NCBI GenBank assembly: GCA_030390025.1
Contig: CM059432.1
Coordinates: 85,438,001 to 85,502,000, forward strand
DNA: 64,000 nucleotides
Direction: 5' to 3'
DNA from: Squalus acanthias
Lineage: Eukaryota
The translations under genes were made by a program, and so were the position numbers. The notes beneath the pieces were generated by a model. That model saw only the letters and a list, made by a program, of their open reading frames with translations. It made no database searches and had not been told where the DNA came from. This document shows, piece after piece, positions 1 to 64,000 of the stretch. Numbering within the stretch: the stretch's first letter is position 1; each line of letters starts with the position of its first letter.

Positions 1-220
1 ACACTCTAATCAGGTATTATGCTAGAATATGGAGTTTCAAGTCGATTTAAAACATTCAGTTCAGTACACTTAATGCATTAATCATCTCTCTGTCACCTCT
101 TCCAACATAAAACATGCTGAAAATCCTATTTAAAAAAAATATTTTATGCTAAGTCATTTTCCCATACTAAGTTAATCTTATGCATAGTTATCATGGGAAG
201 AATATTTTTTAGGGTGAAGT

Positions 221-512
221 TTGCCCTCTCATGTGGACGTAAAAGGTCCCATAGTACTATTTTGAAGGAGAGCAAGGGAATTCTCACCTGGCCATTATTT
301 ATGCCTCAATCTCAACATCACTAAAAAACAGATTATCTGGTCATAATCACATTGCTTGCATCGCATTGTGGGAGCTTGCTGTGCGCAAATTGGCTGTCGC
401 CTTTCCTACATTACATTAGTGACTACACTTCAAAAGTACTTCATTGGCTGTAAAGCGCTTAGGGATGTCCTGAGGTCATGAAAGGCGCTATATAAATGCA
501 AGTCTTTCTTTC
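221..512 (+). mobile_element. 5'-truncated Deu-domain SINE (SacSINE1/AmnSINE1-like)
   Basis: Matches the 3' half of the full copies at 23110, 27968 and 55105; ends ...AAAGGCGCTATATAAATGCAAGTCTTTCTTTC. Confidence 0.8.
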
Positions 513-700
513 GTTCCTTCCTCTTTTGTAAATGGAGGTGTCATCTTTTTAATAAGACTTTAAACCAAGTACACGATTGCCTGTCAGATAAGTATAAAAG
601 AGTGTCCTGGTCAATATCTCTCCCTCCACCAACACCACCAAAAGCCAATTAACTGATCACTCAGTGCCCCAAGAATCTGAAACCTTCCCTCCTACACCAT

Positions 701-1398
701 GGCTCCGATATTTACTCGGACCCGTGAAGAGAGCGAGAGGAAGGATTTCCAGATGGGAAACCCAGAAGTACAGGCTTCCCGTATGTCCTGCTGAAACAGA
801 ACATCTTTTAAAGTTTTTTAGCAGATTTCCTGCCCGACAGCCGGCCAGATTGAAAGGCTGGCTGCCTGTTGGGTGGGAAAGCAGCCGTGGAGTGGTGCCA
901 AGTAGAGGAGTCAGGGGGCTGGGGGGAGTCGGAGATTGCGGGGGTTGTAAGGGAAGACAGAGATCGCAGAGGGTGGGGGACTTGGAGATCACAGGAGTGG
1001 GGGGCTCGGAGATCGCGGGGTGAGTAAAGAGGTTAGCTTGTTGGGCCTGGAGTAAACACTCCTGCTCCTCCAGGCCCACAAGCAGTGCTGTAAATGCACT
1101 TACCTCATGGATGTGGCCGTTCTCACCTCCTTTACCTGCTGCATTTCCCAAGCTCCAGGAAATCTGGCCTCCATCGGTTAAAAATAAAAATCCTGTTAAA
1201 GTAGAGGCACACAGCCTCCTTAAAAGCTTTTACTGACCGACCCGGCTCCTGAGAGCGTATTAGTCGCCTGCTTCTCGACCCGCCTCCATTAAAAGTGGGT
1301 GGGTTGGAGCCAGCTTGGGGTCGGGTTTGATATTTTTTTTCATTTTTACTTTCCACCTGCCCCCCAACCCATCTGTCCTTGGGGGTTAAAATTCCCTC
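701..1398. mobile_element. MITE, probably PIF/Harbinger-derived
   Basis: End GGGGGTTAAAATTCCC; colinear paralog at 53149-53821 and opposite-orientation relative at 2239-2963. Confidence 0.6.
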
Positions 1399-1878
1399 CA
1401 CGTCTCTGGCCATCTTTCTAAAACATGCTGTTCAAACACTGGCAAGGGAGTAGCTTGGAAAGAATTAGAGGCCTCTTTTCCATGTGTGCAAACACCCATT
1501 CTAGAGTTGGTGGTCTTTGACTACAGATCCACAGATACATGAAGCAACAGATCTGTTAAGAGGGGCAGGTTTGGGAAAACTGCCACAAGTGACCCTGGGC
1601 TATATTAAGAGCACCAGAGCATAGTACAAACTGTTAGGTCAAAGTGAGTAGACAGTTGAAAATCAGTAGCTAAATTACAATGAGGAATGTGGTATTCCTA
1701 AATTTAGGATACTGGATGAATCAGAATTTTGAGTTTTCCCAACCCAGTCCAACATTACAAGATGTGCCACAGTCCCCTTGATCTGTGCAGGACATCTATG
1801 GAAATGGAGGGAAATGTCAGAACCTCTAAATTCTTAAATTCCAGTTAGTCTGGAGATCTGTCTATTATAAAGCATAGA

Positions 1879-2011
1879 TGCTGGGAATTTCCTCAGGAGT
1901 TCTCCGAATCAGCCACCGTATCTTTGGCGTAAATCTTGTTTATGTGACTATCTGGAGTTTCTGCCAAAGTTACGGCGGGCGATTGGGATAACCCCAAGGA
2001 AACTCCCAGCA
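1879..2011. mobile_element. Short imperfect-palindrome MITE
   Basis: TGCTGGGAATTTCCT...AGGAAACTCCCAGCA, with imperfect self-complementarity along both arms. Confidence 0.55.
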
Positions 2012-2238
2012 AGAGTATCCAAGGGATAGCCCCTAACTGAAACAATAATCATTTAGTCATCAGATAAAAAGTGAGAGCCCATCAGAATGAAAAGACTCCA
2101 TTTTAACCTAATTTGCTGAGTGGGAACAGGGCAGGTTCAGGCGGGATGCCCAATTCACAACCGATCCAATTTTACTCTCCATTGAAGTTAAAATTGGGGC
2201 TAAAGTTTTTGGTCATATTCTCAACGATAACATGTGCA

Positions 2239-2963
2239 AGGGGAATTTTAACCCCTAAAAACAGCCGGGTTTGGGTCGGGTGGAATGTTAAAATGTTAAA
2301 AATCTGAATCCCGACCCCAACCCGCCTCCAACCCGTCCACTTCGGGCAACCAACCTGCTCCCAGGAGTGGAGTTGGAAATTTAAATATTATAATGAGGAT
2401 ATGTGCCTCATGTTTAACCACCATTTAAAATTTAACCCTGCTAAAGGGAGGTAAAGACTGCTGGATCTAGGAGGTAAGGGCCTTTCCACTTACTTGATAG
2501 ATCCAGTTTACCTGCTTCACCCATCCCCTGCGATCGGACTTCCCCCCCCCACCATTTCAATCTCCCTCACGAGGCCCCCGATCTCCCCCATGAGGCCTCC
2601 GATCTCCCCCACGAGGCCTCCGATTTCCCCCACGAGGCCTCCGATCTCCTCCATGACTCTTCTGATCTCCCCCCACCCGACGCCTCCGATCTCTCCTCCA
2701 CCCACCCCGACGCCTCCAATCTCCTCCGCTACCAACCCTTCCGAACTCCCCCAAGGCCTCCGATCCCTCCCTCCTCTTTGCTCCCCAACTGCAGGCCTGG
2801 TGCTGAAGGCCTACCCGTCCGACAGACAGCCAGCCTCTCAATCTGGCTGGCTGTGGCCAGGAAACTAAGACAAAAAATGTTAATCAAGTCCTGCCATTAA
2901 GTTCTTCCAGGTTTCCCAACCTCAAAGCAGCTCGCTCCTTGCCTCCGAACTAATATCCAGCCC
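2239..2963. mobile_element. MITE with internal 21-bp tandem repeat
   Basis: Ends GGGGAATTTTAAC / TAATATCCAGCCC; CCGATCTCCCCCACGAGGCCT units at about 2564-2730. Confidence 0.6.
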
Positions 2964-3337
2964 ATGATGTGAGCATGCATTGGGCAATGGCAGACTTAAA
3001 AATATAAAAGTAAAATAGAAATTTGCTCCAGCACTTCAAGAATTTGCTTCAAAAAATGTTTGCCCATCCCTGTTTGTTATTTCAGTGCCATTTTGGGAAT
3101 TCAGGAACAACTCATAGGGAGGAAGGAAAGAAAGAATTTAGTGGTAACACTACGTTAATGAGTACCATTGAGAGACTGCACTTATAATGCTCACGATATT
3201 CCCAGAGAATGGCCATTTTAAAATTGGACAGGAGCAGTACATTAAATTCTATAAATTAGAGTTTGCTATTTTTTCCATTTGTACAAGTGTATAGATCTTA
3301 TGTTTTCATTAAATACCCAGGAATGTAATATACTATA

Positions 3338-4527
3338 CAATCATAGAATGTTTACAGCACAGGAGGAGCACTTCAGCAAGTCCCACTCCCCCGCCCTTTC
3401 CCCATAGCCCTGCAAATTTTTTTCCTTCAGGTACTCATCCAATTGCCTTTTGAAAGCCATGATTGAACCTGCCTCCACCACCCTCTCAAGCAGTGCATTC
3501 CAGATCATAACCACTCGCAGTGTAAAAAAGTTTTTCCTCATGTCACCTTTGGTTCTTCTGCCAATCACTTTAAATCTGTGTCCTCTGATTCGCGACCCTT
3601 CCGCCAATGGGAACAGTTTCTTTCTATCTACTCTGTCTAGACTCCTCATGATTTTGAATACTTCTATCAACTCTCTTCTCAACCTTCTCTGCTCTAAGGA
3701 GAACAACCCCCCAGCTTCTCCAGTCTATCCATGTAACTCAAGTCCCTCATCTCTGGAACCATTCTCGTCAATCTTTTCTGCACTCTCTCTAAGGCCTTCA
3801 CATCCTTCCTAAAGCGTTGTGCCCAGAATTGGACACAATACTCCAGTTGAGGCCGAACCAGTGTTTTATAAAGATTCATCATAACTTTCTTGCTTTTGTA
3901 CTCTATGCCTCTATTTATGAAGCCCAGGATCCCGTAAACTTTATTAACGGCTTTCTCAACCTGCCCTGCCACCTTCAACGATTTGTGGACATATACCCCC
4001 AGGTCCCTCTGTTCATGCACCCGCTTTAAAATTGTACCCTTTAGTTTATATTGCCTCTCATTCTTCCTACCAAAATGTAGCACTTTTCTGCATTAAATTT
4101 CATCTGCCACGTGTCCGCCCATTCCGCCAGCCTGCCTACGTCCTCTTGAAGTCTGTCACTATCCTCCTCACTGTTCAGTATACTTCCAAGTTTTGTGTCG
4201 ACTTCAAATTTTGAAATTGTGCCCTGTACACCCAAGTCCGAGTCATTAATATATATCAAGAAAAGCAGTGGTCCTAGTACAGACCCCTGGGGAACACCAC
4301 TGTGTACCTTCCTCCAGTCAAAAAACAACCGTTGACCACTACTCTGTTTCCTGTCACTTAGCCAATTTCGTATCCATGCTGCCACTGTCCCTTTTATTCC
4401 ATAGGCTTCAACTTTGCTGGCAAGCCTACTATGTGGCACTTTATCAAGCGCATTTTGGAAGTCCATGTACACAACATCAACCACATTGCCCTCATCAACC
4501 CTCTCTGTTACCTCATCAATAAACTCA
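3338..4527 (-). mobile_element. CR1 LINE 3' part (RT C-terminus and tail), degraded
   Basis: ORF pieces [52 protein letters not shown]-type tail. Confidence 0.9.
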
Positions 4528-6620
4528 AACAACAACAACACCAACTTGTATTTATATAGCGCCTTTAACATAGTAAAACGTCCCAAAGCGCTTCACAGGA
4601 GAGTAATAAGACAAAAACTTGACACCGAGCCACATAAGAAATTAGGACAGGTGACCAAAAGCTTGGTCAAAGAGGTAGGTTTTAAGGAGTGTCTTAAAGG
4701 AGGAATGCGAGGTAGAGAGGCAGAGAGATTTAGGGAGGGAGTTCCAGAGCTTAGGACCTAGGCAACAGAAGGCACGGCCACCGATGGTTGAGCGATTATA
4801 ATCAGGGATGCTCAAGAGGGCAGAATTTGAGGAGCACAGATATCTTGGGGGGTTGTGGGGCTGGAGGAGATTACAGAGATAGGGACGGGAGAGGTCATGG
4901 AGAGATTTGAAAACAAGGATGAGAATTTTTAAATCGGGGCCTTGTTTAACCGGGAGCCAATGTAGGTCAGCGAGCACAGGGGTGATGGGTGAACGGGACT
5001 TGGTGCGAGGTAGGACACAGGCAGCCGAGTTTTGGATGACCTCAAGTTTACGTAGGGTAGAATGTGGAGGCCAGCCAGGAGTGCGTTGGAATAGTCAAGT
5101 CTAGAGGTAACAAAGGCATGGATGAGGGTTTCAGCAGCAGGGCAGAGACAGGCAATGTTACGGAGGTGGAAATAGGCGGTCTTAGTTATGCCATGGATAT
5201 GTGGTCGGAAGCTCATTTCAGGGTCAAATATGACACCAAGGTTGCGAACAGTCTGGTTCAGCCTCAGACAGATGCTAGGGAGAGGGATGGAGTCGGTGGC
5301 TAGGGAACGGAGTTTGTGGTGGGATCCGAAGATAATGGCTTCGGTCTTCCCAATATTTAATTGGAGAAAATTTCTTCTCATCCCCTACTGGATGTTGGAC
5401 AAGCAGTGTGTCAATTTAGAGACCATGGAGGGTTCGAGAGAAGTGGTGCTGAGGTAGAGCTGGGTGTCGTCAGCATACATGTGGAAACTGACGCCGTGTT
5501 TTCAGATGATGTCGCCAAGGGGCAGCATATAGATGAGAAATAGGAGGGGGCCAAGGATAGATCCTTGGGGGACCCCAGAGGTAACGAAGCGGGAGCAGGA
5601 AGAGAAGCCATTGCAGGTGATTTTCTGCCTACGATTAGATAGATAAGAATGGAACCAGGCGAGTGCAGTCCCACCCAGCTGGACGATGGTGGAGAGGCGT
5701 TGGAGGATGGAGTGGCCAACCTTGTCAAAGGCTGCAGACAGGTCGAGAAGGATGAGGAGGGATAGTTTACCTTTGTCACAGTCACAAAGGATGTCATTTG
5801 TGACTTTGATGAGAGCCATTTCGGTACTGTGACAGGGGCGGAAACTGGATTGGAAGGATTCAATCATTGCGTTCCGGGAAAGATGGGCACAGATTTGGGA
5901 GGCGACAACACGTTCAAGGACTTTGGCGAGGAAAGGGAGGTTGGAGAGGGGTAATTGCGGCAGATTTGAAGGAGAGCGGGACAGTACCCGAGGAGAGTGA
6001 ACCGTTAACAATGTCGGCTAACATGGGAGCCAGAAAAGGAAGTTGAGTGGTCAGCAGTTTAGTGGGAAATGAGTCGACGGAGCAGGAAGTGGGTCTCATT
6101 AACAGGATGAGCGTGGAGAGGTCAAGAGGGGAGATCGGAGAGAAACTGGAGAAAGATGCGAGTTCAGGGCTAGGGCAGGGGTGAACCTTAGAGGAAGTTT
6201 GGCCCGGTGGGCTAGGGGAAGGAAGGGAAGTGGCAGAGGCAACTGATCGAATGGTCTCAATCTTAGAGACAAAGAAGTCCTTGAGCTCCTCGCACTTCAT
6301 ATTGGAGGAGACAGGGAAAAGGGGTTTAAGAAGACGGTTAGCAGTAGAAAATAGTAGCCGGGGGTTATCGTTGCATTCCAGAATGATCCTGGAATAGTGG
6401 CAGACAAGAGTAGGACCCGATAATGCTTTATGTGGTCCAGCCAGATCTGGCGATGAATGGCTAAACCAGTTGTCTGCCATATCGTTCAAGTCTGCATCCT
6501 TTGGACTTGAGGGAGCGAAGATGTGGGCCTTACCAGGGGGACTGGCCAGGGTGGGAGAGTGTAATGGTTTTAATAGGGACTAGGGCATCAAAGGTGCTGG
6601 TGAGGGTGTGGTTGAGCATG
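4528..6620 (-). mobile_element. L2-clade LINE (degraded ORF2 RT) adjoining/interrupting the CR1
   Basis: HSTEMALIKVTNDIL, LLDLSAAFD, GVPQGSILGP, LNIGKTE, LHWLPVKQ; (GTT)n tail at about 4528-4545. Confidence 0.9.
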
Positions 6621-6757
6621 CAATGGTATTACCATCGCCGAATCCCCCACTATCAACATCCTGGGGGTCACCATTGACCAGAAACTTAACTGGACCAGCC
6701 ACATAAATACTGTGGCAACAAGAGCAGGTCAGAGGCTGGGTATTCTGTGGTGAGTGA
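6621..6757 (+). mobile_element. Fragment of the third LINE family (same as 16860-17692)
   Basis: Closely matches about 17005-17122. Confidence 0.75.
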
Positions 6758-7530
6758 TGGGACCCGTATCCTAGCGGAAAGGGTAAATAGGGAAGTGGCA
6801 AAGGCTTTAAACTAGTAAGATGGGGAGAGGGAACTACAAGAAATGGAACCAGCCTAAATATAAACAAAACAGGAAAAGAGAACATCGGAAAAAATAAAGT
6901 AAGGGAGGACATTCATGGCAAGGGAATAAATAGAGTTATTGAACAGAAGTCTAAAAAGATGGTTAAACATAAAGTGAGAGGAAATCCTATTAAAAATGAG
7001 TTAAACTGTCTGTACAGCAATGCACACAGTGTCCGTAATAAAACAGGAGAGCTGGAGGCAATCATATGTTGCGAGGAACCAGACATAGTAGGGATTACTG
7101 AGACATGGCTACAGAAAAATCAGGACTGGGAATTAAACATTGCAGGGTATAACATATTTAGAAAAGATAGGGAGGGAAAAAGGAAAGGTGGAGTAGCTGT
7201 ACTTATTAGGGATAACGTAATGGCAGTGGAAAAAAGTGACACAGATATCAGCAAGACAAAAATAGAATCCATATGGATAGAGATAAAAGATAATAAAGGA
7301 TCGATTGCACTAATAGGCGTAGTCTACAGACCACCTAATAGTGGAAGGGAGGTGGAGGAAGAAATATGCAGACAAATTAGGGAAATGAGTAAAAAACATA
7401 GAATAATAATCATGTGGGATTTCAACTACCCCGATATTAATTGGACAGAAGTAGGTAAAGGGGATAAGGGAATGGAGTTCCTACAATGTGTACAGAACTC
7501 CTTTCTAACCCAATATGTAAAAAGCCCTTG
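6758..7530 (+). mobile_element. CR1 fragment: ORF1 end, junction and ORF2 apurinic-like endonuclease
   Basis: ORF1 end ...KALN*; LYSNAHSVRNK, GITETW, GVVYRPP, DFNYP. Confidence 0.85.
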
Positions 7531-8545
7531 CCACCAGGGATTGCAAGACCACCTCAGGAGGAGGAAGAGGGAGAAGAGGACGAGGACAAGGAGGAAGAGG
7601 AAGACGAGGAGGAGGAGGAGGAACAGGAGCGAGGGAGGAGGCAGCCATTCACTCGGCCTTCCAGAAGGGCGGTCCATGACCGCCTCATCAGACTGCGGTT
7701 CCAATAAATTAAACCCCAGATCCCTGTTGCTCACCACATCCCCATCATTCCTTCCCTGTCGCAGGCCACATCACAGCGCAAAGCTGAAATGAGAGACACC
7801 ACAAAATCATCAAGGCCAATTAATAAATTTATCAATAATCAGTGAACACATATTTACAACAACAATATTAACTATTCACCCTTGTGCAATCCCTTAGTGC
7901 CCCTCATTACAGTGCCTTTGCCTTCTCTACTGCTCCTACGAAGTGTTGACCCAGTGGCTGCAGCATGGCAGGTGGAAGGCTGCTGAGTGTCCATGCGGGA
8001 GACTGCAGATAGCCTTGCAGGACAGCAGCTTCCTGCTCCATTGACCCACTGCTACTCCCCCGGGGCAGCACCTCAGCATCACTACCAATCTGCTGGAGCA
8101 CAGATTGCTGGCCTGCTGCAACACCGGGAAAGCCCCGGTCGACGGTGGTCGACCCAGCCATGATGGCAACAGTCAGAGCTTGTGTGGCATCAAGCTGAGA
8201 CTGCATGACAGCACTAAGACATTGTGTGGCTTCCATCTATGCTGCATTGGAAGCTGCGACATCGCCCATCACACGCGGCATGAGATCCGGGTCGCCACGG
8301 GCTCTGGGAGTCCACCATCCTTTGCAGACTGCAAATGATGGGCTCCATGGTGTGTGCAGAGTTCTGTGCAGTGTTGGAGGTGGACTCCTCCACGCTCCTT
8401 ACCATTGCCGAGAGGATCTCAGGCACCCTTGCCATTGCACCTATCATCTCCGTGTGCATGCCCAGCACCCTAATAAAGGCCTCCCCATCGATGTCCTCAT
8501 CTGAGTCCTGTGCAGCAGAACTCGCGCGCGAACTCGCCCTCAGGA
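7526..8545. mobile_element. Internal Harbinger fragment: acidic transposase C-terminus (+) converging on Myb-partner 3' exon (-)
   Basis: PLPPGIARPPQEEEE...RAVHDRLIRLRFQ* on +; minus-strand peptides similar to those at 39270-40203. Confidence 0.7.
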
Positions 8546-8790
8546 AAACATTACTGACTGACCTGTTTGGACACCATCCACACCTGTGATTGCCGTGATT
8601 ATCTCTCTGCCGAGGTGTGATAAAGGGCAGTTAGAAAGATTAACTGTAATCATCTGGCAGTGTTCTCTGACTATATATGCTGTGCCCATATGCATCTCTT
8701 CACTTCACCTGACAAAGGAGCAGCACTCCGAAAGCTTGTGATTTCAAATAAAGCTGTTGGACTATAACCTGGTGTTGTGCGACTTCTCAC
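8546..8790 (+). mobile_element. Penelope-like element 3' end
   Basis: 3' segment matches about 41025-41110, which follows a GIY-YIG C-terminus. Confidence 0.7.
8705..8741 (+). ncRNA. Minimal hammerhead ribozyme motif, core variant CUGACAA (possibly inactive)
   Basis: TCAC-CTGACAA-A-GGAG CAGCA CTCC-GAAAGCTT-GTGA. Confidence 0.6.
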
Positions 8791-8860
8791 AAGGAACTCA
8801 AGGCATCTGTATATTTTACACCACTATTTGATCATTATTGTTACCTTTACACGATTCATT

Positions 8861-9403
8861 GGGGCCATTTTTCGTTCCTGCCAATGTTCGACCTGCCGTG
8901 ATTTTGGAGCAGGCTGGTAAACAGGCAAGCAGCACTCCTGCCCAAAACAGACAGAAACCTACTTAAAATATGCAAACCAGAAGCCTGCGCATATGTAGGA
9001 CCCCGATCAGTGCTCCACCCAATGGAACTGAATGTTGAACAGCTGAACCAGCAGTCCTTAAAGGGACCACTGCAGGTTGCTCCAAAAACATAAAATAAAA
9101 CACTTTGGCACTGATTTTTCTGGGGCCAAGGAAGCATGAATCAAAAGTCTCTCCGTGTCTCCTTCACCCACCAACCCCGCCCCAAAATTGCCACCCCTCT
9201 CTTTAAGGTTCCATTTCCAGCTCAGCTCCATAGAGGAGCTGCTGGATTTCCCATCTCACCTATCGGCGAGCTGCCTGTCAGGCCTTGCTCAGCTCTGCAG
9301 CTTGCCAAAATTATTCTAATGAAACCTGAACTTCAAAATTGGTCGGGCCTTGCACCGATTTCATCAAGCAGGCTCGCAGCACCCGCCCGATGAAATCAAC
9401 CTC
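8861..9403. mobile_element. Degenerate Harbinger-type MITE
   Basis: GGGGCCATTTTTC / GAAATCAACCTC ends; internal motifs (CCTTAAAGGGAC, AATATGCAAA) shared with 54589 and 50548. Confidence 0.5.
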
Positions 9404-10044
9404 ATGGTAATTTACCCCAAGTTTAGCTGTCTGCCCTTAAACAAGTAAATCACTAAAAGGCCTCAGAGATAGTGAGATTTGTCTTCTTTGATCTGAGACT
9501 GTTATATTGTTAGGCAGTTCCTTACAAAACTAAATAAATATTTTGGAAAGAACTGGATTGAGAGTTATAAGAAAAAGTATACATAGGGATGATTAAAATA
9601 CTGCATGGACCACAAATGCACCATAAAAATACCATCCGTCGAAAGCAAGCAATCAGGGTTGAATAATGTAGGTTGTAAAGTTAGACAGATACTCTTGAGT
9701 TATGCTCTGTTATTCATGGGGGCAAAACCTTTTCTCAACGTAGGAACATAATTTTTGAAACAGGAAAAAGTAATTTGGCCGAACAAGCTGTCCCTTTTTT
9801 ATTGAAGTTAAATAAGTTGGATACACTCCATAGACAGATTGTATATGGTCTGTTAGAAACAACAGGCCAAATTCAACTCTCTTGTTTTTGCATTTTTGTA
9901 TTCTTAAACTAGCATTAACTTTTGTAATGTTCTTTTGTAGTCTTCAAGTAGCTCAAGATGCTTTTTATTGTATAACACCTACAAAAATAACTTTAAATTT
10001 ATGTTATAGTGAAAGGAGAGAAATTTACTTTTAAAGACAATAAA

Positions 10045-10578
10045 CGTATAAGAATTACATAGGATTACATAGGATATACGGCACAGAAACAAGCCCTTCG
10101 GCCCAACCAGTCCATGCCTGCGCTTATGCTCCACTCGAGCCTCCTCCCGTCTTTCCTCATCTAACTCTATCAGCATAACTCTCTATTCCCTTCTCCCTCA
10201 TATGCTTGTCTAGCCTCCCCTTAAATGCATCTATACTATTCGCTTCAACCTCTCCCTGTAGTAGCGAGTTCCACATTCTCACCACTCTTTGGGTAAAGAA
10301 GTTTCTTCTGAATTCCTATTGGATTTCTTGGTGACTATCTTATATTGATGGCCTCTAGTTATGCTCTTCCCCACAAGTGGAAACATTCTCTCTGTATCCA
10401 CTCTATCAAAACCTTTCATAATTTTAAAGACCTGTATTAGATCACCCCTCAGCCTTCTTTTTTCAAGAGAAAAGAGACCCAGCCTGTTCATCCTTTCCTG
10501 ATATGTATACCCTCGCATTTCTGGTATCATCCTTGTAAATCTTCTCCGTACCCTCTCCAGTGCCTCTATATCCTTATA
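10045..10578 (-). mobile_element. CR1 LINE 3' fragment
   Basis: YQERMNRLGLFSLEKRRLRGDLI; short tandem tail. Confidence 0.85.
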
Positions 10579-11280
10579 TCTGCCGTAAATGAAATCTCAG
10601 CTAAGTATTTTATTTTTTGCTTCTGTTGATACTTTGCTTAGCTTTTTCTGTCTTCTTTGACAGTCAACATCTATATGCATGGCATAATTCATTAACTAAC
10701 CAAGAGCAGGACTATCCAAAGATGACTGAATTAGTACTTTAAATAAGATAAAGCTGCTCTTATTGTTGACTGAGTGATTTCTCACACTGCCCTTCATTTC
10801 TGGGCACCAGGACTCAATTTGATCCCTGATTGATGGATGAAAGCCTCATCTCTCTTTATAAGAATTCTATGCGATGGGAACTTGGGTAAATTCAACGGAG
10901 TTCCACTGGTCACAGGTACTTAGAACAGAACCTCCCATGATTTAGCATAAATTGGTGTAAAATTAGCTGCCTCCTTCAGAGAGGCTACAAAGATGGTTAT
11001 TGTGGAAATGAAGAATTTCATACTGGTAAAGTGAGAAGCTAAGGACAAGGCACATTGATACTCATTCTAAGTCCAAACTTATCAGGTTTGTGTTTCTTAA
11101 TTTATTGTATGAAAACAGTCATGAAAAGTCTACTCTTCAATCATCAGATAAAGAAATGATCCATTTTCTTGCAGCTTCCAAGATAAAAATGTAAGATTTG
11201 GCCAAATTTATGTGAATATTCAGTTTCTTCATCAAAGCTACATTACAGAAATTCACAATTTACGAGCTACCAAATCCTTT

Positions 11281-12053
11281 GGGGGAAAAATTCAGCTGCT
11301 TGCGCCTCCCGTTAGCGCCTTAAGAGGGCGCTAATGGGGCGTAAAGCAGCTAACGCCCGGGCGCAGCGCCGCCCACGCCTCCCGAAAAATTTAGTGGGAG
11401 GTTAGCGGCGGCGGCAGCCGGTAGCGCCCTGTGGCGCTGCGCCGCCGGCGATGACGTCATCGCCGTGCGCAGCACCCCGCTCGCGCCCCGGCCGTGATCT
11501 TCAGTCGCGCCCCCTGATTTACCGCCAGACGCTATGTCCGACGGGTTCAGGGAGGCGTACGTGCGGCCGGGGCGGCGATATTTAAAGGGGAGGTGGCAGG
11601 CGGCCATTTTTGTTGCTGGCCGCCTGCCAGCACCTGCCCCCGTTGCTGTCCCCGGCCCCCGTGAAGCCCCCCCACCATGAAGTGCCGGCTGCGCTCCAAG
11701 AGCCCGGCACTTCTCTTGAGTGCCGGGCTCTTTTGCCGGCACTCCCGATCCCTGGGAGCCCAGCTGGGCCCCGGTTCGCGCTGCGCAGGGTCCCTCCCCT
11801 TTAAGAAGGGGAGGAAGGCCTGCAATACCGCGGCGCAACGTGCCGCAGCGCATGGCGCTGCGGCACGTAGCGCCAGGATATTCACTCGCAGCGCCCCAAG
11901 AGGGATGCGGGGTGCTTCCAGTGGCGCCCCGCTTCCCTCTTGGGGCGCAACCACTGAAGTTCCGGCGCGGGGCCGCTAATTTTTTCGGGGCGCTAAAAGT
12001 CGCGCCCCGGCGAGGTTAGCGCCCCAAATGGGGCGCGACCTAATTTCTACCCC
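11281..12053. mobile_element. GC/CpG-rich Harbinger-type MITE
   Basis: TIR GGGGGAAAAATT / AATTTCTACCCC, TTT on both flanks; paralog at 47433-47947. Confidence 0.8.
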
Positions 12054-12871
12054 TTTGTACTTAAACAGCCCTCTGATATTCATTCATCACATACCTGATT
12101 CATTTAATTGTACTATCATTGTTACCTAAGAACTATTCTATTTACTGACATTGTTTGTCATCCATTGGGTATTGAAGGTTAAAATACCAAGTGGCAATAA
12201 CAATCAATACAGGAAAAACTTACCTTTGGTGAAAAAACACTACAGTTCATCAACATAGAAGCAAGAGACCATTTATCATTTTTATCTGCTACTATAGTGC
12301 TTATGTAAATGTATACGGCGGCTTGTTTGACAACATTATTTCTACATGTATTCATTACTAAGTAAAATTGATGCTATTATATATGGTACTGATCTACATA
12401 ATGATGCTGAAATATGGGGACACATCTTTCTATCCCCCCCTCCCACATATAATGCTGCAGTTACATATTTGCAAGTCTGAAGGAGATAGAGCAGTAATAT
12501 TTTACTAATATTTTGTCAGTGCATGGACCTCAACCGGCAGTGCCATCAATACTAATAACTAATACTAGAAGTGATATAATTGAGTTGCAATGCGACCATT
12601 TTTGTATTCTGCAACCTACAGTTTCAAAAGACATTCAGAAGTAAATAGGCAGAGTTGTGAATGGCATTCTTGCCATTAACAGCAAAGGTCTTTTTTCCCA
12701 CAAGGCAATCCTAATCACTTTAAACATTAGTGCTAATTTTGCAGTATTTCTTTCTAGTTTTCCCACATATTAAACATGACCATGTACAAAAATGAGCCAG
12801 AAGTATATTTTAAATAAGGACAGCATAGCCAATTTGCACCACATCATTCGGTATTGTGCTGCCAAATAAAG

Positions 12872-13140
12872 CAAGAAAACTTGTATTTATATAACATTTA
12901 TTCACGTCCTCAATACATTCTAATGTGCTTCACAACAAATGAATTACTTTTGAAGTGCAGTCACAGTTATATAGGTAGACGCAGCATCCAATCATGCACA
13001 GCAAGATCCCACAAACAGCAGATGAAATAAATAACCAGTTAATCTATTTCTGGTGTGTCGTTTGAGGGAGGAATGTTGGCCAGGACACAAGGAGAACTCC
13101 TTGTTCTTCTTTAAATAGTCGCATCCACCTGAAGGCAGGA
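12872..13140 (-). mobile_element. Old degenerate Deu-SINE copy
   Basis: Diverged match to the SINE 3' half. Confidence 0.65.
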
Positions 13141-13448
13141 TATTATGCAACCTAAACTGAAGAAGAGAAAGTAAGTGGACTTTATGGTCTTGTACATAGA
13201 AGAGCAGGGGGAGTAGAAAATTGGAATTGGAGGCTCTGCACCAATTTCTTTCAGGGCTGCAATTTCCCAAATTCCTATTATTAGCGAGCTTCGAAGAAAA
13301 CTGACATTTCCCGAAGTCCAATAGAATAAAAGGAGAGTGCTGATGGTGCTGGCACTCTTTCATGTGCCACAAAAAGGTCCCAGATTTGATGCAACAATAT
13401 TTAAATCAGCTCCATTCACAGTTCTCTGGGATTTGTGTTAGAATCATA

Positions 13449-15678
13449 GGGGGAGAAATTTGTGTTCGCCGGCAACTGGAGTTAACGGCCGCTGAAAATG
13501 GCCGCAACGCTAACAGAGCAAAATTGGTCTGGGGGGCAGGGAGATTGGTGGCGCAGCACTTACCTTCCATGCAATGCCGTCCTGGTGGCGTTGCTGCAGG
13601 CATCCGAGACAAAGTTCCTGTCCCGGTGCCGCGTTGCAGCTTCCCACAGCCTCTGGAATCAAGGCTGTGGAGCTTGCAAGGAATTGTGGGTAATGAAGAG
13701 GTCTGGGAATTAAAGGGGCCATGCACACCGAAGCAATACAAATTAAAATGAAGTGAAACAATGCAGTTTCCAGCCCTTTCTGTCTTTTAAAAAATATTTA
13801 ACATTAAAAAGAAGTCCCAAATGTGAATATTCAGCTCTTAAGGCTGAATTACCTTCCTAACCTCAACAAATGGGGAGACTGCCTCAGCGCTAACACAAAT
13901 GGCTCAGCAAGCCAGGGAAGGGGCACCCAGGGTCTCGCACGCAGCACTCCAGCTTTGTGCAAGGGCTCAACACTGCAAAACATGCCCTCTATCCACAAGG
14001 GCCAGGAGGCCCTCCAGAAAGAAGGATGTGGGAGTACATCACCGAGGCCGTGTCGCCCCCACCATCTGGCTCCAATGCCCAAAGAGCTTCATGACCTCAG
14101 TCCACTGGTCAAGGTCAGTGAATGCATCTTCAAAAGCCGTCTCCTACCAACAGCACCACTAGCCTCACACACTGCTCAATGCATGACCCCCAATCACTCA
14201 CCTAACAACAATCTGCACCAATCACGAGGTACATCTCCCATTCCTAACCTCACCTCACCCCCTTGGCGGAGACGGTGCAGGCCATTCTTGGCAGGGGCAT
14301 GACTGAGCTTGGCCAGCGGCGGGGCTGAAAGGATACAAGATGCTGGTATCCTCATACGTTATCCGCCTTCTGGCATGCACCTCTTGCTTTTCCGCCCTCC
14401 CATTACCACACCTCCACCCTTGTGCCTTCCTCATTTCACACACCCAAGAAGTGCATCCTGCCCAGCCAGTGGGTGACCAAGAAGAGGAAGAGGAGAGTGA
14501 AGAAGAACAAGAACAGAAGAAGATTGATTTGACACTCCCAGCCACCAGCTCCTCAAGGTCAACCAGCAAGGACATTTGCAGTGTCCCCCACTGAAAGTCA
14601 GCAGCCTTCCACCAGCCATGTTGCAGCCACTGGGGTAGCACTGCGTGACATCAGTAGGATAGGCAAAGGCACACACAAGACAGTCACTAAGGGAATGCAA
14701 TCGGGTTTTGAGTTGATTTTTTGATGTCACATTGGATGGATAGATGTATACCGGTGGATTGGAAAGTTTGCTTCGTGGTGGATTTTATTTCAGCATCGTG
14801 GCCAAGAGGACGTTGTGATGGTCAGTAACAGATGGAAGGTAAAGTGTGGGACTAATGTTGAAAGGGGAATTGGGGTTGTGGTCACTGGGACCAGAGGCGG
14901 ATGATTCCATCCTGGATATCTCGGCCAGAAAGGGGCTGTCTGGGCTGCATCCTTCCGTCTGATTCCTCCTCTTCTGATTCCTCCTCTTCGGCTTCCTCCT
15001 CTTCGGCTTCCTTCTCTTCTGATTCCTCCTCTGTGGCTTCCTCCTCTTCTACTTCCTCCTCTTCTGTGTCTTCCTCTTCCCTCTGCAAGCAGATGTTGTA
15101 AATGTGAAATGACAGCATAATATGCTGGAAATACTCAGCTGGTCAGGCAGCATCTCAACCTGAGATGTGAACTCTGTTTTTCTCTCCACGGATGTTGCGT
15201 GACCTTCTGAGTATTCGCAGCATGTTCTGTCTTCTCAAAGGCCTTTATTTACCATCCAAGCCCTTGCAAGCGTCCAGCAGCACTCCCGACACACTTAAGA
15301 AACTTTCCATATCTATTGCAGCAAGCCACCACTTCAATAAAATAAAATAAAAAGTCCAAAAATTTACCTAACGATATGTGTGTCTATTTAAGAGGTTCAG
15401 ACATTGCCACTGTCAGCCTGCTTAGGACCAAGCGCTGAATTCAGCGCTAGGGTTGAAGTTTGCATTAGTGACGTTAAGTCGGCGTTGCACGCCAATTGAC
15501 GTCACCACGCCACCATTTTTTCTTTCAGGGCGCTACCAGTTACCGGCAGCGCAAAGGGGGAGACGAATATGGCGGCCACCACGGAACCCGCCACCAGCTG
15601 GCGAAAGAGCGGCGGCCGCCATTTTATCACCATTTCATGGCGCAACGGAGTGGCAGTAAGTAGATGAATTTCTAGCCC
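13449..15678. mobile_element. Non-autonomous Harbinger (Myb-gene remnants on +, transposase tail on -)
   Basis: TIR GGGGGAGAAATT / AATTTCTAGCCC; ...HDLSPLVK|GTCAGT exon remnant; acidic tail ending GRDIQDGIIRLWSQ*; paralog at 35065-37172. Confidence 0.75.
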
Positions 15679-15679
15679 A

Positions 15680-16600
15680 ATGAATCAGAGAAATTTACAG
15701 CACAGAAGGAGGCCATTTGGCCCATTGTGTCTGTGCCGGCCGAAATAGAGCTATCCAACCTAATCCCACTTTCCAGCTCTTGGTTCTTAGCCCTGTAGGT
15801 TACGGCCCTTCAAGTGCATATCCAAGTACTTTTTAAATGTGATGAGGGTTTCTGCCTCTACCACTCTTTCAGGCAGTGAGTTCCAGACCCCCACCACCCT
15901 CTGGGTGAAAAACGTTCTCCTCAACTCCTCTCTAATCCTTCTACCAATTACTTTAAATCTATGTGCCCTAGTTATTGAACTTTCTGCTAAGGGAAATAGG
16001 TCCTTCCTTTCCACTCTATCTAGGCCCCTCAAAATTTTATGCACCTCAATTAAGTCTCCCCTCAGCCTCCTCTGTTCCAAAGAAAACAACCCCAGCTTAT
16101 CCAATCTTTCCTCATAGCTAAAATTCTCCAGTCCTGCAACATCCTCATAAATTTCCTCCCGAGGGCAATCACATCTTTCCTGCAATGTGGTGACCAGAAC
16201 TGTACGTAGTACTCTAGCTGTGGCCTAACTAGTGTTTTATACAGTTCAAGCATAAACTCTCTGCTCTCATATTCTATGCCTCGGCTAATAAAGGAAAGTA
16301 TCCCATATGCCTTCTTAACCACCTTTTCTACCTATCCTAATCTGTGGACATGCACTCCAGGGTCCCTCTGTTCCTCTACTCTTCTCAGTATCCTACCATT
16401 TATTGTGTATTCCCTTGCCTTGTTAGCCCTCCCCAAATGCATTACCTCACACTTCTCCAGATTGAATTCCATTTGCCACTTTTCTGCCCACCTGACCAGT
16501 CCATTGATATCTTCCTGCAGTCTACAGCTTTCTTCCTCACTATCAACCACATGGCCAATTTTTGTATTATCTGCAAACTTCTTAATCATGCCCCCTACAT
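15680..16600 (-). mobile_element. CR1 LINE 3' fragment
   Basis: KFADNTKIG, WQMEFN, VRPQLEYYVQFWSP, YEERLDKLGLFSL. Confidence 0.9.
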
Positions 16601-16859
16601 TGAAGTTAGCTTTCCTTTCTTCCTTTTGCGCCCATTTGAAATGGGAGCAACGTACGCTTCGTGGTCTGAGAAGTTTTTTGTTGTAATGTTTGCAGTACCT
16701 TTACAATGCAGTGCTGTCAGTGAGCTATATTTTCAATATTTCTGTAATTTTAACGAAAGTATTTGTTTTAGGGTAAAACTGGTGTTCATTTTTGCTCACT
16801 TCTTTGCTTTTAAAGCGTCTCAATTTCATGGTAGAAGCGGTACAAAAAGCAAGAAGGCA

Positions 16860-17692
16860 TGCCAGGAAGATCAACTAAATCTCGACCATTCTGTAGCTCT
16901 TGGCACACCTACTTACCAATTATTCAAGTGCTAGGCAATGACCATTTCTAACAAGAGAGAGTCTAGCCACCTCCTCTTGACATTCAATAGGATTATCATA
17001 ATAGGAATCCCCCACTATCAACATCCTGGGGGGTCACCATTGACCAGAAACTTAACTGGATCAGCCACATAAATACTGTGACTACAAGAGCAGGTCAGAG
17101 GCTGGGTATTCTGCAGTGAGTGACTCACCTCCTGACTCCCCAAAGCCTTTCCACCTTCTACAAGGCACAATTCAGGAGTGTGATGGAATACTCTCCACTT
17201 GCCTGGATGAGTGCAGTTCCAACAGCACTCAAGAAGCTCGACACCATCCAAGACAAAGCAGCCTGCTTGATTGGCACCCCATCCACCACCTTAAACATTC
17301 ACTCCCTCCACCACCGGCGCACCGTGGCTGCAGTACCATCTACAAGATGCACTGCAGCAACTCCCCAAGGCTAGTTCGACAGTACCTCCCAAATCCATGA
17401 CCTCTACCACCTAGAAGGACAAGGGCAGCAGGCGCATGGGAACACCACCACCTGCAAGTTCTCGTACAAGTCACAGACCCTCCTGACTTGAAAATATATC
17501 GACGTTCCTTCATCATTGCTGGGTCAAAATCCTGGAATTCCCTCCCTAACAGCACTGTGGGAGTAACTTCATTTCACGGACTGCAGTGGTTCAAGAAGGC
17601 GGCTCACCACCACCTTCTCGAGGGCAATTAGGTATGGGCAATAAATGCTGGCCTTGCTGGCGATGCCCACATCCCATGAATGAATAAAAAAA
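16860..17692 (+). mobile_element. Third LINE family (CR1/L2 group), 3' end with poly-A tail
   Basis: YKAQFRSVMEYSPLAW, LKKLDTIQDKA; ends CCCACATCCCATGAATGAATAAAAAAA; second copy at 56083-56692. Confidence 0.8.
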
Positions 17693-18045
17693 ACTGCCAC
17701 AGCTTGCTTCAGGTCAGCAGGATAGGAAACTTGCAACATTAGCAGTAGTACAGGAAACTTTCGTTTATCCGGCATCGACGGGACCGGCGTGGTGCCGGTT
17801 TATCGAAAGTACCGGATAACGGAGAGTTATATCTACAGAGGCTATTTTTAACCTAAAAAAATCAAGAAATGTGCAGTATACAGTATTTGGGTACTCACCT
17901 ACAGAATGTTGTGTTAAATGGATGGTGGAAGATGCTTGATTAAGTACAGTACTGCCAGTTGAGGGTAATCCATAACTCTTTAATTACTTAACAGTAAAAC
18001 AAAACTTATAAACGACTGTCTACAGTACTGTAGTTGACTGTACAC

Positions 18046-19803
18046 TTATTCAGAGTCATCTGGTTCATCAGAAATATCCGTGCCAGCTGGGTCATCAGGA
18101 TCACGCAGTTCCACCGATTCTTCAGGCACTTCCGCTGCTGCGACTCTTTTGGAAGCTTTCTTAAACATGTTGCGGATGTCGGTTTGCTTAGTGGACTCTT
18201 GCCTTTTCTGTAGAAAGGTGGAATGCAGAATATGGAGTTGCATAACTTCTTGTGCAGTGTAGCAATTCTGCCTTTCAGCAAATTTGAGGATTGTAGAAAA
18301 TCCTTCTGCAGCTTTAGCCCAAGAAATCTTCTCTTCTTCAGAAATCTCATCCTCTTCACTTTCCATCTCGCTTTCCTTTTCTTTCTTTGGATTCAAAACA
18401 TTCTCAATTATTTCATCATCACTTAGCATATGCACAACACCAACTTCTCTATCTGCATCAACCCACTGCTCGATATCACTTTCACTGAGGTGATGTAGAG
18501 GGTTTGCTGGGCCTGCATTTTTCACCATTCCAGCCATTTCCATTATTGTACTCTTCTTGGGACGAACACTGAACCCATGAAATTCCTCCTCTGAAGAAGA
18601 ACCTTCAGCAAACATTACAGAAGGCCACAATTTGCGCCAGGCTTGCCTCAGAGTGTGACCTTTCACCAATTTCCAGGAACATGCAACATTATAGATGGCA
18701 TCTTTAATATTGTATTCCTTCTGCAAATCTTGAATATTCTCATCTTGGCTTAGCAGTTTACGTAGGAAGTCTTTCTTGTAATGACACTTCAGATTTTGGA
18801 TAACGCCCTGGTCCATGGGTTGGATGAGAGAAGTTACATTTGGTGGCAAATAAATGGTGAAAATATTTCCCGAAACCAACTGGGATTCATGCGGATGGGC
18901 TCTGCAATTATCAAGCAATAAAATGCATTTGCTATCTTCAGGTTTCCCTATTCTGCGGAAATGTTCCTTCACAGATGGAACAAAAATATGATGGAACCAA
19001 TCGGAGAAGATTTCCTTATCCATCCAAGCATTTTTTTGAGCTTTGTACTCAACAGGTAAGTGCCTCACATTTTTAAATGCACGGGGATTTTTATACTTCC
19101 CGATAACAAGAAGTTTAACCCGGTGTGATCCAGCAGCGTTCGCACATGTTAGCACGGTTACACGATCTTTATTTTTCTTGTAACCTGAAGCATTAGCCTC
19201 ACTAGCCCCAGCAAGCGTTGATTCTGGCAAAAACCTCCAAAACAAGCCAGTTTCATCGGCATTGTAGATCTGTGCTGGCGACAAATCATGTTGCTGCACA
19301 ATCCGATTGAAATAATTGCAGTATTCTTCTGCGGCTTCGTGATCAGCTGATTTCTTCTCCCCGGAAATAACGAGTCGTCGTATCCCGTGCCGTAACTTGA
19401 AGCACGTTAGCCATCCATCGGAGAAAGCACACTTGTCAGTGAGCTCCATCCTATCGTAGAATTCCTTCGCTTTCTCGATGAGCATGGGTCCGGAAATTGG
19501 AACACCCTCTGAACGCTTAAGAGAAAACCATTCATAAAGCACGGTATCCAGCTCTTCAAGCTTAGGCTTACGAAGCGTACGCCGTTTCTCTACACTCTTG
19601 CATGTCTCCGAGCTTGAATAAAACTTGAGCAGCTTATCCTTCTGCGATTTGATGTCGTAGATTGTTGACGAACCGATTTTGAATTCATTCATAATGTTGA
19701 TACGCTTCTCTCCCCTTTCTAGTCGTTGGCATATCTCGATTTTCTGTTTTAAAGTTAAGACCACTCTCTTCCTTTTGCTTGGACCAGCTTTTGGGAATTC
19801 CAT
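18046..19803 (-). CDS. Tigger-type transposase, 585 aa from first ATG (CENP-B-type HTHs plus DD32D catalytic domain)
   Basis: Uninterrupted [45 protein letters not shown]-32 residues-QPMDQG; resembles the JRK/JRKL/TIGD2 lineage. Confidence 0.95.
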
Positions 19804-19866
19804 AATGCAAGATGGAGGAGATAATTGCCGATGAAGATGGAAAGACACACAGAACAATGGTGGCTA

Positions 19867-20240
19867 GGAAGAGACTACCAGCAGCGTGGCAGACACACAG
19901 TAAAATGGTGTATCAGAAGAGACTACAGTACCAGCAGCGTGGCAGACACACAGCAAAATGGTGGATCAGAAGAGACTACAGTACCAGCAGCGTGGCAGAC
20001 ACACAGTAAAATGGTGTATCAGAAGAGACTACAGTACCAGCAGCGTGGGAGACACACAGCAAAATGGTGGATCAGAAGAGACTACAGTACCAGCAGCGTG
20101 GCAGACACACAGTAAAATGGTGTATCAGAAGAGACTACAGTACCAGCAGCGTGGGAGACACACAGCAAAATGGTGGATCAGAAGAGACTACCAGCATCGT
20201 GGGAGACACCCAGCAAAATGGCCGATCCGAAGAGACTCCA
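19867..20240. repeat. 53-bp tandem array with alternating A/B variants, upstream of the Tigger ATG
   Basis: Units start at 19915, 19968, 20021, 20074, 20127 and 20180; CAGTAAAATGGTGTATC alternates with CAGCAAAATGGTGGATC. Confidence 0.95.
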
Positions 20241-22087
20241 GGCAGCGCGGGAGAATCTACTCATGCTACTGCAATGTTTCGGACTTGCGACAGCGCCAGG
20301 AGGCCGAGTAGTGGCACTTTTGAAAAGTACCCCTACTGACTAAATCGGCGTTCGCGGACTCGGACTCGGACTCGGGATCGGCAACATTGCCGGTTATTTG
20401 AGAGGAGTTTTCGGAGCACTCGGCGTTCGCGGAGACTCGACTGCGACTCGGCAACATTGCCGGTTATTTGAGAGGAGTTTTCGGAGGATGATTTTTGCCG
20501 GTTAAGCGAGAATTCCGGTTATTTGGGTGCCGGATAAACGAAAGTTTCCTGTAATTGGGGATTTGATAGCCAGGGGGACAGACAGGCAGTTCTGCCACCG
20601 TCGACGTGAGATCCGTATGCTGTGTTACCTCCCTGGTGCCAGGGTAAGGCATATCACGGAGAGGGTGCAATAAATTCTGCGGGAGGAAAGGGAAGAGCCA
20701 GAAGTCGTGGTCCATGTCGGAACATTGGGAGGAAGAGGGTTGAGTTCCTGCAGTCAGAGTTTAAGGAGCTAGGGAGCAAGTTAAAAAGCAGAACCTCAAA
20801 GGTAATAATCTCTGGATTACTCCCAGTGCCATGCATTAGTGAGCGTAGAAATAGGAGGATATGGCAGGTTAATGCGTGGCTAGAGACATGGCGCAGGAGG
20901 GAGGGCTTCAGATTCCTGGGATGTGGGACCAGTTCTGTAGCAGGAGAGACCTGTTCAAGATGGACGGGTTGCACTTGAATAGAGCTGGGACCAAAATCCT
21001 TGCGGGCAGGTTAACTAGTGCTGTGGGGGAGGATTTTAACTAATTTGGCAGGGGGTTGGCACCAAGATGTAGTATTAAAAAGTAGAAATAAGGTGCAGAG
21101 AGGACTGGGAGAGACAGTTAGAGTTAGAAATAATACAGAATTAGGTGGGATCATAGAAAATACAAAGAGGTCTAAGTTAGGTTTGGAGTACATGTCTGTA
21201 AATGCACGAAGTGTGGTTAATAAGGTTGATGAGCAGCAGGCACAAATAGCCACGTGGGCATATGATGTAGTGGCCATAACTGAGACCTGGCTCAAAAAAA
21301 GCGAGCATTGGATGCTTAATATTCCTGGGTACAAGATATTCAGGAAAGATAGTGAAGGAAAAAAAGGAGGAGGGGTAGCAGTTTTGATGAAGAAAAATAT
21401 TACAGTGCTAGAAGGAGAGAATGTCCTTGAGGAGTCAAAGACAGAATCTATTTGGTTGGTGTTAAAGGAGTTATTACACTACTTGGTGTATTTTATAGGA
21501 TACCAAAAAGTGGGAAATGAGATAGAGGAGCAGATATGCAAAGACATTACTGAGAGGTACAAGAAATATAGAGTTGTGATAATAGTGGACTTTAACTACC
21601 CCAATATTGAACGGGGCAGTGATTGTGTTAAGGGCAGAGAAGGGAGGAATTTCTGAAATGTGCTCAGGAGAATTTTCTTGATCGTTAATGTTTACTGCCC
21701 AAAGAGGAAGAAGGCATTACTGGATCTAGTCCTGGGAAATGAAGTGGTTCAAGTGGAGAATGTCACAGTCAGGGTGCATCTCAGGAATAGTGATCATAGT
21801 ATCGTAAGGTTTAGATTAGCTATGGAGAAGGTAAAGGAGCAATCTAGAATAAAAATACTTAACTGGAGGAATGCTAATTTCAGCAAATTAAGGAAGGATC
21901 TGACCCGGGTAAATTGGAGTCAAAGATTGGCAGGCAGAAATGTAATGGAGCAATGGGCGACCTTTAAAAAGGAGATGGTTCGGATACTGTCTAGGTACAT
22001 TCCTAGAAGGGGGAAAGGGAGAGCAACCAAAGTCAGAGCTCCCTGGATGATGAAGGATGAAGCAGAAAAAGGGGGCGTATGACAGAT

Positions 22088-22696
22088 ACAAAAGCAAAAT
22101 ACTGCAGATGCTGGAAATCTGAAATAAAAACAGAAAAAGCTGGAAATATTCAGCAGGTCAGGCAGCATCTGTGGAGAGAGAAACAGAGTTAACGTTTCAG
22201 GTCGATGACCCTTCATCAGAACTGGAAAAAGTTAGAGATGTAACAGATTTTTAAGCAAGTGCAGGGGCAGGGAAAGGGGGAAGGGAGGAAAGAACAAAAG
22301 GGAAGGTCTGTGATAGGATGGAAGGCAGGAGAGATTAAAAGACAAAAGAGATGATGGTGCAAGGCAAAAAGGAGATGGTAATGGGACAAGTTAAGAAACA
22401 AAAGATGACTCTAGATGAGGTGTAAATGGCAATGGCAGAATCATCAACAGCTGCCATGTGAAAAAAAATGGGCAGAGGTTATGATCTGAAATTATTGAAC
22501 TCGATGTTGAGTCCAGAAGGCTGTAAAGTGCCTAATCGAAAGATGAGGTGCTGTTCCTTGAGCTAACATTGAGCTTCGTTGGAACAGTGTAAGAGGCCGA
22601 GGACGGAGAGGTCAGAGTGGGAGTGGAGCGGAGAATTAAAGTGGCAGGCAACCGGAGGCTCGGGGTCACGCTTGCCGACTGAACGTAGGTCTTCCG
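22088..22696 (-). mobile_element. 5'-truncated Penelope-like element (GIY-YIG C-terminus and 3' end)
   Basis: PVACHFNSPLHSHSDLSVLGLLHC...EQHLIFRLGTLQPSGLN; 11-bp TSD GTATGACAGAT at 22077-22087 and 22697-22707. Confidence 0.85.
22187..22223 (-). ncRNA. Minimal hammerhead ribozyme motif
   Basis: Minus strand AGTT-CTGATGA-A-GGGTC ATC GACCT-GAAACGTT-AACT. Confidence 0.75.
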
Positions 22697-23109
22697 GTAT
22701 GACAGATGTCAGCTTGATAATACAAGGGACAATCAGGCTGAATATAAAAAGTACAGTGAAAAAGGAAATAAGAGGGGCAATGGGACAGTACGAGAATAGA
22801 TTGGCAGCTAACATAAAAGGGAATCCAAAGATCTTCTATAGGCATATTAACAGTAAAAGGGTTGTCAGAGGAGCAGTGGGGCCGATTAGGCACCAAAATG
22901 GAAATCTATTGGTGGAGGCAGAAGGCATAGTTCAGGTACTAAATGAGTACTTTGCATCGGTGTTTACCAAGGAAGAGGACTTTTCCAAAGCTATGGTAAA
23001 CGAGTAGGTTGCTGTGATACTGGATGAGATACAAATAGATACTAGAAAGGCTGACGGTACTTAAAGTGGATAAGTCACCCGGTTCGGATGGGATGCATCC
23101 TAGGTTGCT

Positions 23110-23580
23110 GAAAGAAAGAAAGACTTACATTTATATAGCACCTTTCACGACCACCAGACGTTGCAAAGCGCTTTACAGCCAATGAAGTACTTTTTTTTTT
23201 AAGTGTAGTCACTGTTGTAATGTAGGAAATGTGGCAGCCAATTTGCACACAGCAGGATCCCACAAACAGCAATGTGACATTGACCAGATAATCTGTTTTA
23301 GTGATGTTGATTGAGGGATAAATATTGGCCAGGACACCAGGAATAACCCCCCTGCTCTTCTTCAAAATAGTGCCATGGGATCTTTTATATCTTCCTGAGA
23401 GAGCAGACAGGGCCTCAGTTTAACATCTCATCTGAAAGACGGCACCTCCAACAGTGCAGCACTCCCTCAGTACTGGAGTGTCAGCCTAGACTTTGGTGTT
23501 CAAGTCGCTGGTGTGGGACTATGAACCTACAACCTTCTGACTCAGATACAAGGGTGCTACCAACTAAGCCAAAGCTGACA
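23110..23580 (-). mobile_element. Full-length tRNA-derived Deu-domain SINE (SacSINE1-like)
   Basis: tRNA-like head, central Deu-like GGAGGTGCCGTCTTTC...ATCCCATGGCAC, L2-like tail, (TTTC)n end. Confidence 0.85.
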
Positions 23581-25014
23581 GAAGTAAGGGTAGAAATTAT
23601 GGAGGTATTGGCCACAATCTTCCAATCCTCCTTCGATACAGGGGTGATGCCAAATGACTGGAGGATTGCAAATGTTACACCCTTGTTCAAAAAAGGAGAA
23701 GGATAAACCTGGCAATTACAGGCCAGTCAGTTTAACGTTGGTGGTGGGAAAACTTTTAGAAACAATAATCTGGGAGAAAATTAACAGCCATTTGGACAAA
23801 TATGGACTAACAAAGGAGAGCCAACACGGATTTGTTTTGACTAACTTGACTGAGTTTTTTGATGAGGTAACAGAGAAGGTAGAAGAGGGCAATGCAGTTA
23901 ATGTTGTGCATATGGATTTCAAAAGGCATTTGATAAAGTACCACATATTAGACTTGTTAGCAAAATTGAAGCTCATGGGATAAAAGAGGCAGTAGTAGCA
24001 TGGATACAAAATTGGCTAAGGGATAGAAAACAGAGTTGTGGTGAATGGCTGTTTTTCGGACTGGAGGGAGGTATACAGTGGTGTTCCCCAGGGGTCAGTA
24101 CTGGGACCACTGCTGTTTTTGATATGCATTAATGACTTGGACTGGGGGGGTGGCGGTGTACAGGGCACAATTTTGAAATTTGCAGATAACATGAAACTTG
24201 GAACTGTAGTAAACAGTGAGGAAGATAGTAATAGACTTCAAGAGGACGTAGTAGACAGGCTGGTGAAATGGGCAGACACATGGCAGATGAAATTCAATGT
24301 AGAAAAATGTGAGTTGATACATTTTGGTAAGAAGAATGAGGAGAGTCAATACATACTAAATCTTACAATTTTAAAGGAGGTGCAAGAACAGACAGACCTA
24401 GGGGTGTTTGTGCACAAATCTTTGAAGGTGACAGGACAGCTTAACAAAGCAGTTAATAAAGCATATGGGATCCTAAGCTTTATAAATAGAGGCATAGGGC
24501 TCGATTTTGCCAGGCCCGAGGAGGCGGGATTGGAGGCGTGAGGTGTTAAAATCGTAAAAAAATGGCGTGCGGGCCCGATCCCGCCTCCGAGCAATTTTCC
24601 CAGAATCGGGGTTTTAGACCCCGTTTCCATCCCGCCGCCAAGAGGCGGGATAGGCCCTTAAAGCCCTTAACAACCACTTAATTGCCTCTATAATCCAATT
24701 TTGAGAGGCCTTTCTGATTTTTAGACATTTCCTTCATCCTACACGCCTCCTCTGGAACACGCCAGGTAATCCTGGCAGCCTCACAAGTGGATTGCTTAGT
24801 AACAGCTGCAGCTCCACCATTAAAAGTGAGCTTTCAGCAATCATCATTTGCAGGTGGCAGAACTTTGTTGTCTCAGGTCTGGGGGAACTTTTAGCAGGCC
24901 TACTCATTGTTGTGGAAGTTTGGAGCCTGAGACCCATCTCCAGTGTGACCTCCTGGGAAACCCCTCTCCCCACCTTGACTGAGCACTTCCTCAACTGAGG
25001 TATATACCAGAAGC

Positions 25015-25238
25015 ATGGGAACCATTTATTTCCTTTCCTCCTGGACATCAGATTCGGACGAAGACCAGCCGTAGCAGCAGAACCCTGATCAACAGCACCA
25101 CCAACAGCAGGAGCATCAACAGGAGCGCCAAGCTGCTGCTCACCCACCTGAAGCTGCACAGGCCAGAAGGCGCCAGAGCGCGACCACATTGCTGCCCGGG
25201 ATGCAAGGGACGCACTCATGTTGGCCAGATTTGCTTAG
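25015..25238 (+). pseudogene. Harbinger transposase remnant (N-terminus joined to C-terminus, catalytic core deleted)
   Basis: MGTIYFLSSWTSDSDEDQ.. Q-rich leader, then IAARDARDALMLARFA* resembling the other transposase C-termini here. Confidence 0.5.
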
Positions 25239-25496
25239 CCTGCACAATCAAACACTTTTGTCTCGCAACTTCTTACCAGAGCATCGACAATGGACAAGAA
25301 CCTGCGGATTCCTGTCACTCTGAGCACCATACTGACAATTGTAAGTCGCCCTAAGCCCTCGATGTGAAAGTCCCATTTGCGAAATGACACAGGCCACAAC
25401 TTCAACAGTTTGCCATCAAATCTGCTTATGATACCATGACAAGGATGGCTGGTCCAAATACAATACATCACAGCACCCAAGTGACTACCCTTGTGA

Positions 25497-27480
25497 CTAC
25501 TTGTGCATTATCTTCCTCTTACGCGTGCTCCTATGTGGTGCTTCCCCTGTGGCTTCAGCAGATGTGGAGGCCCCTTGCTCACTTTCTTTCTGCTCCTGTC
25601 TCGACACCTTTGGCGGGCGTCCTCTGGGGTTGCGAACCTGTGAGGGCTCGGCAACAGTCTGCTGCTCCTGCGGCTGTGCAGGGGCTGAGACGCCCATCTC
25701 AGTTGGGTGAGGACTCTGGTGGAGCTCTGACCGAGGGCTTTGCAGTGGCATGGTCGTGTGAGCGCTTGGAGAGGAGCCCCCACTTCCTTGTTGTCTGCCA
25801 CCAACATCCCTCTCATGGGTCAGCCCCACTTCAGAGCTAGCAAGTGGCTTGACAGCACCTTGCTGCACTTCAGGGGGGCCATGAGGACCCGTTTCTGCAC
25901 TGGAAGTCCTACTCCAGAGGACTTCCATGAAGGTCTGGTTTCTATGCTCAATAGCTGACCATCGCTCCTCAAGAGATGTCATTCTATTCTGAACAATGAC
26001 CATGTTTTCAAGACCCTGGCGACTAACCTCCTCCATGGCCGTAGCCATCCTCTCCTCTACCGTAGCCATCCACTCCTCTACGGTAGCCAGCCTTACCACG
26101 GAGTTAGCCATCCTTTCCATGGAGGTTGCCATCCTTTCCGCAGTGATGCGTTCATGTGCCAATGCCTCCACAAAGGCTCTGCTCATGTTCGCGATGGACT
26201 CCTCCATTCGCTCCACACTCGCAGCGACCCTGGAGACAAAACCTGCCAGAGACTCCTGCACCTGTTCCTGGAGTTCCAGCACTGCTCTCCTTCTGGATGG
26301 ACCCGGAGGCACAGGGTCGACATGCAGCTGAGCCGAGCTGGCAAAGTCCTGCGCCCTCCGACGAGGACTCTTCACTGCTGTCCCTGTCTCCACCATCTGC
26401 TGATGCTCACTTGTGAGCTGTGATAGAACCAGGTGCCAACACTACTCTATCTCGCAAAGGTCCCACCGAGATGTGAGTGTCTGCGCTGGTGCTGGGTGCG
26501 CTGAATTCTGCTGACGCAGCGCCCTCAGAGGTTGCAGCTTCCTCTGAGGAGTCTGGAAGCTCAGGCTCTTCCTCCTGGACAGTGGGGACGGGAGCTCTCG
26601 ATGGTCCTGTGGGGGAGTAAAGGAATGTGTTAGAGATGTGAGGTCAAGGTTACATGCACATTGAATAGTGCAGATGATCATAAGTCAATGTGTTAGAGCA
26701 TCAGATTCATTATCAGTGACTTATGCAATGTCAATGAGAGAGATGCCAAACTATTCTGTCACCAGCTTGCTGTGATGCGCCCGTCTGTCCGTCCCCAACT
26801 TGGGAATCCTCCTCGATCCCGGCGATTTCCAGGGCCGCCTCCTCCCAGGCAGTGAGCTGGGCTACTGAGGGTGGCCCTCCTCCTGTCATGGCTCTTTCCC
26901 TCTTATTGTGGGCTCTCTTTTCCTGCAATGAGGGACACAATTGGAGTTCGAGTGAGAATGAAGGAGTGAGTGTAGAGAATGCATAGCATAGATGCTTAGA
27001 AGGAGACAAAGGGCCCTCCCTGTGTGTTGTACGTTGTTGTTGTTGTTGCGTCACAGTGATAGGGAGTGTGAGGCCTACATGGTCGAATAGTTAAGTGAAT
27101 GTGACCGTAGAGAGAGAGGGAATGGGTAAGGGTGCAGGGATGTAAGTGTCAAGTGGGATGTGGAGGAAGAGGTTAGCAAAGCAGAGCGCTGGTGAGGAGA
27201 GGCGATGGGGATCAGATTGAGGGAGATGGGAAAGTCATACTCACTTTTCCTGTGCGGAGAAGGTCATGAAACCTCTTCCTGCATTACAGCCAGGTTCTGC
27301 GGCTCATTGATATGGAGTTGACCTCCTGGGCTACTTGCAGCCACACAGCTTTAGTCTGCTGGGTGGCTTTTTCTCCCTGAGGAAGGGAAGAGCATCTCCT
27401 TATTCGATCTTGCTCCCTCCACCAGAGCTTGGAAGGAGGGCTCATCGAAGCGTGGAGCACTCTTTTGCCTGCTGGTGGAC
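25497..27480 (-). pseudogene. Three-exon Myb/SANT-like (trihelix) Harbinger partner gene with coiled coil
   Basis: Exon 1 ...WLQVAQEVNS..RRTWL*CRKRFHDLLRTGK|GTGAGT (ends 27245); exon 2 26922-26763 EKRAHNKRERAMTGGG; exon 3 from 26606; one nonsense codon and one frameshift near 26420; 5' end approximate. Confidence 0.8.
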
Positions 27481-27967
27481 ATAGTCGATCAATGAATTCC
27501 TCACTACAATCACCATAAAGTTTGCAGTCTCCAGAAGAAGCAAGGCTGCTTGCAGGCCTTAAATCCAGCAGCATTGATGACGTCATCGGAGGCGACTTTC
27601 TGTCTGAAAAGACTCATTGGGCCAGGGGTTTCCACACGCTGGAAATCAAGTGCCCAATTAGGGGAAAATCGCACTTTTTCCCCACGAATGCCACCTGACA
27701 CGCCCCAGCCCGCCCACACTGGCAAAATCGAGCCCATAGAATACAAAAGCCAGGAAGTTATGCTAAACCTATATAAAATACTAATTCGGCCCCAGCTGGA
27801 GTATTGTGACCAATTCTGGGCACCACACTTTATGAAGGATGTAAAGGTTTTGGAGAGGGTACAGAAGATATTTACGAGACTCTCCTCATTCTAGGGATGA
27901 GGGATTACAGTTATATGGATAGACTGGAGAAGCTGGGGTTGTTCTGCTCAGAGCAGAGAAGGCTAAG

Positions 27968-28437
27968 AAAGAAAGAAAGACTTGCATTTATATAGGGGCT
28001 TTCACGACCACTGGACGTCCCAAAGCGCTTTACAGCCAATTAAGTACTTTTTGAAGTGTAGTCACAGTTGTAATGTGGGAAACGCGGCAGCCGATTTGCG
28101 CACAGCAAGCTCCCACAAACAGCAATGTGATAATGACCAAATAATCTGTTTTAGTGATATTGATTGAGGGATAAATATTGACCAGGACACCGGGGATAAC
28201 TCCCCTGCTCTTCTTCAAAATGGTGCCACGGGATCTTTTACTTCCACCTGAGAGAGCAGACGGGGCCTCGGTTTAACATCTCATCCGAAAGACGGCACCT
28301 CTGACGGTACAGCACTCCCTCAGTACTGCACTGGAGTGTCAACCTAGATTTTGTGCTCAAGTCTCTGGAGTGGGACGTGGAACCCACAACTTTCTGACTC
28401 AGAGGCGAGAGCGCTACCAACTGAGCCACAGCTGACA
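27968..28437 (-). mobile_element. Full-length Deu-domain SINE
   Basis: Same family as 23110-23580; A box TGGCTCAGTTGG; inserted in the CR1 RRLRGDLI codons. Confidence 0.85.
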
Positions 28438-28828
28438 TGATAAGAGGGGATTTGATAAAGGTGTTTAAAATCATGAACAATTTAGATAGAGTAAATAAAG
28501 ACAAACTGTTTCCAATGGCTGAAGGGTCGATAACAAGAGGGCACAAAATTACGGTGATTGGCAAAAGAACCAGAGGTGACATGAGGAAAAACATTTTTTA
28601 CACAATGAGTGGTTAGGATTTGGAATGCATTGCCTGATAAGGTGGTGGATACAAATTAAATAGTAGCTTTCAAAAGGGAATTGGATAAATACTTGAAGGA
28701 GAAAAAACTGCAGGAATATGGGGAAAGAGTGGGGGAGTGGGAATAACTGGATTGCTCTTTGAAAGAGCCAGCGCAGACTCGGTGGGCTGAATGGCCTCCT
28801 TCTGTACTATATTATTCTATGATTTTAT

Positions 28829-29017
28829 GATCTGGAATGCACTGCCTGAAAGGGTGGTGGAAACAGATTCAATCTTAACTTTCAGAAGGGAATTGGATAT
28901 ATACTTGAAAAGGAAGAATTTGCAGGAGATTGGGACGAATTGTATAGCTCTTTCAAAGAGCCAGTGCAGGCATGATGGGTTGAATTGTCTCCTGTGTCCA
29001 GTGTGATTCTATGATTC
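28829..29017 (+). mobile_element. Second CR1 3' end abutting the first tail
   Basis: IWNALPERVV.. then a GATTCTATGATTC tail. Confidence 0.7.
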
Positions 29018-29820
29018 AATGCAACATATAAATGTCACTGCACGTGGTTAGCAAGATCACCACTGCCCTCAATTATGTCTGGCTAGCGTTGTAATATTTA
29101 TCCTACCTGAGGTCATTGGAAGCAAGGCTTTTATTGTACGTTTCATTTTGACTTTATGCCGAGTGTTCAGTCTGCCTGCCACTCCCTGCAATGGCATGTT
29201 ACAATGCTGTCTTCTAGGGATGGAACCCTGGAATGCCAATCAAAGAGGGTAACCATGGGCTGCACTTCTCTGCCACGGGCCAATAGAGCCAATTTTATGC
29301 CTCAATGTGGACTCGTCTTCGTCTTCCTTTATGTTCGTCATTTCCTCCCTCCCCACTCTACCCATATAGCCTTTGAAAAGGATGACAAATACTTAAAGCC
29401 TATTTTCAGTCTCTCCAAAGTGTTTAGTAATTTGACTCCCATCCAATGCTGCCCCTTACCTTTAAGTGGCTACATCCATTCAAGATTCCGCAGGTATCCC
29501 TGAGGAACACTTCCCGCACAAGGCTCAAGCTGTGCAGGGAGAATATTAAAAATATTTAATTAGACTAACCCCATCAAACAGCAGGACTTTTCAGTAGCAT
29601 GGGTGTGCAGAGAGCGTCACCAGTTTCCCACCAATCAGCAAGTCAGCCTTAATAAAATCAGGTGAAAAATAGGAAATTTATGAAGAGCTGATTGAAACTT
29701 AATGATGAGGACAGAGTAAGAGTTTATTAGTATGATATTTGCATTTTCCATTTAGTAGACTTTAGTAGTTAACGGCTGATGTGGTGTTAATCTAACTAAA
29801 ACTCTTATATCATAGCCTTG

Positions 29821-32800
29821 AGGTTGAGTTCATAGAATGTATTCGGGATAGTTTCTTAGAACTATACATTGTGGAACCAACCAGCGAGCAGGCTATTTTA
29901 GATCTGGTAATGTGTAATGAGACAGGATTAATTAATGATCTCATTGTAAAGGATCCTCTAGGGAAGAGTGATCATAGCATGATGGAATTTAAAATTCAGT
30001 TTGAGGGTGAGAAACTTGTGTCTGAAACTAGTGTCCTAAACTTAAATAAAGGCAATTACAAAGATATGAAGACAGAGTTGGCTAGAGTGGACTGGGAAAA
30101 TAGATTAAAGGGTAAGATGGTAGATAAGCAGTGGCAGACATTTAAGGAGATATTTCATAACTCTCAGCAAAGGTTCATTCCAGTGAGAAAGAAATACTCT
30201 ACGAGAAGGATGAACCATCCGTGGCTAACTAAGGAGGTTAAGGATGGTATCAAATTGAAGGAAAAGGCAGACAATGTTGCAAAGATTAGTGGTAGGCCAG
30301 AGGATTGGGAAATTTTTAGAAACCAGCAAAGGATGACTAAAAAAAATAATAAAGAGGGAGAAGATAGATTATGAGAGTAAACTAGCAAAAAATATAAAAA
30401 CTGACAGTAAGAGCTTCTACAAGTATATAAAAAGGAAGAGAGTAGCTAAAGTAAACGTTGGTCCCTTAGAGGATGAGACTGGGGAATTAATAATGGGAAA
30501 CAGGGAAATGGCAGAGACTTTGAACAAATATTTTGTATCGGTCTTCATGGTAGAAGACACTAAAAGTATCCCAATAATAATTGATAATCAAGGGGCTATA
30601 GGGAGGGAGGAACTTAAAACAATCACTATCACTAGAGAAAAAGTACTAGGCAAACTAATGGGGCTAAAGGCTGGACCTGATGGCCTGCATCCTAGGGTTT
30701 TAAAAGAAATGGCTGCAGAGATAGTGGATGCGTTGGTTGTAATCTACCAAAATTCCCTGGATTCTGGAGAGGTCCCAGCGGATTGGAAAACCGCAAACAT
30801 AACTCACCTATTTAAGAAAGGAGGGAGACAAAAAGCAGGAAACTGTAGGGCAGTTAGCCTAACATCTGTCATTGGGAAAATGCTGGAATCCATTATTAAG
30901 GAAGTAATAGCAGGACATTTAGAAAATCATAATACAATCAAGCAGAGTCAACATGGTTTTATGAAAGGGAAATCGTGTTTGACAAATTTACTAGAGTTCT
31001 TTGTGGATGTAATGAGCAGGGTGGATAAAGGGGAACCAGTAGATGTAGTGTATTTGGATTTCCAGAAGGCATTCGATAAGGTGCCGCATAAAAGGTTACT
31101 GCACAAGATAAGAGCTCACGGTGTTGGGGGTAATATATTAGATTGGATAGAGGATTGGCTAACTAACAGAAAACAGAGAGTCGGATAAATGGGTCATTTT
31201 CAGGTTGGCAACCTGTAACTAGCGGGGTGCCGCAGGGATCAGTGCTGGGGCCTCAACTATTTACAACCTATATTAATGACTTGGATGAAGGGACTGAGTG
31301 GAGTGTTGGCAAATTTGCTGACGATACAAAGATAGGTGGGAAAGCAAGTTGTGAGGAGTACACAAAGGAGGGAATTTTGCCAGCCCTGGGAAGGTGGGAC
31401 TGCTGGGAATATGGCAGAAATTGGGAGCGGATGCTTATCCCGCTCCCAACCCGCCTCTGTGCCATCTTCCCGGGAGGCGGCACCCCAACTCGCGCAGGGA
31501 CCCGTCTCCTCGAGGCGGGAAGGAGATCAGAGCCAATTAACTGCCTGTTAACAGGTAGTTAACAGGCAGTTTTGAGGCTTATCCCCATTTTACCCCTGCA
31601 AGTGCGGGCTTCCCGATGGCTGCGAACCTCGCCAGGGTCAGCAAGGCGAGCAGTGGGTCTGCGGGGGTGAGAGGGATCGAAAAGTCCGCTGTAGAGGTGA
31701 GTGATGGGTGCAAGTGTGGAGAGGTAAGTATGAGAGGTGAGTGTAAAGTGTTAGAAAAAGTTTACTTACCTTTGCTTCTTCCTGCAGGCTTCAGCTCGTG
31801 GGGATCCGGAGATGCCTCATCTCAACGGCAGAGATGACAGAATGGCTGCTGCATTCTTAGATGCAGCAGCCATCTACTTTCTGCTGAGGAGAGAGGTTTT
31901 GGTGAGTCTTTGTGCAAGGGCTCACCTTAGAACAGAGATTGTCAGTGTTTGACAGCTTCTCAAAGCTGTCAAACGCTGACAATTCATCTGTCAAAAAGTT
32001 TTTGACAGATGAAATGTCATACGCTGACATCCTCTGTCACCGGCTTTCCCTTAATTGGCCGGCTAAGCCCGCAGTGCGGGCTTAATAAGGTCAATCAAAG
32101 GAAAATAGCGTGGGTTGGCCAGACGTCGTTGGGGGCAGGACTGAAACCCGAAAACCAGCAGTCCCGCCCCCAGTGCGCCCCCATTGACAAAATCCAGCCC
32201 ATAGAGTCTGCAAAAGGATATAGATAGGTTAAGTGAGTGGGCAAAAATTTGGAAGATGGAGTATAATGTGGGAAAATGTGAGGTTATCCACTTTGGTAGG
32301 AAGAATAAAAAAGCTAAATATTATTTAAATGGAGAGAGACTACAGAATGCTGCGGTACAGAGGGATCTAGGTGCCCTCGTACATGAAACACAAAAAGTTA
32401 GCATGCAGGTACAGCAAGTAATTAGGAAGGCAAATGGAATATTGGCCTTTATTGCAAGGGGGATGGAGTATAAAAGTAGGGAAGTCTTGCTACAACTCTA
32501 CAGGGCGTTGGTGAGACCACACCTAGAGTACTGCGTTCAGTTTTGGTCTCCTTATTTAAGGAAGGATATACTTGCATTGGAGGAAGTTCAGAAAAGGTTC
32601 ACTAGGTTGATTTCTGAGTTGAAGGGGTTATCTTATGAGGAAAGGTTGAGCAGGTTGGGCCTATACTCATTGTAGTTTAGAAGAATGAGAGGTGATCTTA
32701 TTGAAACATTTAAGATTCTGAGGGGGCTTGACAGGGTCGATGCAGGGAGGATGTTTCCCCTCGTGGGGGAATCTAGAACTAGAGGGCACAGTTTCAGAAT

Positions 32801-33092
32801 AAGGGGTCGCCGATTTAAAACGGAGATAAGGAGGAATTTCTTCTCTCAGAGGGTCGTGAATCATTTGGAATTCTCTACCCCAGAGAGCTCTGGAGGCTGA
32901 GTCATTGAATATATTCAAGGCGGAGATAGACAGATGTTTGAAAAACAGGGGAATCAAGGGTTATGGGGAGCGGGCAGGAAAGTGGAGTTGAGGCCAAGAT
33001 CAGATCAGCCATGATCTTATTGAATGGCGGAGCAGGCTCGAGGGGCCGAATGGCCTACTCCTGCTCCTATTTCTTACGTTCTTATGTTCTTA
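29821..33092 (+). mobile_element. 5'-truncated CR1 LINE (EN end, RT, 3' UTR)
   Basis: LGKSDHS, GPDGLHPRVLKE, YLDFQKAFDKVPH, FADDTK, VRPHLEYCVQFWSP; tail TTCTTATG repeats. Confidence 0.92.
31367..32200. mobile_element. Harbinger-type MITE inserted in CR1 RT
   Basis: GGAGGGAATTTTGCC / GACAAAATCCAGCCC; flanks AAA/ATA; paralogs at 49202 and 51217. Confidence 0.85.
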
Positions 33093-33609
33093 TAAGACAG
33101 CAGCTTGGGGCTGTTACCTTATGATATATTTATTATCTTATGATATTTTAATTGCTAATGGCAAGGAGTGCCCAAGGACAGTACTTGTGAGGAGTCTTCC
33201 CACATATCCTCTGATGCAGCAGTCATTTTATCCACCTCAGAAGTATGAAAGACTGGGTGAGCCCAGCTAAGATTTAGAATCTATGACCCTCTGGTTTGCA
33301 AGTTCAGTCTTCATCCACCTGAGCTAATTGCCTTAGTTCAATGACCCTTCTGAGGCATGCACTCTGTGCAATATCATAAGAACAGGACACAGGGATGTCC
33401 AGAGCAAGAAAAGGCCATTCATCCCATTAAGCTCACTCCATCCAGAGGCAATGTATGATTATTCCATCATTAACTTCCTCTCCCCATCACCACCTGTTGC
33501 CTGATTTAAGATGCAATAACTGTCTTGCCTACCTCCTGTGGGAAAAAATTCAAGTTCTAGTATCTCTAGAATCTTTAATCTCCCTTCTAAACTAATATTG
33601 ATCCAGCTC

Positions 33610-35020
33610 TTTGTTAAAGGTGACAATTGACCTCAAATCGACAAAGAAGTGGGCTGTGGAAAGCTCTACGGCGTGCCGTACCGAGGCTTCCAAAGGACAT
33701 TTGATAAAAATTCACATGAAAGGCTATTAGTTAAGCTATGGGGATTCGAGTAAAACTTGGGAATAGATAAGAAATAGACTAAAGAGAGGCACAACTGTGG
33801 CTGATGAAATTTAATGCAGACCAGTGCAAAGTATGAGTATTTCAGTAGCAGATGGGCTGATTATGCTATTTCTCCAGGATTTCTACTGATCTTCTGCCGT
33901 AATTACAGCAGGAGATTTGGGAACCTCTGTGGAACTTCTATCGCCTTGAGTATGGTGTCCAGTTCTGGTCGCCGAGAAACAAAGGACATATTGAAGCTCT
34001 GGAGGCAGGTCAAAAATGAGGCATGATACGATCCCCTAATGCCAGGGTTTTGAGGAAATTCTGTTGCCCATCTCCTAACTGGCACCAAGTCCTGTTCTCC
34101 CATCACCTCTCTGCTCGCTGACCGACATTGGCACCCGCTGCAGCAAAGCCTCAAATTAAAATTCTCATCCTTGTGTTCAAATTCCTCTATGACCTCGCTC
34201 CTCCCTATTTCTGTAACCTCCTCCAGCCCTACATCATTCCGAGAAATCTGCGCTCCTCCAATTTATGCCTCTTGTGCATCCCCGATTTCCTTTGCCCCAC
34301 TATTGCCGGCCATGCCTTCATCTGTCTAAGCCCCAAGCTTTGGAATTCCCTCCCTAAACCTTTCTACCTCTCTCTCCTCCTTTAATACACTCCTTAAAAC
34401 CTACTTCTTTGACCAAACTTTTGGTCACTTCTCCTAATATCTCATGTGGCTCGGTGTCAAATTTTGTTTGATAACGCTCCTGGGAAGTACCGTGGGACAT
34501 TTTACTACGTTAAAAGCGCTATATAAATACAAGTTGTTGTTGAAAGACGGAGAAACTGCTCATCCATTGTAACTTCGGTGGAAGAGCCACGAAAATCCCG
34601 GAAAACTGGCGTAGACGGCGTTTTCTCCATTTTTCCCATGGTTTTCACGGCTATTTCGCCAAAGTTATAACAAAAGAGCAGGAGAACCCTCAAAGAAATT
34701 CACCCCCTTCAGCTTTTCAGGCTTCAAAGGAAGTGTCTAAGAATGATTTTATACAGTTAAGAGAATGGAAAAGGTAAGTCCAGAACACTAAATTAAAGTG
34801 TGAGAACAGGACAAAGAACACAGGTTCAAACTAATTAAAAGTAAATTCAGGACCGTATCAGGAAGTTCTTCCACAAAGATCAACACATAGAATGGACTCC
34901 AAGCTAGAGCAGTGGAGCCAAAATCCTAGAATAATTTACAAAACAATTAGATACAGAAATGGGAGGCACTGTGTGTCTCTGTAGATGGATGAATTAAGAT
35001 AGGCCAAATCGCCTTCCTCA
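33610..35020 (+). mobile_element. Very old CR1 remnant interrupted by a MITE-like piece and an L2 fragment
   Basis: Degenerate FQKAFDK-like and C-terminal motifs; boundaries approximate. Confidence 0.5.
34064..34541 (+). mobile_element. L2 LINE 3' fragment
   Basis: KILILVFKFLYDLAPPY, PKLWNSLP; (GTT)n tail; paralog of about 4528-5010. Confidence 0.85.
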
Positions 35021-35064
35021 TCCATAATTATCTGGTGTTCTATCTTGTGCATTTAAATTACGCT

Positions 35065-37172
35065 GCCCTAGAAATTCGATGCTGTAACGCCGGACGTTAA
35101 GGCCGGTTTTGTAGAAAAAATGGCAGCCGCCGCACTTCCACCCACTTCCAGCGCGTGACACAGTGGCCATCATTTTGGTAAGGGCCATACAGCGCTGGCC
35201 TCTCAAATTTAAATAAGCAGATCGTGACGTCAATCGGCATGTAACGCCCGATTTGAAGCCATGACTGCTAATTTGGACGTTCTTGCTCTTCATTACGCTG
35301 TGTCCTGAAAACGCACAGTAAAGCATGTGTGAAGCAGCCCTGCAGAGACGCTGTCAGCGCTTCTTAAAGGGACACACACATCTTTCAGGTAAGTTTGGAT
35401 TTCAGCTTTTGGACTTAAAAAAATATATTTTATTGAAGTAGTGGCTTGGTGCAATATACTTAAAAAGTTGTTAAAGTGTGCAGGGGGTTCTGCTGGATGC
35501 TTGCAAGGCTTCGGATGGTAAAGTAAGGCCTCTGAGAAGATAGAAAATGCTGAAAATACTCAGCAGGTCAGGCAGCATCTGTGGAGAGAGAAACAGAGTT
35601 AACATCTCAGGTTGAGATGCTGCCTGACCTGCTGAGTATTTCCAGCATTTTCTGCTTTTATTTCAGATTTCCAGCATCCGCAGTATTTGGCCTCTGAGAA
35701 GACCACTTCCTGGGAGGGACATGGAGATGAAGCAGAGGCAGCAAAGGAGACAAGCTGCTTGCAGAGGGAAGACGAAGAAGCAGAAGAGGAAGACCCAGAA
35801 GAGGAGGAAGCAGAGGAAGGATGCAACCCAGACAGCCCCTTTCTGGCCGGGATATCCGGGATCGAATCATCTGCCTGCGGTACCAGTGACCACAACCCCA
35901 ATTCCCCATTCAACATTTGTCCCACACCTTACCTTCCCTCTGTTACTGACCATCACAGCATCGTCTTGGCCACAATGCTGAAATAAAAGCCACCACAAAG
36001 TAAACTTTCCAATCCAACTTTATCCATATATGCATCCAATATGAAATCAAGAAATCAACTAATCACCCTTGTGCATTCCTTAGTGAGTGTCTTGTGTGTA
36101 CCTTTGCCAATCCTAGTGATGTTACGCAGTGCTACCCCAGTGGCTGCAGCATGGCTGGTGGAAGGCTGCTGACTTTCAGTGGGTGACACTGCAGATGGCC
36201 GTGCAGGACGACCTCGAGGAGCTGGTGGCTGGGAGTGTTAAATCGAGTGACGATATTTCTTCGTCTTTTTCTTCCTCTTCTTCACTCTCCTCTCCCTCTT
36301 CTTGGTCAACCATTGGCTGGGCAGGCTGCATTTCTTGGGTGCCTGAAATGAGGAAGTAACAAAGGTAGGGTTGTGGTGAGGTGAGGGTGGGAAAGCAAGA
36401 GCTGCATGCTTACACCATGCGCACCTTGTAAATCAGAAGATATTGTGGGTTGAGGAGAAGTGGGATGTGAGAAGGGGGATAACGTATGAGGATACCAGCA
36501 TCTTGTATTCTTTCAGCCCCGCCGCTGGCCAAGGGCTCAGCCATGCCCCTGCCAAGAATGGCCAGCACCGTCTCCCCCAAGGGGGTGAGGTGAAGCTAGG
36601 AGTGTGAGGTGTGCCTCGTGTTTGGTACAGATTGTTGGTAGGTGAGTGATAGGGGTAGGGGAGTCATGCAGTGAGCAGTGTTTGAGGCTAGTGGTGCAGT
36701 TGGTAGGAGACTTCCCTGGCTTGTTGAGCCATTTGTGTTAGTGCTGAAGCATTTTCACTATTTTTACGTGCAGAAGGCAATTCAGCTTTAAGAGCTGAAG
36801 ACTGGCATTTCAGAATTATTTTTAATGTTTTTTTTAGAAGCCAGTTGAGCTGTAAGGGCTAAAGACTGCCTATTTTTAAAGGTTTTTTTTTTCATTTTAG
36901 AAGGCATTTCCCCTTTAAGGGCTCGACACTGCTTTCTAAAATGACAGGCTAGCTTTAAGACAACGTTACCTCGCTCCAGGTCATGCTACATTGGGCCTCC
37001 TGCTGAGACTACCGCCCAAAACAGCACATTGCCAGTAGGTTTTGTGCTCGGATCATTTAAATCAGCAGGCAGCACCAAAATAAAGTGCTGCCTGCACTCT
37101 TTTTGCAGACGGCCGTTAACCTTGGCCCGCGGTGGCACCGCCCGTTTTCGAGCTTAATCGAATTTCTAGGCC
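35065..37172. mobile_element. Non-autonomous Harbinger, opposite-orientation paralog of 13449-15678
   Basis: TIR G(C/G)CCTAGAAATTCGAT at both ends; acidic transposase tail on +, Myb exon remnants on -. Confidence 0.8.
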
Positions 37173-38001
37173 GCCATTTATTGCACACTTAACTCAACCA
37201 GCTCCTGTGAATATGAACTGGGAAAATCTGTTTGGAAATCTATACACAGAAAGCCTGCAATTAGGTCTGAAATTAAAACAGAAATTGCTGGCCAAGTACT
37301 GTAGCTCCCAGTTCCAAAAAGAGAAAAATATAGGCCAACACCATTTTAGTTTAATGAGTGTCATTAGTGTCTATAACAGATTGGTTGTTTGACTGCTTCT
37401 AGTGATTACATTTAAAAAAGTGCAGGATGTGTTATACAATGACACTCATTAGACTGAAATATACGAGCACGTTTTATCAGAAACATAGGAGGAGAAATTG
37501 GGCTCTGTAGTGCCCGCTTTTTAGGTGCTACACGGCCTCCTAACAATGGAAAATGGGGTCCGAGATGCGCATGCACAGTTCTGACAGGAAGTGCGCCGGA
37601 CACCATCTAGGTAAAGGGGTTTGCGCGCGTGCACCTAACAACCATGGGCAGCATGCAGAGCATGCAGATTATGACATCAATCAGTGTTCCAAGCTGATTT
37701 GACGCCATTGTGCCATTTTCGAATGTCAAGCTCCTGCATACATCTTGTTTTAACCTCGCACAGCTGAACATGATGTTACACGGTATTAAGGACCCCCCAC
37801 CAGCACTATTTAAAGGATCATGAACTACTTACAGGTTAGTTGCTGGATTATTTCTTGTGGCTGCTGGTGCAATTGTATGCGTTTTTGGAGCTTTTCTATA
37901 CTTGCCTAAAGTTTGAATAGTCTACAGGAAGTGGTCTGGCTGGTGCAGAAGTACTTTTCTGCTGATTTAAAACCTTGTACTGAAACAAGTTGCTTCCACA
38001 C

Positions 38002-39184
38002 ATGGGTGGCCTGGTAGGCCTTCCTCTTGGAATTCAGCATGACCGGGAGAATGAAGAGAGGCTACATAGAGCAGGACAAGCTGCTAGAAGAGGGAGGAGG
38101 AGGAGGAGGAGTGGGAGAAGGGCTCTCAAGCAGAGGGCCATATCCGCCAAGGGTCTTTAGGGAGCAATTTTCTTAGCACAACTTCAGCGAGGACCAATGC
38201 TTCAGACGTCTTTGCTTCACTAAAGAGGTTGTGACTGAAATCTGCCAACTGCTGCAGCCACAGCTGCAACCTCAAAGTAGGGCAAGAACAGCATTGCCTG
38301 TGGCTGTCAAGGTGACCATGGCTCTTAACTTTTATATATCTGGCTCCTTCCAGTCTGCTGCTGGAGATATAAACAACATCTCACAGTTTGCAGTACACTG
38401 CTGCATAAGGGAGGTCACTAAGACTCTCTATACACAGAGAGACAGCTTCATCTCATTCCCTCTTGCCAGAGACAAGCAGGCGGAATGAGCAAAAGGATTT
38501 GCACGGATTGTAGGCTTCCCCATAGTACAGGGTACTGACTGCACGCATATTGCCTTGTGTGCGCCTCATCTGAACATTTTCATGAACCGAAAGGGATTCC
38601 ATTCCCTCAATGTGCAGCTACTGTGCGACCACAATCAGTGCTTCATGCAGGTGAATGCCCGTTATCCTGGCAGTAGTCACAATTCCTGCATTCTGTGGCA
38701 GTCCTTCATGCCACCTGTATTTGACCCACCACAGCATGTCAAAGGATGGCTACTGGGTGACAAGGCTTATCCCTTCATAACATGGCTCATGAGTGCGGTC
38801 AGAAACCCACGCTCACGTGTACAGCAGGTCTACAATGAGAGCCATGTTGCCACAAGGAACATTATAGAGCGCACCATCGGCATCCTCAAACTTCTGCTAC
38901 CTGCTGGAGGAGCCCTGCAGTACTCAGCTGAGCGGGTCTCAAGATTTGTGGTAGTATGCTGCATGCTGCATAACTTCGCCATTATGAGGGAACAGCCCTT
39001 ACCACCACCTATCAGGCGAGAAGTTGAGCAGCAGGAGCACAATTAAGAGCAGGAGGAGGTGGAGGAAGAGGAGAAACTGCAACAGGAAGTGGAGAAACAG
39101 GAAGAGGAAGGGAGGCTACAACATAGGCAGCCCCTTTCTACCCAGGCTCTACTTGATCAAATAATTCATGAATGATACCAGTAA
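38002..39184 (+). pseudogene. Harbinger (HARBI1-like) DDE transposase pseudogene
   Basis: LPVAVKVTMALNFYISGSFQ, DCTHI, NRKGFHSLNVQ, YPGSSHN, WLLGDKAYP, RNIIERTIGILK, CCMLHN; several stops and frameshifts. Confidence 0.92.
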
Positions 39185-40296
39185 CCTCAACCAGACCTCC
39201 TCATTCATCAACAGTCCCACCCTCCTTACCTTTCCTCTATCACTGACCATCACATCGTCCTCTTTCCGACAGAGGGTGACCTTGAGCAGCTCTGGGCCTA
39301 GAAGGCCCAGCTTCAGACTGCACCATCTCGGCCTGAGCTGCAGCATTCTGGGCTGGCTGGTTGATAGGCAAAAACAAGGGCATTGGCGGAGTGGCAGTTT
39401 TGGGAGCAGGCATGCTGTCATCCTGAGAGAAGACAGCAGGTTCGTGCTCCATGGAGTTACTGCCACTCTCCCGGGGCAGCGCCTCAGCAATCCTACTGAT
39501 CTGTTCGAGAACAGATTGATGGATTCTGTGACTCCCTGGAAGCCCCTTTGAACAGTGATATCCAGAGCCATGATGGCAGCAGTCTGGGCTTGCAAGGCAG
39601 CAGTCTGGGCTTGCAAGGCAGCAGTCTGGGCTTGCCAGGTAGCACTCAGATCTTTGATGGAAGCTGTTTGTGCTGTAATGGAAGCTGTGACATCAGCCAT
39701 CAGATGCTGCATCATGGTGGATTCCACAGGTGTGCTGATGGTCGTGACCACCCGTTCCATGTTGGAGAGGATGGACTCCAAGGTCTACACAAAGCCCTGT
39801 GCCAAGTTGCTGCTGGACTCCTCCATGCTCAACATTGAGCGCAGGCTTTTTGGCAGGCTTTCCAGTGCACCAAACATTTTGTTGTGCATACCCATCAGCG
39901 TTCTTCTGTAGCCTAGCCCATTGAAGTCCTCATCTGACTCCTCTGCAGCAGAACTAGCATGTGAAATCACCCTACGGCAAGCTGGCACCTGCGCTATCCT
40001 TTCCCCCTGCCTTGGCTCCTGCGCACTGGTGCCCGGTGTCTCACCACATGCAGATCCCTCCTCTATCCTAGCCGCTAAAATATGCGCAGTGTTAGTGTCT
40101 GAGCTGGTGGCTGCGAGGCTAAGATCGAGTGACGGTGTCTCTTCATCTTCAATGTCTTCTTCCTCTTCCTCCACTGACTGGGAAGGCTCCAATTCTCGGG
40201 TATCTGAAATGAAATAGGGACAAGGGTTGCATTGTGGTGAGGGGAGAGGAGAAAGTAAGAAGTGCATGCTTACACCATCTGCAGCTTCTAAGTCAT

Positions 40297-40597
40297 GCAG
40301 GCATGCTGTCATCCTGAGAGAAGACAGCAGGTTCGTGCTCCATGGAGTTACTGCCACTCTCCCGGGGCAGCGCCTCAGCAATCCTACTGATCTGTTCGAG
40401 AACAGATTGATGGATTCTGTGACTCCCTGGAAGCCCCTTTGAACAGTGATATCCAGAGCCATGATGGCAGCAGTCTGGGCTTGCAAGGCAGCAGTCTGGG
40501 CTTGCAAGGCAGCAGTCTGGGCTTGCCAGGTAGCACTCAGATCTTTGATGGAAGCTGTTTGTGCTGTAATGGAAGCTGTGACATCAGCCATCAGATG
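40297..40597 (+). repeat. 301-bp direct duplicate of 39406-39706
   Basis: No differences found by eye; offset 891 bp. Confidence 0.95.
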
Positions 40598-41136
40598 GCT
40601 CCCAGTCGGGGAACACTTCAGCAGCCAGGGGCATTCAGCCTCGGATCTGCGGGTAAGCGTTCTCCAAGGCGGCCTTCGAGATACACGACAGCGCAAAATC
40701 ATAGAGCAGAAACTGATAGCCAAGTTCCGCACTCATGAATATGGCCTCAATCGCGATATCGGGTTCATGTCACGATACAGAACGTGACTTGACATCATGG
40801 CCGGTCTTCCCAGGTGTTTTTTTTGGTGTTTTTTTTTTTGTTTTTTTTTTTAAAAACACAAGAACACAAATTGACAGGATATGCAGCCAGCAGGTGGTTT
40901 GACACGCTGGACCCCCTGGGACACATCTCATTGTCTTGGCTGTGCTCTTTGTTGTAGCGAATAATGTGAATAGATTTTGTCTGGGTTTAAATTGTGAATT
41001 CTGGGAGATTCTCTCATTGCTAACTTACCTGACGAAGGAGCGATAGCTCCGAAAGCTTGTAAAATTAAATAAATCTGTTGGACTATAACCTGGTGTTGTG
41101 CGACTTCTCATTTTTGTCCACCCCAGTCCAACGCCG
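40598..41136 (+). mobile_element. Penelope-like element 3' end (GIY-YIG C-terminus and 3' UTR)
   Basis: LPVGEHFSSQGHSASDLRVSVL...EQKLIAKFRTHEYGLNRD; composite flanked by 15-bp GCAGCTTCTAAGTCA at 40281-40295 and 41137-41151. Confidence 0.88.
41025..41062 (+). ncRNA. Minimal hammerhead ribozyme motif
   Basis: TTAC-CTGACGA-A-GGAGC GATA GCTCC-GAAAGCTT-GTAA. Confidence 0.8.
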
Positions 41137-42213
41137 GCAGCTTCTAAGTCAGAAGAGATTGTAGGATGAGGGAGAAATGGGATGAGAGAAAGGGGATTAG
41201 GTATCCAGATACCCTTTTAATCGATCGCTTCAGCCCCGCCAGTGGCCACAGCCTCAGTGCTGCCCTTCCCATGATGGCCAGCACTGTCTCCACCATGGGG
41301 GTTAAAACATACAGACACGCTTGTCCTCCTCCAGTTCTTTGCTGCTGCCTGCTGTTATGTGCCACCTTCTCCTGCAAGAAAGAGGGAGGTGTGTCAGTGA
41401 GGGTCCTGCAATATGTTTGGGTGATGTGGCTGTCATGATTGAATAGCTGCCAGTGTGAGCGAGCTGTGAGTTGGGGGTGTGAGGCTTGCAACAGTGCTAA
41501 GTGTGTGAGAGTGAGGTAAACCATATGAATTGAAGGGTTGAGTACTGATTGATAGAGATTGTTGGTAGGTGGGTGATGGAGGTGTAGTGAATTGAGCAGT
41601 GGATGAGGCTAGTGGTGCTGTTGGTAGGATATGCCATTTGAAGATGAACTCACTCACCTTGACAACTCGTGTCAGGTCGTTAAACTTCTTCCTGCACTGC
41701 ATCCATGTTCTTGGAGCAACACTCCTGGCATTGACCTCCGCCACTATTTGTTCCCGCTACCTCCTGAGCATATGCCTGGAGGGTCTCCTGCCCCCCTGCG
41801 GATGCAGGACCTCTCTCATTCCACTGTACCACCAAGCATTGTCTGAAACCTTGGTGCTCGCTCTCTCGCATGTTCAGCCATTGCTCAATGTATCACAGCT
41901 CAAATTGCCTTTTGAAAAAACATTCCCACCACTTCTTGCAGCCACAATGCACTTCCCCTTTAAGAGGTGCAGGCTGCCTTTTAGTAGCGCTAGCCACTCG
42001 TGATAACGGGCCTCCTGCTGATGTGTGCAGCCAATGAATAACGCGGGTAATGCTGGCTGCATGCAGAAATCATGTAAAATTGCAGGCAGCACCAATTTAA
42101 CGTGCTGCCGGCAACACAATGCACAGATGTGGGTTAATCGCGCACCGCGATCGCTACCCCGTTTTCAGGGTTTAGCCAGTTTCTCCCCCAAAGTGACCAA
42201 AATTCATGGGTTG

Positions 42214-42688
42214 GGGAGGCTAGAAATTGGGAGCTTCACCTACAGTAGGGCCGGAATCTGGAGTTGAACCTGGATCCGGCAGGTTTCTGTGACATTTGCA
42301 TTCCATCACAAATTCCAATCTGGTCAGGCAGAGCCATTTCTTATGTCCACTCTCCTGCATAGACTTCGGGAGCGTTCATCAGCTACCCCAGGAATTCCAC
42401 CCAGAACACCACCTGATAGACCTAGCAGGACCTACACCTGCTGAGAGGAGGCATAGATCCTGTCCTGCCCCATGATTGTGGGAAAGAAAGACTAACAATC
42501 CCTTCCTGCGATTCAGAATCTCATGTCATCAGGACAGGTACCTTAGGTACAGTCCGCCCACCCAGACCGTGAAAATAACCCCATTCCTGTGATTTGAGAC
42601 AGGTCAAGGGCCTGGACAGTCGGGCGATGGAACTCTCATTCCACAGCATTTGCAACGGTAGATCAGCAACCTACTAATTTCAGGCCCA
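42214..42688. mobile_element. Degenerate MITE
   Basis: GGCTAGAAATTGG / CTAATTTCAGGCCC ends. Confidence 0.45.
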
Positions 42689-43194
42689 TGGGCTTTCATT
42701 TGAATCAGGAGCCAGCAATAAACAACTTCTGAATAAAGGAGCATTTTCATAGAATTATAAAAATTACAGCACAGGAGGAGACCATTCAGCCCCTGGTGCT
42801 GGTGCTTTCTCCTGTAACCCCATTCCTCCCTCCCCCCACCCCCCCCCCGACCCCCGATCCTTTTATAATCCTTATTTGTAAACATTTATCCCATTCCCTT
42901 TTAAACGACAGTTTAGTTTGCCTCAATAGGCATGTAGTGAAGCATCTCATGGTCTAATAGCTGTTAGTTCAAGAGCCTTCCTTCTCCTTTCCCCTTGTTT
43001 CTTCCAGTGGGAATCCTCAGTCTCCGTCACTATTTACCTACAGTAAGGTCCCCAGATTTCACTTAGCCCTTTACTGGCTGCTCCTCACTTGGCACCGCTC
43101 CCACTCTTTTGCGGAAAATATTAATCCCCACATCCAACCCATTCTCCAATCTCCCTCTGTCCTCCGCTCAAGCCCCAAACCCCCCCCCCCCCGC

Positions 43195-43735
43195 CCCCCA
43201 GTCTCCATCTCTCCCTCCGAGCCACCATTCCCAAGTCTCAATCTCTCCTCTGAGCCCCCATTCCCCAATCTCCGTCTCTTCCCGAGCCCCCATTCCCCAA
43301 TCTCCATCTCTCCCCCGAGGCCCCATTCCCCAGTCTCCATCTCTTCCCCAAGCCCCCATTCCCTAGTCTCCATCTCTCCCCGAGCCCCCATTCCCCAGTC
43401 TCCATCTCTCCCCGAGCCCCCATTTCCCAGTCTCCATCTCTCCCCGAGCCCCCATTCCCCAGTCTCCATCTCTCCCCGAGCCCCCATTCCCCAGTCTCCA
43501 TCTCTCCCCCTGAGCCCTCATTCCCCAGTCTCCATCTCTCCCCCTGAGCCCTCATTCCCCAGTCTCCATCTCTCTCCCCTGAGCCCTCATTCCCCAGTCT
43601 CCATCTTTCCCCTTGAGCCCCCATTCCCCAGTCTCCATCTTTCCCCCAGAGCCCCCATTCCCCAGTCTCCATCTCTCCCCCGAGCCCCCATTCCCCTTCT
43701 CCCCCGAGCCCCCATTCCCCAGTCTCCATCTCTTT
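43195..43735. repeat. About 31-33-bp C-rich/G-rich minisatellite
   Basis: Unit GAGCCCCCATTCCCCAGTCTCCATCTCTCCCC, about 16-17 copies. Confidence 0.95.
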
Positions 43736-43749
43736 CTGACTCCCAAGCT

Positions 43750-44045
43750 ACCCACGATTGCTGACTCCTGAGCCGCCCTGCCCCGGACTCCTAGCCCTCG
43801 AGTTTTCCCGGCACCAGCCAGTCCCGGCTCTCTGCGGCGGTGGTGGTAGAGTGGCCGGAGACAGAAAATTATGCAGTGGGGCTTCGTGCAAATGGCACGT
43901 GAATGAAAACTGAAGGGGACAGAGAGCGGTATTCCGGAGTTTATTCACCCTGCACAGGGATAGACTGCAGCACTGACGCGCATGCGCAAATGGGCGATAC
44001 AACAAACATTTCTCCCAAGGTGCCAACAGCAACGCTCGGAAGAGG
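43750..44045. promoter_or_regulatory. Candidate CpG-rich host promoter
   Basis: CpG-rich segment not repeated in this window; NRF1-type GCGCATGCGC 43978-43987, E-box CACGTG 43896-43901, CCGCCC 43773, ETS-like CGGAAG 44037. Confidence 0.5.
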
Positions 44046-44097
44046 AATTGGCGATTTCAGGAGACTGCAGTCAAAACCATGAGTGTTGGGAGCCCTA

Positions 44098-44403
44098 GGG
44101 CTGAATTTTGCCGGCGCTCAGAGTGCGGGTTTGGAGGCGGGTCTGCTGTCAAAATCGAAATGATTGACAGCGGGTTGGGAACCCGCTCCGAACCCGCCTC
44201 CATGTAAATTTCAAATGATGTCATCAGACTCGCTTCCTGTTAATTGGCCAGGAACCTCGCAGGGCAGGCTTAACAAGCCCAATCAGGGGAAAATCCTTTT
44301 CACAGAGTGGCTGGAGCCGGGAGCGGGACCGGAACCCGCCAACGACCTCTCCCGCCGCAATCCCGCGTCCCTAGTGACTGGCAATCTTTTAGAAATTCAC
44401 CCC
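44098..44403. mobile_element. Harbinger-type MITE
   Basis: GGGCTGAATTT / AAATTCACCCC; CTA TSD. Confidence 0.75.
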
Positions 44404-45453
44404 CTAGATTCTGTCGCTTTAAAACTATTAGGTATTGCAGAATAAATTGATGTCTGATTAAAATCCACTCCCCCCTCCCCACCCACCATATATTTTTTAA
44501 GTAAAAGTTGTTGCTCTGGACAATCACAGACAGAAGAAGGGAACATAGATAATGCAAAAATTGAGATAACAGTCACTGCACTCCAGAAATAAGTCACTCT
44601 CTGAAGTGCTTTAAAGTATTTTGCAATATGATAGCGATGTGATCTATAGGTATACCAGGGTTTTACAGTACAATGAAGCCAATTCCAGGGCTTGGTTGTT
44701 CCCACAGTTAGGATGTTTTAAACAATTGAGAGAGAAGTCTCTTAATTATTTTCTCCATTCTTCCTCTGTACACAAGCAATATTCACCATTGTAGTCATTA
44801 AAATGTCTAAATACTACTGATAGCAAATTAAATGATGTCCATATCACGATACCCAAAAAGTTTGCTTTGTTGTTAGTCAAAATGAAAACAAATGTCAGTT
44901 TAAATTTTTTTTTAGCAGTCATTTTTTTTCTCTCCTTGCAGCCCAGTTACATTGGTGCTCCAGATTTAGTCACAACCAATCTCAATTGGACTCCACAGAA
45001 ACAAACATGAGCAGCAATCCGAACCTTTTTCTGAATCAGGATCCTGTACTATCAAAACCAGTCAGCTGACAGTTCCCACTTGTATATAGATAAGACTGAG
45101 TGATGGGTGCTCCTGTGGCTGAGTCGTAAGATCTTCCAGTGGGAAGTTAATCACTCAGTTTCTTGAGCCAGTAGAGATGGCCACTTTGAAATGTTTTCAT
45201 TGAACTGTTTAGTTCATATCTTACCATGGTGTCAGAGGTTTCAAAACAGTTATTCAAGTATAATTTCATAGTCTGACTCATGGGTCATTGCAATGATTGA
45301 CTTAATCCTGTGCAATTGTCATGGGTTCTTGTAATGAAAAGGAAAATGGATTAATCACATCCAAGACCTTCAGGTGTCAAATTCTAAATACAATATGCCA
45401 AGCTCTGGAAGGCATCGATATTTGGCAGGCAGAATGCTCCCTAGTTTTGCATT

Positions 45454-46077
45454 GGGGCCGATTATAAGTGCCTCCATCCGGCATAAACAGGGCAGTAGCA
45501 GCCTAAAAATTACTTCTAGTTACTTAACACCCCATTCACGCTGATGCTGTGGCTGCTGCCATCCTGAGAAGGGCGACAGGAGCACCCGCTTGTTTCAGGC
45601 ATGAAACTAGTGGTATGGAAATTTGCTCCTTTGGTATATATAGGACTCCGAATGCCATTCTGAGGTACAGTGAGCGGAGTGTGTGGCGCTGGCACTTTGC
45701 CCATTTGTACCAGCCTAACCAGCGGTCAAAAAATGGCCCAGCGATATTTTTAACTTTTATTTTTGTGGGGTTCCTCCTGGCCCCAGAAAAAATACTCTGG
45801 CCCATTACCAGCCCATGCGCAGCCCTCCCCTGGGATCACCTCCCAGTCCCAGGCTCTGACTGTCACCTGTCTTCGCGCAGGAGCTGGATGATTTCCCGCC
45901 CTCCCGAACCAGCGGGCTACCTCGTAGCGACGGTTTGCTGTGTGCAACTCGCCAGCTGTGTGTAAATGAGGCCCACTCCTCAAAATGACTTGGGCCTCAC
46001 AATGGTAACAAGGGCAGCCGGCAGGCACATTCCGCCTGCTGACCACGTGCCTTGCACCTAAACTTAAAATCGGCCAC
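45454..46077. mobile_element. Harbinger-type MITE
   Basis: GGGGCCGATTATAAG / CTTAAAATCGGCCAC; ATT TSD. Confidence 0.8.
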
Positions 46078-46082
46078 ATTGA

Positions 46083-46613
46083 TGCCTAGAAATTCGGGAG
46101 TTTAGCGCCGGCAGTTAAGGCGGTTTTTGTGGAAAAAATGCCGTGTCCTCGCTTCCGCCCACATCTAGCGCAGGCCGCACTGGACGTCATATTGGTGAGG
46201 GCAAAAAAAGAGGCGTTGTTTAGCTTTGTCTGAAGCAGGCATTCGGCCATTAACATATTCAAATAAGGGGCCTAACCCCTGCTTCTGCTCCTCTTGCAAA
46301 TTTGGCTTGCATCTGAGGCAGCCAGCGACAGTGACCTTTACTCCTCGGAAAGCAAACATTAAACAGCGCCGAATGAAAAGAAGGTAAGTACTTACCATTG
46401 TCATCTCTGACTTCACTCCCAATTCCGACCTTCAGGCCCTCTCCAATCTCCACCTGATCCTGGCACCAACCTCCAGGTTCCCGCCCCCCCCCCCCCCCCC
46501 CGCCCCCGATGCTAGGCCCCGAGTACCGACATCCCCCCAATGCTAGCCCCGAGTCCCAATGTCCCCCCGATCCTGGCCCCGAGCCCCGACCTCCCCCGAT
46601 GCTGGCCCCAACC
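46083..46613. mobile_element. Truncated Harbinger-type MITE (one end only)
   Basis: GCCTAGAAATTCG start, similar to the left end at 35065; C-rich repeats, then CR1 sequence. Confidence 0.6.
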
Positions 46614-48480
46614 TCAGGTACTTATCCAACTCCCTGTTGAAAGCTGTGATTGAGTCTACCTCCACCAATTTCATCTGCCACGTGTCCACCCATTCATCCA
46701 GTCTGTCTATGTCCTCTTGAAGTCTATCACTATCCTCCTCACTGTTCACTATACTTCCAAGTTTGTGTCATCTGCAAATTTTGAAATTGTGCCCTGTACA
46801 CCCACATCCAAGTCATTAATATATATCAAGAATAGCAGTGGTCCTAGAACCGACCCCTGAGGAACACCACTGTATACCTTCCTTCAGTACGACAAACAAC
46901 CGTTCGCCACTACTCACTGTTTCCTGTCCCTTAGCCAATTTTGTATCCATGCAGCCACTGTCCCTTTTATTCCATGGACTTCAACTTTGCTGGCAAGCCT
47001 ATTATGTGGCATTTTGTCGAATGCCATTTGAAAATCTATGTACACCACGTCAACTGCATTGCCCTCATCAACCCTCTCTGTTACCTCATCAAAAAACTCG
47101 ATCAAGTTGGTTAAACACGATTTGCCTTTAACAAATCTGTGCTGGCTTTCCTTAATTAATCCACACTTGTCCAAGTGACTGTTAATTTTGTCCCTGATTA
47201 TTATTTCTAAAAGCTTCCCCACTACTGAGGTTAAACTGACTGACCTGTAGTTGCTGGGTTTATCTTTACACCCTTTTTTGAACAAGGGTGTAACATTTGC
47301 AATTCTCCAGTCCTCTGGCACCACCCACGTTTCTAAGGAGGGTTGGAAGATTATGGCCAGTACCTCCGCGATTACTTCCTTCACTTCCCTCAGCATCCTA
47401 GGATGCATCCCATCTGGTCCTGGTCACTTATCGGGGGCAAAATTGGGTCGCGCCCCCTTTGGGGCACTAACTTCGCCACGGCGCCCGAAATTCACTGGTA
47501 GCGCCCCAAGAGGGAGGTGGGGCACTACTGGAAGCGCCCCGCCTCCTTCTTGGGGTGCTGCGAGTGAATATTGCGGTGCTTCGTGCCGCGGTACTGCAGG
47601 CCTTCCTCCCCTTATTAAAGGGGAGGGGCCTAGCGCGGCTACCAGGGATCGGAGTGCCGGCAAAAGAGCCCTGCACTCAAGAGAAGTGCCGGGCTCACGG
47701 AGCGCAGCCAGCACCCCGTGGGGGAGCTTCACAGGAGGCCGGGGACAGCAACGGGGGCAGGTGCTGGCAGGCGGCCAGCAACAAAAATGGCCACCCGGCA
47801 CCTCCCCTTTAATTTGCGCCACCCCGGCCGCAGGTAGGCCCCTTCACCCTGTTGGACATAGCGTCCGGCGGTAAGTCAGGGGCGCTACTGAAGATCGCGG
47901 CCGGGGCGGCGCAAACGGGAGGCGCAAATCAACCGAATTTTTCCCCCATCTACTTTAAGTACAGCCAGCCTTTCTAGTACCTTCTCTTTATCAATTTATA
48001 TCCCATCCAGTATCTACCTCCTTCTTCACTATGTCTATGGCAGCATCTTCTTCCTAGGTGAAGACAGATGCAAAGTACTCATTTAGCACCTCAGCCATAC
48101 CCTCTGCCTCCATGTGTAGGTCTCCTTTTTGGTCCCTAATCGGCCCCACCCCTCCTCTTACTACCCGTTTACTATTTATATTTATAAGAGTTCCAATTAC
48201 TCTAGTCTCTCCTTGTAACTAAGAGCTCTCTTCCCTGGTATCATTTTAGTAAATCGCTTCAGTGCCCTCTCATAGTCTTGACACCCTGCTTAAAGAAGGG
48301 CACCCAAAACTGTACACAATATTCTAAACAATGGTGTGTATAGGTTTAGCATTACCTCTTTCCTTTTGTACTTTCTGTCCCTATTTATATAGACCAGGAT
48401 TCCATAGGTCCTTTTTCATAGCTTGATCAACTTGTATTCCCAATTTTAAATACTTGTGTATCTATACCAATAAATCTCTG
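46614..48480 (-). mobile_element. Rearranged CR1 RT fragments
   Basis: HPRMLRE, NYRSVSLTS, YIDFQMAFDK. Confidence 0.85.
47433..47947. mobile_element. GC-rich Harbinger-type MITE in CR1
   Basis: GGGGGCAAAATT / AATTTTTCCCCC; ATC TSD; opposite-orientation paralog of 11281-12053. Confidence 0.88.
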
Positions 48481-48698
48481 TACACCTCTACAGAACATGC
48501 TTAAAGTTTCAGTAAACATAACGTAGAGGAATTGTTCTCCCCTGATGACGGGAGATTGGAATCTCAGGCTACCTGCCATTTATTGCCCCAGCTACAATTG
48601 GGCAAACTGAATTAGTTCTTATACTGGTCATTAGCGTGAACACCTTACAGATCTACAGATCAGAGAATGAACCAATGAAAATAAAGAGAAAAACCAAT

Positions 48699-49014
48699 GT
48701 GGGAATTTTAACTCCCACAGTTCTGCTTCTCCTGACCCCATGAAGGAAATTTTTTTAACTTACCTTACAGGGCCTCTTCAGTGGTCTGACCAGGTTCTTG
48801 CCTGACTGACTTCCTGGTTAAGACGGCGTCAGGATCCTATTGATGTAATAAGACTGTGATAAATGTATGAGTGTCCTGCCTGGTTCAGGCAGGCACCTCA
48901 TACGCCTGAATACTCGGGTATTTTAACATTGGAACCGCTCCATTTTAACTGCCCTGCCCCCCCTCCCCCACCCTCCATCTGGTTTCCAACAGGCGGGGTA
49001 GTTGAAATTCCCCC
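48699..49014. mobile_element. Degenerate MITE
   Basis: GGGAATTTTAAC / GTTGAAATTCCCC ends. Confidence 0.5.
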
Positions 49015-49201
49015 GGAGAGTTTTTATTTGAGATTGTTATAATGTGGAGCTGCACTAAGGTCCCTGATTATAAAGTTTGAGAAATGGAAGCCATATTGGA
49101 AAATTGCTAATGCTAGCAGCGTGTATCCTGCCGTTAAGTAAATTGCAAAATATTATGCCATGTTTTTATTTATCTTTTCTTCTCTTTCCTTCTAAAATAA
49201 A

Positions 49202-49993
49202 GGGCTGGATTTTGTCAATGGGGACGTGATAGAGGCGGGACTCCCACTTTTTGGGTTGTAGTCCCGCCTCCATCGACTTGTGGCCAACCCACTGTATTTT
49301 CCCTTGATTGACCTTGTTAAGCCCGCCCAGCGGGCTTAGCAGGCCAATCAAGGGTCCCTTGGATACAGGTGACGTCAGCCATTGAAATTTCATCGGTCAA
49401 GAACTGTCAAACACTGACAATATGATTTCTAACGTGAGTCCCTGTACTTAGATTCAGTTAGAAATCAATCCAGCACAGAAAGCAGAGACTGCAGCTTTTG
49501 ACAGCTCCGCGGCCATTCTGCTTTCTGTGCCGGTGAGCTGAGGGACTCCCGAGACCTGAAGGAAGGAAGCCTGCAGGACAAAGTTAAGGTAAGTACAAGT
49601 TCTTAAAACACTTTACACACACCAAACACACTTACCTCTGCACTCATGCACCCATCACTCACCTGCACACCGGACATCTCGACCCCTCCAAGCCCTCCAG
49701 ACCGACGGTCTGCCTCGCTAAATCGGCATGGTTCGGACCTGTCGGGAAGCCCACACTTCAGGGCTAAAAATAGTGATTAGGCAAAAAAACTGCCTGTTAA
49801 CTACCTGTTAACAGGCAGTTTATTGGCACTAATCCCCTTCCCGCCTCGGGGAGGCGGGTCCCAGCACAGGTCGGGAACCCGCATCCTGTGAAACTGACAT
49901 GGAGGCGGGATGGGTTCGGGACCCCCGAATCTGCAATTTTAATCCCCCACATGCCTCCAAACCCGCCTCCACGGGTCAATGAAAATTCTGCCC
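49202..49993. mobile_element. Harbinger-type MITE
   Basis: GGGCTGGATTTT / AAAATTCTGCCC; AAA TSD. Confidence 0.85.
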
Positions 49994-50547
49994 AAAGTAT
50001 TTAAGTTAAATTGAAAACTAAGTAGTTGTAGGTGTATGTCATGTTGGTGGTGTTTGGTCGAGCACTAACTTTTTAGCTCAGTTATTCTTTTGATCTGTAA
50101 ATTGGCAAACAACAGTGCTTCTTTACTCCTTGTCTAAATCTTGCAATGATTAAAATTACAGAATGCTGAAAATAATACTTTGTGAAATTTGCTTACCATA
50201 GACCTTTGAGCTTCACAGTGAGTAACCAGTATAGTGAATGTGTCCTAAGTAAAAGCTAGAGGGTTGGAAGAATAGTCAGCGTGAACCAAAAAACAATTTT
50301 TAAAGTGGATTTTTATTCAGAACGATACCTTCCAAATATAAACATTGAATTCTACTGCAGGTGCTCCACCTGCTTCAGTCTTCCATATAAATGTAGTATT
50401 TGTTTTGTGTAGACATTGGTAACAGTTTACTCTAGAAAATCTATTATGTTAATCCATGAAAAACTGTCAAAGGGGTCAATTCAGTTTGACTTAGGTTTCT
50501 TTCCCATAGATGCTTCATCTGCTCATTGCAGTGAAAAAATGCTCAGT

Positions 50548-51179
50548 GGCCTAGAAATTGGATGGCATCCAAATTGGGTTGCCATCCAGGTTCTTTATGC
50601 GCCTAAAGCGGCAGGTGGCAGGACCATGGCAAATTTGTTTATTGCAGGCAAGCTACGGGCACCAGTCTCAGCCCCAGAGGCAGCTCGCCGGTCGTGCTGG
50701 GGTAGCAAGCCACCACGGACACCAGCCAAGGACCTAAGGAAAGGCAATTAGGGAGGGAAGCGAGTGGTGGCCGGCAGCGGCCCGTGGATTTAATGTAGAA
50801 CCGGGATGAGTACTCCTGCTCCTCCCGGCTCCACATACATGGAAGACATTTTTTTAAACACTTACCTCTTTGGTGGTGGCCTCCAGCAGTCCCTTTAAGG
50901 TAATCCTGAACAAAGAAGGACTGATGCCTGCTGCACTCAGTATATGCCAGTTTCCGGTTTGGATCCTAAAACAGGCATTAGGCCCATTATTAGCATATTC
51001 AAGGGGACTAACACCTGTTTTAGTGGCCACTAGGGACGTCTCTACAGCGTGCGATCCAGTATGGCATCGGCCATGTTTCCGACACTATTCAGGCGTGGGA
51101 CGTTCTCCCCCTAAATTGGACCTTTTTAAACCAGTTTTCCACGTGGGAAATGGCCACAGTATGATCCAATTTCTAGGGC
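50548..51179. mobile_element. Harbinger-type MITE
   Basis: GGCCTAGAAATTGGAT / ATCCAATTTCTAGGGC; TSD not preserved. Confidence 0.75.
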
Positions 51180-51216
51180 AAAATCTTCCTAGATAAATTC
51201 CTTCTGTTAAGATATT

Positions 51217-52083
51217 GGGCAGAATCTTACCTGGAAGGCCGAGCTCGAGGCAGGACTGCTGGTTTTCGGGTTCCAGTCCCACCCCCAGCGACATCTGACG
51301 AAGTGACACTATTTAGCCCTGATTGGCCTTGTTAAGCCCGCCCTGCGGGCATGCCGGCCAATTAAGGGAAAGCCAGTGTCAGATGACATCAGTTGATGAC
51401 GCTTCATCTGCTGGTTTTCTTAAAGGCATATGCACCACACTTGTTTGACAGATGATTTGACAGTGTTTGACAGCATTGAGGTGCTGTCAAATAATGACAA
51501 TCACTGTCCAAAGGTGAGCCCTTGCACCCAGACTCTCCAATTACTCTCTCCTTAGGATAAAAAAGATGGCAGCTGCAGCTGAGATTGCAGAAACCATCTG
51601 TCACTTCTCCCGATGAGATGAGCCTACACAAACACTTCACAGCTTGTCACCTGCAGAAACATCTAAACACATTAAACATTACTCTCATAACTTTTCCTTA
51701 CCTTTGCAACTCACCAGAGTCCCATTGAATCCTTTAAACCACTTCTGCAGCTGTCATATATACACAAAAATTACAGTAGACCCACATCACGCCTCACTTA
51801 CCCTGGTGGGGTTCCCCGACGTCAGGAATCCCGCAGCAGCAGTGGAAAAATGGGAAAAAGCCTCTTAACTGCCTGTTAATTACCTGTTAACAGACAGTTA
51901 AGTGGCTGTAATCCTCTTCCTGCCTCTAGGAGTCGGGACCCTGTGCAAATCGGGGACCCAACTCCCGGGAAGATTGGTTGGAGGCGGGTTGGGAGTGGGT
52001 TTGGGACCAGCTCCCATTTTTGGGGATTTTCCCAACAGTCCTGCCTAGAGACCCACCTCCTCCGGGCTGGTAAAATCCAGCCC
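51217..52083. mobile_element. Harbinger-type MITE
   Basis: GGGCAGAATCTTACC / GGTAAAATCCAGCCC; ATT TSD. Confidence 0.85.
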
Positions 52084-52931
52084 ATTGAATTTACACCCAC
52101 ACATACCAAAAACCTTAATTAGTCAATGTTTTAAGTTCTTCCTTGTCATTAAGCTGCATATAGGTGGAAGGCTTAGAATCCTATAAAGCTGCTGTGTCAT
52201 TCTTGGTGCATTCAACCCTGTGTGGGTGAAGTGATTAAAATCAGTAGTCATTCAATTAACACACCAAATGTTAGCAGATATAATTTGATCCTTCAAAGTT
52301 ACTTATGTGCTAAAGCAAAAAAACAGAATTTTTTTTTGCTTTTCCAATTCATGATATTTGTACATCAGAGATTTTTCTGAAGTTGTGTGTTTCTAATTCT
52401 GAATTCAGTAACCCATAAGCTGTTTAAATGAAGAGCAATCCAAAGCTTTCAATTAATCTTCTTACTGCAGTCCAGCCAGATGTTCCAAGGACTGCAGGAA
52501 AGCGCAGGTCATGGCTCCTTGTGTTGATATATACATGCCAACCTACAAAACTCTGAAAAGCTGAAGAACAGCTTCAAAAACCTGGTTTAAAAAAGCTGAC
52601 AACTCAAAAAGTACCGTGTAACTGAAAAACAGCTCTGAATAAAGGCCAGTGATCAAGGCTACTGCTTCGAGGCAATTGAATAAAATTAAATAGGATTTTT
52701 ATTACGTTGGATTTCTACATACCCTGAAAACTTTGTACACATGCAGCACAGTCAAAGTCTCAGGCTTTACGACACTACATATTATATATAGATCCTGACT
52801 TTGAGAGATGTTCACCCATGAAAACAATACTCCAATATCGGTAGCCTTATGTTTACCAGTTGAAACTCCAGGGAGCTATTAACTTCATGAAACCGAGGGC
52901 GACATTAACTTCATGAAACCCCAGGGTGACA

Positions 52932-53120
52932 TTGACATAGATGCATTTAAGGAGAAGCTAGATAAGTCTATGAGGGAGAAAGGAATAGAACGATGTGTTG
53001 ATAGGGTGAGATGAGGTACGGTGGGAGGAGTTTTGTTTTGAGCATAAACACTGGCACAGACCTTTTAGACTGAATGGCCTGTTTCTGTGTGGTAAATACT
53101 ATGTAATACTATGTAATGTT
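52932..53120 (+). mobile_element. CR1 3' terminal fragment
   Basis: AFKEKLDK codons; tail repeats of TACTATGTAA. Confidence 0.65.
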
Positions 53121-53148
53121 GTATGAGCAGTCACACTTGGGAGATACT

Positions 53149-53821
53149 GGGTCCAATAATAACTCAGAGCCGGGAAAAGAGCGGGGGGTGGAGGGTGGTG
53201 GTGGGAGATTTTCGGAAGGGAAACCAGGAAGTATGAGTTTAACATTTTTTCAGCAGATTTCCCGCCCACCAGCCAGCCAGCCAGATTGACAGGCTGGCTG
53301 TGTGTCAGGCGGGCAAGCAGCTCGGGAGCGGATTTCAGCTAAGTTCGACATCGTGGGGGTGTGGTGAGAGGAATCAAACTTCATGGGGGTTGGTGGGGGT
53401 GAATGGTACATCGCGGTGAGGGCATCAAACATCGGGGGGGGGCAGGTTGGCCGATCGTGGGGGTCCGATCACATGGAGGTAAGCTTGATGGGCCAGGGGA
53501 AGCACTCCTGCTTCTCCTGGCCCACAAGCAGTGCAATAAAGGCACTTAACTCATGGATTTGGCCCTTCTTGTGTCCTTTCATCGATAGGATTCCCGATGC
53601 TTAGGAATCCCGGCCTGCAGGTGGTAAAATTAAAACTTGAGTTAAAATGGAGGCACACAGCCTCCTTAAAAGATTTTAGTGACTGACCCGCCTCCTGAGA
53701 GCGGATTAGTCGCCTGCCCCCATCCCTCCTCCGTTAAAAACAGAAGTGGGAAGGTTGGGGTCGGGTTTCCCTTTTTAAATTTTTAACCCCCCACCCACCC
53801 TGGTGGGTTAAAATTACCCCC
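53149..53821. mobile_element. MITE, paralog of 701-1398
   Basis: Colinear similarity; end GGGTTAAAATTACCCC. Confidence 0.7.
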
Positions 53822-54588
53822 GCAGGGTCTGAATGTGAAAATCCCAGATCTAGCAGTTTTAATGCTGTCTTTTTAGAAATCACTATCAGAGTGATTTCAG
53901 TAGCAGCTTGATACAGGTATAGCATTAACTTTTTAAATGGGACTTTTGGTTCATTTTTTGCTTGTTCCTGCTGCCAGTGTTGGCTAAGATCCTGGAGTCG
54001 CAGTTTAGTGAACTGATACAGCTCCGCACAGCCAGAGATGCCACAGGTTCCCCCATTCCAACCTGGCTAAGATGAAAAGCTTTAGAATCTGCAAGCACTT
54101 ACCTGTCTCCCTCCAGCACATGGAGGTGAGGCAGGCTGGGAGATGGCTGAAAACAGCACAGAAGCTACTTTCCCTACCATCCCAATGGTGACTCCAAATC
54201 CTGGCTTCTCCCTCTAATGGTGAGCTATGGGGCTATCTCAATAGCAGAGTAATTTTGAATCCCCACAGATTTCCAGTACAAATGTGAATGCACATGAAAT
54301 GCAGTTAGCATCAATGGTATCAGCATAATAAGTGAACTGTTGGCATGTATGGTTGCGGGAAAGCACTCTGCATGGCAGGCTTGATTTTTGTTGCATCAAA
54401 TAATTGTTGGTTATTTAAAGAGGTACCATTACAGTTTTTGGGCGGGTTCTTTGTGTTTATGAGTTGCCTTGTTAGATGCTGGGAAAGCTTTTGTTGCAAC
54501 AAATATAAATACTGCAACAAAAACTGTTACAATGTGGTTTTCATGTGCCTTTTCTAATTTTTTCATAAACTTTGAATGATAACATAAC

Positions 54589-54920
54589 GGGAGAGATTTT
54601 AAACTACCTCCAGCCTGAAAAACAACAGAGGAAAATCTGCTGGGGACCTTGGGGACTTTATTTGCCTGCCTGATTTAATTTTCAGACAGGCCTTTAAATC
54701 GAAGCCCAGAACTCTCACTCAGAACAGGCGGGAGGCTGTTTAAATATGCAAATCGGAGTCCTAACCTGGTTGTAGGGCCCCAATTGCAATTTATGTGTTG
54801 AAATGCTCGGAGCATGCAAAGTGAGTGGCCTAACCAGCAGTCCTTAAAGGGTCTGCTGGAGGCCACCCCAACAAGGTAATTTTTTTTTAGCTTTTTGTGG
54901 GGCCAGGAGAAGCATTAATA
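54589..54920. mobile_element. Truncated MITE end
   Basis: GGGAGAGATTTT start; ATGCAAAT, CCTTAAAGGG and donor-like AAG|GTAATT. Confidence 0.45.
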
Positions 54921-55104
54921 CATTCATAACATGAACATTCATTACATGAGTGGTTGCAACTATGCAACTGGAAAACCTACCTTTCAGTGCCTAAATCACA
55001 AATTCAAATTGGCCACATCCCAAATGCTGACTGAATGTAGCTTGTTTGCTTTTCAATGCCATGGGCAACATTTACAAAGGAAACCAAACAGAACTGAAAA
55101 GAAA

Positions 55105-55540
55105 AGAAAGAAAGACTTGCCTTTATATAGCGCCTTTCATGACCACCGGACGTCCCAAAGCAGTTTACAGCCAATGAAGTATTTTTTGAGGTGTAGTCAC
55201 TGTTGTAATGTAGGAAAGACAGCAGCCAATTTGTGCACAGCAAGCTCCCACAAACAGCAATGTGGTAATGACTAGATAATCTGTTTTAGTGGTGTTGATT
55301 GAGTGATAAATATTCTTTGAAATAGTGCCATTGGATCTTTTAGGTCTACCTGAGAGAGCAGACGGGGCCTCAGTTTAACATCTCATCTGAAAGATGGCAC
55401 CTCTGACAGTGCAGCATTCCCTCAGTACTGCAGTGGAGTGTCAGCCTAGATTTTTGTGCTCAAGTCTCTGGAGTAGGACTTGAACCCACAACCTTCATGA
55501 CTGAGACGTGAGGGTGCTACCAACTAAGCCACAGCTGACA
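55105..55540 (-). mobile_element. Deu-domain SINE with TSD
   Basis: A box TGGCTTAGTTGG, B box GGTTCAAGTCC; direct repeat AACTGAAAAGAAA at 55092-55104 and 55549-55561. Confidence 0.88.
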
Positions 55541-55837
55541 CTACTAAAAACTGAAAAGAAACGAGACAATTAAACAAAACTTAAACTCTAAGATTTAGGG
55601 AAGAGATAGAACTACACATTCTGCAAGGCGAGTCAGCCACATAGAAGTGCTGATTGAGGAGCCACTATGTGAAGATGGGGGTCAAGAAAAGGAGGCTATC
55701 CACACCAAATGTGAATGGTTGACAACTAGGTTGATGATAGTTTTGCTGCACAAAGACTACTTCAATCTATCTGCTAATCTGTACATAGTCCAGCAGAGAC
55801 TTCATGCAATATAATCTGGAGGAAAGATAGATATTTG

Positions 55838-56082
55838 TTGGAGCCTGCTCCAACATTCAATAAGATCATGGCTGTTCTTCGAATGCAACTCCACTTTCCC
55901 ACCTGATCCCCATATCCATTGATTCCCTTAGAGTCCAAAAATCTTATCTATCTCAGCCTTGAATAAAATTAACGACTCAGCATCCACAGCCCTTTCGGGT
56001 AGGGAATTCCAAAGCTTCACAATTCTGAGTGAAGAAATTCTTCCTCATCTCAGTCTTAAAAGGCCGAGACTATACCCCCTAA
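55838..56082 (-). mobile_element. CR1 3' fragment
   Basis: Reverse-complement match to about 32800-33040. Confidence 0.75.
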
Positions 56083-56692
56083 TATTTTTTCTTCTGTTCG
56101 TTCATGGGATGTGGGCGTCGCTGGCAAGGCCAGCATTTATTGCTCATCCCTAATTGCCCTTGAGAAGGTGGTAGTGAGCCACCTTCTTGAACCGCTGCAG
56201 TCCATGTGATGAAGGTACTCCACAGTGCTGTTAGGGAGAGAGTTCCAGGATTTTGACCCAGTGATGATGAAGGAACGGTGATATACTTCCAAGTCAGGAT
56301 GGTGTGTGACTTGGAGGGGAACTTGGAGGTGGTGCTGCCCTTGTCCTTCTAGGTGGAAGAGGTCACGGGTTTGGGAGGTGCTGCCGAAGAAGCCTTGGCG
56401 AGTTGCTGCAGAGCATTTTGTAGATGGTACACACTGCAGCCACGGTATGCCGGCGATGGAGGGAGTGAATGTTTAAGGTGGTGGATGGGGTGCCAATCAA
56501 GCAGGCTGCTTTGTCCTGGATGGTGTCAAGCTTCTTGAGTGTTGTTGGAGCTGCACTCATCCAGGCAAGTGGAGAGTATTCGAGCACACTCCTTACTTGT
56601 GCCTTGTAGATGGTGGAAAGGCTTTGGGGAGTCAGGAGGTGAGACACTCGCCGCAGAATACCCAGCCTCTGACCTGCTCTTGTTGCCACTAT
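56083..56692 (-). mobile_element. Third LINE family, 3' end
   Basis: YKAQVRSVLEYSPLAW; paralog of 16860-17692. Confidence 0.85.
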
Positions 56693-57849
56693 TGTACTCT
56701 TGGCTCAAAGATGAGTGTGCTAAGCTGAGCCACAGCTGACACCTACACAGCAGATCCATCAGCAACGTTTGTGGACTCTTCATCGGAACTGAAAACTGGA
56801 TGATAAGCAAGCCTTTTTATAGGGCTGAACAAACTAGGTAGACCTGCTGTGTATTTCCAAAATTTCCAGTTTTTATTTCAGATTGTTAACATTTGTAGGT
56901 TTTTTTTAAACTGAACCTGTCACTTGTATTTTACTATAGCATTATTCAGAAGAGCTAGGTAAAAGCTTTAATTCTGATTTACAGTTGGACCACGAGTAAA
57001 CCCCCACTGAGTCACTCTGAATACAGATCTGGAGCATATTCTCTCTGTAGACATTGGAATCCAGCTGCACAAGCATCCAAGATTCATAGAGTTCTTGTCA
57101 TGTCACCAGAGTGTCATTCTCTGTTTCCAGGAAATACATGGCATGAATGAAATGCACCATCTGGGATAATTCTGAATCCAAATTTATACTGTCTTGACAT
57201 TGGAATGATATTAATAGAAATTTGCACTACAAGGACGGATCGGGAGGCTTTCACAGAGCGGAGGGGAAGAACCCAGGGCAGCAGTGACCCAAACTCCTGC
57301 TCCTCCTGGCACTACGGAGATAAATTTTAAATTTACCTGACACGGGTTCCATTGGGTGTCTGTCAGATTTTGCTAAGCGGAGTATGCGCGGTAGATGATC
57401 CACTCAGTAGTCAAAGTCTGGACTGTAGTTGTCTTATTTTTAAAATGCAAATGTTCTGTGACTGGTTTTAAAGGAACAGTTATCAAAAACTAGACAAAAT
57501 GCTTATTTTTTTGGTCACGAATGTATTAATACAGTTATATGTAATTATTACATCCACTATTTTAATGAAAGCAATAACCCATTTAAAATAAAATGAGTAA
57601 ATCCCTTTTTTTAAATAGCAGACTAAGGAATTTCATACAAAAGCATTATCACGTTCATTAACAATATTGTAGCATGAAAATTCAACAACTCGGTACTTCC
57701 CAAAAGGGGGTTAGGGGAGAGAAAATCACAAGTGAATTAACATGAGCTGTTCTCATTCATCTCCCAGGAGCTCATTTCAGAGCTGTGGATATCTGAACAA
57801 TAGCACATAGGTTGGGTGCAATAATTGTAGAAGCAGGACTCTATAAGTA

Positions 57850-58110
57850 CTAAAACAAAAGCAAAATATTGCAGATGCTGGAAATCTGAAATAAAAAGAG
57901 AAAATGCTGGAAACATTGCATCCCCCTCCAAGGCAAGTATATCTTTCCTTCGGAAAGGTGACCAAGACTGTGCATAGTACTCCAGGTGTGGTCTCACCAA
58001 AGTCTTATATAATTGCAACAAGACTTCCTTACTCTTGTACTCCAACCCCCTTGCAATAAAGGCTAACATACCATTTGCCTTCCTAATTGTTTGCTGTACC
58101 TGCATGTTAA
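57850..58110 (-). mobile_element. Penelope 3'-terminal scrap plus CR1 fragment
   Basis: Match to about 22088-22146, then RKANGMLAFIARGLEYKSK. Confidence 0.7.
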
Positions 58111-58329
58111 CAGCGCATGCATGGGTTTCCTGGGCTTCCTGAAACTTGCCATTGAAACCAAGATGAGAAGACTAAATGGCAATTCCTGGGGCTCATTAAA
58201 AGTCAGGCATACAACATCAATAAATATTCAGTGCTCACAGCTGCTTTCTTACCTCCCAATGGAAAAGGGTTTGTTGAGAGTACTTGTGATGAGAGACTAA
58301 TTTGTGCATGTTAGAGGTATTGAGACTCA

Positions 58330-58762
58330 GATTAGGATTGGTGGCACCTTGGCTACCTTAGATTGGACCTCGGACGAGGCGCAAGATGCCCAACAGCAGC
58401 AGCAACAGCCTGCTGTGGAGAGACCTGCAGCTGGTGAGCAGAGAGGGGAACACCAGAGGGATTGAGCTCGCAGGAGGCACTACCTGCAAAACATGGTGTT
58501 CAGGCAAAGGCTCAGCTTCCTTGACCTCTCGAAAGAGCAGTGCTTCCGGAGGCTCAGATTGTCGTGTCAGGCGGTGGCAGACATCTGAAGCATCATAGAA
58601 GAAGACTTGCTCCCTGCTGGACCTAGTGGCCACGCATTACCAGTGGCTGTGAAAGTGACCACTGCCCTCAACTACTTTGCCTCCGAATCTTTCCAGGGTG
58701 CTACCAGAGACATATCGAGGATCTCCCAGTCGGCTTCACACAAATGTATAAGGCAGGTGACT
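58330..58762 (+). pseudogene. Harbinger transposase N-terminal fragment (different family)
   Basis: VFRQRLSFLDLSKEQCFRRLRL, LPVAVKVTTALNYFASESFQ, CIRQVT. Confidence 0.8.
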
Positions 58763-60219
58763 TGGATAATCTATCATCAGAACTCCACTCTATAAGTAAC
58801 CTGGAGTAATTAAAAGCACAGCCAGTCAACAAATGAAAATTAGGAGCACTGAGTAGAGGTGCTCAAAAGTCAATATTGTGATTTTATAGATTTTTGTTGC
58901 TGGTCCTCATCATTGAAAAGAGGATAGAATATGTATTCCTGTATATCTTGCGTTGTATGAACACTTTCTGTTAGACAGAAAAAAAACACTTTATTATGAG
59001 AATCTTGTATGTTTTGTAGCTAGGCCAATGGGATGCACATTCATCATCATCATTCTTTAAATGGTGAACTCAGCCATGAGGGAAAGGCACAAGCTGAATC
59101 AGTGTGCATATGCATATAGGGGGGCAAAAATCAGAAAGTGAGTCATCTGGACCACTCTCCTGATGGCCAGTTATAGAGTGGCAATATCAGTGATCAGGAA
59201 GGCGTTTCGATTCATGGGGCACTGGCACCAGTACTGGTGAAAAAGGGAGCTGTTCTGTTGGGAGGGACTCCACATAAACCGGGTTGGGACCAGTGTCCTG
59301 GCGAATCGAATAACAAGGGCTGCAGATAGGGCTTTAAACTAAAAAGGGGAGTGTCAGGTGAGGGGAATTTCGAAATCTAAAGAGAAAAGTCAAGGCAATG
59401 GAGCAGTGTAGCGATTTGGGTAAAAATAAGCAGTGTGACAGGAAGGGACAGAGAGTTTAACTGTAACAGTACTTCAGTGAATAAGGTGAAAGCAGGGAAT
59501 AATGGTAAAACATTTAAATTAAAGGCTCTTTTTTTGAATGCACGAAGCATTCGTAACAAGATAGATGAATTAGTTGCACAAATAGAGATAAATGGCTTTG
59601 ACGTAATAGCCATTACAGAGAAGTAGTGCAAGGTGACCAATGTTTAAGAAGGACAGACAAAAAGGAAAAGGAGGTGGCGTAGGGCTGTTAATAAGGGATG
59701 AGATCGGTACGGTAGAGATAAAAGATCTTGGCTTGGCAGATTGTGATGTAGAACTGGAATCAGTTTGGGTGGAGCTAAGAAACAGCAAAGGGCGGAAAAC
59801 ATTGGTGGGAGTTGTGTATAGGCCACCAAACAGTAGTGGAAATGTAGGGCACAGAATCAATCAAGAGATTAGAAGTGCATGTAACAAGGGCAATACGGTA
59901 ATCATGGGGGACTTTAATCTACATATTGACTGGGCAAATCAAATTACCCCTAATGGTGTGGAGGACAAATTCTTGGAATGCATGCGAGATGGTTTCCTGG
60001 ATCAGTATGTGGAGGAACCAACCAGGGGACAGGCTATTCTGGATCTGGTACTGTGTAATGAGAAAGGGCTAATCAATAATCTTGTGGTAAAGGGGCCTTT
60101 AGGGACAAGTGACCATAATATGATTGAATTTTATATTAAGTTTGAGAGTGATGTAGTCCAATCTGAAACTAAGGTCTTCAATCTAAACAGAGGAAACTAC
60201 AAGGGTATGAGGGACAAGT

Positions 60220-63200
60220 GCTAGTCAGAGTAGAAATAGGAGGATATTTCAAATGAATACGTGGCTAGAGGAATGGTGCAATGGGGAGGGATTCAAATTC
60301 CTGGGACATTGGAACCGGTTCTGGGGGAGGTGGGACCAGTACAAACCGGATGGTCTGCACCTGGGCAGGGCCGGGACCGCTGTCCTAGGGGGAGTGTTTG
60401 CTAGTGCTGTTGGGGAGGGTTTAAACTAAAATGGCAGGGGGTTGGGCACCTGAGCAGGGAGACAGAGGAAAGAGTGTCAGGAAGGGACAGAAGGTATGGA
60501 TTAAAAGGTAAAGTGTTAAAAAAGGAAAAAGCAGGAACTAAGTGTCACAAAACATATTTGAAAGTTCTGTATCTGAATGCACGTAGCATTCGTAACAAAA
60601 TGGACGAGTTAACGGCACAAATAACTACGTATGGGTATGATCTTGTGGCCATTACAGAAACATGGCTGCAGGGTGACAACGACTGGGAATTAAATATGCC
60701 AGGGTATTTAACAATCAGGAAGGACAGGCAGGAAGGAAGGGGAGGTGAGGTGGCTATGTTAATAAAGGAAGGAATCACTGTAATACAGAGAAATGATATT
60801 GGGTCAAAGGATCAGGATAATGAAACAGTTTGGGTGGAGATAAGGAATAATAAGGGGAAAAAAACACTAGTGGGAGTAGTATATAGGCCTCCTAATAGTT
60901 GCAACTCTGCTGGAAGAAGTATTAATCAGGAAATAGTTGGGGCATGTAATAAGGGAACAGCTATAATTATGGGGGATTTTAACTATCATATTAACTGGAC
61001 AAATCAAATTGGGCAGGGCAGCCTTGAGGAAGAGTTTATTGAGTGTATTAGGGATGGATTTCTTGAGCAGTATGTAACTGATCCTACAAGGGGGCAAGCA
61101 ACCTTGGACCTGGTCCTGTGTAATGAGTCAGGATTAATTAATAATGTCCTAGTTAAGGATCCCCTTGGAATGAGTGACCATAACATGGTTGAATTCCATA
61201 TCCAATTAGAGGGTGAGAAGGTTGGTTCTCAAACAAGCGTACTGAGCTTGAATAAAGGAGACTATGATGGTATGAGAGCGGAATTGATTAAAGTGGACTG
61301 GGAAAATAGATTAAAGGGTAAGACGGTACATGAGAAGTGGTGTTCATTTAAGGAGTTATTTTACAACTTTCAAAAAACATATATTCCACTGAGGAAAAAA
61401 GAGTGTAAAAGAAATGACAGCCATCTGTGGCTAAGTAAAGAAATTAAGGATAGTATCCGACTAAAAACAAGGACATATAAGGTAGCCAAACTTAGTGGGA
61501 GGATAGAAGATTGGGAAGTATTCAAAAGACAGCAAAAAGTAACTAAAGGATTGATTAAGAAAGGGAAGATAGATTATGAAAATAAATTAGCAAAAAATAT
61601 GAAAAACAGATAGCAAGAGTTTCTATAGTTATATCAAAAGAAAAAGGGTGGCTGAGGCAAACGTAGGTCCCTTAGAGGATGAGACCGGGAAATTAATGGT
61701 GGGAAACATGGAGATGGCAAAAATGCTGAACAAATATTTTGTTTCAGTCTTTACGGTAGAGGACACTAAGAATATCCCAACACTGGACAAACAGGGGCCT
61801 CTGGGGGGAGGAGCTAAATACGATTAAAATCACGAAGGAATTGGTACTCAGTAAAATAATGGGACTCAAGGTGAATAAATCCCCTGGACCTGATGGCTTA
61901 CATCCTAGGGTCTTGAGGGAAGTGGCAGTAGGGATTGTGGATGCTTTGGTAATAATTTTCCAAAATTCCCTGGACTCAGCAAAGGTCCCGGCAGATTGGA
62001 AAACTGCTAATGTAACACCCTTATTTAAAAAGGGTAGTAGGCAGAAGGCTGGAAATTATAGACCAGTTAGCCTAACATCTGTGGTGGGTAAAATTTTGGA
62101 GTATATTATTAAGGAGACAGTAACGGAACATTTAGATAAACATAATTTAATAGGACAAAGTCAGCATGGCTTTATGAAGGGGAAGTCATGTCTGACAAAT
62201 TTGCTTGAGTTCTTTGAGGACATAACGTACAGGGTGGATAAAGGGGAACCAGTGGACGTAGTGTATTTAGACTTCCAGAAGGCATTCGACAAGGTGCCAC
62301 ATAAAAGATTATTGCTCAAGATAAAAAATCACTGGATTGGGGGTAATATTCTGGCATGGGTGGAGGATTGGTTATCTAACAGGAAGCAGAGAGTTGGGAT
62401 AAATGGTTCATTCTCGGACTGGCAACCAGTAGCCAGTGGTGTTCCGCAGGGGTCGGTGCTGGGTCCCCAACTCTTTACAATCTATATTAACGATTTGGAG
62501 GAGGGGATCGAGTGTAACATATCAAAGTTTGCAGATGATACAAAGATGGAAGGGAAAGTAGAAAGTGAGGAGGACATAAAAAACCTACAAGGGGAAAGAG
62601 ACAGGCTGGGTGAGTGGGCGGAGATTTGGCAGATGCAATACAATATTGGAAAATGTGAGGTTATGCACTTTGGCAGGAAAAATCAGAGAGCAAGTTATTA
62701 TCTTAATGGCGAGAAACTGGAAAGTACTGCAGTACAAAGGGATCTGGGGGTCCTAGTGCAAGAAAATCAAAAAGTTAGTATGCAGGTGCAGCAGGTGATC
62801 AAGAAGGCCAACGGAATGTTGGCTTTTATTGCTAGGGGGATAGATTATAAAAACAGGGAGGTATTGCTGCAGTTATATAAGGTATTGGTGAGACCGCACC
62901 TGGAATACTGCATACAGTTTTGGTGTCCATACTTAAGAAAAGACATACTTGCTCTCGAGGCAGTACAAAGAAGGTTCACTCAGTTAATCCCGGGAATGAG
63001 GGGGTGGACATATGAGGAGAGGTTGAGTAGATTGGGACTCTACTCATTGGAGTTCAGAAGAATGAGAGGCAATCTTATTGAAACATATAAGATTGTGAAG
63101 GGGCTTGATCGGGTGGATGCGGTAAGGATGTTCCCAAGGATGGGTGAAACTAGAACTAGGGGGCATAATCTTAGAATAAGGGGCTGCTCTTTCAAAACTG

Positions 63201-63560
63201 AGATGAGGAGAAACTTCTTCACTCAGAGGGTAGTAGGTCTATGGAATTTGCTGCCCCAGGAAGCTGTGGAAGCTACATCATTAAATAAATTTAAAACAGA
63301 AATAGACAGTTTCCTAGAAGTAAAGGGAATTAGGGGTTACGGGGAGCGGGCAGGAAATTGGACATGAAGCTGAGTTCGGATCGGTCAAGGCCCTGTGGGT
63401 GGCGGAGCGGGCCCAGGGGCTGAGTGGCCGGGTCCTGCTCCTACTTCTTGTGTTCTTTAGATTTGAGGTTAGGATCAGATCAGCCATGATCTTATTGTAT
63501 GGCGGAGCAGGCTCGAGGGGCCGATTGGCCTACTCCTGCTCCTATTTCTTATGTTCTTAT
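60220..63560 (+). mobile_element. Young 5'-truncated CR1 (ORF1 C-terminus, near-intact ORF2, doubled 3' UTR)
   Basis: AAGT on both flanks; ORF1 FKFLGHWNRFWGRWDQYKPDGLHL...GLN*; ORF2 in 379-aa and 508-aa pieces. Confidence 0.93.
60420..63367 (+). pseudogene. CR1 ORF2 endonuclease-reverse transcriptase, broken by about two frameshifts near A/G runs (about 61600 and 61805)
   Basis: [60 protein letters not shown]. Confidence 0.9.
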
Positions 63561-64000
63561 AAGTTGGCCATGGTAGATTGGGAGACTACACTGAAAGGTA
63601 TGAAGGTGGACATACAATGGCTAACATTCAAGGAAATAATGCATAATTTGCAACAAACATATATTCCTCTGGGGCATAAAAACCCAAAAGAAAAAGTGAT
63701 CCAACCATGGCTAACAAAAGAAATTAAAGCTAGTATTAAGTCAAAGGAGGAAGCTTATAAAGTTGCCAGAAAAAGCGGTCAGCCTGAGGATTGGGATCTT
63801 TTTAGAAATCAGCAAAGGGGGACCAAGAAATTGATAAAGAAAGGGAAAATGGAATATGAGCACAAACTAGCGAAAAATATAAAAATGGATTGTAAAAGCT
63901 TCTATAGGTATGTGAAAAGGAAAAGACTGGCGAAGGTAAATGTAGGTCCTTTACAGTCAGAGAAGGGAGCATTTATAATGGGGAATGAGGAAATGGAAAA

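Follow-up and report, generated by a model that had tools for sequence, protein, structure and literature searches.

CR1 LINEs of Squalus acanthias probably join ORF1 to ORF2 by a -1 ribosomal frameshift on a classic slippery heptamer at the end of ORF1, a reading to which we give a probability of roughly 0.8. In the window, by which we mean the whole analyzed stretch of 64,000 nucleotides, all four CR1 copies that keep the junction end ORF1 with T-TTA-AAC-stop, three of them exactly and one with a single mismatch. Relatives of these elements swap among classic slip sequences, and the copying enzyme is therefore most likely an ORF1-ORF2 fusion made through a -1 slip. Under this model, most ribosomes would translate ORF1 and terminate at its stop, and a small share would slip back by one base on U_UUA_AAC, the tRNAs re-pairing from UUA-AAC to UUU-AAA; the slipped ribosomes would miss the stop and cross a variable linker into the endonuclease and the reverse transcriptase. 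The output would be a fusion protein at a low, fixed ratio, much like Gag-Pol. That the slippage occurs, its efficiency and the role of the fusion as the working enzyme are what we infer from comparing sequences.

The window elements are esterase-type CR1 LINEs of a cartilaginous fish, and the four copies are distinct CR1 families with endonuclease identities of 35-61%. A sequence-only reading had described three of the junctions, and its motifs are all present: GCT TTA AAC TAG at 6804-6815, with the heptamer at 6806-6812 of the window sequence; GCT TTA AAC TAA at 59331-59342, in a third family; and GAT TTT AAC TAA at 21032-21043, the decayed junction of a second family, whose T TTT AAC, as it stands, is non-canonical. 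A fourth family carries GGT TTA AAC TAA at 60418-60429, with a second heptamer, G_GGU_UUA, one codon before U_UUA_AAC (Table 1; copies are named by the first base of the heptamer). A tblastn search of the 64-kb window with the endonuclease N-terminus found four places, all of them these ORF1/ORF2 junctions, so the junctions first described had not been picked from a larger set. Where the copies share a residue that has a degenerate codon, they use the same codon about half of the time (37/73, 33/69 and 23/55), counts that leave out the pairs with the poorly aligned 59333 copy.

The identity of the elements is clear from their domains. PF03372 (APE endonuclease) was found in all four copies and PF00078 (reverse transcriptase) at 61760-63364, behind the fourth junction. 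CR1-group LINEs end in 8-base repeats and have no poly(A), and the fourth copy ends in about two 8-base units (63547-63561). In five of six matches, the ORF1 tail (60253-60426) aligns at 79-88% identity with proteins that bear PF13472, its best named matches being SGNH-esterase proteins of the sawshark Pristiophorus; named proteins of the wider esterase ORF1 family come from sharks, rays and a chimaera, and birds and turtles have relatives at 31% identity, known from proteins only. A profile of the family matches the ORF1 esterase of ZfL2-1 (PDB 4C1B) at E 3e-43. The 6806 copy is truncated on its 5' side: the sequence just 5' of its ORF1 piece (6640-6757) matches another repeat at 17005-17123, and in contigs from other runs, loose ends extend the family into the DGLHL motif. 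Three pieces of CR1, tandem or nested, occupy the region 59150-63998; at about 60215 the 60420 copy interrupts the 59333 copy, and endonuclease sequence resumes at 63561, right behind the tail, which looks like one CR1 inserted into another. The window also contains an uninterrupted 605-codon Tigger/pogo-type transposase frame on the minus strand (18046-19863; CENP-B_N, HTH_Tnp_Tc5, DDE_1), adjoined by a tandem repeat with a unit of about 50-100 bases (19843-20254), and a 301-base direct repeat of 100% identity (39406-39706 and 40297-40597).

Table 1. Features of the ORF1/ORF2 junctions of CR1 copies in the window
Feature	Position	Strand	Remark
CR1 ORF1 3' end, last helix of the SGNH esterase, KALN-stop	6758..6815	+	copy 5'-truncated here
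Slippery heptamer U_UUA_AAC, in phase with ORF1	6806..6812	+	
ORF1 stop TAG, immediately 3' of the heptamer; second stop, TAA, next	6813..6815	+	
G-run GGGG-AGA-GGG, candidate stimulator or Gly-rich start of a transframe peptide	6822..6831	+	
Stop-free -1-frame linker of 69 codons, heptamer to endonuclease	6812..7018	+	
In-frame ATG, 20 residues before the endonuclease Asn	6959..6961	+	out-of-frame ATGs earlier at 6820, 6843 and 6915
APE endonuclease domain of ORF2, 3' side cut off	7001..7528	+	PF03372, E 3e-9
Decayed junction T TTT AAC TAA, second family; ORF2 now in +1, following G-run one base short	21034..21043	+	
Junction T TTA AAC TAA, third family; -1 frame reaches FLNARS, one stop, no Met	59333..59342	+	
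Fourth-family junction, with heptamers G_GGU_UUA and U_UUA_AAC in tandem, followed by TAA; endonuclease not preceded by a Met	60417..60429	+	
ORF2 (endonuclease, reverse transcriptase) and 3' end of the fourth copy	60426..63561	+	one break near 61613-61760; 8-base repeat tail

The offset between the two reading frames is not random. ORF2 lies in the -1 frame in three of the four window copies and in all four distant slippery-site loci with ORF2 in view; the fourth window copy (21034) lacks one base. Between the heptamer and the first Asn of the endonuclease, the -1 frame runs for 69 codons with 0 stops in the 6806 copy, for 50 codons with neither stop nor Met in the 60420 copy and for 66 codons with one stop and no Met in the 59333 copy, where it is in phase with FLNARS as the sequence-only reading had it. 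The same reading had suggested that the 21034 copy lost one G, which fits what we see: its ORF2 is in +1, and the G-run behind the stop has one base fewer than that of the 60420 copy. Setting this copy aside, together with one distant locus (L021) whose sequence ends before ORF2, the -1 frame is open from the heptamer without a stop in six of seven undamaged junctions and with one stop in the seventh, and a start codon before the endonuclease is absent from four of the seven. Open linkers of this kind are rare in shuffled sequence (stop-free, 0.2% for 6806 and 1.4% for 60420; at most one stop, 1.6% for 59333). Given the codon usage of the window CR1 ORFs (2037 codons), Ala/Gly-Leu-Asn would be coded as T-TTA-AAC in about 2% of cases, and none of the 14 internal x-Leu-Asn pairs in these ORFs is coded so; the excess of TTA AAC over its synonymous codings is real. 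Canonical heptamers occur in phase at 13 of 2016 codon positions of the same ORFs, and the stretch where a -1 slip reaches ORF2 spans just 4-8 codons in the intact copies, of which there are three; a heptamer would fall there by chance in 3-5% of cases for each. Against the model stand, in the window, the one copy with a non-canonical heptamer and the one with a stop in its linker.

The strongest evidence comes from distant loci found without regard to the junction. Our search pattern covered the esterase core, about 110 codons upstream of the junction, and was thereby blind to it; it returned 3 + 32 + 13 = 48 loci, of which 24 are esterase LINE ORF1s and 15 have an unbroken ORF1 end. The 33 loci outside the junction counts comprise 24 chance matches, recognized by translation, 6 that end before the ORF1 stop and 3 broken ones (L018, L025 and L026). 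Viral contigs yielded no relatives, the three pattern matches there being unrelated. At five of the 15 loci, a canonical heptamer stands in phase at a place from which ORF2 can be reached by a -1 slip, with a chance of 5-11% each, and these are all five of the non-L2 loci with the ORF1 end in view; the remaining ten have an in-frame UGA-C junction. None of the five repeats the shark sequence: L021 and L032 read G GGA AAC TAG (G_GGA_AAC), in L022 and L033 the stop comes 40 bases after A AAA AAC (A_AAA_AAC), and the -1 frame becomes open 8 bases ahead of the heptamer, and L036 has A AAT TTT (A_AAU_UUU) 67 bases upstream of the stop. From the esterase tree and 4C1B, we take the hosts of the loci ending in Gly-Asn or Lys-Asn to be invertebrates and those of the UGA-C loci to be fish. 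L036 (contig DIYS01000258.1) is an animal LINE filed under a Saccharicrinis MAG, and two further animal LINE proteins, P0009 and P0304, appear as "SGNH hydrolase" records of Pseudomonas aeruginosa and Klebsiella pneumoniae; host contamination is the most likely source of the bacterial names.

Proteins extend the comparison to many more families. Among 120 short-tailed esterase proteins, 68 end in LN, 12 in GN and 2 in KN, the dipeptides encoded by U_UUA_AAC, G_GGA_AAC and A_AAA_AAC; KN stands at the end or shortly before it in 8 of the 120, and 32, as judged at the protein level only, have other endings, which tells against the model. That GN and KN endings mean G_GGA_AAC and A_AAA_AAC was predicted before the DNA was examined. 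In a bird-seeded search, 46 of 52 scorable new ORF1s end in ALN and 48 in LN, again as proteins. Because a T completes the heptamer, the residue before LN needs a T-ending codon: this residue has 10 identities in 45 representatives, in 14 of which all of its possible codons end in a pyrimidine, and it is never one of those lacking a T-ending codon (E, Q, K, M, W; 0/45 against a background of 20%, and 1/119 before clustering). The associated P of 4e-5 is nominal only, as tail positions -6 and -13 are likewise poor in these residues. The residue before GN is Gln in 9 of 12. Six further proteins (P0153, P0196, P0147, P0173, P0169 and P0184) have Gly-Phe, Phe-Leu, Asn-Phe or Asp-Phe near the end, and these tails, seen as proteins only, are compatible with G_GGU_UUU, U_UUU_UUA, A_AAU_UUY and G_GAU_UUU slip sites. 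Two frameshifted gene calls, P0055 and P0097, cross the junction in -1 and show Phe-Lys-Leu, the expected reading of T TTA AAC TA.

In an esterase tree of 81 rows, from which a trimming rule had dropped 8 of 75 chosen proteins, the LN families of vertebrates fall into a single clade (22 rows, support 100/97) and therefore count as one lineage, not as many independent cases. Shark-type ORF1s group with those of birds and turtles (100/97), apart from the ZfL2-1-like group, and L036 sits on a long branch of unsure placement. LN (P0101) and KN (P0171 and P0197) endings are nested within the GN clade of this protein tree, the endings again being read from proteins, which suggests that the heptamer has been exchanged more than once. 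The end of the protein changes and the slippery pattern stays, and the constraint is thus on the RNA. This was the central claim of the sequence-only reading, and it gains from the distant families, which change the residues and keep X_XXY_YYZ, and from the excess of TTA-AAC over synonymous codings.

A canonical -1 frameshift signal has two elements (PMC3542737, as far as its accessible part describes them), and the CR1 sites share its heptamers, placed in phase where the first ORF ends, and a polymerase gene in -1. They differ in that the carrier is a LINE, and in having a stop and a G-run instead of a local stem-loop or pseudoknot 5-9 bases downstream; lacking that structure, they fall outside strict membership of the class, and we describe them as working like it. 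A downstream hairpin or pseudoknot had been suggested, and folding gave no 3' stem-loop after the heptamer at the eight foldable sites (z -1.8 to +1.1), the scoring being one of local hairpins; nor did we see a shared long-range pairing partner at the same sites. The suggested G-quadruplex survives in part, as a weakly predicted two-tier form at two of nine slippery sites; no three-tier form was found at them. The G-runs that had been said to follow the stop are there: GGGG begins +7 to +11 after the heptamer in all four window copies and +7 to +13 in all six sites where the stop abuts the heptamer (of nine sites in all), with a chance of 5-14% each in the five tested. In run X4, a family related to that of the 6806 copy has a longer G-run at the same place. 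Our guess is that the G-run at +7 to +13 and the adjacent stop, the latter by making the A site slow, would together replace the usual 3' structure; the G-run may instead be code for the Gly-rich start of a transframe peptide. According to a 2016 paper (PMC5009743), no G-quadruplex was known to serve as a stimulator in nature.

The ten loci without a heptamer offer a parallel. ZfL2-1 is an L2 element (PMC4176376, in the part available), and all ten unbroken ZfL2-1-like loci (L007, L009, L010, L011, L014, L017, L020, L023, L030 and L031, with L010 and L031 being one family) end ORF1 with UGA-C. ORF2 is then in the frame of ORF1, with no stop in any of the nine that have the endonuclease in view and no Met in six of them. 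UGA-C is a leaky stop context and UGA-CUA the type II readthrough motif (the pertinent portion of PMC3542737); the junction of L030, which aligns end to end with the ZfL2-1 esterase at E 1e-67, is UGA-CUA. With their relatives, these loci form a separate clade of the esterase tree (100/99; nine of the ten loci are in the tree). The decayed copy L026 does not fit, with several stops of which the first is UGA-G. Folding of the 3' side gave z below -2 in two of the ten, and six chosen related loci have a candidate shared stem about 20 bases downstream, with a double change in 4 of 17 pairs. We consider stop-codon readthrough a candidate mechanism for the ZfL2-1-like L2 group; it would also yield an ORF1-ORF2 fusion and so supports the fusion as the conserved output. 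The ORF2 of ZfL2-1 is reportedly made by reinitiation, and the UGA-C finding invites a re-look at this element.

The in-frame ATG at 6959, which the sequence-only reading had raised as a caveat, is real and probably a trait of the whole family. Over 6756-7120, we compared contigs of three other runs (a raw-read run, X21, gave 2 reads), and among the 40 of 233 variants listed, none falls in 6801-6825 or 6959-6961, which makes both the heptamer and the ATG probable family traits. The ATG is in the frame of ORF2, 51 codons from the first base of the heptamer. That this family starts ORF2 there, through reinitiation, leaky scanning or a shorter RNA, with the heptamer a leftover, is in our view unlikely, as is the ATG as the sole entry to ORF2. 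Its position 20 residues before the Asn, its purine/G context and the lack of a listed variant among those 40 of 233 all suit a start codon, but the heptamer region is equally free of listed variants, three out-of-frame ATGs come earlier, and no stop interrupts the -1 frame over the 49 codons that separate heptamer and ATG, as in only 2% of shuffles. Differences within the family also respect the -1 frame: of 17 listed between heptamer and ATG, each tested alone, none makes a stop in -1 and three do in each of the other frames, and six are silent in -1 against one and three in the others. With the letter that predominates at 6800 in run X4, the -1 frame is closed two codons ahead of the heptamer, narrowing the entry to the heptamer itself. 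An in-frame Met before the Asn is found in 6806 (-20), L032 (-9 and -6), L036 (-12) and 21034 (-3), and is absent from 59333, 60420, L022 and L033. Perhaps the ATG at 6959 is just a Met codon of the linker; it might also be a further point of entry, used side by side with the frameshift.

A more general form of reinitiation, with termination at the ORF1 stop and a restart in -1 at an AUG or a nearby codon, would make the heptamer incidental or an aid to placement. The mechanism has been described for SART1 and L1 (PMC5972666, from the part accessible), and the stop that so often abuts the heptamer and the failure to find a 3' structure agree with it. We nevertheless hold it to be improbable, as it predicts neither the exchange among X_XXY_YYZ heptamers nor heptamers 40 or 67 bases before the stop (L022, L033 and L036); the -1 frames have no start codon in common, and in 6806 and 60420 the first AUGs to follow the stop lie outside the ORF2 frame. 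Constraint on the protein, or simple descent, would dispense with recoding altogether: the esterase might need a C-terminal Leu-Asn, or overlapping frames might fix the bases. The single clade of vertebrate LN families and the general conservation of the ORF1 tail (34 of 103 columns invariant) are what it would lead one to expect. Other clades, however, end in GN, KN or something unrelated, and the solved ZfL2-1 esterase ends in RTI; Leu-Asn does not dictate TTA-AAC, as the internal pairs demonstrate; and an overlap constraint needs -1 translation across the heptamer, for which the short open overlap has no upstream -1 start codon. With the G_GGA_AAC and A_AAA_AAC loci, this explanation is already largely refuted, and we regard it as very improbable. 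Least probable of all is joining at the RNA level, with ORF2 brought in frame by splicing at the AG of TAG or by polymerase slippage. TAG does follow the heptamer in 6806, L021 and L032, but three window copies have TAA and so offer no AG for splicing, no stop adjoins the heptamer at the KN loci, and, for slippage of a polymerase, three-base runs are short.

A -1 frameshift in a LINE would have a precedent. The ORF2 of Dictyostelium TRE5-A and TRE3-A is said to need one (PMC5911963, in the portion available); these are, like the CR1 elements here, APE-type two-ORF elements with an endonuclease and reverse transcriptase in ORF2, but they belong to a different group, and that portion of the source describes no esterase ORF1 for them. 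The same ORF1 type occurs in the esterase-ORF1 CR1 and L2 groups (PMC4120745; ZfL2-1, PDB 4C1B, PMC3905857; each as far as available), where the ZfL2-1-like group, unlike the window CR1s, has the in-frame UGA-C junction in place of a heptamer. We found no published frameshift proposal for CR1, which the 1997 papers on chicken and turtle CR1 or Repbase/Dfam may mention; the word "frameshift" is absent from the main texts of PMC3905857 and PMC4120745 and from PMC8665684, the accessible part of a 2016 frameshifting review does not mention CR1, and the available parts of PMC11835228, PMC1965478, PMC4255032 and PMC1947958 have nothing on the junction.

It has long been asked how LINEs translate ORF2, and reinitiation is the answer described for L1 and SART1. 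The ORF2 of human L1 is reportedly made in this way. Human L1 and silkworm SART1 resemble CR1 in having a dicistronic RNA and needing little ORF2, and they differ in that their ORF2 is a separate protein made by termination-reinitiation (PMC5972666, same portion), where we predict a fusion for CR1. Going beyond the window families, we lean slightly towards a wider picture in which the reverse transcriptase of esterase-type LINEs across animals would arise through recoding, as part of an ORF1-ORF2 fusion: in CR1, from sharks to birds, by a -1 slip on interchangeable heptamers, stimulated by the adjacent stop and G-run without a local fold, and in the sister L2 elements, close relatives of ZfL2-1 included, after a switch to UGA-C readthrough. 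If true, the LINE that is most abundant in birds would follow a strategy like that of Gag-Pol, work on recoding would gain a useful slip site that seemingly functions without local structure, and there would be a possible natural case of a G-run or G-quadruplex as stimulator. A conserved -1 frameshift would amount to a 7-base switch that sets the ORF1:ORF2 ratio of CR1, the working enzyme would carry the esterase and its N-terminal domains, and annotations or engineered CR1 assays that start ORF2 at an internal ATG would be using the wrong protein.

Follow-up and report, generated by a model that had tools for sequence, protein, structure and literature searches.

The window analysed here, a stretch of 64,000 nucleotides of the Squalus acanthias genome, harbors a copy of CR1, a dominant LINE in birds, reptiles and sharks. 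The parts of the element and the heptamer junctions of the window lie on the forward strand. The copy is 5'-truncated: the alignment with a full copy starts only at position 60218, within the 3' end of ORF1 (60218-60429), which encodes part of an SGNH esterase with the D-G-L-H motif and ends in G-L-N before the stop codon (PF13472, E = 0.003 on a piece of 69 amino acids). The complete ORF1 found in a sister copy aligns with the ORF1 esterase of PDB entry 4c1b (E = 1e-32). The -1 frame (60420-61613) then encodes a linker of 49 codons, an APE endonuclease (EN) and the region that follows it. The reverse transcriptase (RT) part of ORF2 (61760-63367; PF00078, E = 1e-29) is out of frame with this upstream part, and ORF2 of this decayed copy is broken 3' of 61613. 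A 3' UTR with a terminal stem-loop and a TTCTTATG-type tail (63368-63560) completes the element. The family shows the traits of the CR1 clade, namely an ORF1 with an SGNH esterase and an N-terminal CxxC…CxxC finger, an ORF2 with APE endonuclease and RT in a Pfam scan, a 3' end of short tandem repeats without poly(A), and 5' truncation. We found no relatives among viral contigs.

The element sits inside ORF2 of an older CR1 (59205-60217, continuing from 63561) and is flanked by AAGT at 60214-60217 and 63561-63564, a possible target duplication of four bases. Two stem-loop blocks that resemble each other follow in tandem in its 3' UTR (63395-63460 in the window), and all six sister copies read (L190-L195) share the arrangement. 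Outside the element, positions 58358-58760 resemble by eye Harbinger-type transposase-derived sequence.

At the junction of the two reading frames, ORF1 ends with TTTAAAC (60420-60426), which reads as the slippery heptamer U_UUA_AAC in X_XXY_YYZ phase with the codons of G-L-N and adjoins the TAA stop (60427-60429). A first-pass annotation of this DNA had described the heptamer in exactly this position, and re-reading of the sequence agrees. This heptamer is the predicted site of a -1 shift. A conserved G lies three bases 5' of it (60417, position -3), and the G-rich motif GGCAGGGGGTTGGG (60433-60446) follows with a core G-run at 60437-60441 (+11 to +15), a candidate stimulator. The annotation had also pointed to this G-rich tract; it is present and conserved, but its start lies six bases past the heptamer rather than five. 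As likewise described there, the -1 frame is closed by a TAG at 60402-60404, five codons 5' of the heptamer, and is open from 60405 to 61613 (402 codons) into the endonuclease, so that the entry into ORF2 must lie downstream of this TAG. The first ATG of the frame, at 60600, would truncate the endonuclease as had been claimed: it is residue 66, and the Pfam endonuclease match has already begun eight residues earlier, at residue 58. An ATG at 60431 was rejected as a start because it lies in another frame and occurs in only 2 of 30 close copies, the other 28 having GTG.

Conservation of the heptamer and its codons

The heptamer at the end of ORF1 is confirmed and general, and no private accident of one copy. 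All 30 close copies carry it, followed by TAA or TGA. Among 161 distinct junctions from loci of the Squalus acanthias genome, 146 have the exact heptamer, 14 differ from it by one base and one by two; family N, a single copy that is one base off, enters this junction and codon tally only. ORF1 ends were located with a profile that leaves out the final residues. The exact heptamer is in phase with the codon of the catalytic Asp in 125 of 146 cases and has a stop codon next in 140. Split by how the loci had been chosen, with duplicates credited to the first locus seen, it occurs in 40/51 junctions of Pfam loci, 54/55 of protein-query loci and 6/6 of arbitrary stretches, all chosen independently of junction DNA, as well as in 45/47 loci picked by junction DNA or by hand and in 1/2 from the window. 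As a background we used stops closing open frames of at least 40 codons in 400 kb of arbitrary Squalus acanthias DNA. Any canonical heptamer stands in phase before 32 of these 5028 stops and TTTAAAC before 4, which may be CR1 junctions themselves.

The window itself contains two further families with the exact heptamer and a stop. The older, different CR1 family that hosts the insertion has it at 59333-59339 with TAA, and a third CR1 family has it at 6806-6812 with TAG and its endonuclease in the -1 frame. A fourth junction at 21034-21040 reads TTTTAAC, one base off the heptamer, and has probably decayed. No frame-0 family was identified in Squalus acanthias among 20 loci from a genome search with a distant esterase; the junctions detected in these loci joined the same pool.

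Beyond this genome, esterase patterns picked out 59 metagenome loci. In 36 of them an ORF1 end could be detected and the DNA continues past it, and 12 of these 36 junctions were taken as lineages. Left out of the lineage counts were L181 (heptamer present, no stop next, decayed), the frame-0 elements, L167, L172 and esterases with no endonuclease behind them. The 22 lineages counted are kin (sharks, birds), so the counts given below are not independent trials.

The first-pass annotation had held free synonymous variation at the terminal Leu-Asn codons against a frameshift. The survey of junctions found no such freedom: among the 18 lineages whose frame is intact, TTA encodes the terminal Leu in 16/16 and AAC the terminal Asn in 14/14. 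Five other conserved Leu columns each use three to five codons with a modal share of 0.27-0.79, and the modal codon of the other Asn column has a share of 0.72. The base 5' of TTA is T in 20/22 lineages, across codons for seven amino acids (A, G, S, C, H, T, P), at an overall third-position T frequency of 0.23. A stop codon comes next in 21/22 lineages and the G at -3, which is unexplained, is retained in 21/22, with a median between-lineage identity of 0.40 in the 70 bases upstream. The heptamer is thus conserved as RNA, beyond what the protein alone would demand.

In three metagenome elements, represented by one contig each, the heptamer is replaced by another shifty one and the -1 frame is open into the endonuclease. 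ORF1 of L131 ends CAG GGA AAC TAG (G_GGA_AAC), that of L142 CCT TTT TTA GGG TAA (U_UUU_UUA) and that of L136 TCG TTA AAC TAG (G_UUA_AAC). The first of these is the heptamer of PEG10 and the second that of HIV-1. Passages of a review on frameshifting place both G_GGA_AAC and U_UUA_AAC with the heptamers on which mammalian ribosomes slip most readily, and list a G_UU(A) heptamer for equine arteritis virus (PMC5009743). As a side observation, the ORF1 proteins P0094 and P0101 end in Q-G-N like that of L131 and probably belong to further G_GGA_AAC elements.

Could the protein sequence alone fix these bases? ORF1p might require Leu-Asn at its C terminus and ORF2p F-K-L at its N terminus, and coding in two overlapping frames can freeze codons. 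Leu-Asn is indeed very well conserved: it ends 73 of the 81 ORF1 proteins that end at the homologous place among the 120 homologues listed, which include proteins of named sharks, rays, coelacanth, frogs, turtles, lizards, a snake and a bony fish, and it ends all 50 such proteins among 115 from birds and reptiles. However, F-K-L could be translated only through an AUG-less entry into the -1 frame at this very place, which is frameshifting itself, and the deviating Gly-Asn and Leu-Gly endings occur exactly where another heptamer is used. We regard protein constraint as the least probable of the alternatives to frameshifting considered here.

Frame, linker and start codons between ORF1 and ORF2

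Among 130 copies in which the first endonuclease motif was found, the endonuclease lies in the -1 frame in 106, in frame 0 in 13 and in +1 in 11; the latter two classes count against frameshifting and are as expected of decayed copies. Family B fares worst, with 4/12 copies in -1 and 7/12 in frame 0 or +1, and the A and G runs 3' of its stop differ in length among copies. The -1 frame is usually open for just one to five codons 5' of the heptamer; five open codons were found in 26 of the 29 copies of the window family that have the endonuclease in -1. The linkers of 36-87 codons between heptamer and endonuclease are mostly open in -1 and contain several stops in the other frames.

The heptamer in phase, an ORF2 open in -1 and conserved synonymous positions, all present here, are canonical marks of a -1 frameshift signal. 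The conservation of the heptamer codons, the -1 frame kept open over linkers of this length and the switches to other shifty heptamers all agree with programmed -1 frameshifting. Very probably, CR1 LINEs of this clade make an esterase-EN-RT fusion by such a shift on the two codons that close ORF1, which is what the first-pass annotation had proposed for the window element. Most ribosomes would terminate when ORF1 ends and yield free esterase ORF1p. A minority, pausing with tRNA-Leu and tRNA-Asn on UUA AAC, would slip back by one base, so that the ORF1p-EN-RT fusion forms a small, constant share of the product, as for Gag-Pol. With less support, the G-run at the entry side of the ribosome may raise the slip rate. 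Such a fusion would tie RT to a lipid-related ORF1 particle and would change how ORF2 of CR1 should be annotated and expressed.

The start codons between the two ORFs leave room for another route. The annotation had stated that ORF2 has no upstream AUG, which holds for the window family (family A), with an in-frame linker ATG in 6/29 copies, but not for CR1 in general: in 11 of the 16 lineages whose linker is in -1, most copies contain one. Linker ATGs are absent from the four -1 copies of family B (0/4) and from L133 and L142; family F is represented in this survey by a single, decayed copy. As linker ATGs are common elsewhere, the missing AUG supports frameshifting for the window family only and the general case rests on the heptamer. 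A conserved in-frame AUG upstream of the endonuclease had been named as counter-evidence to frameshifting; such AUGs are common in the linkers, but at unconserved places.

The ATGs would allow termination-reinitiation or, where they are missing, AUG-independent initiation, with the G-run tethering the small subunit and ORF2p made as a free protein. Reinitiation may occur in those lineages with an ATG in the linker or right after the stop, as in four bird-type elements (L137, L138, L139, L145) with an in-frame ATG 5-6 bases past the stop, and AUG-independent initiation is thought to serve ORF2 of L1 according to the L1 passage of the frameshifting review (PMC5009743). Neither the invariant TTA (16/16) nor the T preceding it nor the switches between shifty heptamers would be explained by reinitiation, however. 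The positions of the ATGs vary, most copies of families A and B as well as L133 and L142 have none, and the linker beginning with F-K-L remains open in -1 5' of any ATG. We consider this route improbable.

ORF2 might instead be translated from altered or spliced RNA, the heptamer serving another RNA-level function such as polymerase slippage, processing, packaging or a splice signal. Family E has a slippery G-run of 7-12 bases just 5' of the heptamer whose length varies (e.g. L053, L077, L212, L227), and certain lengths of this run join ORF1 to ORF2 in one frame in individual copies. A propagated subfamily with such an in-frame fusion was rejected, since the fusion occurs in 3/34 copies of the G-run family that form no cluster; this rarity speaks for frameshifting. 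A run of eight G that varies in length 5' of the heptamer in one family fits altered RNA, as does the conservation of the G at -3 and of the downstream G-run, neither of which has a known role in frameshifting. The codon phase with ORF1 in 125/146 exact heptamers speaks against it, and the run in TTTAAAC is too short for polymerase slippage. Among the joints and indels listed for contigs from four sequencing runs, whose status as RNA is a guess, we found, as weak evidence against it, no GT..AG ends and no indel in the heptamer. Altered RNA is, in our view, highly improbable. Reinitiation, altered RNA and protein constraint each explain less than frameshifting does.

The G-run and the search for a stimulator

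Downstream of the heptamer, G is the commonest base from +11 to +15 in 91-100% of the 22 lineages, compared with 32-68% from +3 to +10. The Gly codon of the -1 frame at the G-run is GGG in 17/18 cases versus 41/180 in the rest of the region. This bias, together with the variability of the neighbouring residues, indicates that the constraint acts on the RNA. The G-run is thus a real conserved RNA signal, with stimulation of frameshifting as its candidate role. Like the heptamer, it is retained in lineages that range from sharks to birds.

Classical -1 signals have a stem-loop or pseudoknot 5-9 bases downstream of the heptamer. As a point against frameshifting, local folding, which covered hairpins, revealed no conserved fold 3' of the heptamer in 8 junctions or in the 22 lineages. 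Stability relative to shuffled sequences gave z scores of -1.56 to +1.56 in the 8 junctions and near -2 in two of the 22 lineages. The region behind the heptamer offers few C and U for pairing. A local hairpin was rejected as stimulator because the folds are no more stable than shuffles. Pairing with the element's own 3' end, as in luteoviruses, is unsupported in seven elements of five shark families: the own 3' end could pair in principle, but another site was always the better partner, and an element's own end performed no better than foreign ones. The ORF1 codons for C-L-P-G-A, a frequent top duplex, were rejected as a partner because they vary freely among lineages. A two-tier G-quadruplex pattern is present in 11/22 lineages versus 28/440 background windows, and a three-tier pattern in 1/22.

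Known frameshift systems and esterase-ORF1 relatives

The first-pass annotation had recognised U_UUA_AAC as the -1 slippery site of coronaviruses, with which the corresponding passages of the frameshifting review concur (PMC5009743). At the 1a/1b junction of coronaviruses and arteriviruses, this heptamer (G_UUA_AAC in equine arteritis virus) has the same phase as in CR1 and the polymerase lies in the -1 frame (PMC5009743). A pseudoknot or stem-loop follows a few bases downstream in these viruses. In CR1, local folding detected nothing conserved there, only a G-run at a constant distance; unlike them, CR1 is a non-LTR retrotransposon. CR1 thus seems to work like viral -1 frameshifting in its heptamer and frame, but not in the classical structure. 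A parallel to a linear motif is the nsp2 frameshift of arteriviruses, which has a C-rich motif about 10 bases downstream. The CR1 motif is G-rich instead and its binder hypothetical. The nsp2 frameshift is stimulated by a protein complex of nsp1beta and PCBP and not by a fold, according to the section of the review on arteriviruses (PMC5009743).

Gag-pol of retroviruses and LTR elements and PEG10 combine an abundant first protein with a minor RT fusion, as proposed for CR1. CR1 differs from them in its esterase ORF1 and APE endonuclease, and the Pfam scan found no protease or integrase domain. The fusion would therefore not cleave itself. Among LINEs, Dictyostelium TRE5-A and TRE3-A are APE-type elements whose ORF2 is said to depend on a -1 frameshift, but they belong to a different LINE clade in an amoeba, and the passage that mentions them gives neither heptamer nor stimulator (PMC5911963). 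Mammalian L1 resembles CR1 in its bicistronic RNA with a minor ORF2 product; its ORFs are separated by a spacer and the review passage describes unusual initiation (PMC5009743), whereas those of CR1 overlap in -1 at the slippery site.

The literature searched contains no report of frameshifting in CR1 and no answer to how CR1 translates ORF2; the original descriptions of CR1 lie outside this search and may hold an earlier remark. The LINE passages of the frameshifting review treat HeT-A, TART and L1 and not CR1 (PMC5009743), the terms frameshift and readthrough are absent from the main text of the esterase structure paper (PMC3905857), and the pertinent part of PMC4255032 mentions only frameshifts due to decay.

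Zebrafish ZfL2-1, an L2 element, has an ORF1 esterase (PDB 4c1b) homologous to that of CR1. Its ORF2 is in frame 0 behind UGA, whereas that of CR1 is in -1. Kajikawa et al. reportedly found in 2012 that ORF2 of ZfL2-1 is produced when the ORF1 stop is suppressed, so that a fusion results there too. Frame-0 loci were found here as well: five (L134, L135, L170, L171, L179) have ORF2 in frame 0 behind UGA and an endonuclease motif, and such loci fall across a branch of the endonuclease tree from CR1. In this tree (18 rows, midpoint-rooted, four of the rows short), 13 elements with a -1 junction lie on one side of a branch (97/98), apart from three frame-0 elements; L133, L135 and L171, which were too short, and family D were left out. 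The window element groups with bird elements, which we take to be CR1 and whose bird label is based on L147, with an ORF1 98% identical to a penguin protein. L167 and L172 have a -1 overlap of 44-45 codons with no canonical heptamer, which counts against the frameshift reading, though they lie outside the -1 group.

A wider reading is that the G-run is a linear stimulator that acts through a protein or the ribosome in place of a fold, and that LINEs with an esterase ORF1 generally make ORF2 as a Gag-Pol-like fusion, through slippage in CR1 and stop-codon readthrough in L2. This is tentative, and we think it rather less likely than likely. The binding protein could be ORF1p itself or a host binder of G-runs. 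If so, CR1 would have a regulated switch from ORF1p to RT that is conserved across jawed vertebrates and beyond, a kind of switch so far described for a few RNA viruses, and the fixed G-run may represent a new type of stimulator.

Some further observations concern the esterase LINEs. The five frame-0 loci and L140, L151 and L188 have the readthrough layout, with a frame-0 ORF2 directly after TGA, and in six of these eight the TGA is followed by C. L167 and L172 have a long Asn/Gln-rich ORF1 tail, and their first in-frame Met lies more than 110 codons in. Two CR1-like ORF1 proteins, P0007 and P0188, carry the NCBI labels Pseudomonas aeruginosa and Klebsiella pneumoniae and probably represent host DNA in bacterial assemblies.
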